A stretch of DNA of 64,000 bases from Turneriella sp. (GTDB lineage Bacteria > Spirochaetota > Leptospiria > Turneriellales > Turneriellaceae). Numbering within the stretch: position 1 is the stretch's first letter; every line of letters starts with the position of its first letter. The translations under genes were made by a program, and so were the position numbers. Positions 1-64,000 of the stretch are shown in pieces. Under the pieces are notes generated by a model. The model saw only the letters and a list, made by a program, of their open reading frames with translations, had not been told where the DNA came from and did no database searches. Location: the NCBI GenBank assembly GCA_965279515.1, contig CBDIID010000003.1, positions 4,768,001 to 4,832,000 of the forward strand. Reading direction: 5' to 3'.

Positions 1-451
1 GTAGCCCGGGAATCTTCACCAGGTCATCGCCGCGCACGGTGCCGCGGCATAACTTTGTACCACAACGGCATTTGAGCTCAAAATCGGAGCGGGATTCGCT
101 GGTGGCATAGTCGTAGGTAATTTCTTCTTCCGGTAAAATACTGCGTAGCGCAGTCATCGAACCATCTGCCTCGAACCAGGTGTTGGGATCACAACTGTGG
201 TTCATATAGTCGGCGTCGTCGCCGGCCTTGCCGTTGGGTGAGCCATAGAACTGGTCGGGACCGACCTGGTAACAATAATTGTAAAAATTCTTTTTTTGTT
301 CTGCGGGCAGCGCATCGATTTCGGCCTGCGTATAGTACTTCTCATCCGGCTCTTTGCGCCAGATAAAATCCCCCTGGTTGATTGGCCCCTTAGCAAACAA
401 CCCGCGGCCGTGGGTATCGCTGCCGCGAACTTCGATGTTGGGATTAAGCAT
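1..451 (-). CDS. SET-domain protein-lysine methyltransferase (3' end runs off the window)
   Basis: Not in ORF track. Manual translation from ATG at 451: MLNPNIEVRGSDTHGRGLFAKGPI...YMNHSCDPN...EEITYDY...CRCGTKLCRG, containing the GxGxFA, NHSCxPN, E[L/I]TYDY and post-SET CxCxxxxC motifs. Confidence 0.9.
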   Translation of the reverse strand, partial: MLNPNIEVRGSDTHGRGLFAKGPINQGDFIWRKEPDEKYYTQAEIDALPAEQKKNFYNYCYQVGPDQFYGSPNGKAGDDADYMNHSCDPNTWFEADGSMTALRSILPEEEITYDYATSESRSDFELKCRCGTKLCRGTVRGDDLVKIPGL

Positions 452-500
452 GGTTCAGGGATGAACCGAGTATAGCGCTGACACGGAGGTAATCCATGCG

Positions 501-1097
501 CTACGCATGCGCGACGCGCATTGTTTCGTTGCGGTGCTGCATTTCGACGGTGTGAAAGAGATCGTAAGGATTCGCCATGCCGGCCGAGCGGATGACGAAA
601 TCGGGCACCATGCCGAGTTGAATATACTTTTGCTGCAGCGGCGCCGGGATATACTTGAAATCGCGCACGCGTGAACGGCAAGAAGGAACGCCGCAGGCGC
701 AGTCCATTTCCCAGTGCTCTTCAGCCATCGATGTCGAGTAGTCGAAAGTGATTTCCTGCTCTACAGCGATGGTATTGACGGCGACTAAGAATGCCTTACC
801 TTTGTGGATTTTCAGTGCCGCGTTGGGTTCGCAGCAGTGATTGACGAAGTTGTCTGGCGATGTCGTCGGGCCGAGAAACATATCTTCACCTATTTGCATG
901 TAATGGCATTTTTCGGGATTAACCTTGCTCAGGTATTCCTTGCGGGTGTAGATTCTGCCGCGAAACTGCAAAATCTTCTCACCGGGTTTGAATTCTTTTT
1001 TGGCGAAAACACCTTTCCCGAACCGGGTAGGTCGAACCTCCAGCGGAGGTTCGCCGGTCGCCGCGGTGGCGGGGGCCGGAGTAGTTGTGGTCGTCAT
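501..1097 (-). CDS. SET-domain protein-lysine methyltransferase with post-SET zinc motif
   Basis: GKGVFA, VNHCCEPN, EITFDY, CACGVPSCR. Start moved to ATG 1097 (GAGG SD upstream); ORF track starts at 1142. Confidence 0.9.
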   Translation of the reverse strand: MTTTTTPAPATAATGEPPLEVRPTRFGKGVFAKKEFKPGEKILQFRGRIYTRKEYLSKVNPEKCHYMQIGEDMFLGPTTSPDNFVNHCCEPNAALKIHKGKAFLVAVNTIAVEQEITFDYSTSMAEEHWEMDCACGVPSCRSRVRDFKYIPAPLQQKYIQLGMVPDFVIRSAGMANPYDLFHTVEMQHRNETMRVAHA

Positions 1098-1208
1098 TTG
1101 ATCCTCGACATCTAAAAGTGTGTGTCGCCCTCCATAAACCAATCAATAGCACAAGTAAAAAAATTCTTTCGGACTTATCGCTCCTGCCCGCCGTGACGCT
1201 CGTCTGCC

Positions 1209-1799
1209 ATGAAAAAAATAACCGACAAGCCTGCATGGCAAGTTTACAAATGGCGTGACTCGAAGGAGCGTATCCTGATCGGGGCGACGGTCGCATTTTC
1301 GCGCAAGGGGTTTTACGGCACATCGGTGCGCGAGATTAGCCTCGAAGCGGGGCTCGAGCAGCCGAGCATCTACCACCACTTCGGCAGCAAGGAAAATCTC
1401 TACTGGTCTTGCCTGCGGGCGACACACCTCTTCATGATCCGCAACCTGCGGCGCCGCATGGCGCGGCAGGCAACGCTCGAGGGGGAGATCCGGCAGATGT
1501 TCCGTGCCGTCGGCTGGTTCCACGGCGAATACCCCGAATTTTTCGCGCTGATGTTTTCGCTCGTCTATTCATCCCCCGAAGAAATTGGTGATCGTTACAC
1601 GAGCCTCTATGGCGGGGATATTTTTGAATTTGTCGCGCGGGCCTTCGAGCGCCACCCGCCTAAAACCGGGCGTCTTGAGAAATATTCGCTGACTGTGCAT
1701 ACGCTTTACAGCCATATTCTCTCATATTCGGGTACCCGGCCCAAGAATCTGCATATTTCGTATTTTCAGGCGCTGAGAAAGCTTTTCCGGGCCTTGTAG
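1209..1799 (+). CDS. TetR/AcrR family transcriptional regulator
   Basis: N-terminal HTH: FSRKGFYGTSVREISLEAGLEQPSIYHHFGSKENL. Confidence 0.9.
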   Translation: MKKITDKPAWQVYKWRDSKERILIGATVAFSRKGFYGTSVREISLEAGLEQPSIYHHFGSKENLYWSCLRATHLFMIRNLRRRMARQATLEGEIRQMFRAVGWFHGEYPEFFALMFSLVYSSPEEIGDRYTSLYGGDIFEFVARAFERHPPKTGRLEKYSLTVHTLYSHILSYSGTRPKNLHISYFQALRKLFRAL

Positions 1800-1808
1800 G
1801 CCGTTGTT

Positions 1809-2390
1809 TTACGCGGCTCTATGTAACAAATCCCAGATTTGCATGGGTGAGAGCCCGGCTTTGGAAATAATCTCTGTACTTTGTGAATATTCCAGCCCGT
1901 GCTGGTCATTCTCTCGCGTACGGCATAGGTAGTTAATGAAAAAGTCTGGATATTGCTTCCTGCCTCGATACCGCCCCATCCAGTAACGCGCATTCTGGGG
2001 CAAAGTCATACCAGGCTCTGCATCACAAAGCAAGCTCTCCAACAACTGTGGCAAATAGACACGGATCGCCACATCAAGCATACGTGAAATTGATTCACCC
2101 GAATGCAGCGCACGCTGCCAAAGCGCGGCATAGAGTACCTGATTGATATAGAGCGGGTGGACTTCAAAGTCTTTACCCCCAGCATTGTAACGCCGCAAAC
2201 CGTTGGTTTTCCTGCCACGGCCACGCCAATTCTTCAAAAACAGTTTAAACAGACAGCGGTAAATCTCCTGCTCAGAATAGCGAATACCATTGCGAGCGAA
2301 AATCTTACGAGCCGCACATAAGCGACGGTACGACGTGCGGGGCAGTGACACGGATGTCTTTCTATGGTGTAGCGGATGGATGTATTTCAT
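1809..2390 (-). CDS. DUF1564-like hypothetical protein, paralog 1
   Basis: 193-aa basic ORF, clearly paralogous to 25959..26519. Family resemblance judged by eye. Confidence 0.6.
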   Translation of the reverse strand: MKYIHPLHHRKTSVSLPRTSYRRLCAARKIFARNGIRYSEQEIYRCLFKLFLKNWRGRGRKTNGLRRYNAGGKDFEVHPLYINQVLYAALWQRALHSGESISRMLDVAIRVYLPQLLESLLCDAEPGMTLPQNARYWMGRYRGRKQYPDFFINYLCRTRENDQHGLEYSQSTEIISKAGLSPMQIWDLLHRAA

Positions 2391-2469
2391 GGAGCCTCTG
2401 CTAAGGAAATACCAGAAAGCGCGGTTTTTTTCTCAGGGAGCCAGGCTTACCTTAAATACGGGTAGGCTG

Positions 2470-2485
2470 TGTAGCAATTGCTACA
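2470..2485. promoter_or_regulatory. Perfect 16-bp palindrome TGTAGCAATTGCTACA, candidate operator
   Basis: Exact inverted repeat in a divergent intergenic region, just upstream of TTGACG (2493). Confidence 0.6.
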
Positions 2486-2528
2486 GAAAAAGTTGACGCT
2501 CAGTTCGTTTTTTTGCAAGTTAGCTCAA

Positions 2529-3347
2529 ATGCAAGTTCGTATCAACAAACAAAAATTCGATGCCGGAGTTCCCTCGCACTGGAGCGCGGCGTCGGCGCTG
2601 CAGAGCCATGTACTGAATACGCTGAGCCTCATGTTTCCCGACGGTGAGCGTTTTTTCGTGCGTTCGGTGAAATATTTTTCAGATCGTGCGACCGACGACA
2701 AGATGCGCGCGGAAGTGAAGGCGTTTATCGGCCAGGAGATGCAGCACGGCGCCGCGCATGACCGTTTCAACGCGGCTATCCGCCCTGCGCTCGCCGACAG
2801 TTCGTGGTTTATGTACCTCTTCACGGTACCGACCTTCCAGGGGCTCGAGCCCTGGGTGCACGGGCTCGACTTCGGTATGGAGTTCGGCCGCGTCGGCGCC
2901 CTCGCCGTGACGGCCGCTGCCGAGAATATGACTGCCGGCTTTGCCAACATGGTGTTTGAAGACAAAGACCTGCAGACGGCGGTACGCGAAGACATCCGCG
3001 ATCTTTTCATGTGGCATGCGGCCGAAGAAATCGAGCACCGCGATCTCGCCTTCGATCTGTTAAAAAAGGTCAATGACGCGTATTGGGTGCGGATGTTCGG
3101 CGCGAGCGTGGCCTATGCGATTATTTTCGGTTATGTGGTCATGGGCACAGCATGGTTTATGCTGAACGACAAGAATTATCCCTGGGCAAAGTTGCCGGCC
3201 GACCTGGTAAAAATTTTCACCGACAAATTCGGTTTGGGCAAAATCTTCGTCGAAGGTTTTATCGACTATGCGCGCGCGGATTTCCACCCGTCCGATGCGC
3301 CGGCGCACCCGATGGCGGCTGACTACCTGGCGAAAATGGCGTCCTGA
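2529..3347 (+). CDS. Predicted metal-dependent hydrolase (ferritin-like di-metal family)
   Basis: FPDGERFFVRSV, FIGQEMQHGAAH, WHAAEEIEHR motifs. Start taken at ATG 2529. Confidence 0.85.
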   Translation: MQVRINKQKFDAGVPSHWSAASALQSHVLNTLSLMFPDGERFFVRSVKYFSDRATDDKMRAEVKAFIGQEMQHGAAHDRFNAAIRPALADSSWFMYLFTVPTFQGLEPWVHGLDFGMEFGRVGALAVTAAAENMTAGFANMVFEDKDLQTAVREDIRDLFMWHAAEEIEHRDLAFDLLKKVNDAYWVRMFGASVAYAIIFGYVVMGTAWFMLNDKNYPWAKLPADLVKIFTDKFGLGKIFVEGFIDYARADFHPSDAPAHPMAADYLAKMAS

Positions 3348-3363
3348 GGGACGCCAGCAGGCG

Positions 3364-5571
3364 CTAAGCCGCGCCTTCGGTATTTGTCGTGTCGCCGCCT
3401 GAATCCCCACCGGAATCTTCGGCGGTCTCTTCAATGATGTGTTTGCAGTCCTGGTTCTGGCAGGTGAGCGTGATGCCGGTTTTTCTCACCTTCTGGCCCA
3501 TGATCGAATTACATTTAGGGCAGGTGCGCTTCGCCGGCGTTTCCAGCATCGTGAATTCACACTGTGTCGTGGCATAGTTCGCGCAGCCGAAAAATCCCCG
3601 GCCCTTTTTGCCTTTCTTTTTGACGACATTGCCGCCGCAGAGCGGGCAGATGCCGAGCGGAATACTTTCTGAAAAACGGCAGCCGCCCTGGAAATTACTG
3701 CAACCGATGAAGTAGCCGTTCTTGCCGAGCTTCTGCATCAGCTCATTGCCGCACTTGGGGCATTCGCGGCCGAGCGGTATGCGCACCAGATGCGTCTGGT
3801 CGGCGATCTCGTTGCCCGCGCGCTCGACGGTGCCGTGGAAGGCGGGGTAAAAGTCCCCCAACATGGCTTGCCAGTTGTTTTGACCGGCGGCGATGCTGTC
3901 GAGCTTCTCTTCCATGTTCGCCGTAAATTTCAGGTCGACGATGTCGGGAAAATGCGCTGCCATGATGTCGTTCACCACGCGGCCAAGTTTTGTCGGTATC
4001 AGCTGGCGGCCCTTGCGTTCGATATAGGCGCGTTTGTCGAGTGTACCCATCGTCGGCACATAGGTCGCGGGACGGCCGATGCCCGATTCTTCCATCGCCT
4101 TGATGAGCGAGGCTTCGGTGTAGCGCGGCGGCGGTTGGGTGAATTTCTGCTGCTTATTGAACTGGATGAGCTTCAAGGCATCGCCTTCGTTGAAGTTCGG
4201 CACATAGCCGACCTTATCTTCACCCAGGGGATAGATGGCACGGAAGCCGGGAAAAATCTGGCGCGAACTCGAATAGCGGAACGTGAACTCGGCGTCCTTA
4301 TCCTGAACTTCGAGTGTCACAAGCTCATCGACGCCGGCAGACATCTGCGAGGCGACAAAGCGGCGCCAGATCAGCGCGTAGAGGCGGTACTGGTCGCGGT
4401 CGAGAAATTTTTCGACGCTCTCGGGAGTGCGTGTCACGTCGGTGGGGCGTATCGCTTCGTGGGCATCCTGCGTGTTCTCGGCTTTTTTGCTGTAAGTCAC
4501 GGCGGCTTCAGGTAAGTAGGATGGCTCAAAGTTCTGCGCAATATAACCGCGCGCCTGCTCGAGCCCGGTGGCAGAGATACGGGTTGAATCCGTACGCATG
4601 TATGTGATGAGACCTTGTGAACCTTCTTTACCGAGTTCGACGCCTTCATAGAGACCCTGCGCGATCGACATGGTCTTCTGCGCACGGAAGCCGAGGCGCG
4701 TCGAAGCGTCCTGCTGCAGCCGGCTCGTGATATAGGGGGCAAGGGGCTTTATGCGCCGTTCGGATGTCTTGCGTGAGACAAGTGTGTAGGCCGCAGCGCG
4801 AATTTTTTCCTCATACGCGGTGGCGTCATCCTTGTTATTGACCGCGACCTTTTTGCCGGCGATCTGTGCGAGACGGAAGGCGGTCTCCTTGTCTTTGGTT
4901 TTAGCGCCTTCGTTTGCGAAAAAACCGTCAAATTCCCAGAATTCTTCGGCGACAAATTTCTCAATTTCAATTTCACGGTCGCAGAGAATTTTTAGCGCCG
5001 CCGATTGCACGCGGCCGGCGGAGAAGCGGCGCGAACCGAATTTTTTCTGCAGTACCGGTGAGATTTCATAACCGACGAGGCGGTCTAAAATACGGCGCGC
5101 CTGCTGTGAATTGACGCGTTCCATATCAATCGCGCGCGGATGCTCAACCGCTTTCAGGACAGCGTCTTTTGTGATCTCGTTAAATTCAATGCGGCTGATT
5201 TTCGGGCAGACTTCGGCGAGGGCCCGGCCCAGGTGCCAGCTGATCGCTTCGCCTTCGCGGTCGGGGTCGGTGGCGAGCAGCACTTCGGAAGAATTTTTCG
5301 CCGCCTTTCTGAGCTCCCCCAGGGTCTTACCTTTGCCGCGGATGGTGATATAAAGAGGGCGAAAATTGTCCTGGATATCTATGCCCATGCTCGAGCGGGG
5401 CAGGTCGATGAGGTGACCCTTCGAAGATTCGACGCGGAACTTACCGCCGAGAAATTTGCCGATCGATTTTGTTTTGGCCGGGGATTCGACGATTACCAGT
5501 GCCGTCTTCTTGGCGCGCGCCGATTTTTTCGCGGGCGATTTCGGCTTTTTCGGATTTTCCGTCTCAGACAT
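3364..5571 (-). CDS. topA: DNA topoisomerase I
   Basis: LVIVESPAK, ATDPDREGEAI, SAGRVQS, LITYMRTDS and C-terminal zinc ribbons. Confidence 0.98.
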   Translation of the reverse strand: MSETENPKKPKSPAKKSARAKKTALVIVESPAKTKSIGKFLGGKFRVESSKGHLIDLPRSSMGIDIQDNFRPLYITIRGKGKTLGELRKAAKNSSEVLLATDPDREGEAISWHLGRALAEVCPKISRIEFNEITKDAVLKAVEHPRAIDMERVNSQQARRILDRLVGYEISPVLQKKFGSRRFSAGRVQSAALKILCDREIEIEKFVAEEFWEFDGFFANEGAKTKDKETAFRLAQIAGKKVAVNNKDDATAYEEKIRAAAYTLVSRKTSERRIKPLAPYITSRLQQDASTRLGFRAQKTMSIAQGLYEGVELGKEGSQGLITYMRTDSTRISATGLEQARGYIAQNFEPSYLPEAAVTYSKKAENTQDAHEAIRPTDVTRTPESVEKFLDRDQYRLYALIWRRFVASQMSAGVDELVTLEVQDKDAEFTFRYSSSRQIFPGFRAIYPLGEDKVGYVPNFNEGDALKLIQFNKQQKFTQPPPRYTEASLIKAMEESGIGRPATYVPTMGTLDKRAYIERKGRQLIPTKLGRVVNDIMAAHFPDIVDLKFTANMEEKLDSIAAGQNNWQAMLGDFYPAFHGTVERAGNEIADQTHLVRIPLGRECPKCGNELMQKLGKNGYFIGCSNFQGGCRFSESIPLGICPLCGGNVVKKKGKKGRGFFGCANYATTQCEFTMLETPAKRTCPKCNSIMGQKVRKTGITLTCQNQDCKHIIEETAEDSGGDSGGDTTNTEGAA

Positions 5572-6519
5572 TTATTTGGGCTCCCAGGGAACAAATTTCA
5601 CCAAGGCGCCCGATTTGTTTTTGAAAACAAGGCGTCGCCCATTTTCATCATCTGCGCCGATGCGGGCCGCAAGTTTCTCCTGTATCAGATAGGTGCGCGC
5701 CGGTGTGCGTGTCAAAAACTGGAATACGCTGCGCAGAATTTCGATGGGGATCAGTGTGTGTTGTTTGAGTTCGACAAGGAGCGCCGTGAGGCGCAGCGAG
5801 CCGCGATTTGTTTCGAGAAATTCGCGGTTTTTGATCAGTATTTTGCCGAAGACCTCGGGTGTCGTGGCAATGCGTATGCGGTTAGGCAAAGTTTCTGCAT
5901 AATACGAAAGCGAACGTGAAACGGCAAGGCGGCGTATAAAATTTTGTACGTTTTTACCTGCGGCGGCGTCGTGCTCCAGTGCAACGATACAGATACCGCT
6001 CTCGCGCCGCCGTGCTCTCATCAAAAGCAGCCACACGACGAGCGCGGCGGCCATGAGAGCGCAGGATACCAGGATGAAGAATTCAATCCAGCGGCTTTTG
6101 CCCGGGGCTGGCAGGGTGGTGAAGGTGGCGTAAAAAGCCCCCTGGCCCCCCAGCTCTTTTTCATGGCAGATTTTACACGATTCAGGTGCAGAAACTTTTT
6201 CCGAATAGACGTTGGTATCTGCATTGGGTATAAAAGAAAGTTTCACAGCGAGGCAATCCGGCTCATGATTTTCACAGCGCAGTGCCCGTTTCCATTGCCA
6301 GGCATCGACACCTGAAAGTTTGAGCGTCGTGATGGCCTTGATGCGCTCTGATGCGCGGCTGATGAGCTGGCGCTCGTCCTGGCGCCCGGTATGGAAACTC
6401 CATGCTATGATGCCGGCGATGGCGGCGAAGGCGAGTGGTGTTAAGAGAATCGCGCGCAGCGAATAGAGCGAGGGCCAGAGCAGAAGGGAGAATTTTCCCC
6501 GGCGCACCGCTTCGTGCAC
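5572..6519 (-). CDS. Membrane protein with extracytoplasmic CxxCH motif and degenerate cyclase-like cytoplasmic domain
   Basis: Two hydrophobic segments flank CKICH; stop abuts the topA start (TAAATG). Confidence 0.6.
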   Translation of the reverse strand: MHEAVRRGKFSLLLWPSLYSLRAILLTPLAFAAIAGIIAWSFHTGRQDERQLISRASERIKAITTLKLSGVDAWQWKRALRCENHEPDCLAVKLSFIPNADTNVYSEKVSAPESCKICHEKELGGQGAFYATFTTLPAPGKSRWIEFFILVSCALMAAALVVWLLLMRARRRESGICIVALEHDAAAGKNVQNFIRRLAVSRSLSYYAETLPNRIRIATTPEVFGKILIKNREFLETNRGSLRLTALLVELKQHTLIPIEILRSVFQFLTRTPARTYLIQEKLAARIGADDENGRRLVFKNKSGALVKFVPWEPK

Positions 6520-6525
6520 CGGGAC

Positions 6526-7479
6526 TCAGTCCTCTTTATCCAGGAAGTCTTCGAGGTGGCGTTCTTTACCGTACTTCTGCAACTTTAGCAGAGTCAGCTT
6601 TTCGATTTGGCGTACGCGTTCTTTCGAGAGATTGAATTTTTTCCCTGCCTGGGTCAGCGACAGCATTCTTTTGCCGTTAAGACCAAATCTGTGCTCGATA
6701 ATTTCGCGTTCCGACGCGGTGAGTTCGCCGAGAATTTCAGAGATCGAATCGGAGAGGGCACCCTGCATCACCTGGTCTTCGGGTGAGATGTATTTGTCGT
6801 CTTTGACCTGGGAGATCTGGGTATTTTCAGAGTCGGCATTGGCCGGCACATCGAGCGAGACATAGTCAGATGAAATCTGCTTCAGCCAGCGCACTTCTGC
6901 TTCAGGCATGTCGAGGCGGTCGGCGATCTGCGTCAGCGTCGGCTCTTCGCCGAGTTCGTTCTCGAGGTCTTTTTGTATCGCGTCGATGCGCGCCACGTCA
7001 ATCGTGCGGTTCATCGGCAGGCGAATCATCGCCGCTTTTTGATTGATCGCGAGAATAATCGCCTGGCGTATCCACCACACCGCATAACTGATGAAGTGGT
7101 AGCCCATGTCGGGGTCGAAGCGCTCAGCCGCCTTGATAAGACCGAGGTTACCTTCGTTGATGAGGTCGAGTAAGCTGATACCGAACTTCTGGTATTTCTT
7201 TGCCACCTGTACCACGAAGCGCAGGTTCGAGGTGATGAGGCGTTCTTTTGCCTTCGCATCACCTGCAATTGCCGCGCGCGCGAGTTTATCTTCTTCTTCG
7301 CGTGTCAGAAGCGGTATTTTATTGATTTCTTCGAGGTACCACTGGATACTCGATTCGGTATAAGGATTTTTTGCGAGTGATTTATCTACAACCGGCTCTT
7401 CGCTCTTGAGTTCGATGTCGGGGCCGATCTCCGCGAGGCGGGTACGTTTTTTTACCTTCTTTTCTGTTGTCTCCGCCAC
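6526..7479 (-). CDS. Sigma-70 family RNA polymerase sigma factor (RpoD/RpoS-like, lacks region 1.1)
   Basis: YLEEINKIPLLTREEE, NLRFVVQVAKKY, DLINEGNLGLIKAAERFD, YAVWWIRQAI, SKERVRQIE. Confidence 0.93.
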   Translation of the reverse strand: MAETTEKKVKKRTRLAEIGPDIELKSEEPVVDKSLAKNPYTESSIQWYLEEINKIPLLTREEEDKLARAAIAGDAKAKERLITSNLRFVVQVAKKYQKFGISLLDLINEGNLGLIKAAERFDPDMGYHFISYAVWWIRQAIILAINQKAAMIRLPMNRTIDVARIDAIQKDLENELGEEPTLTQIADRLDMPEAEVRWLKQISSDYVSLDVPANADSENTQISQVKDDKYISPEDQVMQGALSDSISEILGELTASEREIIEHRFGLNGKRMLSLTQAGKKFNLSKERVRQIEKLTLLKLQKYGKERHLEDFLDKED

Positions 7480-7565
7480 GTAGGCCGGTGTCGGTATTTA
7501 AACGGGGGCGTAAACCATATGGCAAAAATTGCTGGATTTTCTGTGTCTCTGCGCTAGCAACGGCC

Positions 7566-9038
7566 ATGGTAAGAGTTCTGCTGCTTACAGCTTTGGCCTT
7601 ATTTTTCGCTGCAAATTGTGCCCAAAAGAGTAGCTCCGCCTCTTCGGCAAAACAAATTCAAATCGACGATGGCGGCGTCGCTGTTGCCGGTGGGCCTGTG
7701 GAATTTCTGGGCGACGGCCCCGTCTACCAGAACCTGTCTGTACCGCAGGATTTTTCTCTGCCGATGCCCACCCTCACAACCGGACAAGCCAACACCATTG
7801 ATCTCGGCCGCTGTTATATGGATTACCTGCCGGCGGCGACAAATCTTGACGCCGAGACACGGCGCCTCTGTGGTTTGCAGTTCACGCAGGTGCAGCTCGA
7901 ACTGCGCGCGCTGTTTCTTGACCTGGCTCTGCCCGATATCCGTGCATATTGCCATAATCATCTGGATGGCTGCAATCTTTCAGGCCAGGAATTTACCATT
8001 ACGGTCTCAGAACCCGTGATGCGCCGCGTGCAAAAACTTTTCGAATTTTACAAATATACCGGGCTCGAAGGCTATTTCCAGTACAATGGTTATCAGATTA
8101 AGAACGGTGCGAAAATTCCGTTCCGCATCGATGAATATGCCGAAACCTGCGTTGACAGGTTCGATTACCGTGCGGTGATCCGCACGCGCGTTATCGCTAC
8201 ATCGGGCGGTGAGGCGCAGGTGCGCGAGAATGCCGGCGATGTCGTCATCTACTGGGATAAAGACCGTAAGAATATCCTGATGGATTTCCGCACGTCGGTC
8301 GAGTTCTTCGGTTTCCGGATCAATATCCGCCGCACCTATGATTTTTCCGATCGCGCAACCGGAGTGCGTTATACCTCTTCGGTCAATTACTGGACGTTAT
8401 CAGACCAGGGGCCGATGCTCGCACAGGTGCATAACAACGCCGTCGTGGCAGAACCATGCAGTAATGCCAATCAGGTTTGTACCAAGGTGCGGCATATCGC
8501 GTCAGAACTTCTAGGGTATGATGGCGATCAAAATGGACTCAGCGGCGCCGAAGTGATTTCCGATGTGCTGCGTTTCAGCGAAGGTGTTATCGACGATCGG
8601 GGCGGCATTATCGACAGCTATCTGACAATTGCCGGCAACGGCAACCGGCAGCGGCTTGTCTTCAGCGGCACAACGGCGACAGATTTTATTTATTCCGCAA
8701 CTGCGGGCAGTGCGCTCACACTTGCCGTGGGTGATGCTGCCGCCGCGGCTGGCAATCCCTACCTGGTTGCCTATGCACGACCCGGTCGTTTGAACTTTTC
8801 GATGCGGGCGAACCTGAAGCAGGCCCAGGGATTACCATCGCGCGGCGCATTCTGGCTAACGCCAGCCAATGCCCGCGATGCCACCCGCCTCAGCGGTTTT
8901 GCCGTCTCTGGCGCCTCTGACAATCTCGTGTTGCGCTGGGGTGACGGCGGGCACGAGCAGGGCAGCTTTGCTTTCGGCGGCTTGCAGGCCTATCAGGAAA
9001 CCCCAAACGTCAGCGAGCAAAGCCATCCGCTGTTTTAG
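7566..9038 (+). CDS. Hypothetical lipoprotein
   Basis: MVRVLLLTALALFFAANC signal/lipobox followed by a Ser-rich tether; several Cys residues; no family recognised. Confidence 0.65.
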   Translation: MVRVLLLTALALFFAANCAQKSSSASSAKQIQIDDGGVAVAGGPVEFLGDGPVYQNLSVPQDFSLPMPTLTTGQANTIDLGRCYMDYLPAATNLDAETRRLCGLQFTQVQLELRALFLDLALPDIRAYCHNHLDGCNLSGQEFTITVSEPVMRRVQKLFEFYKYTGLEGYFQYNGYQIKNGAKIPFRIDEYAETCVDRFDYRAVIRTRVIATSGGEAQVRENAGDVVIYWDKDRKNILMDFRTSVEFFGFRINIRRTYDFSDRATGVRYTSSVNYWTLSDQGPMLAQVHNNAVVAEPCSNANQVCTKVRHIASELLGYDGDQNGLSGAEVISDVLRFSEGVIDDRGGIIDSYLTIAGNGNRQRLVFSGTTATDFIYSATAGSALTLAVGDAAAAAGNPYLVAYARPGRLNFSMRANLKQAQGLPSRGAFWLTPANARDATRLSGFAVSGASDNLVLRWGDGGHEQGSFAFGGLQAYQETPNVSEQSHPLF

Positions 9039-9074
9039 CAAAAGTGAACATTTGTACGCTTTTGTATCGACGGA

Positions 9075-11042
9075 ATGTCGAAAACTCCGTTTTGGCTAAC
9101 GATGCGCCATTTGCCCGATGTCTTTGCCGCCTCGGCCCAAAAATTCCCCGGGCAGGGCTTTTATTCCAAAGATTCGCATAAATTCTTCAAGCCGACGCCT
9201 TTTTCTTCCTTATACAAGACGGCTTCTGCATTTGCGATCCATCTCATTCAAGGCGGATTAAAACCGGGTGACCGGGTGGCGCTCTTCGGCGATAATTCGG
9301 CCGAGTGGCTGATCGCCGACATGGCGATCCAGATGGCGGGGGCGATTGTCGTGCCGCGCGGCTCTGATTCGACGCCGCAGGAACTCGAATTTATCCTGAA
9401 CCATGCCGAGGCCGGTCTCGTCTTTATCGAACACTGGCGGCTCTATAAGAAGATTGCGCCAGCGCTGAAAAAGCGCGGCGCGAAAGTCTACATTCTCGAC
9501 GCCGATTTTCCGCAGAAAACGGCGGCCGACGACAAACTCGTCATTTTGCCGGAGCTTCTTAAAACCATCCCAGCGAGTACTGCGACCGACGACAAGCTGC
9601 TGGCAGAGCTGCGCGCGCAGATTCTGCCGTCAGATCTCTTCACGATCATATATACCTCAGGTACAACCGGCGAACCCAAGGGTGTGATGCTCTCGCATGC
9701 CAACATGATGTACCAGCTGGAGATCGCGCCGAAAAACCTCGGCATGTCGCCGGCCGACCGCATCCTGTCGATTCTGCCGGTCTGGCATATCTTCGAGCGC
9801 TTTATGCTCTACAGTGTGATCTATGCGGGTTCGCATTATTTTTATTCGAACAAAAAAGACCTGATGGAAGATTTTGTCCGCGTGAAACCCACGCTGATGG
9901 CTTCGGCGCCGCGGCTGTGGGAGCAAATTTACCAGAAGCTGCGTGAACGCATCGACAAGACTGAGGCATTTAACCGCGAACTCTTCGATCTCTCTTATGG
10001 CATCAAACAGCGGCTGCACCGCGCTGAAAATATTGTCAACGGGCAGAGTGCCGAAACCAAAGAGCAGGGCTTCGTGGCGGGCATCGTTGAGTCTTTCACA
10101 GCGGGGCTGACAGCGCTCGGGCTTAAAGCCCCCGATGGTTATATGGATTCGATCTTTCTCGTGCGCGTGCGCGCGATGCTGGGCGGCGAGCTGCGCGGTA
10201 CCATCTCGGGCGGCGGCGCGTTGCCGATCCATATCGACGAATTTTTTAACGCCATCGGCATCCCCGTGTACGAAGGTTATGGCATGACCGAATGTTCTCC
10301 GCTGATTTCGATGCGTGTGCCGGGGAAGGTCATTACCGGCACCGTCGGCTTCGTGCCTGAAAAGACAGTGGTCGAAATCCGCGGCGACGACGGTGTGCGC
10401 ATTTTGCCTGCGGGTGAACCCGGTGTGATCTTCGTTAAGGGGCCCGGCGTGATGAAGGGCTATTATAAAAACGGTGATGCGACGCTCAAGGTTTTAAAAG
10501 ATGGTTGGATGAACACCGGCGATATCGGTGTCTTCACGAAGAGCGGCCAGCTCGCGATCCGCGGTCGCGCGAAAGATACCATCGTGCTGCGCTCGGGCGA
10601 GAATCTAGAGCCCGTGCCGATTGAAACCCTGCTCGCGCAGCATCCGCTCATTGAGCAGGCCGTCGTCGTGGGGCAGGACCAGAAGAATCTAGGCGTACTC
10701 ATCTGGCCGGAATATGACAAGCTCATCGATGCGGGTTATGATGTGAAGGAATTCGATTTAAAAAATGATCTCAACACCATGCCCGCACTCATTGCGATCT
10801 TCAAAGAAATCACCAGCGACCTCATTAAAGAAGAAAACGGTTTCAAAGGCTTTGAGCGTATCAGCCACGTGCGTTTTCTGCCCGCGAAACTCATGGTCGG
10901 CGAAGAGCTCACGGCGCTGATGAAGATCAAACGCAATGTCGTGCATCAAAAATACGCGCCGCTGATCGAAGGGATGTTTAAGGAGTCGGCACGGACCTCC
11001 CTGTCCGCCGACTCCACGGTACCTCCTGTACCCATGGATTAA
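9075..11042 (+). CDS. fadD: Long-chain fatty acid--CoA ligase
   Basis: IIYTSGTTGEPKGVMLSH, YEGYGMTE, GWMNTGDIG, GRAKD. Confidence 0.92.
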   Translation: MSKTPFWLTMRHLPDVFAASAQKFPGQGFYSKDSHKFFKPTPFSSLYKTASAFAIHLIQGGLKPGDRVALFGDNSAEWLIADMAIQMAGAIVVPRGSDSTPQELEFILNHAEAGLVFIEHWRLYKKIAPALKKRGAKVYILDADFPQKTAADDKLVILPELLKTIPASTATDDKLLAELRAQILPSDLFTIIYTSGTTGEPKGVMLSHANMMYQLEIAPKNLGMSPADRILSILPVWHIFERFMLYSVIYAGSHYFYSNKKDLMEDFVRVKPTLMASAPRLWEQIYQKLRERIDKTEAFNRELFDLSYGIKQRLHRAENIVNGQSAETKEQGFVAGIVESFTAGLTALGLKAPDGYMDSIFLVRVRAMLGGELRGTISGGGALPIHIDEFFNAIGIPVYEGYGMTECSPLISMRVPGKVITGTVGFVPEKTVVEIRGDDGVRILPAGEPGVIFVKGPGVMKGYYKNGDATLKVLKDGWMNTGDIGVFTKSGQLAIRGRAKDTIVLRSGENLEPVPIETLLAQHPLIEQAVVVGQDQKNLGVLIWPEYDKLIDAGYDVKEFDLKNDLNTMPALIAIFKEITSDLIKEENGFKGFERISHVRFLPAKLMVGEELTALMKIKRNVVHQKYAPLIEGMFKESARTSLSADSTVPPVPMD

Positions 11043-11044
11043 AT

Positions 11045-12037
11045 ATGACAACTCAGACAAGACCCGTTTCAGGCGAAAAAATCCTCATCACGACCCCCGA
11101 CCACTGGAAGATTGCGCTCTACCGTTACCTGCCGGAGAAAATCACGCGCAAACACCCGGTGCTACTGCTGCACGGCATCGCCTCAAACCACAAGGTCTGG
11201 GATTTCGGCGTGCCCGAATTCAGTTTTGCCCAACACCTCGTCGGCCTGGGGTATGCGGTCTATTCGATGGACCTGCGCGGCCGCGGCGGCAGCGACGGCC
11301 CGCATACGGGACGCGGCAAGCAGTGGTCGGTCGACGATTACCTGCTCTGCGATCTGCCGGCGGCGACAGAATATATCATCGCCCAGCACGGTGTAGAGAA
11401 ACTGCACTGGGTGGGGCACAGCATGGGGGGTATCCTCGGTTTTTTCTACCAGATTCGCCACAAGGCTGCAAACCTGCAGAGTTTCACTACTTTTGCTTCG
11501 GCGCTGAACTATACCTATTCGACGATCAACCACTTTCGCTCATGGCTCGACTATATCAGCGCGATGCAGTATTTTCCCGTGAACCGGTTCTGGCGGCCGA
11601 TGCAGGCGCTCGCTGGCTTCAATACTGTCTGGAACCGTTTCCTTTGGAATCCCGAAAATATGCGCAGCGATATCGGGCAGAAGATTATCGGCGAGATGAT
11701 CGAGCCGATTGCTGTCAACGAGTGGAACCAGATTAAGCTAATCTCTGCCGCCGAAGGCATGCCCCGGCTCTCCGGTGGTTTTCCGCACCTGGCGGATGAC
11801 CGGCGTATCCAGGTGCCGGTGCTGATGCTGGCGGGTGACCGCGACTGGCTGTGCGCGCTCGATGGCGTCGAATGGACGATGGACGAGCTGCCCTGCGAGA
11901 AAAAACTCATCGTCTTCGGCAAGGAATACGGCAGCGCCACGAACTACGGCCATATGGATCTCGTCTGTGGGCTCCATGCGCCGCGTGAGGTCTGGCCGAA
12001 GGCGACGCAGTGGCTTGAGAAGCGGGACAACGCCTGA
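11045..12037 (+). CDS. Alpha/beta hydrolase (lipase/esterase-like)
   Basis: LLHG, GHSMGG nucleophile elbow, DWLC Asp, YGHMD His. Confidence 0.88.
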
Positions 12038-12038
12038 C

Positions 12039-12416
12039 ATGCCGAAAAAGACCACGCCAGCCGAGAAAAAGCCGCGCATTTTCGCAATGTCTTTTGCGAG
12101 TGTCTATCCTCTCTACATCCAAAAAGCCGAAAAGAAAGGTCGCACCAAAGCGGAAGTCGATAAAATTATCTTTTGGCTCACCGGATACGACGCAAAAGGT
12201 TTGCAGAAATGCCTGAAAGAGGCTGTCAATTTCGAAGACTTTTTCGCGAGGGCTCCCCGTATCAACAAAAATGTTTTGCTCATCACCGGCGTTGTTTGCG
12301 GTGTAAGGGTAGAAGAAGTCGAAGACAAGCTGATGCAGAAGATCCGTTATCTCGACAAGCTGATCGATGAACTCGCCCGCGGCAAGGCGATGGAAAAGAT
12401 TCTACGCGAGCCCTAA
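12039..12416 (+). CDS. DUF2200 family protein
   Basis: [24 protein letters not shown]...WLTGY...[22 protein letters not shown]. Start at ATG 12039. Confidence 0.88.
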
Positions 12417-12482
12417 GCTCCGGTAGTTCAGCGAATTTCGCGTTTCGCCGCGTTTCCATAATCCACCGCGGCTTGCCGACGC

Positions 12483-13577
12483 ATGGATTTTTTCGACCGC
12501 GATATCAATACCTTTTTCGGGACATTGCAGAAGACCAACCGCGAGCGGAAGCTTGAAACGGCTGCCCCTGACAGCGTCGATCTTTGTTCCAATGACTATC
12601 TCTGCCTGTCGCAGCATGCAGAGCTCATCGCCGCCCTCAAAGAGGGTATCGATAAATACGGTGCCGGTTCAACCGCGAGCCGCCTGATCCGCGGCCACCG
12701 CGACGTCTTCGCCGCGCTCGAGCAAAAATTTGCGGCCTGGGTCGGCGCCGAGACGGCGCTGTTCTTTGCCAACGGCTATGCCGCGAATGTGGGGGCAATT
12801 TCTGCGATCTGTGATTCATCCTACGACTGCTTTGTCGATCGTCTCGCTCACGCGTCGCTGCTCGATGGCATACGGCTTTCGGGTGCCCGCAAAGTCTATT
12901 TCAGGCATAACGATGCAGCGCATTTGGAAGAGCAACTCGCAAAAAGCACCGCGAAGAAAAAAATCATCATCACCGAATCTCTCTTCAGTATGGACGGCGA
13001 CCGCGCGCCTTTGGCTGAAATCGCTGCGCTCAAAGAAAAATACCGCGCCTTGCTCTATGTCGACGATGCGCATGCGATCGGTGTCTATGGTGACAAGGGC
13101 AGGGGGCTTGCGGGCGCAGAATGTGATTTTCGTATGGCAACTCTCGGCAAGGCGCTGGGGCTTGAAGGTGCTTTTATTGCAACCGGCGCTGCCGCACGAA
13201 AGTTTTTCATGCATAGCGCGCGCACTTTTGTGTTCTCCACAGCGCCCTTACCGGCAATCGCGCACGCGGGCTTAACCGCGCTTGATCTTGTACAGAATAT
13301 GGCTTCCGAGCGAAGCCATATTTCGGCTCTTGCCGAGAGCCTGCGCACCGGCGTGAAAGCCGCAGGCCGCTCCACGGGTACATCCGACTCGCATATCATA
13401 CCCGTGCTCTGCAGCTCAGAAGCCGAAGCGCTTCAGCTGGCACAGAAGATGCAGGATGCGAAACTACACATTAAGGCGATAAGGCCGCCGACAGTCAAAG
13501 AGTCGCGGCTGCGCATTTCACTCAATGCCGGCATCGATGAAAAGATCATCGAACGCATTTTGGCGATTCTGGCATAA
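12483..13577 (+). CDS. bioF: 8-amino-7-oxononanoate synthase
   Basis: SNDYL, GSTASRL, HASLLDG, FSMDGD, DDAHAIG, TLGKALG; first gene of the bio cluster. Confidence 0.93.
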   Translation: MDFFDRDINTFFGTLQKTNRERKLETAAPDSVDLCSNDYLCLSQHAELIAALKEGIDKYGAGSTASRLIRGHRDVFAALEQKFAAWVGAETALFFANGYAANVGAISAICDSSYDCFVDRLAHASLLDGIRLSGARKVYFRHNDAAHLEEQLAKSTAKKKIIITESLFSMDGDRAPLAEIAALKEKYRALLYVDDAHAIGVYGDKGRGLAGAECDFRMATLGKALGLEGAFIATGAAARKFFMHSARTFVFSTAPLPAIAHAGLTALDLVQNMASERSHISALAESLRTGVKAAGRSTGTSDSHIIPVLCSSEAEALQLAQKMQDAKLHIKAIRPPTVKESRLRISLNAGIDEKIIERILAILA

Positions 13578-13579
13578 CC

Positions 13580-14239
13580 ATGGCAATCTTCATCACGGGT
13601 ACAGGTACCGATGTCGGTAAAACTCTGTGCTCGGCGCTCATCATGACATGTTACGGCCGCGAGCTGAATCTGCAATATTTCAAACCCGTGCAAACGGGCG
13701 ATGCCAGCGACCGTGAAATCGTCGCGAGGCTCACAGGTCTGAATGATTCCTATTTCCGCCCCGAAGAGTATCGGCTGAAGCTCGCCGCTTCTCCGCATTT
13801 TGCGGCAGAATCAGAAGGCATCACCATTGAAACCGGGGTTTTGGCTGCGAGCCTCAAGGCAACAGCGGGGCAGGGCACGGTTCTCGAATTGGCGGGTGGG
13901 CTTATGGTTCCACTGTCGCGCTATTATACAAATTTAGATTTAATGCGCTCGGTGGGATTTCCCGCGTTGCTGGTCGCTGCAACGGGGCTGGGTACAATTA
14001 ACCACACCGTGCTGTCTTGGCAGGCACTGCAGGCTGCCGGCATCCGCTGTCCCGGAATCTTTTTCGTTGGTGCGGAAAATTTTCTCCGCGCCGATAATGT
14101 GCGCACCATCATCGAAATGACAGGGGCCGCAAATCTCGGGCAGTTCTTGTTGCCCGAAAAAAAACTTTCACCAGCAGAATTTCAGGAGCTCGCGCGCGGG
14201 TTTGATACTGCAGGCAAGGTGAAGGCGGTTTTTTCATGA
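13580..14239 (+). CDS. bioD: Dethiobiotin synthase
   Basis: FITGTGTDVGKT, KPVQTG, ELAGGLMVP, LGTINHT. Confidence 0.95.
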   Translation: MAIFITGTGTDVGKTLCSALIMTCYGRELNLQYFKPVQTGDASDREIVARLTGLNDSYFRPEEYRLKLAASPHFAAESEGITIETGVLAASLKATAGQGTVLELAGGLMVPLSRYYTNLDLMRSVGFPALLVAATGLGTINHTVLSWQALQAAGIRCPGIFFVGAENFLRADNVRTIIEMTGAANLGQFLLPEKKLSPAEFQELARGFDTAGKVKAVFS

Positions 14240-15507
14240 TCTGGCATCCCTTTACACCACAGCAAAACGCCGATGAACCCCTCAAGATCATCCGCGGCAA
14301 AGGCGAGTTTCTCTATGGTGCCGACGGCAGGGAATATATCGACGCCATTGCCTCATGGTGGACCGCTATCCACGGCCATAACCATCGGCATATCGTTCAG
14401 CGTATCAAAACCCAGCTGGATGTATTGGACCATGTCATGCTGGGCGGCTTTACACATGAACCGGCCCTGCAGCTTGCCGAAAAGCTTCTCGCTTTAACCA
14501 ACGGTGACTTCCACAAAATTTTCTATTCCGACAATGGTTCGACCGCTGTAGAGATTATGCTGAAGCTCGCTGTGCAGTACTGGCATAACCTGGGCAAACC
14601 GCAAAAGAACACGTTTATCAAGTTCGACGTCAATTACCATGGTGACACGATCGGGGCGATGAGTACTGGCGGTGATTCGGTTTTTAACCGTATCTTCGCA
14701 GCATTGATGTTCCGAAACCAAAGTTTTCCTTATCCCACAGAAGGCGCCACAGCCGATGCGATCCTCTCGGATCTCGACCAGTACCTTGCGGAAAATCACA
14801 ACACAGTTGCCGGCATCATTCTCGAACCGCTGATTGCCGCCGCCGGGGGCATGGTCTTCCAGAGTGCTCAAACCCTAGACAAGATTGCCGGCATAGCAAA
14901 GCGGCATCATGTACTCTTGCTGCTCGACGAGGTTTTTACGGGAATGGGGCGTACGGGAGCGATGTTCGCCTATCAAAAGGCAATAGTTAAACCCGATATG
15001 ATCGCCCTCGCGAAGGGACTTACAGGTGGCGTGCTGCCGCTCGCCGCGACCTTAGTGACGAAAGAGATCCATGCGGCATTTCTTTCGGAGGAGCCCGCGA
15101 AAACATTCTACCACGGCCATACGATGACGGGCAACCCCCCCGGCTGTGCGGCGGCGCTGGCATCGCTCGAAATATTTGGTGCTGAAAACACCCTGGCTGC
15201 CGTGAAGCGGCTGGAGGAAAAAATGTCGGCTTATGGGCAAGATCTCATGCGGCGTTTCCCCGAAAAAATCACGGCGGCGCGCAGCTGCGGTGCGGTCAGC
15301 GCTGTGAACCTGATTTCCCGGGAAGAAAAGCCCGGCTATGTCTTTTCGGCGGCAAAGGCGATACGCAGAGAGGCCCTGGCAGAGGGGGTAATCCTACGCC
15401 CGCTGGGTGATGTAATCTACGTGACACCGCCTTACAATATTTCGGATGCTGCGCTCGAAAAAGTTTTTGCGGTGATCGCCCGAATTCTGGAAAAACATGA
15501 AGTCTGA
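14236..15507 (+). CDS. bioA: Adenosylmethionine--8-amino-7-oxononanoate transaminase
   Basis: [43 protein letters not shown]. Confidence 0.96.
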
Positions 15508-16552
15508 AGCAGCCAGTGTAATCGATAAAATTGAAGCGTTAAATATACTTACCGGCAAGACGCCGCTGTATCTAGCCCTGTCGCGCGCCGCGGAGCTCCG
15601 GGAGAAATATTTCGGCAAAACGGTGCGCATCCATATTCTCGATAACATTAAAAACGGCCGCTGCGCAGAGGATTGCGGTTATTGCGCACAACGCAAAGAC
15701 GCGCATTCAGGCATCGCCGACTATCCGCTGAAAAGCGACGAAGAGATTTTTGCCGATGCGCTGCAGGCAAAACAAAACGGCGCCTATCGCTTCTGTATGG
15801 TGACTTCAGGTACAGGTCCCTCCAAAAACGCTACCGAGCGTCTCGCCGGGGTTATCCGCCGCATTTCAGAGGAGCTGGGAATGCGCGTCTGCCTGTCAGC
15901 CGGCCTTCTCGACGGCGAAAAGGCAGATGTCCTCGCGCGTGCGGGTCTCGACCGCTATAACCACAACCTCAATACTTCAGAGAGCCATTATCCGCAGATC
16001 TGTACAACACACACCTACGCAGAAAGAAAACAGACACTGGCGGCCCTGAACGGTGCCGGTGTCGGCCTGTGCTCGGGTGTGATTGTCGGCATGGGCGAAA
16101 CTGCGCAGGATCTTGTGGATGCGGCCTTTGCGCTGAAAGATTTTCGCGTGATTTCCATACCGGTGAATTTTTTTATCCCGGTACCGGGCCATGCAGTTCA
16201 GAACGCCGCGCCGCTGACTCCCGAATTTTGCCTGCGTTCGCTGATCGTCTTTCGTCTCATCCATCCTGATTCAGAAATACGCATCGCTGCGGGCCGCGAG
16301 GGTCATCTCAGGGGATTACAATCTACAGCGCTCATGGCAGCAAATTCGCTGTTCGCGTCGGGATATCTCAATGTGAAGGGATCGAATATCGCAGAGACAA
16401 TGGCGATGATCCGCGACGCAGGTTATGAACCGGAAATGGAAGCGGGCACGGTACCCTCAGCAGAGGAGTTGTCGCTGGCTGACCTGCCGGCAAAAGGCAC
16501 ATTGTATTCGCCGGATAATTTTCCCGAACTGCTTAAATTCCGGAAAGTTTAG
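15497..16552 (+). CDS. bioB: Biotin synthase
   Basis: [10 protein letters not shown] radical-SAM motif, [26 protein letters not shown]. Confidence 0.97.
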
Positions 16553-16554
16553 CT

Positions 16555-17691
16555 CTAGCGAACGGATTTCAAGACTTTCGCGAATTTTTCGAGATCTGTG
16601 TCGGCAAAATTCAGGTGCGGCGAGAAACGGATGTTGCCCTCGCGGAAAGCGCAGACGACACCCGATTTCATGAGCGCCGCGTGCAGCTGCGTCATGTCGC
16701 CGTCACGCCTTCCCGAGACAATGGCCGTCTGGTCGGCGCCAAAACCATCGCGGAGCAGGGTAAAGCTGTTTTCGCGTAAAATGGCGCCGAGCTTGTCGGC
16801 TAAATGAAAGAGCCGCGCCTGCACTGCAGTAAAGCCGATTGTGTCGAGAAAACGCAGCGAGCTCTCCAGGAAAATCCAGTTCATATAAGGCGCAGTCGAC
16901 AGCATGAAACGTTCGACGCTCTCTTTATAATCTTCGCGGTGCGGCAGGTAAACCTCGTCGTTCTTGACGGAAGAGGTGCCGGCGACGCGGATATCCAGCT
17001 TTTTCAGGAAGCTATCTGCCACATAGAGGCCGCCTGAACCCAAAGGGCCCAGCAGCCATTTCCAGCACGAGAAAGCCATCGCATCGACCCCCAGCGCTTT
17101 GACGTCGATTTCGACATGTCCCGCGCCCTGCGCGGCATCGAGAATAAACGCCACGCCCCGGCTTTTGAGTAACCTGCCGATGGCAGCCAGGTCAAACTTC
17201 ATACCGGTCAGCCAGTCGACCGCCGACAGCGACATCACGCGCACATTGGTTGTGAGCTCGGCCTTGATATTTTCGAGAAATTCCGCGTTGGATGTCCCCG
17301 GTGAAACAAAGCCGATTTCCACGCCGAGGCGTTTCAGCTGCAGGAAAGGATAGACATTGCTGGGGTATTCGCGTTCGACGAGCAGAATTTTATCGCCGCG
17401 CTCGAGCGGCAGGCTCTGCGCGATAAAGGTCATGCCTTCGGCTGTATTGGCGAGCAGCGCATATTCATGCGCCTCGCCGCCCAAAAGTTTGGCGAAATAA
17501 TTCTGAATATTGCGCTTGGTCTGGCCATGCGGTTTTAGGGTCTGCAGTACACCCGCCTGGGAAAAGGCATCGAGGTAACCTTTGAGTTCATCTGCTGAAG
17601 TTTTGGGCGGTACGCTGACACCACAGTTATTGAGCCACACGAGATCGTCGCGCAGGTCAAATTTTTTACGGACTTCCTGGAAATCTGTCAT
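16555..17691 (-). CDS. Class V PLP-dependent aminotransferase (cysteine desulfurase/isopenicillin N epimerase-like)
   Basis: EYPSNVYP, LDAAQGAG, FSCWKWLLGPLG, IRFSPH. Confidence 0.88.
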   Translation of the reverse strand: MTDFQEVRKKFDLRDDLVWLNNCGVSVPPKTSADELKGYLDAFSQAGVLQTLKPHGQTKRNIQNYFAKLLGGEAHEYALLANTAEGMTFIAQSLPLERGDKILLVEREYPSNVYPFLQLKRLGVEIGFVSPGTSNAEFLENIKAELTTNVRVMSLSAVDWLTGMKFDLAAIGRLLKSRGVAFILDAAQGAGHVEIDVKALGVDAMAFSCWKWLLGPLGSGGLYVADSFLKKLDIRVAGTSSVKNDEVYLPHREDYKESVERFMLSTAPYMNWIFLESSLRFLDTIGFTAVQARLFHLADKLGAILRENSFTLLRDGFGADQTAIVSGRRDGDMTQLHAALMKSGVVCAFREGNIRFSPHLNFADTDLEKFAKVLKSVR

Positions 17692-17726
17692 ATAATAGCA
17701 GCGGGTTTTATGCGCTGCTCAGGCTG

Positions 17727-18476
17727 TCACTTGGGTTTAGCTTTTTTCGCTTTGGCTTTTTTGCGCTTCGCGGCCGGCTTCTTCGCCGCCTTGGCTTCGG
17801 GCTTTAGTTTCATGCCCTGTATCAGGTATATGAGTCCCTTGAGTTTTTGCGCCTTGAGTCTCTCGGCAAGGCCCAGGACTTCTTTTTCACCCAGAAAGTG
17901 TATGAGTTCGAGAACGTTTTTCGACCCAACGCTTTTGATCAGCGATGAGAGATGCTCCACACTGTCAGCTTTGATGAGGCTACGTAGGAAATCCACCTTG
18001 AGGCGGGTTGCCAGCGGCGCCAGCTCGGCCATCGGTACTTTTTTCACGAGGCCGACGAGATTATCGGTCGGCAGATCGCGCGCGAGCACCAGAGCACGCT
18101 CAGGGCCTGTGGCCGTCAAAAGTTCGAGCATGCGCCCGACGCCGATACCCTGGATAATGCGCACGAGGCGGGTACTTTCAAGGTGGCTGAGAAAGAGCAC
18201 GATATTATCGACTTCCACGCTGTTGAGCAGCGCGATCGAATCTTCGGCAGAGAGCGCATTCATGAGCGCGACGAGCGCTTCGACTTCGCTGCGCTTGACG
18301 ATGGCCGCAACGGTGCGCACCGAAGAGTGGCGCAACACGCTGAGAATCTTTTGGTGTTCAATATTGCGGGAGAGATAGGTGAGTTTATCGCCGGGCATCG
18401 TCGACAACAGTACGATGACCTTGCCGGGGCCCAGCACGGTCAGGTATTCGAGACCTTTGGCGAGTTCAGAGGCCAT
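17727..18476 (-). CDS. 12-residue helical-repeat protein (MgtE-N-like) with Lys/Ala-rich tail
   Basis: Regular 12-aa hydrophobic periodicity; C-terminus KPEAKAAKKPAAKRKKAKAKKAKPK. Confidence 0.65.
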   Translation of the reverse strand: MASELAKGLEYLTVLGPGKVIVLLSTMPGDKLTYLSRNIEHQKILSVLRHSSVRTVAAIVKRSEVEALVALMNALSAEDSIALLNSVEVDNIVLFLSHLESTRLVRIIQGIGVGRMLELLTATGPERALVLARDLPTDNLVGLVKKVPMAELAPLATRLKVDFLRSLIKADSVEHLSSLIKSVGSKNVLELIHFLGEKEVLGLAERLKAQKLKGLIYLIQGMKLKPEAKAAKKPAAKRKKAKAKKAKPK

Positions 18477-18533
18477 GTGACATAAGGTTCAGGCGAAACA
18501 GGGCGAAAAGGCGAACCCGTATGCGGGCTCAAA

Positions 18534-18562
18534 GCCCGCTGCGGCATTTCACCGAAGCGGGC
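18534..18562 (-). terminator. Hairpin downstream of tRNA-Asp
   Basis: GCCCGCT..AGCGGGC stem followed by TTT on the minus strand. Confidence 0.45.
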
Positions 18563-18567
18563 CAGTG

Positions 18568-18641
18568 CGGGGTTGGCGGGACTCGAACCCGTGACCTTCC
18601 ACGTGACAGGCGGATGCTCTAACCAACTGAGCTACAACCCC
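18568..18641 (-). tRNA. tRNA-Asp (GTC), CCA not encoded
   Basis: GGGGTTG/CAACCCC acceptor stem, D arm GCTCAGTTGGTTAGAGC, anticodon loop CTGTCAC, GGTTCGAGTCC T arm. Confidence 0.97.
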
Positions 18642-18654
18642 AAAAAATCCAATA

Positions 18655-18714
18655 AGGCGTATGCTCTAACCAACTGCGACCCATACGGGTCTCCGTCTTC
18701 GGAGCTACAACCCC
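18655..18714 (-). pseudogene. Tandem 5'-half copy of tRNA-Asp with 26-nt insertion in the D arm
   Basis: 33 of 34 nt match 18608..18641; interrupted by CGACCCATACGGGTCTCCGTCTTCGG (18677..18702). Confidence 0.85.
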
Positions 18715-18781
18715 ATTAAAAAATGGTGTGGCAAAATGTGGATTTGAGACAAGGTGTCTATGAAAAGTCGCAAGGAAAGTA

Positions 18782-18802
18782 CCCGGGCGAAAGCCGCCCG
18801 GG
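18782..18802 (-). terminator. GC-rich hairpin terminator
   Basis: CCCGGGCG-AAAGC-CGCCCGGG about 12 nt after the stop of 18814..19290. Confidence 0.6.
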
Positions 18803-18813
18803 AAGCGTTAGGA

Positions 18814-19290
18814 TTATTGGATGGGTTTGATGCCGGTCAAAATACGCACGAGAGCCTTGTGGTGCTTCTTCGCGCCTTCTTCAGAGATAATGCCGAATAC
18901 CATGAGAACCTTGCCCGTGGGTGTCTTGATCAGCATAACGCCGACTTCCACCGGATGGCCTTCGACGGTGCCCTTGCCGTCGACGCTATGCGCTTGCATG
19001 CCGTTTACGGTCAGGTCTTCCCCGGCGCCGTGCGTCAGGTTCTGCACCATTTTATTCAGCTCGCCGTCGAGTGCGCTCATTGCCGCTTCGACACTGTCAC
19101 CACCCATGACAATAAAGCTGAGGCTGGCGAGACCGTCCTTGGTTTCCGCGTGCAAAGAATGATCGTCCCCTGAAACTTTCCAGTTACCGGGAATGTCGAC
19201 CACTACGCCTGAATCCGCGTGCGGGTATTTTTTAGCCGAAAGGGTGCCGGCCGCGATAAGTACAACAGCTAGAATTAAAAGTTTTTTCAT
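18814..19290 (-). CDS. Secreted hypothetical protein (possibly PsbP/DcrB-like fold)
   Basis: Signal peptide MKKLLILAVVLIAAGTLSA; GGAGG SD upstream. Confidence 0.75.
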   Translation of the reverse strand: MKKLLILAVVLIAAGTLSAKKYPHADSGVVVDIPGNWKVSGDDHSLHAETKDGLASLSFIVMGGDSVEAAMSALDGELNKMVQNLTHGAGEDLTVNGMQAHSVDGKGTVEGHPVEVGVMLIKTPTGKVLMVFGIISEEGAKKHHKALVRILTGIKPIQ

Positions 19291-19457
19291 ATTTTCCTCC
19301 GAAATTTTTTTGGAGTTGGACTGTCTTCAGGCAAGCATGGTGCGTCAATAGGTATACCTTGCACGGCTGTTACAGCGCACGGGATGTTCATCCTATACGA
19401 CTGACGAAGCCACAGCGATAACTATTGACGTCGCGCATGGTTCCGGTTTGTAAAGCC

Positions 19458-20072
19458 ATGCCCGATGTGCTGCATGAATCCAAACTGTATTTCAATTCCC
19501 GCCTGGCCGATTGTATGCCATCGCCGCATCTGCACAGCGAGCAGATCAAGGTTTATAACCAATACATCGCCGTCTTAAACAATTCAACGAGCCCCGAAGA
19601 TTACCGGCAAAAACTCGGGCCGCTCGCGAGCATGTTTGCCGTCGCGCGCGCCGAGCAGGTGGATAAATATTTGAACCTGATGCGGCTCTACCAGAAGCTG
19701 GGAAATCCCGATAAGCTTAAGGCCGCGAAACTGCGTTATGACACCGCCGTCGCCGCACAGAACCATGGTGATCTCGTGAACCTCATGAGCACCGCGCAGA
19801 CGAGCGCTGCTGATATCGAAGCCGGCGGGCACCAGAAACTGAGCCTGGCTGTGACGCTGATCCAATGCCTGCTTGTATACATGACTGAACCCGAAGCGCC
19901 TGACAAAAAGGGCTCGCTCGCAGGAATTCTGACAACTTACACCGATCTTCTCAAGCTCGACCCGACTTTTAAATGGGAGTCGTATAAAGAAACGCCGTAT
20001 TCTTATATCGTATTTTTCGATGCGGAGCGCATGGCGCAGTTAGGCGAGGTCTTCATGGAGGCGACGGCATGA
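19458..20072 (+). CDS. Hypothetical alpha-helical protein
   Basis: Long ORF; ATG 19458 lies 33 nt after TTGACG. Confidence 0.7.
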   Translation: MPDVLHESKLYFNSRLADCMPSPHLHSEQIKVYNQYIAVLNNSTSPEDYRQKLGPLASMFAVARAEQVDKYLNLMRLYQKLGNPDKLKAAKLRYDTAVAAQNHGDLVNLMSTAQTSAADIEAGGHQKLSLAVTLIQCLLVYMTEPEAPDKKGSLAGILTTYTDLLKLDPTFKWESYKETPYSYIVFFDAERMAQLGEVFMEATA

Positions 20073-20074
20073 GA

Positions 20075-20121
20075 GCACATCCTGTGCGCCGTCGCCCCGG
20101 TGCATCCTGCACCACGGGGCG
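20075..20121. repeat. Two ATCCT/AGGAT-loop hairpins (relative of the 45.3-45.5 kb array)
   Basis: GCAC-ATCCT-GTGC and CGCCCCG-GTGC-ATCCT-GCAC-CA-CGGGGCG. Confidence 0.7.
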
Positions 20122-20132
20122 TAAGGCCTAAC

Positions 20133-21176
20133 ATGGACGAAGGCAGCCGCGGCATGCTTGACAGCTACAAGTCGGGCATCGACAACTATGTAAAAAAACT
20201 CGGGGCGGATCACCCCAAGATCCAGGAGCTGTTGGCGTGCTTCAAGGACTTCGAAGCCCTGGGCGAAAAATCCGGCGATTTCGCGGGTTTCCACGCCGCC
20301 GCCAGCGCAGAGAATTTTTATGGCAAACTCACGAACCTGATGACCGAAGCGGCGATGGCGCAGCCTGCGGGCGGCGCTGCAGCCGAACCCACTGCCGCCC
20401 AGGCGGCGCAGGGGTACCATGCAGCCTACGCCGCTATTTTGCCCGAGGTCAAGGCCGGGCCGACCGGTAAGGTCTATGAGCGTATTTTTCAGATCGAGAA
20501 AGAGAGCGACAGCGCCTTACAGTTCATGCGCAGGCTCGCCGAGGAACATTTGCTCGTCGATATCTCGCGCATTCAGCTCATCGCCGAATTTAAGCGCGCC
20601 CATGAGCTCATGCGCGATGCTGCGAAAACTTCGGGCGGCGGTGGTGTTTCGCTGCCGGCGAGCGAAGCTTATTTCAACGCCACGCAAAAGTCGATGTCCG
20701 AGGCGAAGAGCATCACCCAGGTCGAATACCTCATGGTAGCGCGTGCCGAAATCGCCCAACTGGCGACGCTCTGGGATATGGGGTTTTGCAATGCGCTTTA
20801 CCATCACCTAGCTTCTGAAGTCTCCGGGTATATGCTCGATACTTCAGAAGAGCAGCGCCAACGTGTGGAGAAAACATACCGCTATGTCGGCGCGTGGTGG
20901 GGTGTTGATTGGGACGAGCTCCATAAAATCGAGCGCGTCTGGGATTTCTTCACCGTGACGCTGTGGCCGGCACTCAGAAAAGATTGGGAGCCCAAGGGTA
21001 TTCCCAACGCCGAAGCGATGCGCGATTACCTGAAGACCTATCTCGACAAGGCGATGAAGGATAAACCCCCGCTTCAGCGCAATAGCCAGAACAAGTTTGC
21101 GCTATTTTGGGGCAACAATGTGCCTCTCGAAAAGGTCCATCAAACCCTGCTGCATCCGCCGGATTTACTTCGGTGA
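20133..21176 (+). CDS. Hypothetical alpha-helical protein
   Basis: Long ORF with Ala-rich linker; start ATG 20133. Confidence 0.72.
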   Translation: MDEGSRGMLDSYKSGIDNYVKKLGADHPKIQELLACFKDFEALGEKSGDFAGFHAAASAENFYGKLTNLMTEAAMAQPAGGAAAEPTAAQAAQGYHAAYAAILPEVKAGPTGKVYERIFQIEKESDSALQFMRRLAEEHLLVDISRIQLIAEFKRAHELMRDAAKTSGGGGVSLPASEAYFNATQKSMSEAKSITQVEYLMVARAEIAQLATLWDMGFCNALYHHLASEVSGYMLDTSEEQRQRVEKTYRYVGAWWGVDWDELHKIERVWDFFTVTLWPALRKDWEPKGIPNAEAMRDYLKTYLDKAMKDKPPLQRNSQNKFALFWGNNVPLEKVHQTLLHPPDLLR

Positions 21177-21214
21177 AGTCCTTGACGGGCGCAATCCAAG
21201 GTGGACTTTGCAGC

Positions 21215-21736
21215 ATGAAGTTACGCGACCTGATTATTCCCGTCGGCCTCATTTTGGCCGTAGCGGCGACCCGGCTGATTCCCCACCCACCGAATTTTAC
21301 CCCGGTGATGAGCGTCGCGCTTTTCGGTTCTGCGGTACTCGCGAACCGCTACCTCGGTATTGCCGTTGCCATCGCTGCGATGGCAATTTCAAATCTCATT
21401 TTGGGCGGGCATTCGACCTGGACCTTTGTCTATGGCGCTATGATCCTCACTGGCATTCTCGGTTTTACGCTGCGTGAAAAACGCTCTATCCCGCGTATTC
21501 TGGTCGTCACCCTCACAGGCAGCATCGTGTTTTTCCTGATTTCAAACCTGGGTGTTTTTATCATGCAAGACCTGTATCCGAAAACAGCTTCCGGCCTCGT
21601 TGCCTGTTATACCATGGCTTTGCCGTTTTTCAAGAATACGTTAGCGGGGGATTTCCTCTTTACCGGCGTCCTGTTTTCGCTGCACTACCTGCTCACGCGC
21701 CGCTCTGAACAGAACCGCCTCGCCAACGCGGCTTGA
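21215..21736 (+). CDS. DUF6580-like membrane protein (ECF S-component-like)
   Basis: RLIPHPPNFTP, FFLISNLGVF, YPKTASGLVACYTMALPFF; multiple TM segments. Confidence 0.8.
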   Translation: MKLRDLIIPVGLILAVAATRLIPHPPNFTPVMSVALFGSAVLANRYLGIAVAIAAMAISNLILGGHSTWTFVYGAMILTGILGFTLREKRSIPRILVVTLTGSIVFFLISNLGVFIMQDLYPKTASGLVACYTMALPFFKNTLAGDFLFTGVLFSLHYLLTRRSEQNRLANAA

Positions 21737-22773
21737 TCCCGGTCCGCCGAGCGCTCACTTTTATTTTAGCGCAGCAACGCGCTAAAACCGCGCTACCTAT
21801 TGCCATACGCAGCGAGAAAATTGCCGTCGGCAAGAAAACGCATAACGCCGATATCTACACACCTGCAAAGGCAGAACTCAATCCCATCATCTTTCTGCAC
21901 GGCATGTCGCCGCTGGGTATTGCCGACCCCCGGCAGGTGATTGCGGTACGCGCGCTCGCGGCCACAGGGTTTACCGTCATCTGTCCTGAACTGCCTGAGA
22001 TCCAGGACCTGAAAATTACCGCCACGAGTATCGACTCCTTCGCGAAGGTTGTGGCGGCCATTCTCGCCGATAAGAGACTTTGCCCGCAGGGCAGGGCGGC
22101 ATTGTTTGCCCCGTCGTTTTCCGGGGCGATCTGCCTCAAGGTTGCATCCCTGGCAAATATCAGCGAGCGTATTTCCTCGGTCTGCGCCCTGGGGTCGCTT
22201 GCCCATGTGCGTGACAGCATGGAATATCTCTTTCTTTCCGATGACGCCGATACCTATGCGCGATATATCGTGCTCTCCAACTATTTGCCGCTCGTCAAAA
22301 AATACCAGCCGCTTGCACCGGTCTTCGACGCCCTCGCGCGCGATAACTGGAACCAGAGCGCGGCGAGAAATCCCCGCCTCACGGGTTATACCCCGACAGA
22401 CAATGCGGCGAAAGCGCTCAAAAAGCTCACCCCAAAAAACCGCGCCCGCGCGCAGGCACTGAAAGACGATGTGGCCTACCGCAGGGAAGTCTTTGCGGAG
22501 CTCACACCCTACATGGAAACAGAACTTCAGGCCTATGATATCGTCGCGGTCGCAGAAAATATTCTCGCGCCGACCTTGCTCATGCATGGTTTATCTGACA
22601 ATGTCATTCCGGCCCAGGAGTCAATGGGCCTTGCGCCGCACCTCAAGCGCGTGCGCCTCGTCGTCTCGCCGTTTTTGGGCCATGCCGATACCGCTGTCTC
22701 ACTAAGACTGATCGGCGACGTCTGGCGGCTCATTTCAGGCTTCGCGTATTTCTTCAGGCACGCCGCACGTTGA
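21733..22773 (+). CDS. Alpha/beta hydrolase fold protein
   Basis: FLHGM, APSFSG elbow, LMHGLSDNVIP, LGHAD. Confidence 0.75.
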   Translation: MIPVRRALTFILAQQRAKTALPIAIRSEKIAVGKKTHNADIYTPAKAELNPIIFLHGMSPLGIADPRQVIAVRALAATGFTVICPELPEIQDLKITATSIDSFAKVVAAILADKRLCPQGRAALFAPSFSGAICLKVASLANISERISSVCALGSLAHVRDSMEYLFLSDDADTYARYIVLSNYLPLVKKYQPLAPVFDALARDNWNQSAARNPRLTGYTPTDNAAKALKKLTPKNRARAQALKDDVAYRREVFAELTPYMETELQAYDIVAVAENILAPTLLMHGLSDNVIPAQESMGLAPHLKRVRLVVSPFLGHADTAVSLRLIGDVWRLISGFAYFFRHAAR

Positions 22774-24191
22774 TCGCCTCCCTCGAACATGTCACGGTGG
22801 CGCGGGGTGGAAAGCCCGTGCTCAGCGATATCAGCTTTAGCCTGAATGCGGGCGACCGGGTTTTTATCGGCGGTGAAAACGGCGCGGGTAAAAGTTCACT
22901 CCTGCTGCTGCTTGCGGGCCGGCTGCACCCCTATAATAACGCCGGCACGCGGCGCTATGCGTGGGATGGCCTGCAGGGCGAAGATTTTCGCCAGAGCCGC
23001 AAACATATTGCCCTCGTGAGCCGCGAAGAGCAGAACCGTTTGCTGGGCATACACAGGCACAGCAGCGTGCGCGAATTTCTCACCGGCCACCTCGAAGGGC
23101 AGGATTTCCTCTACCGCGACAGCTTGCCCACCGATGACGAGCGCATGGGGCGCCTGATCGAAAAATTTGGTCTCACGCATCTCGCTGAGCGGCACCTTAA
23201 AACTCTGTCATTAGGCGAGATGCGGCTCTGCCTCATCGCCCGCGCCGACCTGTTCGCACGCAAACTTTATCTGTTAGACGAAGTGTTCAGCAGCCTTTCA
23301 GCCGCCGTCGCCGGGCGCGTGGCCGAGTGGATCACACGTCTGCCCCCCGAGGCTGCCGTTGTGCTTACGGGCCATGACGCGGATCGTATGGCTGATTTTT
23401 CATATACCGGGCGGTATATGGTTCGGGATGGGCAAATTTTCAGATCGGAAGCCGAAAAACCGGCATCAAAAAAGGCATCTTCCACTACCACTGTTGCATC
23501 CCACATAGTTAATGAAAGTGTGCTGATTGAATGTAAAGACGCCGATTTCTACCACGATTTTACCCGAATTTTTGCCAAACTGTCGTTTGGGTTACATACG
23601 GGTGACCGCGTGCTTCTCACCGGCCCCAACGGTTCGGGGAAGACAACGCTGCTGCGCATCATGCACGGGGACTTCTACCCGGCCTGGCAGCAGGGGTCGC
23701 TGACCTTTCTGGGCACACTGGCACACGAACAAAAGGCAGAGCTCTGGGCCAGGGCGCAGTTCATGGCCGCGGCACACTTTACCTATTATCCCGCAGGCAT
23801 GACAGTCAGGGAAGTGTTGGCATCGCGTTATTCGGGCTCGATCTATAGTTACGACGAAACATTGCCCGTCGAAGCGAATGGCGTGCTGGAAAGTTTTAAC
23901 CTCGCCGCTTTTCTCTCTCGTCGTTTTGCGGACCTTTCCGAAGGTGAAAAGACGCGCGTGCTGATTGCCCGGGCATTCCTGAAAGCAGCGCCGCTCTATC
24001 TCATCGATGAGGGGTTCATTGCGCTCAGCGAACGTTATTTTGCTGCGGCTGTTGGGTATCTGAACACGCTACGCGCAGAGGCGACGATTGTCATCGCCGC
24101 GAACGAACGGGTAGGCGAGTTAAAGCGGCAGCTCAGCTTTTCGCTGGCAGAGTGGCGGCTTGGGTCCGGTCGCTTAACCACGCATCTTTAG
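22770..24191 (+). CDS. Tandem-domain ABC ATPase (ModF-like)
   Basis: Two Walker A motifs (GENGAGKS, GPNGSGKT), LSLGE/LSEGE signatures, LLDE/LIDE. Confidence 0.85.
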   Translation: MIASLEHVTVARGGKPVLSDISFSLNAGDRVFIGGENGAGKSSLLLLLAGRLHPYNNAGTRRYAWDGLQGEDFRQSRKHIALVSREEQNRLLGIHRHSSVREFLTGHLEGQDFLYRDSLPTDDERMGRLIEKFGLTHLAERHLKTLSLGEMRLCLIARADLFARKLYLLDEVFSSLSAAVAGRVAEWITRLPPEAAVVLTGHDADRMADFSYTGRYMVRDGQIFRSEAEKPASKKASSTTTVASHIVNESVLIECKDADFYHDFTRIFAKLSFGLHTGDRVLLTGPNGSGKTTLLRIMHGDFYPAWQQGSLTFLGTLAHEQKAELWARAQFMAAAHFTYYPAGMTVREVLASRYSGSIYSYDETLPVEANGVLESFNLAAFLSRRFADLSEGEKTRVLIARAFLKAAPLYLIDEGFIALSERYFAAAVGYLNTLRAEATIVIAANERVGELKRQLSFSLAEWRLGSGRLTTHL

Positions 24192-25818
24192 AGCGCTTCG
24201 AGTATACATAACGTTCGAGCTTGGCTTCTTTGATGCCGGCAATCTTCAGGAAAATAAAACCATCCAAACTGTCGTTGAAATCTTTGTCGATGCCGAAGTC
24301 AAAGAAGTTCACGCCGCCTTCATCGCAGAGCTCGGTGTATTGTTTGTAGAGCGTCGGTACTGCATAACCATAGTGTTTGAGGTTCTGTTTGAGTTCTTTA
24401 AAGGCCTGCTTGTAATCGGCACTCTGCAAAACATTGGCAATCTTCGCTTCGGCACCTTTATGGAAGCTGAAGCGGTGTTTGGCCCTGACCGGGGAATTTT
24501 CGGCGCCGAACCACTTACGGTAGAAGTACACCAGGAGCTCGCGCGCTTCGGCGGAATACGACGCGCTGACCGATACCGGCCCGAAGAGGTAGTTGTATTG
24601 CGGTCGCGCGGCAAGAAAAGCGCCAATGCCGTGCCAGAGATAGTCGAGCGCCTGGCTGTTCCAGTAGGCGGGCTGCACAAAACTGCGGCCGAGCTCGAGC
24701 GCCTCGGGCAGATATTTTTCAAATTCTTCTGTATAACGGAACAGCGTTGAGGTATAAAATCCAGAAGTGCCGCGTTTTGCATAAACCTCGTCACCTGCCG
24801 CGAGGCGGTAGGCGCCGACGACTTCCAGCGCCTTCGGGTCCCAGAGCACGATGTGCAGATAATAGGCGTCGAATTCATCGAGATCGATCTTGCGCCCGGT
24901 GCCTTCGCCGACTTTGCGGAATGTCAGTTCGCGCAGGCGACCGATTTCGCGCATGAGTGCGGGGGCCGCCTCAAAGCGCACGAGCAGGATTTTAATCTTA
25001 TCGTCGGTCTCGCCCAAAACCTCGGCGGCGTTGATGTCGTTGAGAATAAGCTTTTTGTCGGTCGGATGCACTATGTTCTTAGTCGTTTTAAACGTCCCAG
25101 CCTTACCACGGCCGATGAGATAAACGTGTTTTCTGAGGAGTTTCGCCGCCGCGCCCGATTTGATGCCTTTCAACGATTCGGGCAGAATCGGATGAGAAAT
25201 GCTGATGTTGATCGCGCGGTGGCGCTGGCTGATGAGCTCAGAGTCGAGAGCGATATCGCTGTAGAGGCCGGCGACGGCCGTCCAGAAATAGTGTGAGAGC
25301 CGGTTTTTTGCGGCGACAAAGATCGGCAGCAGGGGGACATCCCAATGTGTCGCCATCTGCACGACGGACTTATGCCATTCACCATCGGTGATCTGGCTAA
25401 TACCCCAGTGGCGGGTTTTAGCGGGGAATACGATGACGGCTTTTTCAGCCAAGAGCGCGCGGTGGATGTTGCGCACCACGCCAAAACTATTGTTGCGGTC
25501 GTTGCGGATCACTTGCGCGTCTGCCGGCAGATATTCGGTGAGGTTGTCGGCGACGATGACGACGTCTTTGCGGATTTCGGCGACGACGGTGTAGAGTACG
25601 ATGAGGTCGACGAAGGCGAGGGGATGGTTCGCCGCGATGATCAGTCGCCCCTGCGCGGGGATGCGCTCGCGGTCGCGCAGGCTCAAAACGATTTTTAGAT
25701 CGATTTCATCGCGGATTTGCTCAGCGATCGTTGCGAAATCGCTTTTCTCGCCTTTGATGCGGCTACTCCGGAGCTTTTGGAAGGCTTCCGAGTAGATGAG
25801 TTTTTGCAGTTTTATCAT
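24133..25818 (-). CDS. PlsC-like acyltransferase fused to OlsB-like GNAT N-acyltransferase ('putative hemolysin' family)
   Basis: ANHPLAFVD, EIGRLRELTFRKVGEGTG, LELGRSFVQPAY, LFGPVSVS, VPTLYKQY. Start at ATG 25818. Confidence 0.88.
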   Translation of the reverse strand: MIKLQKLIYSEAFQKLRSSRIKGEKSDFATIAEQIRDEIDLKIVLSLRDRERIPAQGRLIIAANHPLAFVDLIVLYTVVAEIRKDVVIVADNLTEYLPADAQVIRNDRNNSFGVVRNIHRALLAEKAVIVFPAKTRHWGISQITDGEWHKSVVQMATHWDVPLLPIFVAAKNRLSHYFWTAVAGLYSDIALDSELISQRHRAINISISHPILPESLKGIKSGAAAKLLRKHVYLIGRGKAGTFKTTKNIVHPTDKKLILNDINAAEVLGETDDKIKILLVRFEAAPALMREIGRLRELTFRKVGEGTGRKIDLDEFDAYYLHIVLWDPKALEVVGAYRLAAGDEVYAKRGTSGFYTSTLFRYTEEFEKYLPEALELGRSFVQPAYWNSQALDYLWHGIGAFLAARPQYNYLFGPVSVSASYSAEARELLVYFYRKWFGAENSPVRAKHRFSFHKGAEAKIANVLQSADYKQAFKELKQNLKHYGYAVPTLYKQYTELCDEGGVNFFDFGIDKDFNDSLDGFIFLKIAGIKEAKLERYVYSKRSKDAWLSDRTQAATLPAKS

Positions 25819-25824
25819 AATTCT

Positions 25825-25848
25825 ATATTTAGTCAATTGACTAAATAT
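25825..25848. promoter_or_regulatory. Perfect 24-bp palindrome ATATTTAGTCAATTGACTAAATAT, candidate operator
   Basis: Exact inverted repeat lying between TTGACC (25854..25849, minus) and the acyltransferase start. Confidence 0.75.
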
Positions 25849-25958
25849 GGTCAAGGGGTCAAGCTGAAATGGCGCCTTACACTGGGGATGCCGGCGTATT
25901 TCAAGGCGGGAGTGAGAAAATTGCCCAGTTTTCTGGTATTTCATAGGTAGAGGCTTTT

Positions 25959-26519
25959 ATGAAAAACATCACTCCCCAACACTGTCACAAGACATCTGTT
26001 TCGTTGCCGCATATGTCCTACCGCAGGCTCAGCGCGGCGCGCAAAATTTTTGCCCGCAATGGCATCGTCTATTCCGATCAGGAAATCTACCGCCGTCTGT
26101 TTAAGCACTATCTCAAAAATTGGCGCGGGCGCGGCCGCAAAACCAACGGTTTGCGTCGCTACAACGCCGATGGCAAATTGTATGAGATTCACCCTCTCTA
26201 TATTAACCAGGTCTTATATGCCTTGCTGTGGCAACGCGCATTGCACTCCGGTGAATCCGTGTCGCGTATGTTAGATGTAGCGATTCGTGTATATCTGCCG
26301 CGCCTATTGGAAGAATTGTTGTGCCAATCATCGCCAGGCATGAAGCTCACCCGTAATGCGACCTATTGGGATCTACGATATGCGCGTCGGATTCATCAAT
26401 ACGCCGACTTCTTCATTAACTACCGATGCAAAACAGAGAAAAATGATGCAGCAGGACTCGAATATTCACAAAGTGCAAAAATTTTCTTCAAAGCAGATAT
26501 CTTGAGGGTAAGAATATAG
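25959..26519 (+). CDS. DUF1564-like hypothetical protein, paralog 2
   Basis: Shares long identical stretches with 1809..2390 (NWRGRGRKTNGLRRYNA, HPLYINQVLYA, SRMLDVAIRVYLP). Confidence 0.6.
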   Translation: MKNITPQHCHKTSVSLPHMSYRRLSAARKIFARNGIVYSDQEIYRRLFKHYLKNWRGRGRKTNGLRRYNADGKLYEIHPLYINQVLYALLWQRALHSGESVSRMLDVAIRVYLPRLLEELLCQSSPGMKLTRNATYWDLRYARRIHQYADFFINYRCKTEKNDAAGLEYSQSAKIFFKADILRVRI

Positions 26520-26522
26520 CAT

Positions 26523-27521
26523 TTATAAGCGAATAGACTTCAAGAATTCACGCCGCGGCGCGCGTTTGGCGTAAAGATGAACGAAATCCCACAGCAAGGC
26601 CCGGTGCGCCTTGAGATAGGCCTTGCGGCTTTCGCGCGGCGGGTTAAATATCGCCTCGCGGTTAAAAAGCCGGCGCGGGCTTTTGCGGATTTCTTGCCAG
26701 GTGCCGACCTCGAGCGTGAAGGGCAAAAACAGCGATTTTTTATTCTGCTGTGTGCGTTCGAATTCGATGAGCGCCGCGTCCCAGAGATCGCCGTGGGTTT
26801 GGTAACTCAGCGCCATGGGCTCGATGCGGTAGAGCCCATGATTCGAGCGAAGGCGTGCGGCTATTTTAAGAAAAGCCTGTTCCTGGAACACCGCCTTTTT
26901 GCTGTACGAGTATGGCCACCAGAAAAAATTCTCAGAACCATAACCCGAGTGGATGTCCAGGGCGAGGTGCACCTTTTTGCGCCGGCGGAGAAACTCCTGG
27001 TGCAGAAAACGGAAGAGCGCGCGTGTCTCGCGTTCCTTGGTATGCCCGCGGAAATAGGGCAGCGCGCCAGTGAGTTTGTGCCCGCCAAAAAAGGGGAGCG
27101 CCCTTTCAGCCTCGACGCCCGAATTGCGGTTGAGGTCAATCCCCCTTGCGTTGGAACGCGTGACGCCGGCTACACCCGCCGGGTTGAGAATCGGTATCGA
27201 GTAGATGCCGAATTTGCCTGCCAGCAGGTCAGGCGAATAATGGCGTCCCTTGACATCAATCAGCCGGCTTAAGATGTCGAGATGTATGCGGATGCCGATG
27301 GTTTCGAGGCCATGGACGCCCGAGACGATGAGCGGCGCGTGTTTTTTGAACGCCGACTTTTTGCCGATTTCGAGCAGGTAGACCGGCCAGCGCTGGCCGT
27401 TTTTGGAAGGCGATGAATAGTCCATCTGGCGGATACGAATGAGCCCGTCGGATTTTTTCACGAGGCGAAAAATGCGCCGTTGCCAGCGCTCGAAGCGCAG
27501 GATTTCATCCGTGGTTTTCAT
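26523..27521 (-). CDS. M14 zinc carboxypeptidase-like protein (DUF2817-like)
   Basis: GVHGLE, RSNARGIDLNRN, LDIHSG, TLEVG. Confidence 0.85.
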   Translation of the reverse strand: MKTTDEILRFERWQRRIFRLVKKSDGLIRIRQMDYSSPSKNGQRWPVYLLEIGKKSAFKKHAPLIVSGVHGLETIGIRIHLDILSRLIDVKGRHYSPDLLAGKFGIYSIPILNPAGVAGVTRSNARGIDLNRNSGVEAERALPFFGGHKLTGALPYFRGHTKERETRALFRFLHQEFLRRRKKVHLALDIHSGYGSENFFWWPYSYSKKAVFQEQAFLKIAARLRSNHGLYRIEPMALSYQTHGDLWDAALIEFERTQQNKKSLFLPFTLEVGTWQEIRKSPRRLFNREAIFNPPRESRKAYLKAHRALLWDFVHLYAKRAPRREFLKSIRL

Positions 27522-27648
27522 ACCCGACCGGAGAAAACGGTGGCGGTGACACTTCGTCAATTAACGAAATATTGTGGATGAGATGTCCCGGAGTCGATAA
27601 TATAGCAGGTGGGCAGGCTGTGTCGGTTTCTGTAAGCAGCAAGTAACG

Positions 27649-29934
27649 ATGCGTCGGTTATTCCTGCCCGGTTTCTATTTAATCTCGAACCTGATTTCGT
27701 ACGGCGCATCGGCGGCTTCGAGCGCACTCTATGCCGGTATTCTCACATTTGTCTTCATTCTCTATTATAGCTACGCGATCAAACTGCCTGCAATCACCGA
27801 ACTCATTATTGTCGTGGGCTCAGCCGCGGGACTCACGACCGTGATCCACGGTATCTGGTTCGGGATATTTCACAAAGTACACTTCTCGGGCCTTACTGGT
27901 CCCATGCGGCTGATGAACCGGGCGATCGTGCGCGGACCTACCTGGTTCAAGGTAGACATCCGGCAGAATTTAAACGCCGACGAATACCGCATGCTGCACC
28001 GCAAGCTCTGCTACCTGCCGCGTGAGAATGCCATGATGTCGGTGGCGATGGTGCTGGTCATCGTCTCGGCGGTGACGTTTTACCTTATCCGCTGGCAGAA
28101 TTATCCCTTCATTAACCTGATCCAGGTCGAGGTGATGGCGCTCATCGCCGGTTTTATCCATGCGGGGTTTACCGCGGTTATCACCGAGCTCGTCACGGGT
28201 GAGATGCGCACGCGCGTGAAACAGATCATGTATGAAAAGAAGGTTGAGTTCAGCGAGATCGCGCTCTCGACGGTGCGCTCCAAAATTCTGTTTTTCATTT
28301 TGATCATGATCGCAACGCTCTTTATCTCGAACTTCATGGTCTATCATAACGTTGAGTTTCCCGTGATGATCCGTTTCTCGATCTTTGCAATCTTTGTCGC
28401 GGCGACCATGGCTTACATGCTGTTCTCGATCGTGCTGCAGTCGCTGCGCGAGATCGAAGCGACATCCAAGAGTATCAAAGAAGGCAAGGATGCCATGCTT
28501 TTCCCCCAGGCACTCGACGAAGAGTTTATCAACGTTGCGACGGGGCTCAACACTGCGACGACGACAATCCGCGACTACCAGGCCAACCTCGAGCGCAAGG
28601 TCGAAGAGCGCACGCTGGAGCTAACGAAGGCAAATGACTCCCTCAACGCCAAAGACAAACTCATCCAGATGGAACTCGATTTCGCCTCCGAGATCCAAAA
28701 AGGAATCATTCCCGCGCGCATCGAAGAGTGGAACGGCCTGAGATTTTTCGGCTACTATAAACCGATGGAAAAAGTCTCGGGCGACTACTACGATGTTTTT
28801 CCCGCGCATGGTAACCGGCTGGGTGTGCTGATGGCTGACGTTTCGGGTCATGGTGTGCCTGCGGCGCTCATCACGACGATGGCAAAGGTGGCGTTTGCGC
28901 GTGCCGCGCAGAACACGCACTCGCCGGCGCAAACCTTCCGCGAGGTCAACGACCAGCTATTGCAGATCGTCACCACGCAGGATTATCTCACAGCGTTTTA
29001 CCTGACGATTGACGAGACGCACCACTTCTATTTCGGCAATGCCTCGCACCAGCACGCGAAGATTGTGCGCACGCATGGCGGCGTCAGGGTCGGCGTGGGT
29101 GCAGAAGCCGGGTCGGCGGCCGGGCCGCAGGGTGAGGTGGATAATCCGCTCATCGAATCGCTCGATACCGACGGCCTTTTTGTCGGCGCGATGGAAGAGG
29201 CGAGCGACAGCTATGGAGAAAAAGAAGGCAGGCTGTTTGCCGGCGACCGCCTCTTCCTCTACACCGACGGCCTCATCGAGATTCGCAACAAAGACGAGCA
29301 GGAATTCGGCAACGAGCGCTTCGATGCCTTACTCATTGCGGCGAAGGATTTACCCGGCGACAAGGCGGTGCAATTCATTATCGACGAGGTTTTTCGTTTT
29401 GCCGAAGGTTGCCATCCCAACGATGACATTTCGATTCTCATGGCGGAAGTGAACCGTGAGTATTCGAAATTTCTGCAGATCGCTGCGCGCGCTTACCAGA
29501 AAATAGAGCAGGGTGATAAGCAGGGTGGTGCGCGCCTTCTCGATGAAGCAATTAAACTCTATAGTAAAAACCTGCTTTCGCTGAAGACAGCGGGGGCGCT
29601 AAATTTTGATCTCGGGCGCATCGAAACGGCCGAGCGTTATTTTCGCGCCTATGCCGATATGAGTCGCCAGAACGCAGAGGTGTTTTTTTACCTGAGTTCG
29701 ATTGCGATTATCAAAGCCAATTTCGAACTCGCGGAAGAATATGCGCGCGAGGCGATTAACCTGCGGTCGAACTATGCCCTGGCATTTAACAACCTCGCGA
29801 TTTCATGCCTGAACCTCGGCAAGTTTGCCCTGGCGCGTTTTGCGATCGATAAGGCCCTGTCTTTTGAGCCGGAAAATGAAGAAATAAAGAAGAACTCCGC
29901 CCGGTTGGAGGAAATCCTGCACAAAAATCAGTAG
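27649..29934 (+). CDS. Membrane SpoIIE/PP2C phosphatase with C-terminal TPRs
   Basis: N-terminal TMs, SGDYYD, ADVSGHGVPAAL, YTDGLIE, DDISI, TPR-like tail. Confidence 0.9.
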   Translation: MRRLFLPGFYLISNLISYGASAASSALYAGILTFVFILYYSYAIKLPAITELIIVVGSAAGLTTVIHGIWFGIFHKVHFSGLTGPMRLMNRAIVRGPTWFKVDIRQNLNADEYRMLHRKLCYLPRENAMMSVAMVLVIVSAVTFYLIRWQNYPFINLIQVEVMALIAGFIHAGFTAVITELVTGEMRTRVKQIMYEKKVEFSEIALSTVRSKILFFILIMIATLFISNFMVYHNVEFPVMIRFSIFAIFVAATMAYMLFSIVLQSLREIEATSKSIKEGKDAMLFPQALDEEFINVATGLNTATTTIRDYQANLERKVEERTLELTKANDSLNAKDKLIQMELDFASEIQKGIIPARIEEWNGLRFFGYYKPMEKVSGDYYDVFPAHGNRLGVLMADVSGHGVPAALITTMAKVAFARAAQNTHSPAQTFREVNDQLLQIVTTQDYLTAFYLTIDETHHFYFGNASHQHAKIVRTHGGVRVGVGAEAGSAAGPQGEVDNPLIESLDTDGLFVGAMEEASDSYGEKEGRLFAGDRLFLYTDGLIEIRNKDEQEFGNERFDALLIAAKDLPGDKAVQFIIDEVFRFAEGCHPNDDISILMAEVNREYSKFLQIAARAYQKIEQGDKQGGARLLDEAIKLYSKNLLSLKTAGALNFDLGRIETAERYFRAYADMSRQNAEVFFYLSSIAIIKANFELAEEYAREAINLRSNYALAFNNLAISCLNLGKFALARFAIDKALSFEPENEEIKKNSARLEEILHKNQ

Positions 29935-29950
29935 CCGTCTTAACGGGGCC

Positions 29951-31459
29951 ATGCGTATTAGCAATATGCTTCGAATGGGTTCCCTTTTGTTCATTTTGCT
30001 GGTGTTTTTAGGGGGTGAAGGCCTTCTTGCCGCACGTAAGTTTGCCCTCATTGTGGGTTCCAACTACAAGGGCTCTGAAATCAGCCCGCTCAACCTCTGC
30101 GAAAAAGACGCCGAGGTGATGAAACAATCGATCGTCAATACGGGCAATTTTGAAGCGGCGAATGTCAAGGTGCTTCTGGGCGCCCAGGTCACGCGCGAAA
30201 ATGTGCGTTCGTCGATTGTCGACTGGCTGGGCAGCCAGGTGCGCGAAGGCGACCAGGTATTTTTCTTTTTCGCCGGCCACGGCCAGTTTTTCCGCGATCC
30301 CGCCGCGAAAAACGGCATGCGCAATTATATCATCATGTTCCAGCGCCCGCACGTTTCTGACGACGAGCTTTCAGAATGGTTTGGTAAACTCAAGACCAAA
30401 AAAGCCGTGATCATTCTCGATTGCTGCTTCTCGGGCGGTATTGCCAAGAAGGGTGCGGCGACGCGCGGCGCGGGTAAAGTGCCGATTCCAGAGGGGCAGG
30501 ACTATGCCGTGCTGCAGGATATGGAAGGCGTGCATTTCCAGAACAAGGTCGTTATCTCTTCGGCCGACGATAACGAGACGGCGATTGAAATCGGTAAACC
30601 GATCGAACACGGCATTTTCACGTATTTTTTCAGTAAGGCAATTTTAGAGGCGGATTTAAACGGCGATAAGAGTATTACCGCATACGAAGCCTTCTACAAG
30701 GCCCGCAATGAAACGACCAAACTCGCGCTGAAGGCCAACCACAAGCAGGTGCCGCAGATTTCAGGCGATGCTTCGGGTTTCCTTTTCGTCGCTGCGGCGG
30801 TTGTGCCACCTGCGCCTGAGCCGGTGCTGCCACCGGTGCCGATTCCACCGCCTGACCCGGTTGTGCCACCGGTAACGCCTGAAGAGCCGCAGAACCCGAC
30901 GAACAAAAAGACGGGCACGCTCATCATCAAGACAACCTACAAGCAGGAGCAGATTTCCGGCGGCGTAACGATCTATATCGACCAGAACGAATTCCCGTTC
31001 AGTACCCAATACGTCGATTTCGGCGCGTGGGGTAAAACGGCGCAGTTCACGCTGACGAAGATTCCCAGCGGTGTGCACAATGTCACCGTCAAAGCCCCGG
31101 GGTATCCCGATCAGGTGATTAAAACCGGCATCGAACCCAACGGCACGACGACCGAAACAATTACCTGCGGCCTCGCAGGCAAGGGCGCGATTGCGGGTAA
31201 GGTTTACCTCGAGAATTTCGACACGGGCGCCGAGGGTTTTATTGTCTTCATCAAGCCGCTGCCGAACTTCAAACAGCCTACAGCGACCAGCCGCAAAGAC
31301 GGTAGTTTCGCTTTCACCGAAGTGAAACCAGGCCGTTATACTGTTTTCTTACGCGGCTCTTCGAAGGCCCTGATCAAACAATACGATCAGGAGATTAACG
31401 TCGAGGCCGACAAGATCACCAATCTCGACATTGTGCTGAGAAATATTTTTGCGAAATAA
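29951..31459 (+). CDS. Exported caspase-family (C14) peptidase with Pro-rich linker and beta-sandwich tail
   Basis: FAGHG and LDCCFSG dyad, HGIFT, QVPQ; N-terminal signal-like segment. Confidence 0.88.
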   Translation: MRISNMLRMGSLLFILLVFLGGEGLLAARKFALIVGSNYKGSEISPLNLCEKDAEVMKQSIVNTGNFEAANVKVLLGAQVTRENVRSSIVDWLGSQVREGDQVFFFFAGHGQFFRDPAAKNGMRNYIIMFQRPHVSDDELSEWFGKLKTKKAVIILDCCFSGGIAKKGAATRGAGKVPIPEGQDYAVLQDMEGVHFQNKVVISSADDNETAIEIGKPIEHGIFTYFFSKAILEADLNGDKSITAYEAFYKARNETTKLALKANHKQVPQISGDASGFLFVAAAVVPPAPEPVLPPVPIPPPDPVVPPVTPEEPQNPTNKKTGTLIIKTTYKQEQISGGVTIYIDQNEFPFSTQYVDFGAWGKTAQFTLTKIPSGVHNVTVKAPGYPDQVIKTGIEPNGTTTETITCGLAGKGAIAGKVYLENFDTGAEGFIVFIKPLPNFKQPTATSRKDGSFAFTEVKPGRYTVFLRGSSKALIKQYDQEINVEADKITNLDIVLRNIFAK

Positions 31460-31462
31460 CGG

Positions 31463-31924
31463 CTAGACTTCGTTCTCGTCTTTTTCGTAGTCAATCGATT
31501 CGCTGGCCGAGTCGCCCACGACGATAAAGTCGATCTGGTCGATGACTTCGTTTTCAAAGGCGATTTTCAGGCGGTATTCGCCTTCTTCGAGCTGTTTATA
31601 GTGGTCGATCAGCATGCCCTGGCCGTCGACGATCGTGCGGTTTCTGAGGTCGATCTCCTGGTAGCCTAAGGTTTTCTTTTGCAGGGATATACCGTAGAAC
31701 CTGCCGCTCTTGACCGCCCAGGGCCGGTAGGCATACCACAAGACATCGTCGCGTTCGAAAATCGGCTTTGTCGAGGGTTTTACGAAGCGCTGCGGTTTAA
31801 AGAAATGCTGCTCGAGCACCGGCAAATTACTGTGGTCGGCGACTGTGAAGGCGAACTGGCCCCTGCCTTTGAAGAAATTACAGCCGCCCGCAGACAGGGC
31901 GACCAATAACAGTATGCGGCGCAT
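31463..31924 (-). CDS. Hypothetical lipoprotein
   Basis: MRRILLLVALSAGGC lipobox-like start. Confidence 0.65.
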   Translation of the reverse strand: MRRILLLVALSAGGCNFFKGRGQFAFTVADHSNLPVLEQHFFKPQRFVKPSTKPIFERDDVLWYAYRPWAVKSGRFYGISLQKKTLGYQEIDLRNRTIVDGQGMLIDHYKQLEEGEYRLKIAFENEVIDQIDFIVVGDSASESIDYEKDENEV

Positions 31925-31940
31925 ACTGTTATTCTCGGAT

Positions 31941-32882
31941 TTATTTCTCTACTGCTAAATAGCCCTGGCCATCTTTAACGATGCCGGGCGCCGAAACCGA
32001 CGGCCAGTCGAGGGTATGGCCGCGCTGTGAGTACACGGCACGCAGGGTAAAATGTTTGATATCCTTCATAAATAGCGGCAGCTTAACGCGGCCATTCTTA
32101 GCCCATGAGTCTTTATGGATTTCAATGAGGGGATAGGGGAGAGCCACTGAGCCGCCGCCGTTTTTATGCGCCGCGAAGCCGGGTTTATAGAGGTGCACCG
32201 TCGGTATGTTCTTGGTCAGTTTCAGCTTATTCGCCATTTCGGCGGAGCTGACGTCGGTGAAGGCCAGCGAAAGAATGGTCCTCGTGCCAAACTGGCCCCG
32301 GTTGACGATTTCGATGAGGCTCTCTTCGCCCGCCACGGAAAATGTTTCTATAAACGGGAAAATTTCGTCGCTGACGAAAGGAATCCAGCGTAAACCATTG
32401 AAACGGTAATTCGTTTTGCCCAGGCTCAATAACTCATCGTGGGGTTTCTCTTCGGTCTTCGAGATCTTAACAGTCGCCGTATCGGCCATCTTCGGCGTGA
32501 ATTCCTGCATGAAGTCTTTCGTGTCGAAGAGATTAAGGGTCTTTTCAGCGGCACCGAATGTTACCAGGATCTGTGATTTTTTGTTACCCGTGCCGATAAA
32601 GAAAACTTTCGGGTCGCTTAATACCTGCGGCCACTCATGCTGGCGCAGCAGGGCATAGGCCTTCTCCGCGGGAGTGAATACGGCGAGGCGCGTCTTCTGC
32701 CCGGCCTCAAAAAGCGTGACATCTTCGAACGACGCGCTGTCGTCGAGCTGGTATTTTTTCTGGACCAGGATCTTTTCGACCTTCGTACCGGTGAGCTGCT
32801 CGATTTCGGCCTTAGAGACGTGGGGATTTCTTTTACAGCCAAAAGCCAGAATACAGAGGAGGGCGAATGTCCATTTTGCCAT
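31941..32882 (-). CDS. Hypothetical lipoprotein
   Basis: MAKWTFALLCILAFGC lipobox; start ATG 32882. Confidence 0.7.
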   Translation of the reverse strand: MAKWTFALLCILAFGCKRNPHVSKAEIEQLTGTKVEKILVQKKYQLDDSASFEDVTLFEAGQKTRLAVFTPAEKAYALLRQHEWPQVLSDPKVFFIGTGNKKSQILVTFGAAEKTLNLFDTKDFMQEFTPKMADTATVKISKTEEKPHDELLSLGKTNYRFNGLRWIPFVSDEIFPFIETFSVAGEESLIEIVNRGQFGTRTILSLAFTDVSSAEMANKLKLTKNIPTVHLYKPGFAAHKNGGGSVALPYPLIEIHKDSWAKNGRVKLPLFMKDIKHFTLRAVYSQRGHTLDWPSVSAPGIVKDGQGYLAVEK

Positions 32883-32973
32883 AAAACCCCAACCATTCGC
32901 CGCGATACGGCGCAAAGCCGAAGTTGGCAAAAGGTTCGGCTTGACGTTGCAAAGGCGAGCCGTAGTCAGAGAC

Positions 32974-35631
32974 ATGCGGCGTTTAGCGGTCCTGGCGGCG
33001 GTACTTCTCTGTGGAGCCGCTCTGTCGGCCGCCGAAGAAAAAACCTATCCGGTTCAGGTCATCGATACCGGCAACACGCTGGAAACTGTATCGCTCGGCA
33101 ACGACGCAAAAACCCCGGAAAAATATACCTGGTTCGCCAGCGACAAGCCCGTCGATCCGATGAAACTTTCATCGCAGATGCTGAAGGGTGACAAACGTAA
33201 AGATGTCTGTCCCGAAGATTTTAAGCCCGTGCATATGCCGGAAAACCTCCTGAAGTATTTCGGCAAGAAACCGGAGAAATCCGTAATCTGGTATTACAAA
33301 GCCTTCATCGCGCCGTCGAACCCGCGCGCAACGCTGGCGATCCGCCTGGGTAAAATCAACGATACCGACGAAGTGTACCTGAACGGCGTTGTCATCGGTA
33401 AGACCGGCGATGGAGCACGCAAGAATGACCACGCGTGGGATAAAGTGCGCATCTACGACATTCCCGTGGTGCTACTGAAACCACTCGAGAAAAATGTACT
33501 GCTGGTGCGTGTCGACGTCTATTTTGACAACGAATTCGGCCTGACACGCGACCGCGCCGAAATCGGCGACAGCGCCAAGATGAACCGCGAGCTCATTGCA
33601 GCAGATATAATAGTTCTGGTTTTTCTCGCCTGTTACCTCACCTTCGGCGCCTATTTTCTTTTTCTTTTTATCCGCCGCCCGCAAGAGAAGCCATACCTGC
33701 TGTTCTTTATCTTTATTCTCTGCCTTGTCATTTACCAGTTGCTGCAGACGCAGGTGAAATATTATTTATCCGCAGATTTTATCTTTCTAAAGCGGATTGA
33801 ATACATTGCACTGCTTTTTATCGCCCCGGCTTTTTATTTTTATCTCCGCGAATTTTTCCGCCTGAGCGAAACCCGGTTTTTCCGTTACGTGCATTGGGCG
33901 ATGCTGGCAATGCTGGCGCTCAACGCTGTCGTGCTTGCCACGGTTTTTCTCAGTACCGACGTCACGGTCTGGGCGCGGTACAATGAAATCCTGAACGTCA
34001 ATATTTCCATGCGCATCTTTTTGCTGGTCAGCGCGGTGATTGTCGGCTACAAAATCTTTAAAAAAGACAAAGACGCGCGGATCATCATGGTCGGCCTTCT
34101 GTTTCTGATCGCCACCTTTGTCGTTGATAACCTCGTCTACCAGGGCATCCTGAATATCCCGCGGATCAGCGGCTATGTCATCTTCATGTTCCTGATGTCC
34201 CTCGCCTTTATTCTCGCCAACCAGTTTGTGCGTGTGCACAACCAGGTGGAAGATTTAAACCGCAATCTCGAACTCAAGGTTGAGGAGCGTACCCGCGAGC
34301 TGCAGCAGACGCTGCAACGCGTGCAAGACCTGAAATCGCAGCAAGACGGAGATTATTTTCTCACCTCGCTGCTCATTGAGCCGCTTTCTGCCAACCGCGT
34401 GGCCAGTGAGCGGACGAAGGTGGAGTTCTTTCTTAAGGAAAAGAAGGAATTCTCGTTTAGGCGCTGGAGCCGCGACATTGGCGGCGATATCTGCGTGGCC
34501 CACACGGTCGACCTGCGCGGCCGCAAGTTCACCGTCGCGCTCAACGCCGACGCGATGGGTAAATCGATGCAGGGGGCGGGCGGGGCGCTGGTTATGGGCT
34601 CGGTTTTCGCAAGTATCATCGAGCGCACGAAGAGCGCGACGAACGGTCGTGACGTGGCGCCCGAAACCTGGCTGCGCAGTGCCTTTTTCGAACTCAACCG
34701 CGTCTTCGAGAGTTTTGACGGCTCTATGCTTATTTCGATCGTGCTGACGGCGATCGACGATGAGGCGGGCGTCATGTATTACATCAACGCCGAGCATCCA
34801 TGGACGATCCTGTTTCGCGATAACAAGGCGTCTTTTACGGATGAAGAGTTTGCGCTGCGAAAGCTCGGCACGCTGGGCGTCAATGAGAACGTGCAGGTGA
34901 AGGTATTCTATCTCGAAGACAACGATGTGGTGATCATGGGCTCAGACGGTCGCGACGATCTGATTCTGGGGATCGACCACGAGGGTCAGCGCATTATCAA
35001 CGAAGATGAGACCCTGATTCTGCGCCATGTGGAACGGGCCGGTGCAGATCTACCCCGCCTCGTCGAAGAGCTGGCGAAAACCGGGGATTTAAGCGACGAC
35101 CTTTCCTTTATCCGCATTCAGTATTCAGCCCCAGCGGCGCGGCGGCCGCCGATTCGCCTTGCCGAGTCGCAGGCGATAGAGAATTTCAAAACCGATCTCA
35201 AAGAACGCGTCAAACCCCTGACGCTCGGTGAGATGGATGCGATTCTCGAAAAACACCGCGACAACACCACCGAGATGCACCATGCGATCCGCTGGCTGTT
35301 CCAGATTAAACAGTATGCGAAGGGTGCAGAATGGGCCGAGAGGTTTGTGCAGATGTACCCGATGGAATCGGAATTTCTTTACCTCGCCGGGTTCGGTTAC
35401 AAACTTTCAGGCGAATATACCAAGGGCCTCGATTTTGCCGAGCGCCTGTTCGGGCGTACGGTTAACCATGAAAAAAATCTCGTGAACCTGACGGACTTAC
35501 AGCTGATTGCCCGGCAGGCGGCCGAGGCAGAACTATCGCTGGGAATCCTCATGAAACTCTATCCCCACAACGAGAAAATCCCGCGCCTGAGACAGGCACT
35601 ACAAGAGCTGCAGGCGAAGCAGTCGGCATGA
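32974..35631 (+). CDS. SpoIIE/PP2C phosphatase with sugar-binding-like ectodomain, 7TM region and TPR tail
   Basis: LGKINDTDEVYLNG, about 7 TMs, GGDIC, NADAMGKSMQGAGG, GSDGRDD, DDLS. Start ATG 32974. Confidence 0.87.
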   Translation: MRRLAVLAAVLLCGAALSAAEEKTYPVQVIDTGNTLETVSLGNDAKTPEKYTWFASDKPVDPMKLSSQMLKGDKRKDVCPEDFKPVHMPENLLKYFGKKPEKSVIWYYKAFIAPSNPRATLAIRLGKINDTDEVYLNGVVIGKTGDGARKNDHAWDKVRIYDIPVVLLKPLEKNVLLVRVDVYFDNEFGLTRDRAEIGDSAKMNRELIAADIIVLVFLACYLTFGAYFLFLFIRRPQEKPYLLFFIFILCLVIYQLLQTQVKYYLSADFIFLKRIEYIALLFIAPAFYFYLREFFRLSETRFFRYVHWAMLAMLALNAVVLATVFLSTDVTVWARYNEILNVNISMRIFLLVSAVIVGYKIFKKDKDARIIMVGLLFLIATFVVDNLVYQGILNIPRISGYVIFMFLMSLAFILANQFVRVHNQVEDLNRNLELKVEERTRELQQTLQRVQDLKSQQDGDYFLTSLLIEPLSANRVASERTKVEFFLKEKKEFSFRRWSRDIGGDICVAHTVDLRGRKFTVALNADAMGKSMQGAGGALVMGSVFASIIERTKSATNGRDVAPETWLRSAFFELNRVFESFDGSMLISIVLTAIDDEAGVMYYINAEHPWTILFRDNKASFTDEEFALRKLGTLGVNENVQVKVFYLEDNDVVIMGSDGRDDLILGIDHEGQRIINEDETLILRHVERAGADLPRLVEELAKTGDLSDDLSFIRIQYSAPAARRPPIRLAESQAIENFKTDLKERVKPLTLGEMDAILEKHRDNTTEMHHAIRWLFQIKQYAKGAEWAERFVQMYPMESEFLYLAGFGYKLSGEYTKGLDFAERLFGRTVNHEKNLVNLTDLQLIARQAAEAELSLGILMKLYPHNEKIPRLRQALQELQAKQSA

Positions 35632-36557
35632 GCTGGAAAAAACAATCGATCCTTTCCGCCGGACAGTTCACTCCGGCCGATCTCGGAGAAATTCTGGATC
35701 TCTCGCAGCGCATAGAAACCGCGCTGAAAACAAAGCGCAACCTGAAGCTGCTCGATGATTTTATTCTTGCGACGCTGTTCTTTGAGCCGTCAACACGCAC
35801 CCGCCTGTCATTCGAAGCGGCGATGCACCGGCTGGGCGGCCGCGTGATTTCGACCGTCGGCGTTCAGTTCTCTTCGCTCGCAAAGGGTGAGACGCTCTTC
35901 GACACGCTGAAAATGGTCGAATCGTACAGCGACATCTGCGCGATACGCCATTCGGTTGAGGGTGCCTCATCGCTGGCGGCGCAGAGCATCAAGATACCCG
36001 TCATCAATGCCGGTGACGGGGCAGGGGAGCATCCCACCCAGGGCCTGCTCGATCTCTATACGATCAGCCAGCGTGGTTTCCTGGGGCGTGACAAGTTCCG
36101 GATTGCCTTCGTCGGTGACATCAAGTTCGGCCGTACGATCCATTCACTCGTGCAGTTGCTGTCGCATTTTGGCGCCGAAATGGTGTTTATTGCCCCCGAT
36201 GAACTGCAGTTGCCTGATAAATATAAAAAACAACTCGATGCCGCGAAGATTTCTTACACGCAGACGAGTGACATTGCGGCGCTGAAGGATGTCCACGTCG
36301 GCTACATCACGCGCATCCAGGAAGAACGTTTTACCGACCACCGCGAGTACGAAAAATTCAAGGATGCGTATGTCGTCGACCTCGAGCTGGTGCAAACATG
36401 CCGTAAGGATCTTGCGATCATGCACCCGCTACCGCGTCTCAGCGAAGTCGCCACCGATCTCGACAACCACCCTGCGGCGGCTTATTTCGAACAGGCAAAC
36501 AACGGACTCTACGTGCGCATGGCACTGATCTTAGGTCTTCTGGATATCAGTCTTTAG
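35628..36557 (+). CDS. pyrB: Aspartate carbamoyltransferase catalytic subunit
   Basis: FFEPSTRTRLSF, NAGDG, HPTQGLLD, HPLPR. Confidence 0.97.
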   Translation: MSWKKQSILSAGQFTPADLGEILDLSQRIETALKTKRNLKLLDDFILATLFFEPSTRTRLSFEAAMHRLGGRVISTVGVQFSSLAKGETLFDTLKMVESYSDICAIRHSVEGASSLAAQSIKIPVINAGDGAGEHPTQGLLDLYTISQRGFLGRDKFRIAFVGDIKFGRTIHSLVQLLSHFGAEMVFIAPDELQLPDKYKKQLDAAKISYTQTSDIAALKDVHVGYITRIQEERFTDHREYEKFKDAYVVDLELVQTCRKDLAIMHPLPRLSEVATDLDNHPAAAYFEQANNGLYVRMALILGLLDISL

Positions 36558-37893
36558 GATTTTCGAAACGCGTCAGCACAGAGTATCCGTGCTCGGCAAA
36601 TAACCCTTCTGCTTTCGACATGAGCGTAATGGCATCTTTGCCGGCTTCAAGCCCCGCGCGCGTCAGGCGTTGCCAGGTGACGCGCCGGTAGAAAGAATAC
36701 ACGCTCACACCCGATGTGAAACGCGCACCGCCGGCTGTCGGCAAGATGTGGTTCGTGCCGGAATAATAGTCCCCGGCGGCGACGGGCGCATAATCGCCGA
36801 CGAAAATACTCCCCGCTGCCCTGATGGCATCGAGAATTTTTTCATTTTCTGCCGTCTGTATTTCAAGATGCTCGGGCGCGTATTTATTCGAAATTTCGAC
36901 GGCTTCAGCGAGTGTGTCAACGAGCAGCACACGGCCGTTGCGGCGGATTGCCTCGAGGGTGATTTTTTTGCGCCGTTCGTCGTCGTCCCTTTTTTCGAGC
37001 GAATGGATAATTTCCGCGCCGACGGCGTCAGCCAGCTTACGCGATGTCGTCAGCAAGATTGCCTGTGCATTTTCGTCGTGCTCGGCCTGCGCCATGAGGT
37101 CATGCGCGACGTAGCGTGCGTTGGCCGTGTCGTCGGCAATGATGACAACTTCGCTGGGGCCGGCGAACGAGTCGATGCCGCAGAGGTTCTCACCTGCGGC
37201 ATGTGTTTTTGCTGCTGACACGTAAATATTGCCCGGGCCGAATATAAAATCCACGGGTTCGATACCGAGTTCAGGTACACCGTATGCCGCCGCGAAGATC
37301 GCCTGTGCGCCACCGGCCTGCAAAATACGCGTTGCACCCGCGACATGAGCCATCGCCAGCACAATATCGGCGACGCGTTTGTTTTCGGGATCGGGCGGCG
37401 TCATGAGCAGGATATCCCCCACGCCGGCAATGCGAGCGGGCAGGATGCCCATGAGGACAGTCGAAGGGTAAAGCGCCTTACCGCCGGGCACATAGAGCGC
37501 CACACGGTCGAAGGGAATGAATTTTACGCCAAGCGTATTGCCACGGATTTCTGTTTCAAAGCCGGTCTGCTTTTGTTTTTCATGGAAGGCGGTGATATTT
37601 TTTGCCGCTTCCTGAAACGCGGCGAGCGTATCTGCTTGCCCGGCCAAAACACGTTCGTAGGCGGCTTTGAGATCATCAGGCCCCAGAACCAGCTTCTCGG
37701 GCGAAAAACCGTCAAATTCGTTGCCGGCATTTTTGAGCGCCTCTGCTGCATTCTTGCGGAAGGCGGCGCTCAGGGGCTCGATGACCTTGTTTTTTACGGA
37801 ACTGAGGTCGAGACCGCTGTGCGAGAACAGGGCTTTATGGTCGGCGGCAGAAAGATCACTGTAACGGTCAATTCGCAGCAGCTTTTCAGACAC
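36547..37893 (-). CDS. hisD: Histidinol dehydrogenase
   Basis: YVPGG, GPGNIYV, AGPSEV, QAEHD, APEHLE, GTNHILPT. Confidence 0.97.
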   Translation of the reverse strand: MSEKLLRIDRYSDLSAADHKALFSHSGLDLSSVKNKVIEPLSAAFRKNAAEALKNAGNEFDGFSPEKLVLGPDDLKAAYERVLAGQADTLAAFQEAAKNITAFHEKQKQTGFETEIRGNTLGVKFIPFDRVALYVPGGKALYPSTVLMGILPARIAGVGDILLMTPPDPENKRVADIVLAMAHVAGATRILQAGGAQAIFAAAYGVPELGIEPVDFIFGPGNIYVSAAKTHAAGENLCGIDSFAGPSEVVIIADDTANARYVAHDLMAQAEHDENAQAILLTTSRKLADAVGAEIIHSLEKRDDDERRKKITLEAIRRNGRVLLVDTLAEAVEISNKYAPEHLEIQTAENEKILDAIRAAGSIFVGDYAPVAAGDYYSGTNHILPTAGGARFTSGVSVYSFYRRVTWQRLTRAGLEAGKDAITLMSKAEGLFAEHGYSVLTRFENPKD

Positions 37894-38986
37894 TGGTGCT
37901 TAGCCTTGCCGAAACGTCATAGACGGAGATGGGTTCGAAAATTTCTACCTCGCGCGACTTGCCGCGGATTTTTTCCTGCAGTTTAATGCGCCGGCATTCG
38001 ACGGCATTTTTTACGAGGTCCTGTGTTTTGCCGTCGATCAGGATATTTGTTTTGGTAACTTTATTGAGTGCTTCCAGCCGGCTGGCGACGTTGACGACGT
38101 CGCCCAGCACCGTGTATTCGAGGCGGCGGAAAGAACCGACCGTGCCGGAGAAAACATTGCCCGTCGCGATGCCGATACCGAAGCCGATATCGTCTGTGAG
38201 ATAGGGGGGCTTTACCTGATTGAAAAGTACCATCGATTCCTTGATCGCCATCGCGCAGGTCACCGCATTCAGCGCATCGTTGCCCTGGCTTAACGGCGCG
38301 CCGAACGTCGCCATGATTGCGTCGCCGATGAACTTATTCACGGAACCGTTGTGTGAAAAGATCAAGTCCATAAGATCGGTGAAAAGGATGTTCAGCACCT
38401 CCGCTACGTTTGCGGGTTCAAGCTTCTCGGAAAGTGCGGTGAAATTACGGATGTCGAAAAACATGACTGAGGCCGGAACGATTTCCGGCTGCATCATGGA
38501 ACCCGAATCCGTGATCTTCTGGATCACGTCGTCGGAAAAATACTGCGCCATGATTTTGGATTGCGCTTCGAGACGGTCGTTGGCTTCACGCAGTTTAATG
38601 CGTTCGCTCTGCCGGTCGAGCCAGAGTTTTGCTTTGAGGGTAATTTCGGCATGCCGCAGCGGCTTGATGAGTACTTCGTCGGCTTCTTTTACCAGCGCAA
38701 GCACCGAGGTATCTTCCGTTACGTCCGCGGTCATCATCAGGATGGGCATCGCCGCATGCCTTTTGTCCGAGCGCATGAAATCGAGCACGTCGAGACCCGA
38801 GATATCGGGCAGGTAGATGTCTATGAAGGCAAGGTCATATTGCCTGGCGGCGAGGGCATCGAGCGAGCTTCTGCCGTCCATGAAGTACTCCACGACGTAG
38901 TTCTGCTGTTCCAGCAGGGATTTGAGTATCTCGCCCTGGACTTCGTCGTCTTCGATCAGTAATATGCGTGCACCGCGGCTCTGCAT
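37886..38986 (-). CDS. Response-regulator adenylate/guanylate cyclase (REC + class III cyclase)
   Basis: LIEDD...IDIYLP receiver; FFDIRNFT, KFIGDAIM, GDVVNVASRLE. Confidence 0.93.
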   Translation of the reverse strand: MQSRGARILLIEDDEVQGEILKSLLEQQNYVVEYFMDGRSSLDALAARQYDLAFIDIYLPDISGLDVLDFMRSDKRHAAMPILMMTADVTEDTSVLALVKEADEVLIKPLRHAEITLKAKLWLDRQSERIKLREANDRLEAQSKIMAQYFSDDVIQKITDSGSMMQPEIVPASVMFFDIRNFTALSEKLEPANVAEVLNILFTDLMDLIFSHNGSVNKFIGDAIMATFGAPLSQGNDALNAVTCAMAIKESMVLFNQVKPPYLTDDIGFGIGIATGNVFSGTVGSFRRLEYTVLGDVVNVASRLEALNKVTKTNILIDGKTQDLVKNAVECRRIKLQEKIRGKSREVEIFEPISVYDVSARLSTSV

Positions 38987-39018
38987 CCACCGTCAATGGC
39001 GGATTCATTTTCACCGGG

Positions 39019-39321
39019 TCAAATATATGTCAGGGACTCGAAGTCTTTGTCGATGAGTGAGCGGTTCACGTTCTGAATCGCCACACGGTAGGCGATGTAC
39101 ATGTTCTGCGAGCAGAGATTGCGGTAGCGCACGAGGTCGAAGCCGTAAATCTGCGAGCGGAAGTAATTACCCGTGTTCATTTTCTCACGCATGTCGCGGC
39201 TGCAGAACCCCAAGGCGTCGTCGAGTACGGCAAAACCCTCGGGTTGCAGAAATTCATTGCGGTGAACGAATACGCCCTCGCGCTGCATGGCGATAAGCAT
39301 TTTTACGCGGTATTGTTGCAT
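39019..39321 (-). CDS. Hypothetical protein (~100 aa)
   Basis: Fills the gap between gspG and the cyclase on the same strand; start ATG 39321. Confidence 0.5.
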   Translation of the reverse strand: MQQYRVKMLIAMQREGVFVHRNEFLQPEGFAVLDDALGFCSRDMREKMNTGNYFRSQIYGFDLVRYRNLCSQNMYIAYRVAIQNVNRSLIDKDFESLTYI

Positions 39322-39410
39322 GGTGCCCAGGGCACCGAAACGAGGGCGGCATGTTATGCCGCCGACCATCGGGCCGACCTTTTATGATCGGCCGCGTGGT
39401 TGGTCGAACT

Positions 39411-39848
39411 TTACTTGTCGAGAATGGTGTTCAGGTCAATATCGGCGTCGTCTTTTTCTCCGCCTTCTTTACCGTCGGCGCCCATACTCATGATTTTAGC
39501 CTGGCTGCCTTCGAGACTGTACTTGAACTTATTTTTCCACGGATCCAGCAGGTAACGTTTATCCATGTATGGCCCGCCCCAGCCTTCGAGGCCTGGTGGC
39601 TGCGTCACGAGGGCATCCAAACCCTCTTCGTTTGTGGGATTACGCCCGAACTTATTCTTGAATTCGAACAGCGCAAATTGGATTTTGCCATACGTCACTT
39701 TCATTTCAACTTCGGCCTTTGCCCGGCCGGCTTTGTCGTCTTTGAGTACCACGAGCAGAACTCCCATGAGTCCGCCCAAAATCACGAGTACTACCATGAG
39801 TTCGATCAGAGTAAACCCGCGTCTTTTTCTCAGCTTTAGTATCTTCAT
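39411..39848 (-). CDS. gspG: Type II secretion major pseudopilin
   Basis: RRG/FTLIELMVV prepilin site, PTNEEGLDALV, WGGPY, DPWKNKFKY, SMGADGKEGG. Confidence 0.93.
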   Translation of the reverse strand: MKILKLRKRRGFTLIELMVVLVILGGLMGVLLVVLKDDKAGRAKAEVEMKVTYGKIQFALFEFKNKFGRNPTNEEGLDALVTQPPGLEGWGGPYMDKRYLLDPWKNKFKYSLEGSQAKIMSMGADGKEGGEKDDADIDLNTILDK

Positions 39849-39926
39849 ACATCCGCCTGAGACAGCTTGGCTTTGGTGACAAGTATAAAATGCTTTGCTT
39901 TGCGGGTAAAATATCAATTCTAACCT

Positions 39927-41288
39927 ATGCGTAAGGCCCTCGGCAGTCTCTTCGCGCTGATTATCAGCGCGTTTATCATTTCGACAATTGTGTCATTTTT
40001 TATGCGGGAGGGCTTTGAAAATCTGCCCGTCAAATCTTCCTCGACCCCGGTAAAACTGACGCGGCGCATGCAAGAGACGACCTTCACAGTTTCGACGGAA
40101 TACGTCTCGCGCTACGATTATAACTGGCTGGCAGAAAAACTGCAGATCCTGAAAGATAAGAATGGCCGCCGTATTCTGCCCGTGCCGGTAAATTTTTATC
40201 AGGGCAATAACCTGACCCACGCGGAATATCCCTTTGCCGGCCTCGACATGGTCGACGGGGATTGCAACCTGCGGACAGAAAAGATCGCCGCCACCCGGCA
40301 GTATTTTAAATCGCTGCAGGTATCGGGCGGCGAAAACAAAAAAGTCGGCCTCCACCTCGCTTCTTTTCGCGCCATTCCCGAAGGCGTGACGCTGCATTAT
40401 ACCGACACCGCGCCGCGCGCTGCAAAATGCCTTGCTGCGCAAATTGTCGCGCTCGGCGAAATCTCCTTCTTACAAGATTCCGTTAGCCTCGTGCTGCCAG
40501 CCTACCAGGCACTGCGGGTTAACCTCGCGCCGGGCGAGCGCAAACAGCTCATCGAGAACGCCGGGCGCAACATCGCGGCCGCCATTGCCGAGGCCTATAA
40601 GAAAAACCCCGCGCAGCAGGTGCGTATCATCCTCACGAATGCAATCCCCTACGCCGCAGCGCAGAGCCTGCCCTTCAGCGAACTCGCCGGCCAGTTCGTG
40701 GGATTAACCCCCGATGAACTGGCCTCGGTCAAAGCTGTGGCCCTGGCAGCGGGCGGCTCTCCCGATCTCGACAAGCGCATAGAATTTGGCCTCGATACCT
40801 CGGTCGTCTGGCAGCTCTGGCAAACTCCGAAAGTGCCTTATTTTAAAGACGCCTCGGGCGAGCCATTGCTCTATGAAGATATGGTATTGTCGCTGCGCCG
40901 TTCGCTCGCCGACATCGACGCAGCGGGCGTCATCCAGAACCGCAAGCTCAAGGCCATCTATGCTTCTTATGCGCGCGATAACGACGAGAAAAAGAAGTGG
41001 GGCGAGAGCATCAACCTGCCATACCAGCGCTCGAGCGGCGAGCGCCTGATGAAACTGCAGGTACAAATGCTGCTCGACATCTATGATTTCTCGGCGGTCG
41101 GCCTCGAGAGCGAAACCTATGTCGCCTTAGAGATGCCGTCGCGGCAAAAATTCCCACTGCTGCACGCCACCATTCGCCCGCTGGCGCGTAAGCTTGGCTT
41201 CGATGAGAAAAAAGACGGCTCTGATATTTCAGAAATCGAAAACTCCCTGCTGCTGATGCGCACTGCGATGGCACAGGCCGGCAAGTAG
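39927..41288 (+). CDS. Membrane-anchored protein with degenerate endonuclease IV-like TIM barrel
   Basis: N-terminal TM; VRIILTNA, FGLDTS, LKAIYASYARD, VALEMP align in order with Nfo motifs. Confidence 0.55.
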   Translation: MRKALGSLFALIISAFIISTIVSFFMREGFENLPVKSSSTPVKLTRRMQETTFTVSTEYVSRYDYNWLAEKLQILKDKNGRRILPVPVNFYQGNNLTHAEYPFAGLDMVDGDCNLRTEKIAATRQYFKSLQVSGGENKKVGLHLASFRAIPEGVTLHYTDTAPRAAKCLAAQIVALGEISFLQDSVSLVLPAYQALRVNLAPGERKQLIENAGRNIAAAIAEAYKKNPAQQVRIILTNAIPYAAAQSLPFSELAGQFVGLTPDELASVKAVALAAGGSPDLDKRIEFGLDTSVVWQLWQTPKVPYFKDASGEPLLYEDMVLSLRRSLADIDAAGVIQNRKLKAIYASYARDNDEKKKWGESINLPYQRSSGERLMKLQVQMLLDIYDFSAVGLESETYVALEMPSRQKFPLLHATIRPLARKLGFDEKKDGSDISEIENSLLLMRTAMAQAGK

Positions 41289-41292
41289 CCCG

Positions 41293-41682
41293 GTGGCGGG
41301 TTTACCCGTGCTGCATCCTTATACCGCTCTCGTCTGGGGCATGGGGATCTCCCTCGTGCTGTTTTTTGCAGCGTATTTTCAGCGCACGCGCAACAACCGC
41401 CTGCACCGGATGCTGGCGATCGGCGGCGTTGTTTTTAACCTCGTCAGCAGCGTCTACCTCGTCTACATGGTTCGGATCGTCGGTGTTGAAATGGCCGCGC
41501 GTTTTCCGGCAGCCGTTGTCATCACACACCGCCTGTTTGCGACCGCCATGGCCCTGACGATGCTGGCAATGCTTTATACGGGCATCCGCCGCAGCCGCAA
41601 CGCGCATATTGCCCTGCACCGCATCTTTTTACCGGGTTACACGCTGACTTATATTTCCGGATTGGTGATTTTTCACGGATGA
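41293..41682 (+). CDS. DUF420-like small membrane protein
   Basis: Four TMs with spaced His residues (LHRM, THRL, AHIALH). Confidence 0.65.
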   Translation: MAGLPVLHPYTALVWGMGISLVLFFAAYFQRTRNNRLHRMLAIGGVVFNLVSSVYLVYMVRIVGVEMAARFPAAVVITHRLFATAMALTMLAMLYTGIRRSRNAHIALHRIFLPGYTLTYISGLVIFHG

Positions 41683-42563
41683 GCACCCCAGATTATATCG
41701 TCGGCGACGATGCACAAAAAAAGCACCTGACAGAGATCCAAAGCAAAAAGGCGGCGGATGTCAGCGTAGACGACCTCAAATTCCTTTCTAACAGAATCCG
41801 GCAGAATGCCGTAGAAATGGTGTTCCGCGCGAATTCCGGGCATCCGGGCGGCCCCCTGGGTCTTGCTGACATCTATGCCTACCTCTATTTTAAAGTCATG
41901 AAACTCGAAGGCTCCGACCGCGACCGCCTGCTGATCAGCAACGGCCACGTCTGCGCGGTGCGTTACAGCGCGATGGCGATCCGCGGCCAGTTGGGTGAGG
42001 GCGAGCTTGCCACATTCCGCCGTGTCGGTTCGCGCCTGCAGGGGCATCCCTCGACGAAATTTTTTCCCCTGGTCGAAAACTCGAGTGGCTCGCTGGGGCA
42101 GGGCCTGGCCAATGCCAGTGGCCTCGCCCTAGGCTTACGCTTTCAGAAAAACCCGGGCCGCGTGTTCCTGGGCATGTCTGACGGCGAATGCCAGGAAGGC
42201 ATGACGTGGGAAGCAGCGATGGCCGCGGCGCATAACAAGCTCACGAACATCCATCCCTTTCTCGATTTCAACAATATCCAGATCGACGGCAAGGTCGAAA
42301 AGGTCATGGGTATCGAGCCGCTCGACAAAAAATTTGCGGGCTTTGGCTGGCTGGTCCGCGTCGCCGACGGCCACGATTTCGGCGCGATCGCCGAGGCCTT
42401 CGACTGGTCGCTAAAAAACGAAGGCGCGCCGAAAATTATACTCTTCAAAACCGTGCTCGGCAAGGGCGTTTCTTTTATGGAAAACAACCCTGACTGGCAT
42501 GGCTCTCCGCCGAACCAAAAGGACCGCGACGCGGCGATGGCAGAGCTTGCGAAAGCAGGCTGA
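41679..42563 (+). CDS. Transketolase, N-terminal (TPP-binding) subunit
   Basis: SGHPGG, DRDRLLISNGH, LQGHP, SGSLGQG, DGECQEGMTWE, KGVSFMEN..WHG. Confidence 0.93.
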   Translation: MSTPDYIVGDDAQKKHLTEIQSKKAADVSVDDLKFLSNRIRQNAVEMVFRANSGHPGGPLGLADIYAYLYFKVMKLEGSDRDRLLISNGHVCAVRYSAMAIRGQLGEGELATFRRVGSRLQGHPSTKFFPLVENSSGSLGQGLANASGLALGLRFQKNPGRVFLGMSDGECQEGMTWEAAMAAAHNKLTNIHPFLDFNNIQIDGKVEKVMGIEPLDKKFAGFGWLVRVADGHDFGAIAEAFDWSLKNEGAPKIILFKTVLGKGVSFMENNPDWHGSPPNQKDRDAAMAELAKAG

Positions 42564-42654
42564 GCCCTCCGAGGGCCACGAATTTTTCTCCGGACGCCGT
42601 TTGGCGATAATCAAGGCCGCTGCGCTTGTGGAAGCGATTCCACGGGGGCGGGAA

Positions 42655-42742
42655 ACATTGCATCGCATTTTACCGGGGCTGCTGGCTAAGGAGTCAGGGG
42701 GCGGAGCGGTCGCCCGAGCAGCGCGTAAAATTTGCTGTCTGC
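42655..42742 (-). repeat. Degenerate attC-like site
   Basis: 42718..42742 matches 43575..43599 at 21/25; internal inverted pairs ATTTTAC/GTAAAAT and GCTGCT/AGCAGC; core AAC/GTT triplets appear mutated. Confidence 0.55.
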
Positions 42743-42813
42743 TACGGTCACGAAGGACCTTGAGAAAATTGAGAATATTGTCTTTCGCGCTTCAGTCGAG
42801 ACGCTGCCCTTTT

Positions 42814-43359
42814 TCAGAGCTTGTGAACCATTACATGACGCCTTGTTCCTGCCATCCTCAGAAATTTAAACTTTGCCTTTGCAAAAGTTTGCTTAAAACC
42901 CATAAACCTATAACTGGGTGAACTTGGTTCGACGGGATAAGCCTCTAAGAATTTTGCACCGTTGCTTTTGGCATATTTCTTAGCATGGTGTACCAGGATA
43001 TCCACATATCCACGATCTCTATACTCTTTCTTTATGAAGAAGCATGCAATGGACCAAGTAGGTGTCAAGCTCTCATCACCACCAAGGCGTTCATATGTAT
43101 CCCTCGGTGCAATGGAGCACCATGCGACTGGTTTAGCATCTACATAGCCAAGCAAGCCGATCGGTATCCCGGCCTGAACGCGTTTTCTTATGAATTTCTT
43201 GCGGTTCGGGGACGTATTTTTCTTGAGCTCCTCTTTGGTCATTCTCCAGGCCATGCACCAGCAATAGCTGGGTGCCCCTTTTGAACGAAACAGAGCATCG
43301 AAATCGGCCCACGTTGAGGAATCTACTGCTTTGACAGCGAGTGGCTGAACAACGGACAT
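42814..43359 (-). CDS. GNAT family N-acetyltransferase (cassette 3)
   Basis: CWCMAWR, VAWCSIAPR, WSIACFFIKKEYRDRG, LEAYP. Confidence 0.88.
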   Translation of the reverse strand: MSVVQPLAVKAVDSSTWADFDALFRSKGAPSYCWCMAWRMTKEELKKNTSPNRKKFIRKRVQAGIPIGLLGYVDAKPVAWCSIAPRDTYERLGGDESLTPTWSIACFFIKKEYRDRGYVDILVHHAKKYAKSNGAKFLEAYPVEPSSPSYRFMGFKQTFAKAKFKFLRMAGTRRHVMVHKL

Positions 43360-43488
43360 AATTTTTGCCTAAATTTCCAGAAACTTGCGGGAAATCTTTT
43401 TTCGGTCACTTAGTTTATCCAAAGAAGTGCCCTATTAGGATTAGTTCGGCGGCATGGCAGCCGCCGAGTAGCATTGCGCAACCATGAG

Positions 43489-43597
43489 CGCCAACGTGGA
43501 TTTGACGCTGGTGTCATTTTTTCAATCTGGAAAGCCGATTTGCGTCAAGAAACGTGGTCGTAGCGAGTCGCGGCGCAGCGCTTAAAATTTGTTAGCT
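43489..43597 (-). repeat. attC-like site (short form)
   Basis: Minus strand AGCTAAC (contains the upstream gene's stop) ... TTGACGC/GCGTCAA hairpin ... TCCACGTTGGCG. Confidence 0.7.
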
Positions 43598-44251
43598 GCC
43601 GTATTTTTTTCGTTTTTTGAGACTTTTGGGCATGCGTGCCCAAAGTACGGTTTGTCGAATCAGGCTTTCTGCGCTGCCTTTTGAATCAGCGGTGCTGCCA
43701 ACAATTGAAGCTGGTAAGAATCTGAACCCTGGGCCTAAATCCGTGTGATTGGTAGTACTGATCTCCAAAGTGTTACCGCCTTCATCGGATATTAGCTCAA
43801 TATTCGTGACTTGCTTTAGGGGTAATGTAGTTGATCGACCTTTCCTAACTACATAAAGATTGTCAGCATCTAAGAAGACATCTGGGATATCTTTATGCCT
43901 TCGAAGAAAAATTACGAAGGCAAAAATCGTGATAATGACAAAGGCGCCGGAGGCTAAATTAATCCCTTGGTGCCATACAATGTTCGCGCTTACCAAAACT
44001 AAAATTACCGTCATAATCGGGATAAAGAAACTCCGCTGAAAAGCGCTCGCGCTCGACGAAACCCGAAGTCGGTTTTTTAGCGGCAAGTCCTGAGTAAGAG
44101 CCCACTTCTTGAGTGCCGTTAGGACCATAGCGTGTCTCTTGGGCAATCGGCTGGGGTCGATTTGCTCGGCTAATTCTTGTAGCTCCGGTTGAGTTTTAGT
44201 CTCTAAATAAGCCCAATACTCGATATCGGTATCAATTTTTCTTAAAGCCAT
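43592..44251 (-). CDS. Hypothetical two-TM membrane protein (cassette 2)
   Basis: Two TMs then a beta-rich domain; ATG about 21 nt after the GTT core; stop inside GCTAAC. Confidence 0.75.
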   Translation of the reverse strand: MALRKIDTDIEYWAYLETKTQPELQELAEQIDPSRLPKRHAMVLTALKKWALTQDLPLKNRLRVSSSASAFQRSFFIPIMTVILVLVSANIVWHQGINLASGAFVIITIFAFVIFLRRHKDIPDVFLDADNLYVVRKGRSTTLPLKQVTNIELISDEGGNTLEISTTNHTDLGPGFRFLPASIVGSTADSKGSAESLIRQTVLWARMPKSLKKRKKYGS

Positions 44252-44265
44252 ATTAAAAATATGTC

Positions 44266-44539
44266 AGCCAACGTGGAACTTATCTGGGGTTGAGTGACGC
44301 TTCGTTCAACTTTGTGTTCTGTAAAGCCATTTTGCGTCACTCAATCTGCCCGGAGCGCCTCTGAAGGCAGAGACTCGCCTACGGCTCGTCGCGCGGCAAA
44401 GCACAAAACAAGCGTCCCGCTTGTGCTTTGTCCGCGATCTTTGGCGCGTAGGGCCGGGCATGCGCGACCCGTCTTCGGGTCTCTGCCTTCAGAGGAGCCA
44501 CGGCACCGCAGCGAGCGCAGCAGGTAAATTTTGTTAGGC
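44266..44539 (-). repeat. Long branched attC-like site (274 bp)
   Basis: GCCTAAC-AAAAT-TTACCTG ... CAGATAA-GTTCCAC-GTTGGCT ends; internal 17-bp (44358..44495) and 11-bp (44290..44344) stems. Confidence 0.8.
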
Positions 44540-44563
44540 GCAGTTTTTCTTGGCCACCATGGC

Positions 44564-44755
44564 TCAATTTAAAGCAGATTTGGCTTTAACAGGGGTTGCA
44601 TATTTAAATTTCAAGCCGTATTGTTTCTCGATGGTCTTCACAAATTCAGCATTATCTTGCTCAAGCTTAGCAAAATCATAATCAGCCAGTTTCGTGATTT
44701 GCCGGATTGTTTCGTGCTTAGTCTGTATAATCACATCATCTTTCTGCATATTCAC
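44564..44755 (-). CDS. Small protein coupled to the PIN gene, putative antitoxin
   Basis: 63 aa; start overlaps the PIN stop; DDVII...IRQ...ADYDFAKL pattern. Confidence 0.6.
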   Translation of the reverse strand: MNMQKDDVIIQTKHETIRQITKLADYDFAKLEQDNAEFVKTIEKQYGLKFKYATPVKAKSALN

Positions 44756-45219
44756 CCTCCGTTCTCGAACAGCTCTAATGGGGATATTATACCCGGGGTT
44801 GTCAAACCCAATTTAGCGTTTATCCGCGAGATATGTATGCGTTTGTTTACGTTCACCAAATGGCTGAAATTCCATGAGAGTAGGTAATCAAATTCGTAAA
44901 ATGACGCATAAGCCAGATGGATTGCGTCGCCGCCTTCTTCCTGCGGCATCAAATAATTCTCTACGTAAATCTTGGCAATTTCTTCAATTCGGCTGTGGGG
45001 CGTTAATAGCTTTAAAGTTGCGGCTTCAGCTAGAATTCGATCTTTTCGAGGATAGTTTCCAACCCCCAACTCTCGGATAATTTCAGGAGAAATATAACAA
45101 TCGAATTTTGGCCTTTGGTCAAGCCACCATAGCTTTGTCTGCTTGATGAGATAATTCAAATCAGGTCGTTCATCATGCAGATAGCTCAGAATCGTTGAGT
45201 CAAGATAAACTGTTTTCAT
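44752..45219 (-). CDS. PIN-domain (VapC-like) ribonuclease (cassette 1)
   Basis: MKTVYLDSTILS, ISPEIIREL, GDAIHLAYA, DYLLSWNFSHL. Start ATG 45219. Confidence 0.9.
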   Translation of the reverse strand: MKTVYLDSTILSYLHDERPDLNYLIKQTKLWWLDQRPKFDCYISPEIIRELGVGNYPRKDRILAEAATLKLLTPHSRIEEIAKIYVENYLMPQEEGGDAIHLAYASFYEFDYLLSWNFSHLVNVNKRIHISRINAKLGLTTPGIISPLELFENGG

Positions 45220-45316
45220 TAGAATTGGGAGCAGCCTTCCTACTTGCGAAAAATATCCATGAAACAGGCGGCCAAGAAAAATTGCGCCTAACACCTATTA
45301 CCTGAAAAACTGTGCC

Positions 45317-45503
45317 GTCGTTCCCCGACACCTTACTAAATCGCAAAGATGCCATCCATGGCAGCGATTTAGTCCGTAGCCTCATGCTACCTGGAAACCA
45401 CAAGGACGACCTCCTGTCGGTGGTTTCTCAGTGACCTCCTGTCACCTGACAAATCCGCAAAGATGGCCTCCTGCCAGCGGATTTGTGCGTAACATCCTGT
45501 TAC
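45317..45503 (-). ncRNA. Candidate structured RNA: periodic array of seven hairpins with GGA-type loops
   Basis: Minus-strand loops AGGAU, AGGAG x3, AUGAG, AUGGAU, GGGAA on perfectly paired, sequence-divergent stems. Expression not shown. Confidence 0.55.
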
Positions 45504-46420
45504 CGCACAATAATCCGAAAAATAAATGGCACGATTAGCATGCCGTTCTCTAATAGCTCTTTCGGCGGTGGGCCGAAGTCGTGTGCCGCGTAGAGCGCCT
45601 CGATGCAAGAGCGGTCCAGGGATTGAAATCCTAATGAGGAAACGAGCTTCGCGTCGCGCACTACACCCTGGTCATCGAGCAGAAACTGGATGTAGATGTC
45701 CTGGCTCGGGAATGTAGCGAAGCGGGTATAACCAGACGCATGCCCCATGCGGTGGTAAGAATCGCCGAAAGTCGGGTAGGGGTCGCCGCCCGGCGGCGCC
45801 CAGACATTCTGGATCTTATTCACCATCGAGCGGAAATAACTGTAATGCGCATAACGCGCCGTCGGTATCGCAGGCCGGCCGGCATAGTCCCACGACAGGG
45901 CGAAATCGTTCCGCCAGCGGTAATACGCCGGTATGCGCATACGCTCTGTCGGAGTCTGTGGTTCGGCCTGCTGTTTTTCCGCGATGGTAATCCGCGTTCG
46001 GCCTTCTTTGGATGTCAGAATCTTTGCGTATTTTTTCGCCGAGACGATGCGCGCCTGCACGCTTTGTTTTTGCCCCGGCGAGAGGACATAGTCATTGGAG
46101 ATCGACTCAAAACCCTTTTCTTTCGTGAGGTCGCCGCGTGCTTCAGAGTCTTTGTCAGACAGGAATTTCACTGTAGAGCGTTTCTTCTTTTTCTCAATGT
46201 AGGTGTTTTCGAGCAGCGCCCGGATAATCTGGTCGCCGCTGACCTGGCTCTTTTCAGATTCGCCGAAAATGAGGTTCCTGAGGTCGAGCTCGAGGTAGAG
46301 GCTCAGCAGTATGCAGAGCGAGAGCAGCGCGGAGAAAAAACGCGCAAATGCGGCGTCAGAAATCCGCTTCGACGGGGTCGAATTTACCGCGTTTTCGGAT
46401 GATGCTTTCGCGAAGGTCAT
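45500..46420 (-). CDS. TonB C-terminal domain protein
   Basis: N-terminal TM; YFRSMVNKIQNVW, SSLGFQSLDRSCIEAL, FGPPP. Confidence 0.8.
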   Translation of the reverse strand: MTFAKASSENAVNSTPSKRISDAAFARFFSALLSLCILLSLYLELDLRNLIFGESEKSQVSGDQIIRALLENTYIEKKKKRSTVKFLSDKDSEARGDLTKEKGFESISNDYVLSPGQKQSVQARIVSAKKYAKILTSKEGRTRITIAEKQQAEPQTPTERMRIPAYYRWRNDFALSWDYAGRPAIPTARYAHYSYFRSMVNKIQNVWAPPGGDPYPTFGDSYHRMGHASGYTRFATFPSQDIYIQFLLDDQGVVRDAKLVSSLGFQSLDRSCIEALYAAHDFGPPPKELLENGMLIVPFIFRIIVR

Positions 46421-47168
46421 TTATAGCCTTATCAACGCCTGTGCCAGCCCGCTTCAGGTGCAGGTCGACGAGGGTGAGGGCTGTCGTATAGTCATTTACG
46501 GCCGCCGTTACCCTTGCACAATTTAATAAATATCGCGGGAGGCGGCTTTTTTGCCAGTCAACCTTGGTACAGAGCTTGGCCGCCGACTTGCCGTCCTTAA
46601 GTTCCAGGGCATAGAGCCTCAGCAGAAAATATTCGGTCTCTTCGTCGCCGGCATGCGTTTCGAGGTAAGCCGTCACAACTTCGCGTGCACGGTCTTTTTC
46701 CTTGAGTTGCAGGTAGATCTGCGCCATACGCCGCAGCGTCACGCCGTCGACGGTGCGCATCGCGCCGGAAATTTTGGACAGGTTTTGCAGCGTCTCGTCC
46801 CGGTCTTTGCGTTTGGAGCTGATTTCGGCAATACGCACAAGCGCGCGCACGCGGTATTTTTCCTTGAGGTCACCCTGTTGTACCGCCTGTTTCAGCATGG
46901 TGAGCGCGATGTCTTCGGTGATCTGTTCTTCAGAGAGCAGCATGCCTTTGCCGTAAAGCGCAAGGGCTTCCTGCGCATTGCTCCTCAGCGCGCGGTCGAA
47001 GAGTTCCAGTGCAGAGGTCTGTTTGCCCTGTTCGAGGCGGAGCAGGCCCTCTTCGGAGAGGGCGCGCGCGCGGCCGCAGCCGCTGCACACGATTAAACAG
47101 AGGGCGAGGACGGGCGCCAGGGCGCCAAGGCCAGTTTTTCTTTTTCCAATGCCGGGATCGTCGATCAC
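46356..47168 (-). CDS. TPR-containing lipoprotein
   Basis: LIVCSGC lipobox-like segment, helical TPR pattern. Confidence 0.7.
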   Translation of the reverse strand: MIDDPGIGKRKTGLGALAPVLALCLIVCSGCGRARALSEEGLLRLEQGKQTSALELFDRALRSNAQEALALYGKGMLLSEEQITEDIALTMLKQAVQQGDLKEKYRVRALVRIAEISSKRKDRDETLQNLSKISGAMRTVDGVTLRRMAQIYLQLKEKDRAREVVTAYLETHAGDEETEYFLLRLYALELKDGKSAAKLCTKVDWQKSRLPRYLLNCARVTAAVNDYTTALTLVDLHLKRAGTGVDKAINDLRESIIRKRGKFDPVEADF

Positions 47169-48112
47169 TTCTTAGGCATCAGGTTGGGCATGCCGGCCTT
47201 GTCGACCAGATCTTCAATACGCGGGAAGAGAGCGTCCACCTTAGACTTTGTCACCGTCAATGGCTGGGCTGTATCAGTGGATTTTACGATGAATTCCTGT
47301 TCTTTGGTCGGGCCGAAAAATTCGACTTCTTTGACTATTCCCGCTGTGAGCGAAATTTTGATCTTTCCGTAAGAGGCAGGCAGCGTGGCTTCCTTGAAGA
47401 ATTTTGCACCGCTCAGATCAGAAATATCAGCCAGGTAAGTGGTGATCCGTGCCTTATCGGTTGCGCGTGCGGGATCCAGCGTCAGCACGCCTTTCTCGTC
47501 TGCTTTAAGGGTAAATTTTTCCTTACCCTCAACCTGGATTTCCTTGATGTTTTCCTTGGCAATGCGCAATATCGCGTGATCGCGGTAGAGATCGAATTCC
47601 TGGTTCCAGTCACCCTTGAGAAAACCCTTCACGGCAAAAACCGCGCTTTCGTCGGCCAGGCGTATGAAGCTGGCATTGCCTGATCCGGAGAACTTACCCA
47701 AAGAAGCTTGCGCTATCTTCTCGCCGTTTTCCCCTTCGAGCACGATCTGGAAATCCTGGTCGCGCACCTCATATTCGCCCTGCTTTTCCTTATTGGAAGA
47801 AACTTCCTGGTAGCGGCGCGCCTCGAAGATGTTCTTGAGTCCGGTTTCGACTTTACCGGTGTCGGCGCGTTGCACTCCCGATGTACCGGGCTGCTCGAGC
47901 GACCAGCCTTCGGTTGTGCGTGTGAAAATGCGCTTGTTTGCGCCGTCAGTTGTCGTGACCTTCTTTACACGTTCGCTGCGGCCCTTGAGCAGCGGTTTGG
48001 ATTTTTCATAGCTGCTCTCAAAGAGCAGAAAGGGATCGTTGACCAGAAAACCCAGGATGAAGGTAACGCCGACGATGGCGGCAAGTATTGTGTTTCGTTT
48101 CTCTCTCGGCAT
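47165..48112 (-). CDS. DUF4340 domain protein
   Basis: N-terminal TM, duplicated domain, position downstream of a GldG-like gene. Confidence 0.75.
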   Translation of the reverse strand: MPREKRNTILAAIVGVTFILGFLVNDPFLLFESSYEKSKPLLKGRSERVKKVTTTDGANKRIFTRTTEGWSLEQPGTSGVQRADTGKVETGLKNIFEARRYQEVSSNKEKQGEYEVRDQDFQIVLEGENGEKIAQASLGKFSGSGNASFIRLADESAVFAVKGFLKGDWNQEFDLYRDHAILRIAKENIKEIQVEGKEKFTLKADEKGVLTLDPARATDKARITTYLADISDLSGAKFFKEATLPASYGKIKISLTAGIVKEVEFFGPTKEQEFIVKSTDTAQPLTVTKSKVDALFPRIEDLVDKAGMPNLMPKK

Positions 48113-48119
48113 ATTAACC

Positions 48120-49778
48120 TCAGGCTTCCTTAGGAGCGAGATTTTTGCGCCGTGTCAGGCGATACGCTCCGAGAATGAGTATAGTGAGCAATGGGATAGC
48201 AAAGGCGAGCAGGGTATAAATCTTACGCTCACCTTCTGTGACAAGTTTCGTCTTGATACGTGGCGCGGATTTTTTCCTCAGCTCGACTAAATCTTCGTTG
48301 CCATGCATGACATCGATCGCAGAGAAGAACAGTTTAATGTTTTCATCGAGCAACGGAACTCCCGTCATTTCGCTGAGGATAAACATCATATTGCTGAGTG
48401 CGTAGGGAGTGCCCACGACAAGAATGCGGCTGTCTTTTTCAGCCGCCTTAAGATAGGTCTTGGGTGCGTCTTTCGGTAAATCTTTACCGTCTGCAAACTG
48501 GCTCTGGAAACGCCCGCTGACCATGACGGCGAGATTGTAAGAACCTGTGTTCTGCTTAGGCGCAGCCAGCATCTCTTCCATTTTACCCGGGTCGAGAAAA
48601 GCGAAGTTGGCCTGCGCCCAGGAGTCATTGGTCGATTTCGCGAGGACATCCACCTTGAATTTGCCGGCACCTTCACCCGGAGGCAGGAGCGCGGGGTTGG
48701 TTTTGATACTGCTGACATAGGGCAGGATCAGCGCCGCATTGCCTTTCGACGCCAGATTTTCCTGGCTCATATTGTCTTTGGGAACCACAACCCATGGTGG
48801 GTAGGGTGACTTGCTCATCTGGAATTGATTTACCGGCTGCACGAAGGGCACAAAAAAGTTCGGCTTCGGTTCATTCACCATATCGCCGGCGAGCTCGATG
48901 CCGTATTTTTTCAGGAATTCGCCCAGGTCGGGATTTCCCGGCGATGCCATAAACTGCTGGCCGAAGTTGACTTCCATGCCCGATGACGCAACGATCAGGT
49001 TTCCGCCACGCATGATAAATTGGTCGAGCCGGAACTTATCCATGGCCTCGAGCTTGCCTGGCTGCACGACCACGAGCGTCGAGACCTCAACGGGAATATC
49101 GGCCGTAGAGGTGTTGACCTCTGCCAGCTCGCCGTAAAACGATGCGATTTTTTCCGCGAAGATAGACACCGATGTCGGATTGCGTTCTTTTTTCTGGTTA
49201 AAAGCGCCGTGCCCGCCCAGCAATGCGACTTTTTTCTCATTGGGTTTGACCATTTTGAAAAGTTTTGCCGTGAGCTGGTTTTCGAGGTCGTGCTGCTCAT
49301 AGAGACCGATAATGTTGTTCAGCGCTTCTGATTTCGTGCCGTAAGAGATTGCGAGACCGAAATAGATGCTCTGCGCCTGCGCTTTTTTAGAGCCGGCCAC
49401 ACGCATGTCGAGTTGCTGTACGTGCAGGTCCTGTGCCCGGGTTTGCGCCGACTTATCGTTGTCGGGGTCGAGCACCGTCAGTTTCATACGGCCGCGCGAG
49501 CTGTTGACGTATTCCTGTACGAAATCGCGCACTTTACGTGAAACGAGCACAGCTTCGTCGGGCAAGTCGTTTGAAACGAAGAGTTCGATCGTCGCCTTTT
49601 CAGGCAGGTTACGCAGCAGGTTCTTCGAAGTGCTTGAAATACGCATCGCGCCGGTCGAAGAGAGGTCAAAGCGCACGAAGGCGCCATAACTTAGCCAGCT
49701 GAACGCAAAAAACAGCGCCACGCTCAGTATCGTGGTCGCGCGCCGTGAAGCGAGAAACAGTTTGATATTTTCCATCAA
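48120..49778 (-). CDS. GldG-like ABC transporter auxiliary protein
   Basis: RFDLS...ISSTSKNLL, YFGLAI, GHG, LDQFIMRGG. Confidence 0.85.
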   Translation of the reverse strand: MMENIKLFLASRRATTILSVALFFAFSWLSYGAFVRFDLSSTGAMRISSTSKNLLRNLPEKATIELFVSNDLPDEAVLVSRKVRDFVQEYVNSSRGRMKLTVLDPDNDKSAQTRAQDLHVQQLDMRVAGSKKAQAQSIYFGLAISYGTKSEALNNIIGLYEQHDLENQLTAKLFKMVKPNEKKVALLGGHGAFNQKKERNPTSVSIFAEKIASFYGELAEVNTSTADIPVEVSTLVVVQPGKLEAMDKFRLDQFIMRGGNLIVASSGMEVNFGQQFMASPGNPDLGEFLKKYGIELAGDMVNEPKPNFFVPFVQPVNQFQMSKSPYPPWVVVPKDNMSQENLASKGNAALILPYVSSIKTNPALLPPGEGAGKFKVDVLAKSTNDSWAQANFAFLDPGKMEEMLAAPKQNTGSYNLAVMVSGRFQSQFADGKDLPKDAPKTYLKAAEKDSRILVVGTPYALSNMMFILSEMTGVPLLDENIKLFFSAIDVMHGNEDLVELRKKSAPRIKTKLVTEGERKIYTLLAFAIPLLTILILGAYRLTRRKNLAPKEA

Positions 49779-50524
49779 TGGCCTCGTCTGAAATTTTGAA
49801 TGCTGATCTTATTCAGGAATAAGAACAATGCAGAGAATGAAATATAATAGAGGATGTCGCGCGTATCTAAAAGGCCGGAAGAAAGCGAGTCGGCATGCCA
49901 TGACACCGAGAGAAATCCCAGCAATTCTTTAAACGGCCCGAAGAATTGCAGCACAGGCTGGTAGCCGAGCAGGTAGATAAAAAGGCAGGCGAGAAAGCTC
50001 AGCAGAAACGCAGTGATCTGGTCGCGCGTCAGCCACGAGATATAAAGGCCGAGCGCGATATACGCCGACCCTGAAAGCCACGCGCCGAGGTATGAGCCGA
50101 TCAGTACCATAATGTCGGGTGAGGCGATGAAGAGTGCAATGAGCGGCAACACCATGGTTGTGGCGAGGGCAATGCCTAAGAAAATCAGCGCCGAGAAGTA
50201 TTTACCCAGGATCAGTTCGAGTTCGTTAAAGGGCAGTGTCAGCAGTAGCTCCACGGTGCCGCTGCGGCGCTCTTCGGCCCACAGGCGCATCGTGATGACC
50301 GGAATAAAAGCCAGGTAAATCAGCTTCAGCATGTCGAACAGGCCCTGCAGCGAGTAACCGCGGTCGAAGAAGCGTGTTATAAAGAAGAAAAGAAAATTCA
50401 CGAGGATGACGAAGATCCCCAGGAAGATATAGCCGATCGGCGTATTAAAATAATTCGCCAGTTCGCGGCGGTAGATGGTTTTGATATTTTTCCAGTCGAT
50501 GTCGATTTTCTTCAGGATATCCAT
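49775..50524 (-). CDS. GldF-like ABC-2 permease
   Basis: RELANYFNTPIGY, TMRLWAEERRSGTVELLLTLP. Confidence 0.9.
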   Translation of the reverse strand: MDILKKIDIDWKNIKTIYRRELANYFNTPIGYIFLGIFVILVNFLFFFITRFFDRGYSLQGLFDMLKLIYLAFIPVITMRLWAEERRSGTVELLLTLPFNELELILGKYFSALIFLGIALATTMVLPLIALFIASPDIMVLIGSYLGAWLSGSAYIALGLYISWLTRDQITAFLLSFLACLFIYLLGYQPVLQFFGPFKELLGFLSVSWHADSLSSGLLDTRDILYYISFSALFLFLNKISIQNFRRGH

Positions 50525-50536
50525 AGTTACTCCGGA

Positions 50537-51469
50537 TCAGTTGGCTTTCATCGTCAGGCGTGCGAACACGTCTTCGATACTCTGTTTTTGCATGAAAAGT
50601 TCGCGCAGCGTCCATTTTTCTACCACGCAGAGTTGAAACAGTTTTTCATTGAAACCGGCGAGGGTTTCTGCGGTGAAGCGGGTCTCGGCGTCGGAAGAGG
50701 ATGCCAGCTGTACGCTTTCACCCGGACCGATGAGGGACTGGATCTTACCGAGCGAGGCTGCCTGGTTGCCCTTGAGAGCGAATTCCCAGGTCTCGCGCCC
50801 TTCTTTCATGCGCTGTATTTTCTCCAGCTTCTCATCGAGCACGATGCGGCCGTCGGCGATAATGATCGCCCGCTCGCAGGTATCTTCAACTTCTTTCAGG
50901 ATATGTGTGCTGAGGATAATGGTTTTCTCTTTCGAGAGCTCGCGGATTAGCTGGCGGATCTCATGGATCTGGTTGGGGTCGAGACCCGATGTCGGTTCGT
51001 CGAGAATTAACACCTGGGGATCGTGGAGCAATGCCGCCGCGAGGCCGACGCGCTGTTTATAACCTTTCGAAAGGTGCATGATGGGCGAATAAAGGTACTT
51101 GCCTAGGTCTGTAACTTTGACTGCCTTTGCAATTCCCTTTTCGGCCGCCGATTTTTCCATATCGCGGCTTTCGGCGATGAACTCCAGGAATTCAGAAACC
51201 AGCATATCGGGATACGAACTGGCGCTTTCAGGCAGATAGCCGATCAGCGCCTGAACTTCTTTGCGGTTTTTTTGTACATCGTGCCCGCCCACGGTCGCAG
51301 TGCCACCTGTGGGTTCATAGAAACCGGTGAGCATCCGCATCGTTGTGGTCTTGCCCGCGCCGTTGGGCCCCAACAGGGCTACAACCTCACCTTTACCGAT
51401 GGAAAAGCTGATTTGTTTGACCGCTTCATAGGTACCAAAGTTTTTCTTTAAGGCCGAAACTGAAATCAT
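50537..51469 (-). CDS. GldA-like ABC ATP-binding protein
   Basis: GPNGAGKT, LSKGYKQRVGLA, LDEPTSGLDP, STH. Confidence 0.93.
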   Translation of the reverse strand: MISVSALKKNFGTYEAVKQISFSIGKGEVVALLGPNGAGKTTTMRMLTGFYEPTGGTATVGGHDVQKNRKEVQALIGYLPESASSYPDMLVSEFLEFIAESRDMEKSAAEKGIAKAVKVTDLGKYLYSPIMHLSKGYKQRVGLAAALLHDPQVLILDEPTSGLDPNQIHEIRQLIRELSKEKTIILSTHILKEVEDTCERAIIIADGRIVLDEKLEKIQRMKEGRETWEFALKGNQAASLGKIQSLIGPGESVQLASSSDAETRFTAETLAGFNEKLFQLCVVEKWTLRELFMQKQSIEDVFARLTMKAN

Positions 51470-51602
51470 GGGCCCTGAGATTAAAACCAAAACTCCCGCG
51501 TCAAGCGCAAAGCAGCGCTGTGGATGCCCAGTCGTCGCGAAGCATTGACGCCCTCTCTGAAATACCGGTTTCGACTAAGGCCTTAGGCCCGGGATAGCTC
51601 GT

Positions 51603-54314
51603 TTGTATAAGACTTTTCGTTTCATCAAAACCTCTTGGATACCCGTGACCGCGGTTGTCACTGCCGTGGCGCTGGGACTCGCCACGCACAAGAACCTCTA
51701 CGCCCAGGCGGAGCGCTACCTCGGCAAAAAAATCAAAAAGATCGAGTTTAAGGGTAACGTTCACGTATCGCGCGATACGCTCTACCAGGATATCGTGCAG
51801 ATGAAAGAGGGACAGACGCTGACGCTGCCTCTTCTGAACGGTGATATTAAGGCAGTCTTTGGCGAGGGTTCGTTTTCCTATGCCCGCGTCGAGGGTGAAG
51901 ATTTAGACGGCGGTGTCGCTATTACCTTCCATGTCCAGGAAAGGCCGCGGGTAAAAGATATCACCTTTCTCGGGCTCGATGAACTGTCAGCCACCGACGT
52001 ACAACAGGCGATTCCGCTCAAGGAAGACGACGTCTTTACAGAGCGTAAGATTGCTGATTCGATCCAGCGTGTGTTGGGCAAATACCGCGAAAAAGGCCTT
52101 TTTAACGCCAGCATCCGTGTGCGCAAAAGCGAAATCGATCCCAAGAAAAATACCATCAATATCACCTTTGTCATCGACGAAGGCGAACACATCAAAATCG
52201 CTAAAATTAACCTTTTGGGTGTAACGAAAGCCGACCCCGAAGATGTGCTGGCGGTTATGGAACTCGAAGAAGACGGCTTTATCGCCGACGGTACGTTCAA
52301 GAACGAAACTTTTGAGAAAGATAAAAACTCCATTTTGGATTTCTACAAGAACCAGGGCTTTCTCGACGTTGAGCTCGAAGACGCCCGTTACGATTACCGC
52401 TGGAAAAACCCCAAAACCCAGGAAGAACGCGTTATCGTCGTTACCTACAAGGTCAAAGAGGGTGATCAGTATTTCTACAACGGCTATGATCTTGCCTGGG
52501 ATGAGCGTTTCCTGAACCCCACCACAAAAAAACAGCTCTTTTCCCGCGATAAGGTCGAAGAATTCTTTGAATACACGACCTCCGATGTTGGCCAGGTGCT
52601 CGATAACGGCAAGTTCACGCGTGACCGTGGCATTGTGAACTACCTCTATTCACAGGAAGGTTATATTTATGCGCGGGTGCAGCCTGAGCGCACCATCATT
52701 TCGCTGACTAAAGAGGGAATTGAAGAGAAAAAAAACTCCCCGCAGCAGAAAGAATCGGAAAAAGACGGCAAGGACTACTACAATCTCAAGAAGCTGACAA
52801 GGATACTCGAGAATAACCCGGAACTCAAGGGGAGAAAATTCGTTCATACGAAGTTTGTCGTGGCCGAAGGCGACAAAGGTTTTATTGAGAATATTATCGT
52901 CAAAGGGAATAAGAAGACCCTCGACAAGGTCATCCGCCGCGAACTCATCATCCACGAAGGTGAGCTGTTTAATTCAGAGTTGGTTCAGCGTTCGCGCGAA
53001 CGCGTGCACAACCTGCAGTTCTTTAAAGAAGTGAACGTCGATGCCCGTCCGGGTTCGAGCGAAGGCAAAATGAACCTTGTCATCGACGTTGAAGAGCAGC
53101 CAACAGGAACTATTTCCCTGGGTGGTGGTTACGGTACCAACACCGGTTTTTCTATTTTCACTGAAGTCGCTGAAAACAACCTCAATGGTACGGGGCAGCG
53201 CGTTTCAGGCCGCGTCGAATTTGGTCCTTTGCGGACCGCCCTCGAAGCGTCGTGGACTGAGCCATGGTTATTTGATAAGCCCTGGTCGCTGACGCTCTCT
53301 GCGTTCTATATCCGCCGGCGGGTGCTTTCAGGTTCGATTAACATCGCAACCAACGACGAATCGGCGACGTATGACCTCGACACACTGGGGTTCACTGTCG
53401 GTATTGGCCACCGCTTCTGGGTGAACTGGGGCCACTACCATCGTTATACGCCGCAGCTTTCCATCGCCGGCAATGCCTCGAGTATGGTGGATGACCCGGT
53501 CTTTCTATTGGTACAGCGCGGCTGGCAGGTGAAGAACACGATTACCAACGGTATCTTCTATGATAACCGCGATAACATCTTTAACACCACGCGGGGTATG
53601 CGCCTTGAATTCTCGCATGATTTTGTCGGTAATGTTCTCGGCGGGCAAGACCACTTCATGCGATATTATCCCCAGGTGGATTACTTCTGGTGGTTGATGG
53701 ACTTCACGTTCTTTAACCTGATCCGTAAAAACGTTCTGCGCCGCTGGCGCATTGTACAGGAAATCCGCGGGTCGGCGACCTTCACACAGCCGACCAAGCC
53801 GGTGTGGACAAGCCAGCAAAATGCGGATAACCCCTATGTAGAAATTCAGGACCGACTCTATATCGGCGGTTATGAAAGTCTCAGGGGCTGGACGCTGTTC
53901 GACTCCTTTTATGGAGATACGCTTGCCGGGCAAACATGGCGGCAGGGTGGTAGCCACCGGATTCTCTTCGGCAGTGAAATCCGTATTCCCGTCGAACCCT
54001 CGCTTTTTTGGCTAGTGCTCTTCTTCGACGCCGGTGCGCTTTACCAGAATTCGAGCGAGTACGCATTCTCTTCTACGACAGCGCAGGCCACGATACAGGC
54101 TTACAGTGATGCAGAGCTCAGCAAGCGTACATTTGCCCTGAGTTATTTCCGTTACAGCTGGGGTTTTGGTTTCCGTCTGCAGATTCCGATTCTGCCACTG
54201 CGTATTTATCTGGCCCAGCGCCTCTTGTGGGATGATAATCTGGGTTGGTTCAAAAACCACCCGCAACAACAGGGCTTTGAATTTGTGTTCGGTATCGGCG
54301 ACCGCCGCTTTTAA
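51603..54314 (+). CDS. bamA: Outer membrane protein assembly factor
   Basis: POTRA repeats (GNKKTLDKVIRRE), beta-barrel, SLRGW, C-terminal Phe. Confidence 0.93.
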   Translation: MYKTFRFIKTSWIPVTAVVTAVALGLATHKNLYAQAERYLGKKIKKIEFKGNVHVSRDTLYQDIVQMKEGQTLTLPLLNGDIKAVFGEGSFSYARVEGEDLDGGVAITFHVQERPRVKDITFLGLDELSATDVQQAIPLKEDDVFTERKIADSIQRVLGKYREKGLFNASIRVRKSEIDPKKNTINITFVIDEGEHIKIAKINLLGVTKADPEDVLAVMELEEDGFIADGTFKNETFEKDKNSILDFYKNQGFLDVELEDARYDYRWKNPKTQEERVIVVTYKVKEGDQYFYNGYDLAWDERFLNPTTKKQLFSRDKVEEFFEYTTSDVGQVLDNGKFTRDRGIVNYLYSQEGYIYARVQPERTIISLTKEGIEEKKNSPQQKESEKDGKDYYNLKKLTRILENNPELKGRKFVHTKFVVAEGDKGFIENIIVKGNKKTLDKVIRRELIIHEGELFNSELVQRSRERVHNLQFFKEVNVDARPGSSEGKMNLVIDVEEQPTGTISLGGGYGTNTGFSIFTEVAENNLNGTGQRVSGRVEFGPLRTALEASWTEPWLFDKPWSLTLSAFYIRRRVLSGSINIATNDESATYDLDTLGFTVGIGHRFWVNWGHYHRYTPQLSIAGNASSMVDDPVFLLVQRGWQVKNTITNGIFYDNRDNIFNTTRGMRLEFSHDFVGNVLGGQDHFMRYYPQVDYFWWLMDFTFFNLIRKNVLRRWRIVQEIRGSATFTQPTKPVWTSQQNADNPYVEIQDRLYIGGYESLRGWTLFDSFYGDTLAGQTWRQGGSHRILFGSEIRIPVEPSLFWLVLFFDAGALYQNSSEYAFSSTTAQATIQAYSDAELSKRTFALSYFRYSWGFGFRLQIPILPLRIYLAQRLLWDDNLGWFKNHPQQQGFEFVFGIGDRRF

Positions 54315-54319
54315 GGCGT

Positions 54320-55201
54320 ATGCCCGCGCGACTCGTTCTGCTGGCGCGTGAAGACCTGACGGAGATACTCCGCCAAATCAACGATGCGGTAAATGCCGGC
54401 TGGTCGCCTGAAAAAGAAGCACTATTGGGCCAGGTTGTCTCGCTCGAAAACCGTTCGTTCCAGAAGCTGGTATTGCCGGTCGCGTGTGACGAAACGCGCC
54501 TGCGCGATGCGGTTTTAGGCGTTGGCGAGGCGCTTGCGGCCTATGCAATCTTACCCGGAGAAAACCGTAATATACGCCTTGCTGTTTTTGACACGGACTC
54601 CACCTTCATCAACCAGGAAGTGATCGATGAAATTGCCGCCTATGCGGGCGTCAAAAAAGAAGTCGCTGAAATTACCGAGCGCGCCATGTTGGGTGAACTC
54701 GATTTTAACGAGGCGCTGCGCGAGCGTGTGCGGTTGCTCAAAGACCTATCTGAATCCGTGCTGCCTGAAATCCGGCGCACCAAACTTTCTTTTACGCGCG
54801 GGGCGAAAGAGTTCAGCGAGTGGCTGCACCGCAAAGGTGCGGCGACGTATCTGCTCTCCGGCGGCTTTTCTTTTTTTACCTCTGCATTCCGCCAGGAACT
54901 CGGTCTCACGGGCCAATTCGCGAATGAACTGGAAATTGTTGACGGGCGCCTGACGGGCAAGACCTTAGGCCCCATCGTGAACCGCGAACGCAAGGCCCTA
55001 TTGCTGAAAGAACTCGCGCTGAAGCATGGCGTCAATCTCGCCGAAACGATTGCCGTGGGCGACGGGGCCAACGACATCGATATGGCAAAAGCCAGCGGAC
55101 TGGGGATTGCCTTCTGTGCAAAGCCTGCGCTCCTCAGGGAAACTTTTGCCGCGGTCTTTGAACGCGACCTGCGCCTGATTGAGCACCTCATACATCCCTG
55201 A
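54320..55201 (+). CDS. serB: Phosphoserine phosphatase
   Basis: FDTDSTFINQEVIDE, TERAMLGELDF, SGGF, GDGAND. Confidence 0.93.
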   Translation: MPARLVLLAREDLTEILRQINDAVNAGWSPEKEALLGQVVSLENRSFQKLVLPVACDETRLRDAVLGVGEALAAYAILPGENRNIRLAVFDTDSTFINQEVIDEIAAYAGVKKEVAEITERAMLGELDFNEALRERVRLLKDLSESVLPEIRRTKLSFTRGAKEFSEWLHRKGAATYLLSGGFSFFTSAFRQELGLTGQFANELEIVDGRLTGKTLGPIVNRERKALLLKELALKHGVNLAETIAVGDGANDIDMAKASGLGIAFCAKPALLRETFAAVFERDLRLIEHLIHP

Positions 55202-56982
55202 TGACCAACCTCAGGCCGCTTTTTGACAAAAATGCGGCGGCGTTCACAGCGCGGCACCGCCTTGTTGGCTCTCCGGATTTTGGCGCCCTATGGCAGGCAT
55301 TAACTGAGGCAGAACTTCAGGCGCTGGCCGAAGGTGTCGAAAAGGGCAGGTGGCTATGCAAGGGAAAGCTCCTGCACTCGGAACGCGACCCCCGGCGCGA
55401 GGCAACGCGGGCCGCCGAATCGTATGCCGCCGCGCAGGCTTTAATCTGTATATCGGCAGGCGCGGGATATCTCTTCGCCGCATTACCGGCAGGGGTCAGA
55501 AAGGTTTTGCTGATCGAAAGCGATCCCTTTTGCCTGGCTGCGTTTTTTCTTTCGGGTGAATTCCTCACATTCCACGGCGAGCTGACGCTTTTTGCCGACC
55601 CTTTAACGCGCGCTGATGCGCTCGAAGAAATTCTGCCGTGGCTACAGGGAAAAAATCTCAAACGCACACTGATTTACTGCCATGCGGCGATGCTGCAGAT
55701 TGACAAGCCGCGCCTGACGCGCACGTATGAGCGCGTCGTGCAGCTCTTTGAAAAACGCAGCGTCAACCAGGCGACGATTGTGAAATTCCAGCAGCTCTGG
55801 AACAAAAATATTTTTCTCAACCGTCGCGCGATTGCCGCAGGCGGTACGATGAAATCCATATGGGAGGGAAATCCGCCCGAAGCCATTGTGCTTGCGGGTG
55901 CAGGCCCGTCGCTGGGGGCATCGCTGCCAGATCTCAAACAATACCGCAACCGCTTTGTTCTCTTTGCTGCCGATACGGCGCTCATACCCCTCAGCAAAGC
56001 GGGCATCCAGCCGGATTTCGTCTTTTCTGCCGACCCGCAATGGCTGAACCATTATTTTGCCCAAACCAGTGCGGCGGCGCATTCTGTCTGGGTGATGGAC
56101 CCCGTTGTTTGTCCCGCGATACCGCGGCATGCGCAGGGCCTCGGGGCGACGGTGCTGTTCTGGAACAATGTTTTCCTCGCCGACGTGCATTTTCGCAGCG
56201 AAGATCGCGGTGATGTCGCGCATGGCGGCTCGGTATCGACGAATGCATTTGATGTCGCGATGCACTGGCTGAGGCGGCGTGACGCGACGGACACGGGAAA
56301 ACTCATTCTCGTCGGGCAAGATCTCTCGTTCAGCAACCGCCAGGCGCATACCAAGGGCGCTGTGCTTGAGGCGCAGGTCTATGCGCATGCAACGCGGCTG
56401 CGCACCATGGAGCAGCACAATTACCGGCAGATGACGGCGATGCCGGTGCTCTGGCAGCGGGGTATCAGGCAGGAAAAGGTGAGGACGAACGGCAAGCTCA
56501 GGATCTTCCACGACTGGTTTGAGGCGCGCGCTGCGGAGTGCGATAAGGAAAAAATCCGGCTCATCAATGCGACTGTCGACGGTGCCTACCTCAACGGCTT
56601 TGAACATCTTTCACTCGGCGATGCGCTTGCGTCGGTTCCCAACGGGGATTTCCACTTTGCCCCAAAGCCACAGTTTCCCAGGCCAGAGATTCATGGCAAT
56701 GCGGATTTACTTTCCCGGCTCGAACGGATACAGAAAATCATGGCTGAAAATGCGAAGTGGGCCGCAGTGCACAATCCCGATTCCGCGACCGTTGAACGGC
56801 TCAACCGCAATGATGCCGAATTCAAAAACCTGGGTTTTGCCAAAGAAATCGTGGCACTCAACGCGCAGGCATTAATCCTGAAAATCACCGAACAGGGTGA
56901 TGAGGTCGATGCGCCGGAGTTTTACCGGGCGATGGCACGTGCCGCGCGGGCGATCCGTCACTGGGCGGGCAAGGTCTTTTAG
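55201..56982 (+). CDS. Motility-associated factor (Maf)/MptE-like protein
   Basis: GAGPSL, ADTAL, DP, GGSVS, LVGQDLSF, INAT. Confidence 0.85.
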   Translation: MTNLRPLFDKNAAAFTARHRLVGSPDFGALWQALTEAELQALAEGVEKGRWLCKGKLLHSERDPRREATRAAESYAAAQALICISAGAGYLFAALPAGVRKVLLIESDPFCLAAFFLSGEFLTFHGELTLFADPLTRADALEEILPWLQGKNLKRTLIYCHAAMLQIDKPRLTRTYERVVQLFEKRSVNQATIVKFQQLWNKNIFLNRRAIAAGGTMKSIWEGNPPEAIVLAGAGPSLGASLPDLKQYRNRFVLFAADTALIPLSKAGIQPDFVFSADPQWLNHYFAQTSAAAHSVWVMDPVVCPAIPRHAQGLGATVLFWNNVFLADVHFRSEDRGDVAHGGSVSTNAFDVAMHWLRRRDATDTGKLILVGQDLSFSNRQAHTKGAVLEAQVYAHATRLRTMEQHNYRQMTAMPVLWQRGIRQEKVRTNGKLRIFHDWFEARAAECDKEKIRLINATVDGAYLNGFEHLSLGDALASVPNGDFHFAPKPQFPRPEIHGNADLLSRLERIQKIMAENAKWAAVHNPDSATVERLNRNDAEFKNLGFAKEIVALNAQALILKITEQGDEVDAPEFYRAMARAARAIRHWAGKVF

Positions 56983-57008
56983 ACCAGCAGTTTCCTGAAA
57001 GGAAACTG

Positions 57009-58559
57009 TTAGATCTTCAACTTCAAATATTTTGCCGAATGCCGCCGCGTCTTGGTGAGGAGTGCCGCGTTCTTTTCGAGCGATTTGCCATAGGTCGGAA
57101 TCATATGTTTGAGCTTCTTTTGCCACGCCGCCGACTTCATATTGGTTTCAAAACACCGGGCGAGAATATCGATCGCTATCGCTACCGACGTCGAAGCGCC
57201 GGGGGATGCGCCCAAGAGAGCAACCAGCGAGCTGTCATGGGCGGCGATAATTTCTGTGCCGAATTCAAGCACGCCGCCTTCTTCTTCATCGGCACGTATG
57301 ACCTGGACGCGCTGACCGGCGACCAAGAGTTCCCAGTCTTCGTTCTTTGCCGTCGGCATAAATTCGCGCAGCGCATTCATGCGCTCGTTATGAGACTGGC
57401 TCGCCTGTTGTATCAGGTATTTGGTCAGTGAAATGTTGTGAAGTCCTGCCGCAATCATCGGGATGAGATTTTTGAATTCGAGGGACTTCATGAGGTCGAG
57501 ATAAGAGCCCTTTTTCAGGAATTTTGTAGAGAAGCCGGCGTAGGGGCCGAACAGGAGTTCCTTTTTACCGTCGATATAACGCGTATCGAGGTGAGGCACC
57601 GACATGGGCGGGGTGCCGCCCGATGCCCTGCCATAAACTTTCGCCTCATGGCGTTCGATGATGTCCCTGTTCTTGCAGCGCAGCCATTGCCCGCTGACGG
57701 GAAAGCCGCCGTAGCCCTCGGCTTCCTCAATATCAGATTTTTCGAGCAGCGGCAGCGCGCCACCTCCGGCTCCGATGAAGACGAAGTTTGAATCGACGTG
57801 GAATTTTTTCTTTTTCTTCAGGTTGACGACCGTCATATTCCATTGCCCGTTTTTATCGCGGTGCAGGTCGCGGACTTCGTGGTTGTAATAGACCGTGATC
57901 CCGGCGCGGTTGTCGAGATAATCGAACAGGCTGCGAGTCAGGTTGCCGAAATTGACGTCGGTACCGTAATCGACCCGTGTCGCCGCGATCTTTTGTTTGG
58001 CGTCCCGGCCGTCCATAATCAAAGGCGCCCACTTTTTGATATCCTCAGCATTTGTGGTGAATTTCATACCCTTGAAAAGCGGACTCTTGGTAAGGCCGGC
58101 ATGGCGTTTTTTCAAAAACGCCGCGTTTTCATCACCCCAGACAAAACTGATGTGCGGCACCTGGCGGATGAACTTTTCCGGCGACTGGAGATAACCCTTA
58201 TGCGCGAGATGCGCCCAGAACTGTTTTGAGACTTCGAACTGCGATGCGATTTTCATCGCCTTGGAACAATCGACGACGCCTTTTTTCTTTTCCGGAGTAT
58301 AATTGAGTTCGCAGAACGCCGAATGCCCGGTGCCGGCGTTGTTCCAGGCGTCGGAGCTTTCACGCGCCGCTTCGCCGAGACGCTCGAAGACAGCGATTGT
58401 CAGGCCCGGCTCGAGCTCTTTGAGCATCATCGCCAGCGTAGCGCTCATAATTCCGGCGCCGATCAGTACAATATCGGGCGTCTCACGGATATCATACCAT
58501 TCTTTGTTTTCTGAAGCCATACGCGTCAGATTTTCTTTCTTCTTCTTACCAAATATCAT
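57009..58559 (-). CDS. mqo: Malate:quinone oxidoreductase
   Basis: IGAGIMSATL, WNNAGTGHSAFCELNYT, PPMSVPHLDTR, GASPGASTSV. Confidence 0.97.
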   Translation of the reverse strand: MIFGKKKKENLTRMASENKEWYDIRETPDIVLIGAGIMSATLAMMLKELEPGLTIAVFERLGEAARESSDAWNNAGTGHSAFCELNYTPEKKKGVVDCSKAMKIASQFEVSKQFWAHLAHKGYLQSPEKFIRQVPHISFVWGDENAAFLKKRHAGLTKSPLFKGMKFTTNAEDIKKWAPLIMDGRDAKQKIAATRVDYGTDVNFGNLTRSLFDYLDNRAGITVYYNHEVRDLHRDKNGQWNMTVVNLKKKKKFHVDSNFVFIGAGGGALPLLEKSDIEEAEGYGGFPVSGQWLRCKNRDIIERHEAKVYGRASGGTPPMSVPHLDTRYIDGKKELLFGPYAGFSTKFLKKGSYLDLMKSLEFKNLIPMIAAGLHNISLTKYLIQQASQSHNERMNALREFMPTAKNEDWELLVAGQRVQVIRADEEEGGVLEFGTEIIAAHDSSLVALLGASPGASTSVAIAIDILARCFETNMKSAAWQKKLKHMIPTYGKSLEKNAALLTKTRRHSAKYLKLKI

Positions 58560-60127
58560 TGCGGAATTTTTTTCGTCAGGATTACCTGGTTGCCTTTTTC
58601 ATTGAAGGTTACCGTGTCGAAGACATTGCGTGTCATGATGATACCGCGGCCGTGTTCCAGCATGGCGAGGTAGGGGTCTGTTTTAGCCCGGTCGAGAAAG
58701 GTATGGTGATCAAACCCGTCACCCTCATCAGTGACGCGGAACATCAGTGCGCGGCCGTTGATGAGATAATCGACAAACACGCGCCGGGCAGCATATTTCT
58801 GCTCTTTCTGGCGCGCCAGCAGAAACTCCATATAGTCAGATTTTTCAATGGCGCGCGACTTTTCGTCAAAGGTGATGCCGAGATTGCCATGCTCGATGGC
58901 GTTGACGAGAATTTCCCGGAAACAGATTCTGATTGTGTTAACCACGGCAGTGGTAAAATAACGCGTCAGGCGTTCGGTGAGTTTTTGACTCAGGATCTCA
59001 GCATGTGTGACGTTGTTAGATATGACATAGCGGCCCTTTTCCTTGTCGAGAAAGCGCTGTGAGATATCCTGTTCGATGCGCGATATCTTGCCGATGAGCT
59101 CGGCCGCATCGGCGACGTCGGGTTTTTGCAGCGTGATCTGCACATCGACGGGTTCATACATGTGCTTTTTGCGCAGTGACGTACGGAAGCCTACCAGCTT
59201 TTTGCCTTCGGCAAAGGCACGCATATGTTCGCGCACGATACCGCGGTTGAGATTCGGGTCACCCTCGAGACCGTCGGGGATGAAATCATACAGCTTCTCG
59301 CCGATCATCTCTTCAGGGTTAAAACCGAGCAGCGTACGCGCGGTCTGGTTCATACTCAGGATCTCGCCGGCCTCGTTCATCTGGAATATCATGTCGCTCG
59401 AGTCGTCGACCAGGTGGCGGTACTTGGCTTCGGCCATCTCAAGCTTGGGTATGGTTTCGTTCAAGAGGCCCTGTGTGTGATTTTTCTCGTGGGCGAGCAA
59501 ACGCTCCGTCAGGTGCACCTGTTTCCAGTTATAGACCGAGTAGATAAAGAGCAGGCCAAAGGCGACGAACCAGCAAAGATAGCCGCCGATTTCCGCTATG
59601 TCGGGAGGAATAGGGTAGAGCGGCGTGATATATTTGTAAGAAGCCAGTGAAGCCACAATCCCCAGCATCATCACCAGCGTATGAAAGAGGACATCCCCCC
59701 ATCTGCCGAATTCGTAGATGATAAAGACAACCGGCAATACACTGAACAGAATCAGGTGAATATGCACCCTCTCGCCGAGATAGACGGCGAGCAGAACACA
59801 GTACGCCGTATAAGAAATTGTGCTCAGGTAAGTGACACGGAAAGAACCCGTGCGGTTTTTGTACCAGGTAATGAGGCCGATGAAAAGGGGAAACGCGGTA
59901 TTGGCGATCGCGAAGGGCAGAAAATAACTGATATAGCGGTTAAAATCCTGCCGCAGCAGAAAAAACAAGATCACAAGTTCGACGATGACGAGAAAGGCGT
60001 TGGCGAGAAAATTCAGCGAGAGCAAAAGGTTGAGAACACGATTGAGCTTGATCTCTGTGGGCGTGGAAAAATGCCGCTGCCCCGAGGTCAGATAATTTTC
60101 CCACAACGCCGCGGTGCGCTTCAACAT
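58556..60127 (-). CDS. Membrane PAS + RsbW-like HATPase (anti-sigma/serine kinase)
   Basis: TMs, PAS (YRHLVDDSSDMIF), EILVNAIEHGNL, DEGDGFD, HGRGI, FNEKGN. Start ATG 60127. Confidence 0.85.
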   Translation of the reverse strand: MLKRTAALWENYLTSGQRHFSTPTEIKLNRVLNLLLSLNFLANAFLVIVELVILFFLLRQDFNRYISYFLPFAIANTAFPLFIGLITWYKNRTGSFRVTYLSTISYTAYCVLLAVYLGERVHIHLILFSVLPVVFIIYEFGRWGDVLFHTLVMMLGIVASLASYKYITPLYPIPPDIAEIGGYLCWFVAFGLLFIYSVYNWKQVHLTERLLAHEKNHTQGLLNETIPKLEMAEAKYRHLVDDSSDMIFQMNEAGEILSMNQTARTLLGFNPEEMIGEKLYDFIPDGLEGDPNLNRGIVREHMRAFAEGKKLVGFRTSLRKKHMYEPVDVQITLQKPDVADAAELIGKISRIEQDISQRFLDKEKGRYVISNNVTHAEILSQKLTERLTRYFTTAVVNTIRICFREILVNAIEHGNLGITFDEKSRAIEKSDYMEFLLARQKEQKYAARRVFVDYLINGRALMFRVTDEGDGFDHHTFLDRAKTDPYLAMLEHGRGIIMTRNVFDTVTFNEKGNQVILTKKIPQ

Positions 60128-60248
60128 GGCCTTAACCGCCGTCACGGCACAGCGAACCAGTGCATCGTAAAGGAGATTGCGCGGCAACGGCGCATTTGCC
60201 CGCCGGTCTTTGACTTGACCGCGCGGCCGGAAAAACAAAACACAAAAA

Positions 60249-61796
60249 ATGTCGACGAAGAACGAGTGGGGTAGCCGCCTCGGAATTATTCTGGCGGTGA
60301 CCGGTTCTGCCGTTGGCCTCGGTAACTTCCTGCGCTTTCCCGGGCTCGCCGCCAAGTACGGCGGTGGCACGTTCATGATTCCCTACGTGACCGCATTTCT
60401 GCTGCTGGGTTTACCGATCGCTTACATCGAATGGGCAATTGCGCGTTACGGTGGCACGCGCGGCTTCCACAGCGCTCCCGGCATCTTCCGCGTGCTCTGG
60501 TCGCATAAAGCCGCGCCTTATCTGGGGGTGCTCGGGCTCATTGTGCCTGTGGGAATCTACATGTATTACGTTTTCATCGAAGCCTGGTGTCTCTATTATG
60601 CATGGGGATTCATCACCGGGGCACTCAATCTCGGCACCGACGTCGCGGCATACAAAGGCTTTTTCGAGAGTTTTACCGGTTCGGGGGGGAACGGTAGCTT
60701 ATTCCATGGTTTTTCTCCCGCGCTGATTTCACTCCTCATCTGCTACGTGTTTAATTTCTTCTTTGTTTACCGCGGCATTGCCGGTATCGAACGTATCAGC
60801 CGCTGGGGCATGCCAATTCTGCTCGTGATCGCCCTCATTGTGCTTGTACGTGTCATGACTTTGGGCACTCCCAACCCGGCATTTCCCGAACGTAACGTCG
60901 TCAACGGCCTGGGGCATTTGTGGAATCCACCGCAGCAGGGTATTCTCACTTCGCTCGCCAATGCGCAGCTGTGGATGGACGCTGCGGGGCAGATCTTTTT
61001 TTCCCTCTCTGTTGGCTTCGGCGTGATCATTAACTACGCCAGTTACCTGAATAAAAAAGACGACATCATGCTATCGGCGACTACGGCTGCAGCGGGCAAT
61101 GAATTTGCCGAAGTCGCACTCGGGGGGCTCATCACTGTGCCAGCAGCATTTGTTTTTCTCGGCGCGGCTGGCATCGGCGGTACCTTCGGCCTGGGCTTTG
61201 TCTCTTTGCCCGCGGTTTTTGCGCACATGCCCTTAGGCCAGGTCTTCGGCGCTTTATGGTTTTTCCTGCTGTTCATCGCCGCGATCACCAGTTCGGTTTC
61301 GATGATCCAGCCGGGTATAGCCTTTCTCGAAGAGGGGCTCAATCTCGACCGCAGAAAAAGTTCGGCGGTTCTGCTGCTCATTACCCTGGGGGGATCTCTC
61401 TTTGTGGCCTATTATTCTGCCGGGCTCGAAGCATTGGATACCATGGACTTCTGGGCGGGAACCTTCTTTATATTCGTGCTGGCGCTTTTCCAGGTGATTG
61501 TCGCGGGCTGGCTGTTCGGCGTCGAAAACGTGCTCGCCGAAGCGGCGCAGGGGTCGCGTATGCGGATTCCCAAAATTTTGCCATTCCTTATCAAGTATGT
61601 CTGCCCGGCTTTTCTCGGCACGGTGTTTGTTTTCTGGTGCATACAGAAATTGCCTGAGCAATGGACAAAGATGCAGACCAACCCCGTGACACAGTTTACG
61701 GTGATTTTTCTGGTTGCGGCGCTGGCGCTCTTCCTGGTTTTCACACATTTTGCCGTGCGTAACTGGCAGAAACGTAAAGCGGGGGTACCCGTATGA
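60249..61796 (+). CDS. Sodium-dependent NSS (LeuT-family) transporter
   Basis: GSAVGLGNFLRFP, GQIFFSLSVG, YASY, AAITSS. Confidence 0.95.
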   Translation: MSTKNEWGSRLGIILAVTGSAVGLGNFLRFPGLAAKYGGGTFMIPYVTAFLLLGLPIAYIEWAIARYGGTRGFHSAPGIFRVLWSHKAAPYLGVLGLIVPVGIYMYYVFIEAWCLYYAWGFITGALNLGTDVAAYKGFFESFTGSGGNGSLFHGFSPALISLLICYVFNFFFVYRGIAGIERISRWGMPILLVIALIVLVRVMTLGTPNPAFPERNVVNGLGHLWNPPQQGILTSLANAQLWMDAAGQIFFSLSVGFGVIINYASYLNKKDDIMLSATTAAAGNEFAEVALGGLITVPAAFVFLGAAGIGGTFGLGFVSLPAVFAHMPLGQVFGALWFFLLFIAAITSSVSMIQPGIAFLEEGLNLDRRKSSAVLLLITLGGSLFVAYYSAGLEALDTMDFWAGTFFIFVLALFQVIVAGWLFGVENVLAEAAQGSRMRIPKILPFLIKYVCPAFLGTVFVFWCIQKLPEQWTKMQTNPVTQFTVIFLVAALALFLVFTHFAVRNWQKRKAGVPV

Positions 61797-61891
61797 CCAC
61801 CGCGGGCTGGATTGTCATGGCCTTATCCGTGACCTCGGTAACCGTGTTTTTCTTTTACAGCCTCTACCTGGCGCTGCGAAAAGACCGGTAG
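61793..61891 (+). CDS. 32-aa single-TM peptide, MetS-like NSS small subunit
   Basis: MTTAGWIVMALSVTSVTVFFFYSLYLALRKDR; ATGA overlap with the transporter stop; below ORF-track cutoff. Confidence 0.75.
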   Translation: MTTAGWIVMALSVTSVTVFFFYSLYLALRKDR

Positions 61892-61940
61892 TTGAAATAT
61901 CAGATGCCTTTGAATGGTTGGTAAAATTTAGCGGCAGAAG

Positions 61941-62702
61941 TTAGTCACCCGCAACGTTATATCTTTTTGCAAATTTGCTTTTCTCAACTACTGAAATAGT
62001 GCCAAAGAACGCGCCGGTGAAACAGGTATTTCGCGAGGAAATAAAGAAATTTCTGTTTAGATACTTGGCCAGGGTCTCAAGATAATGAATGGACTGACCA
62101 TCCATCGCAAACTCAGCAGGGACCTGAATCAGTGCAGCATGCATTTTTGTATTGCCCGAAAAATCTCTTAGAATAGCTTCTTTTATTTGCTCGAGTGGGT
62201 CTTTGCCAGGGCATCCGAAAAGAAAAATCTGTATCTCTGTCCCGATTGTTTTGCATTCGACCTTAAAAGGCATGCTGGCTTTAGAAAACAGCATTTCATT
62301 CGTCAACGTAAGCGCATCCTTGATCTTTTCCATCAAGTGTTGTAATGTTGCCGGTTTTGCGATGTAACCAATCGCGCCGAGTGCATTAGCCTTGAGAACC
62401 GATTCCCGGTCTTTGGAGCCAGTCAGCATTAACACGGGTGGCATTTTTATTTTTTGCTTATTTGCCTTCTCCAGAAGTGTAAAACCGTCAAGCTTGGGCA
62501 TATTGATGTCGCAAAGCATTAAGTCAAAATGCCCCTCGCCGAGCAGATCCAGGGCGAGTTGGCCATTTTCAGCATGGTGCAGGATGAAATTGAAGCGCTG
62601 TAATGCGGCCAAAATGAATCTTACGTATTGTTCATCATCGTCAACAATTAATATATGATATATTTTTAGTTTGCTGCTGTCGGGCATCTGCGCGCATGAC
62701 AT
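61941..62702 (-). CDS. Response regulator (REC + uncharacterised C-terminal domain)
   Basis: ILIVDDD, CDINMPKLDG, YIAKP; start uncertain. Confidence 0.85.
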   Translation of the reverse strand: MSCAQMPDSSKLKIYHILIVDDDEQYVRFILAALQRFNFILHHAENGQLALDLLGEGHFDLMLCDINMPKLDGFTLLEKANKQKIKMPPVLMLTGSKDRESVLKANALGAIGYIAKPATLQHLMEKIKDALTLTNEMLFSKASMPFKVECKTIGTEIQIFLFGCPGKDPLEQIKEAILRDFSGNTKMHAALIQVPAEFAMDGQSIHYLETLAKYLNRNFFISSRNTCFTGAFFGTISVVEKSKFAKRYNVAGD

Positions 62703-62848
62703 AGAATCTTCCCTGTTTTTCAACAACATCTTGAAACGGAAAAGCCGCTTTTCGGTGAGCGAGTTCAGCTTCAACATCCGATTTACGCCGTTTCGCGCCC
62801 TTTTATTTATGTACGCGAAGCAGCCTTGAATCCCGTTTCTCATTATCC

Positions 62849-64000
62849 ATGGTGAAAAAATCCGCATTCCTGAGACTCTTCATCTTCACAGCTTTGCTGT
62901 ACTCCGGTGCCGTTTTCTCCGCCGCTCCGCGGCGGCGCCTCATTATCTGGTCGATCGATGGTTTCGCCGCTGGCTATCTCACGAATCCCGATTTCCAGAA
63001 AAGCGCCGTCTGGCAGCGGTTACTCCGGCGCGGCAAGGTTTTCGCACCTGTGGAAACCACGATCCCGGCGGTGACCTATCCCGCGCACACGGCCATGGTG
63101 ACAGGCGTTGATACCGCAATGCACCGCCTGCATTCAAACCATCCGGTTGACCCCTTTAATCTCTCCAAAGACGGCTGGACATGGTATAGCGAAGACATCC
63201 ATGCAAAGCCGCTCTGGGATTTCGCCCGCGAGCAGGGCAAATCGGTCGCCAACATCATGTGGCCCGTCACGATGCTGGGCACGGGCCGGATCAAATACCA
63301 TATTCCGCAATTCGACCGCGCGAGGGGGCCCGAAGAGCTGAAACTCATGCGTGCGATATCGACACCGGGGCTGCACCGTGAAGTCGAAGCACATACCCAG
63401 GTGCAGCTCAATGAACATTCGGGCGATGCCGAGCGTATCCGCGCGGGCAAATATATCTGGAAAACAAAAAGGCCCGACCTGATGTTGCTCTATAATCCGG
63501 GACTCGATACCCTGGAGCATGGGAACGGTGCGTATTCCGCCGCCGCGCTCGCGCACCTGGAATTTTTAGGGGCAGAGATTGAGTTATTCCTGAAAGAACA
63601 GGGGAAACTTCGCGCGCGCGACCGCACCGCTGTGCTGATTGTCTCAGACCATGGTTTCATGACGTTTCACGGCAAATGCCATCCCAACGCGATTCTAAAG
63701 AATATGGGCTACATCGATGCGGCAAAACAACGCTGGCAGTATGCCTTCGACACTGCGGGTGGTGTGGCGCGGCTGGTCGCCAATAACAATGCGCCGGCTT
63801 TCAGAAAGCAGGAATTCGGCGATATCTTAACGCAGAATTGTCCCGATATCGAGCTGGTTGCGGCTGGGCATGAGGACTTTGCCCGTTTGAAATCCCGTTA
63901 CGATGCGAAAGCCCAGGTCTTTTTGGTGGGTCGCGCCAATGTGCTCATGAGCGCTTCAGCGAATAAAGAGATCTACAACGCCGAAGCCACGGGGCATACG
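62849..64000 (+). CDS. Exported nucleotide pyrophosphatase/phosphodiesterase (alkaline phosphatase superfamily), runs off the window
   Basis: Not in ORF track. Manual translation: MVKKSAFLRL...IIWSIDGF...PAVTYPAHTAMVTG...LDTLEH...VSDHGF. Confidence 0.9.
   Translation, partial: MVKKSAFLRLFIFTALLYSGAVFSAAPRRRLIIWSIDGFAAGYLTNPDFQKSAVWQRLLRRGKVFAPVETTIPAVTYPAHTAMVTGVDTAMHRLHSNHPVDPFNLSKDGWTWYSEDIHAKPLWDFAREQGKSVANIMWPVTMLGTGRIKYHIPQFDRARGPEELKLMRAISTPGLHREVEAHTQVQLNEHSGDAERIRAGKYIWKTKRPDLMLLYNPGLDTLEHGNGAYSAAALAHLEFLGAEIELFLKEQGKLRARDRTAVLIVSDHGFMTFHGKCHPNAILKNMGYIDAAKQRWQYAFDTAGGVARLVANNNAPAFRKQEFGDILTQNCPDIELVAAGHEDFARLKSRYDAKAQVFLVGRANVLMSASANKEIYNAEATGHT

Follow-up and report, generated by a model that had tools for sequence, protein, structure and literature searches.

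The hairpin array that follows a TonB-family gene in the window, as we call the whole stretch of 64,000 nucleotides of Turneriella sp. DNA that was analysed, is real and non-random. In the explanation that we favour, with somewhat better than even confidence, it consists of three tandem copies of a non-coding, mobile two-hairpin element of about 57 nt (here termed the doublet), and where its CA(N)GGANG loops lie on a transcript, as is predicted for this array, a CsrA dimer would likely attach to them. The copies belong to a dispersed family with a covarying fold, for which filled and empty sites, in-frame insertions into genes, a CC core at most junctions and a strand bias of the copies shared between species were observed directly.

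All seven hairpins that a preceding sequence-only reading had listed are present letter for letter, and six of them do carry GGA in their minus-strand loops. The repeat itself accounts for six of the seven, which form three tandem units arranged head-to-tail on the minus strand (45505-45335; 57, 55 and 59 nt), each folding as a short hairpin followed by a long one that carries a bulge of 5 nt on its 3' side; the loop consensus of the doublet is CA(N)GGANG. Unit 1 (45449..45505, minus strand, 57 nt) has the loops AGGAU in the short and AGGAG in the long bulged hairpin, scores 47.2 bits as a member of the model training set, and overlaps with its short hairpin the stop codon (45502-45500) of the TonB-family gene. 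Unit 2 (45394..45448, minus strand, 55 nt) displays AGGAG twice, and unit 3 (45335..45393, minus strand, 59 nt) combines AUGAG, a loop without GGA, with AUGGAU. The seventh hairpin (45331-45312) does not belong to the repeat; with its GGGAA loop and U-rich tail (45302..45331, minus strand) it is terminator-like by score and consensus match only, and the transcript of the TonB-family gene is predicted to end there. This gene (45500..46420, minus strand) encodes a protein with a TonB C-terminal domain (PF03544, E 1e-4, below the cut-off; TIGR01352 at the cut-off) and is the last of an ABC-transporter/TPR gene run. Three solitary doublets are found elsewhere in the window (445..509, plus strand, 47.7 bits; 10979..11039, minus strand, 37.7 bits; 20057..20120, minus strand, 45.8 bits).

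The region 45290-45530 folds far more stably than shuffled sequence (z -5.4 on the minus and -6.6 on the plus strand, with 0/200 shuffles on each strand), and since the fold is strong beyond chance on both strands, folding energy does not pick the strand. Contigs of the public runs X1 and X4, which may be the source sample, span the array with zero letter differences; the runs X5 and X6, each with a small share, did not extend across it. A sigma-70-like promoter was not detected in 45100-45900, and an Rfam scan of 44000-47000 gave one chance match and none to a Csr/Rsm family. At the corresponding TonB site, doublet units are present in 4/12 genus relatives, in the same orientation and in varying number, and absent in 8/12. 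In six loci at the 3' end of the TonB-family gene that lack a doublet (L004, L005, L008, L009, L011, L013), other perfect palindromes fill the site, and their arms copy the last bases of the gene. These palindromes suggest a hairpin hot spot combined with template switching.

The family to which the array belongs is large. This genome holds 179 intergenic hairpins whose loop is CA(N)GGANG, against a median of 14 over the 64 possible central triplets, and a descriptor of the full two-hairpin arrangement returned 67 doublets versus 0, 2, 1 and 0 with four permuted loops. The covariance-model search of the genome and its relatives that the sequence-only reading had recommended was carried out with a model trained on 47 copies from this genome, which match by construction; it yielded at least 94 doublet matches at 87 loci here (a lower bound, as 150 of 1761 candidates were scored) and 35-96 matches in each of the 13/13 genus relatives. 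Among 27 genomes from outside the genus, six hold 3-6 model matches and 21 none. The exact doublet pattern was matched 33 times in the genome_contigs collection, of which eight matches fell in spirochaete records and the others were scattered singletons; viral contigs gave two matches. Relatives also contain tandems with exact 54-59-nt periods at unrelated sites, some of them similar to or longer than the array in the window. Literature searches on Turneriella repeats, CsrA-linked hairpin repeats and in-frame palindromes of Leptospira, which covered few subscription papers, returned no description of this element.

What the copies have in common is the C-G closing pair, the 5-nt bulge and the two-loop geometry, with a spacing within the doublet of 25-26 nt in 57 of 67 cases. 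In an alignment of 44 model matches, mostly from relatives, that had been fitted to the structure before pairing was counted, 93% of the cells are paired and 15 of the 17 pairs show double-sided changes; orthologous copies swap stem pairs and keep the loops. Two GGA loops are present in 124 of 198 family units, one in 64 and none in 10, and loops of the type CA(C/U)GANG, which lack GGA, make up 53/209 first and 39/209 second loops (about 21% overall). Copies at different sites are so dissimilar (mean 0.48, maximum 0.88) that a recent burst is not indicated. The proposal that the GGA strand is the meaningful one was borne out with a strand-neutral descriptor, by which G-T versus A-C mismatches stand at 60:32 on that strand (p 0.005). 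Pairing between the bulges and the loops, a further proposal from the letters alone, found no support: UC(C/U) starts only 91/153 bulges, and the covariation of the bulge with the variable loop base is 0.29 versus 0.31-0.34 after shuffling.

The doublet is mobile, as filled and empty orthologous sites and in-frame insertions demonstrate. All four genes examined (4/4) contain an in-frame insertion of 17-19 amino acids that is missing from some or all orthologues. In RecG, an 18-aa doublet insertion is missing in 3/5 orthologues and two hold other inserts; AroA has a 17-aa insertion relative to its closest orthologue; a DUF4139 protein carries 19 amino acids that are missing in 5/5 orthologues, and in an unnamed protein a 19-aa insertion is common to 1/3 orthologues. 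Core enzymes, RecG and AroA among them, receive peptides of 17-19 amino acids through doublet insertion. When 26 loci of the relative G001 were compared with the present genome (G000), 23 had collinear flanks, and clean indels of 54-57 nt were seen in at least six loci (L120, L150, L156, L158, L160, L165). For 116 sites from three relatives that were mapped by both flanks, the site in G000 is empty in 58 cases, filled in 17 and unclear in 41.

In the clearest filled/empty pairs (L120, L158, L165) the insert is preceded by CC and has CC as its last two bases, either of which can pair with the GG that separates the two hairpins; the flank profile likewise shows the CC core at most junctions. Foot and target covary across 89 solitary copies at independent sites: with a GG foot the last left base is C in 42/61, and with an AG foot it is T in 6/12 and C in 2 (p 0.001). 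Beyond the core, the microhomology at the junctions amounts to 1.75 vs 1.49 of 6 positions upstream and 2.03 vs 1.66 of 6 downstream. We discarded the general rule that a long target duplication makes up the outer stem, because only the CC core is regular and the extra matching is weak, though significant. Template switching is a later process that could also yield foot-target matching. In several genomes, doublets are located at tRNA-like 3' ends, at a CC before the last bases (G000:C3:1513065-1513302; L153). The match between foot and target resembles the guide-selected dinucleotide cutting of TnpA-REP, for which the portion of PMC8266576 available to us describes cleavage at CT, at a site possibly chosen by an internal guide.

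Searches for Y1/RAYT enzymes, IS110, RT and tyrosine recombinases found no mobilising enzyme. G000 contains no RAYT-like gene and a single IS200-type Y1 gene with no doublets beside it; over 29 Y1 loci, one weak doublet match was recorded. IS110 as mobiliser gave 0/14, and RT gave 6/14 with no candidate. Two integron-like tyrosine recombinases were rejected because their distribution does not follow that of the doublet; one of them is found in 11/13 genus relatives but also in 11/27 other genomes, and the second in 7/13.

By gene calls from a purpose-written script rather than a standard annotation, 44 of the 87 loci lie inside coding sequence (31 sense, 13 antisense), loci between co-directional genes comprise 14 sense and 17 antisense copies, and 5 are convergent and 7 divergent. 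About 40% of the oriented doublet sites are antisense, and among copies just before start codons the antisense orientation is commoner (19 vs 10). No replichore or lagging-strand bias was apparent (30/67 doublets). To assess the copies shared between species, we placed the sites of G001, G002 and G011 onto G000; 146 out of 151 could be mapped, which gave 184 sites; 35 of these are common to at least two genomes, 34 of them in a single orientation. Shared sites between co-directional genes comprised 15 sense vs 1 antisense before two rows were dropped, namely the TonB site (convergent in relatives) and one mixed-orientation site. After these exclusions, shared intergenic copies stand at 13 sense vs 1 antisense, and unique copies at 19 vs 28 (p 6e-4). 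Inside genes a sense bias is absent or weak (shared, 9 sense vs 5 antisense; unique, 51 vs 31), and GGA is about as frequent in sense (107/136) as in antisense copies (72/88; p 0.61).

This intergenic sense bias is a first sign of filtering by the direction of transcription. We infer that it reflects selection on the transcript; purging of harmful antisense copies, SD-like GGAGG loops or hot-spot reinsertion could produce it as well. According to the sequence-only reading, many copies in random orientation would have pointed to a DNA-level repeat, and the doublets are indeed dispersed and occur in both orientations, but the sense bias of the shared intergenic copies departs from this expectation. 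A REP-like repeat is the closest of the alternatives offered there, though the preferential retention of sense copies argues against an element that acts purely at the level of DNA.

The genome does encode CsrA, whose presence the sequence-only reading had asked to be checked: csrA, with Arg44 kept, lies in a flgN-flgK-flgL-fliW-csrA run. As csrA is found in 41/41 genomes and only a single genus has the doublet in abundance, the co-occurrence of the two is uninformative and cannot explain the restriction to the genus. In one leader, that of a gene which, to judge from a flagellin motif, would encode flagellin, two CANGGANG sites lie 26 nt apart, the same spacing as in the doublet. CsrA bridges sites that are 10-63 nt apart and prefers ANGGAN loops, according to the accessible part of PMC7652899, and the CsrA protein of Leptospira binds GGA hexaloops (PMC8668096, as far as its text was available). 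The doublet loops match the CsrA consensus, and on a transcript they would likely be bound by a CsrA dimer. A sense doublet is positioned in frame around codon 8 of the predicted flgN, with which the csrA operon starts (G000:C3:3202907-3202971; L169, L261); a doublet is present at the flgN 5' end in each of the four genomes under comparison, with stems that differ between them, and possibly provides feedback on CsrA. Flagellin leaders at G000:C3:3984739-3984955 and 3508290-3508336 carry CAAGGAAG hairpins together with ACGGAGG sites that overlap the SD sequence, and in three genomes an opposite-strand doublet is located just upstream of one flagellin leader.

Downstream of the array, a block of three integron-like cassettes (a PIN pair, a membrane protein and a GNAT protein, closed by attC-like sites) occupies 42700-45292 of the window. 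It starts at a G|TTAGGCGC junction (45284..45292, minus strand), a neighbour outside the repeat about 20 nt past the terminal hairpin, which, judged from the matching GCCTAAC end at about 44533, would be the crossover point. The PIN/VapC-like cassette (44564..45219, minus strand; unrelated to the array) combines the PIN gene (45219-44752) with a 61-aa partner gene (44749-44564); PIN look-alikes of the former were found in the Atlas (score 0.96), and Pfam, NCBIfam and PDB searches were blank. An attC-like site (44258..44548, minus strand; 168.9 bits against a purpose-built profile) closes this cassette, and another (43478..43600, minus strand) closes the second, whose gene (44251-43592) has its stop codon in the GCTAAC box. 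The block sits between the TonB-family gene and transketolase, with a GTT junction, far from any recombinase, and is absent in the 13 relative loci. Only 3/67 doublets, all in the array of the window, lie within 1.5 kb of an attC-like site, and the adjacency of array and cassettes is probably due to chance. The genome as a whole contains about 150 attC-like matches.

Single hairpins present a different relation to cassettes. In the large integron-like arrays at G000:C3 (around 93-171 kb and 3.73-3.81 Mb), single CANGGANG hairpins stand at cassette ends, on one strand only. Hairpins with the doublet-type loop flank 66/136 attC-like sites on one strand and 0 on the other; the gene is on the GGA strand in hairpin-bearing cassettes in 31 vs 9 cases, and in hairpin-free cassettes in 4 vs 54. 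Such hairpins mark inverted cassettes whose gene is on the GGA strand, and may be a clue to the formation or expression of cassettes. The only reverse-transcriptase match in the genome (G000:C3:1300966-1301448) adjoins an attC-like site and a GGA hairpin, and an identical hairpin-bearing stretch is found twice on the small contig C1 (G000:C1:9302 and a 32783-like match).

The favoured explanation, in which we infer guide-like insertion, selection on transcripts and CsrA binding, can be phrased as a sequence of steps. The unit would move as a folded single strand or a small circle and would enter, via a putative mobilising enzyme, at a CC (or CT) core whose counterpart in the unit is the GG (or AG) that separates the two hairpins. 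Tandems might then arise by slippage or by recombination between matching ends, and the stems might be kept paired in part by template switching. Intergenic insertion would be blind to the direction of transcription, and selection on the transcript would subsequently retain the sense copies. CsrA would act as the reader on RNA, and the copies jointly would form a distributed sponge of low valency or an mRNA-stabilising tag rather than one CsrB-like gene.

Against this stands the possible, but in our estimate unlikely, explanation that the doublet is a purely selfish DNA repeat, with loops that serve a mobilising protein as its recognition site on single-stranded DNA (as TnpA-REP reads REPs) and with a likeness to CsrA targets that is incidental. 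The random orientation of species-specific intergenic copies (19 vs 28), the equally intact loops of antisense copies, the common non-GGA loop variant that also exists in Bacillaceae-1, the strand-specific presence of the same loop beside 66/136 attC-like sites, and the resemblance of the foot-matched core to guide-selected CT cleavage by TnpA-REP (in the accessible text of PMC8266576) all speak for such a repeat. The strong sense bias of the shared intergenic copies (13 vs 1) and the position of the loops on the sense strand of the gene in hairpin-bearing cassettes (31 vs 9; hairpin-free 4 vs 54) are hard to reconcile with it; furthermore, a cognate HUH enzyme was not found by the searches described above, and the doublets lack replichore bias (30/67). 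Retention of sense copies in intercistronic gaps would also be expected if GGAGG/GGAUG loops and stable stems affected translation or decay directly, as an SD-like standby site or as a barrier to exonucleases (as for REPs), with CsrA uninvolved, and several copies with strong stems do end at or near a start codon. We nevertheless regard this as improbable, given that it leaves unexplained why the two-loop geometry is fixed and why the C-G closing pair and the 5-nt bulge are kept, and that the antisense orientation prevails (19 vs 10) among copies directly ahead of start codons.

The remaining alternatives concern the locus in the window itself. The sequence-only reading preferred a CsrA sponge derived from the 3' UTR, and a part of this stands: the array probably lies in a 3' UTR before a terminator-like hairpin, and its loops are of the CsrA type. 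A dedicated, processed 3'-UTR sRNA that sponges CsrA at this locus, in the manner of CsrB or RsmY/Z, is nonetheless very improbable in our view. It would accord with six GGA loops in about 190 nt that are sense to the upstream gene and end in a terminator-like hairpin, with units at the TonB site of 4/12 genus relatives in the same orientation, and with the reported absence of csrB/csrC homologues from Leptospira (PMC8668096, in the part available). It is at odds with a site that is empty in 8/12 genus relatives and variable in unit number, with the lack of a sigma-70-like promoter in 45100-45900 and of an Rfam Csr/Rsm match, and with similar or longer tandems at unrelated sites in other species; what occupies the locus is a dispersed mobile repeat. 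The idea that the array RNA acts as a type III-like antitoxin of the PIN nuclease encoded downstream, suggested by the tandem repeats and by the adjacent PIN gene on the same strand, has a probability close to nil. A separate cassette bounded by attC-like sites contains the PIN gene along with a small partner gene of its own, and type III toxins are not known to be PIN proteins. The PIN gene is found in 0/13 relative loci, and transketolase lies there instead, within the fetched flank in 13/13 and following the array in the four with units at the TonB site, which removes the idea.

We put forward the following generalization as a speculation that we ourselves hold to be rather doubtful. Minimal mobile elements without ends of fixed sequence would select the core at which they insert through its pairing with a foot inside the element, and would carry a bivalent CsrA site. 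Their spread into operons and onto inverted integron-like cassettes would connect new transcripts to the CsrA network, in place of the CsrB-type sRNAs that are missing from the phylum. If this were true, the orphan motifs Bacillaceae-1 and TwoAYGGAY would be accounted for by the same machinery, which might also contribute to the formation of cassettes. Read by CsrA, the doublet would offer a route for the RNA buffering of CsrA in spirochaetes, where only FliW is described.

Among known RNA families, the nearest to the doublet is, by layout and loops, Bacillaceae-1 (RF01690) read in reverse. Its reverse complement has the same layout, a short hairpin and then a long one whose internal loop is larger on the 3' side, and carries CAGGA(U/C)G in both loops, a CACGAUG variant and several copies per genome, as does the doublet. 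The Bacillaceae-1 model aligns in full length (1-67) to the doublet on the non-GGA strand, and the seed rows (PMC2864571, supplement 5, part 192, in the portion available) show loops of the (A/G)UCCUG type. The two differ in phylum and have unrelated stems. One of 13 loci reached 23.6 bits against a gathering score of 35, and a genome-wide search, with 150 of 663 candidates scored, gave 0 matches over the cut-off and a best score of 22.5 bits. In the text examined from PMC2864571 and PMC4333381, mobility, in-frame insertion and a junction rule are not mentioned for Bacillaceae-1. The same part of the supplement lists, just before Bacillaceae-1, a multi-copy motif with a long bulged and a short hairpin and CAUCCAUG-type loops. 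CsrA binding has been proposed, in the accessible part of PMC4333381, for the reverse strand of Bacillaceae-1 and for TwoAYGGAY (RF01731). The latter resembles the doublet in that two hairpins with A(N)GGA loops follow one another and copy number varies widely, and the available part of a preprint (bioRxiv 10.64898/2026.09.22.753630) proposes for it a Csr/Rsm sponge and a spread like that of mobile elements. The doublet, in contrast, lacks the long or common basal stem and the extension, measures 57 nt rather than about 168, and forms head-to-tail tandems where TwoAYGGAY forms divergent doublets; the best match to the TwoAYGGAY model was partial, with 24.4 bits against a 43-bit cut-off. CsrB/CsrC and RsmX/Y/Z share with the array the repeated CANGGANG hairpin loops that fit the ANGGAN consensus, but these sRNAs are separately transcribed from a single locus, whereas the doublet is a mobile two-loop unit without an Rfam match; instead of a conserved single locus with its own transcription unit, we found 87 loci, a site that is empty in 8/12 relatives, and no promoter-like site.

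With respect to the way it spreads, the doublet works like a repeat of the RPE/REP type, but it lacks a RAYT partner, a GTAG foot and terminal repeats. The Rickettsia palindromic elements (RPE) are palindromic repeats inserted in frame, on either strand, into housekeeping genes. In-frame insertion into genes, absent from orthologues, is shared by the doublet in 4/4 genes and further pairs; the doublet is, however, much shorter (17-19 codons), its stems are hypervariable between copies, and its loops are of the CsrA type. With the REP/BIME sequences and their TnpA-REP (RAYT; the accessible text of PMC8266576) the doublet has in common that short palindromes are dispersed, form tandem arrays, show strand-specific hairpin features and would have a dinucleotide cut site that an internal guide possibly selects. 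It differs from REPs in its CC flank profile in place of a GTAG foot, in the conservation of loops instead of stems, in the location of half of its loci inside predicted genes, and in that no cognate RAYT gene flanked by repeats was found in G000. A DDE-type MITE was discarded, since the ends of the doublet are not inverted repeats and only the 2-nt core recurs, with weak additional microhomology. The TD-1 and TD-2 motifs of Treponema denticola (PMC1950547, in the portion available) are likewise multi-copy, covarying hairpins of a spirochaete, and Rfam searches at E up to 5-10 gave no match of either to the stretch in the window or to 13 loci. For orphan motifs with two GGA hairpins, such as Bacillaceae-1 and TwoAYGGAY, a role as CsrA sponges and, of late, a mobile-like nature had been suggested before; the doublet family supplies direct evidence of its own mobility from filled and empty sites, together with a junction rule.
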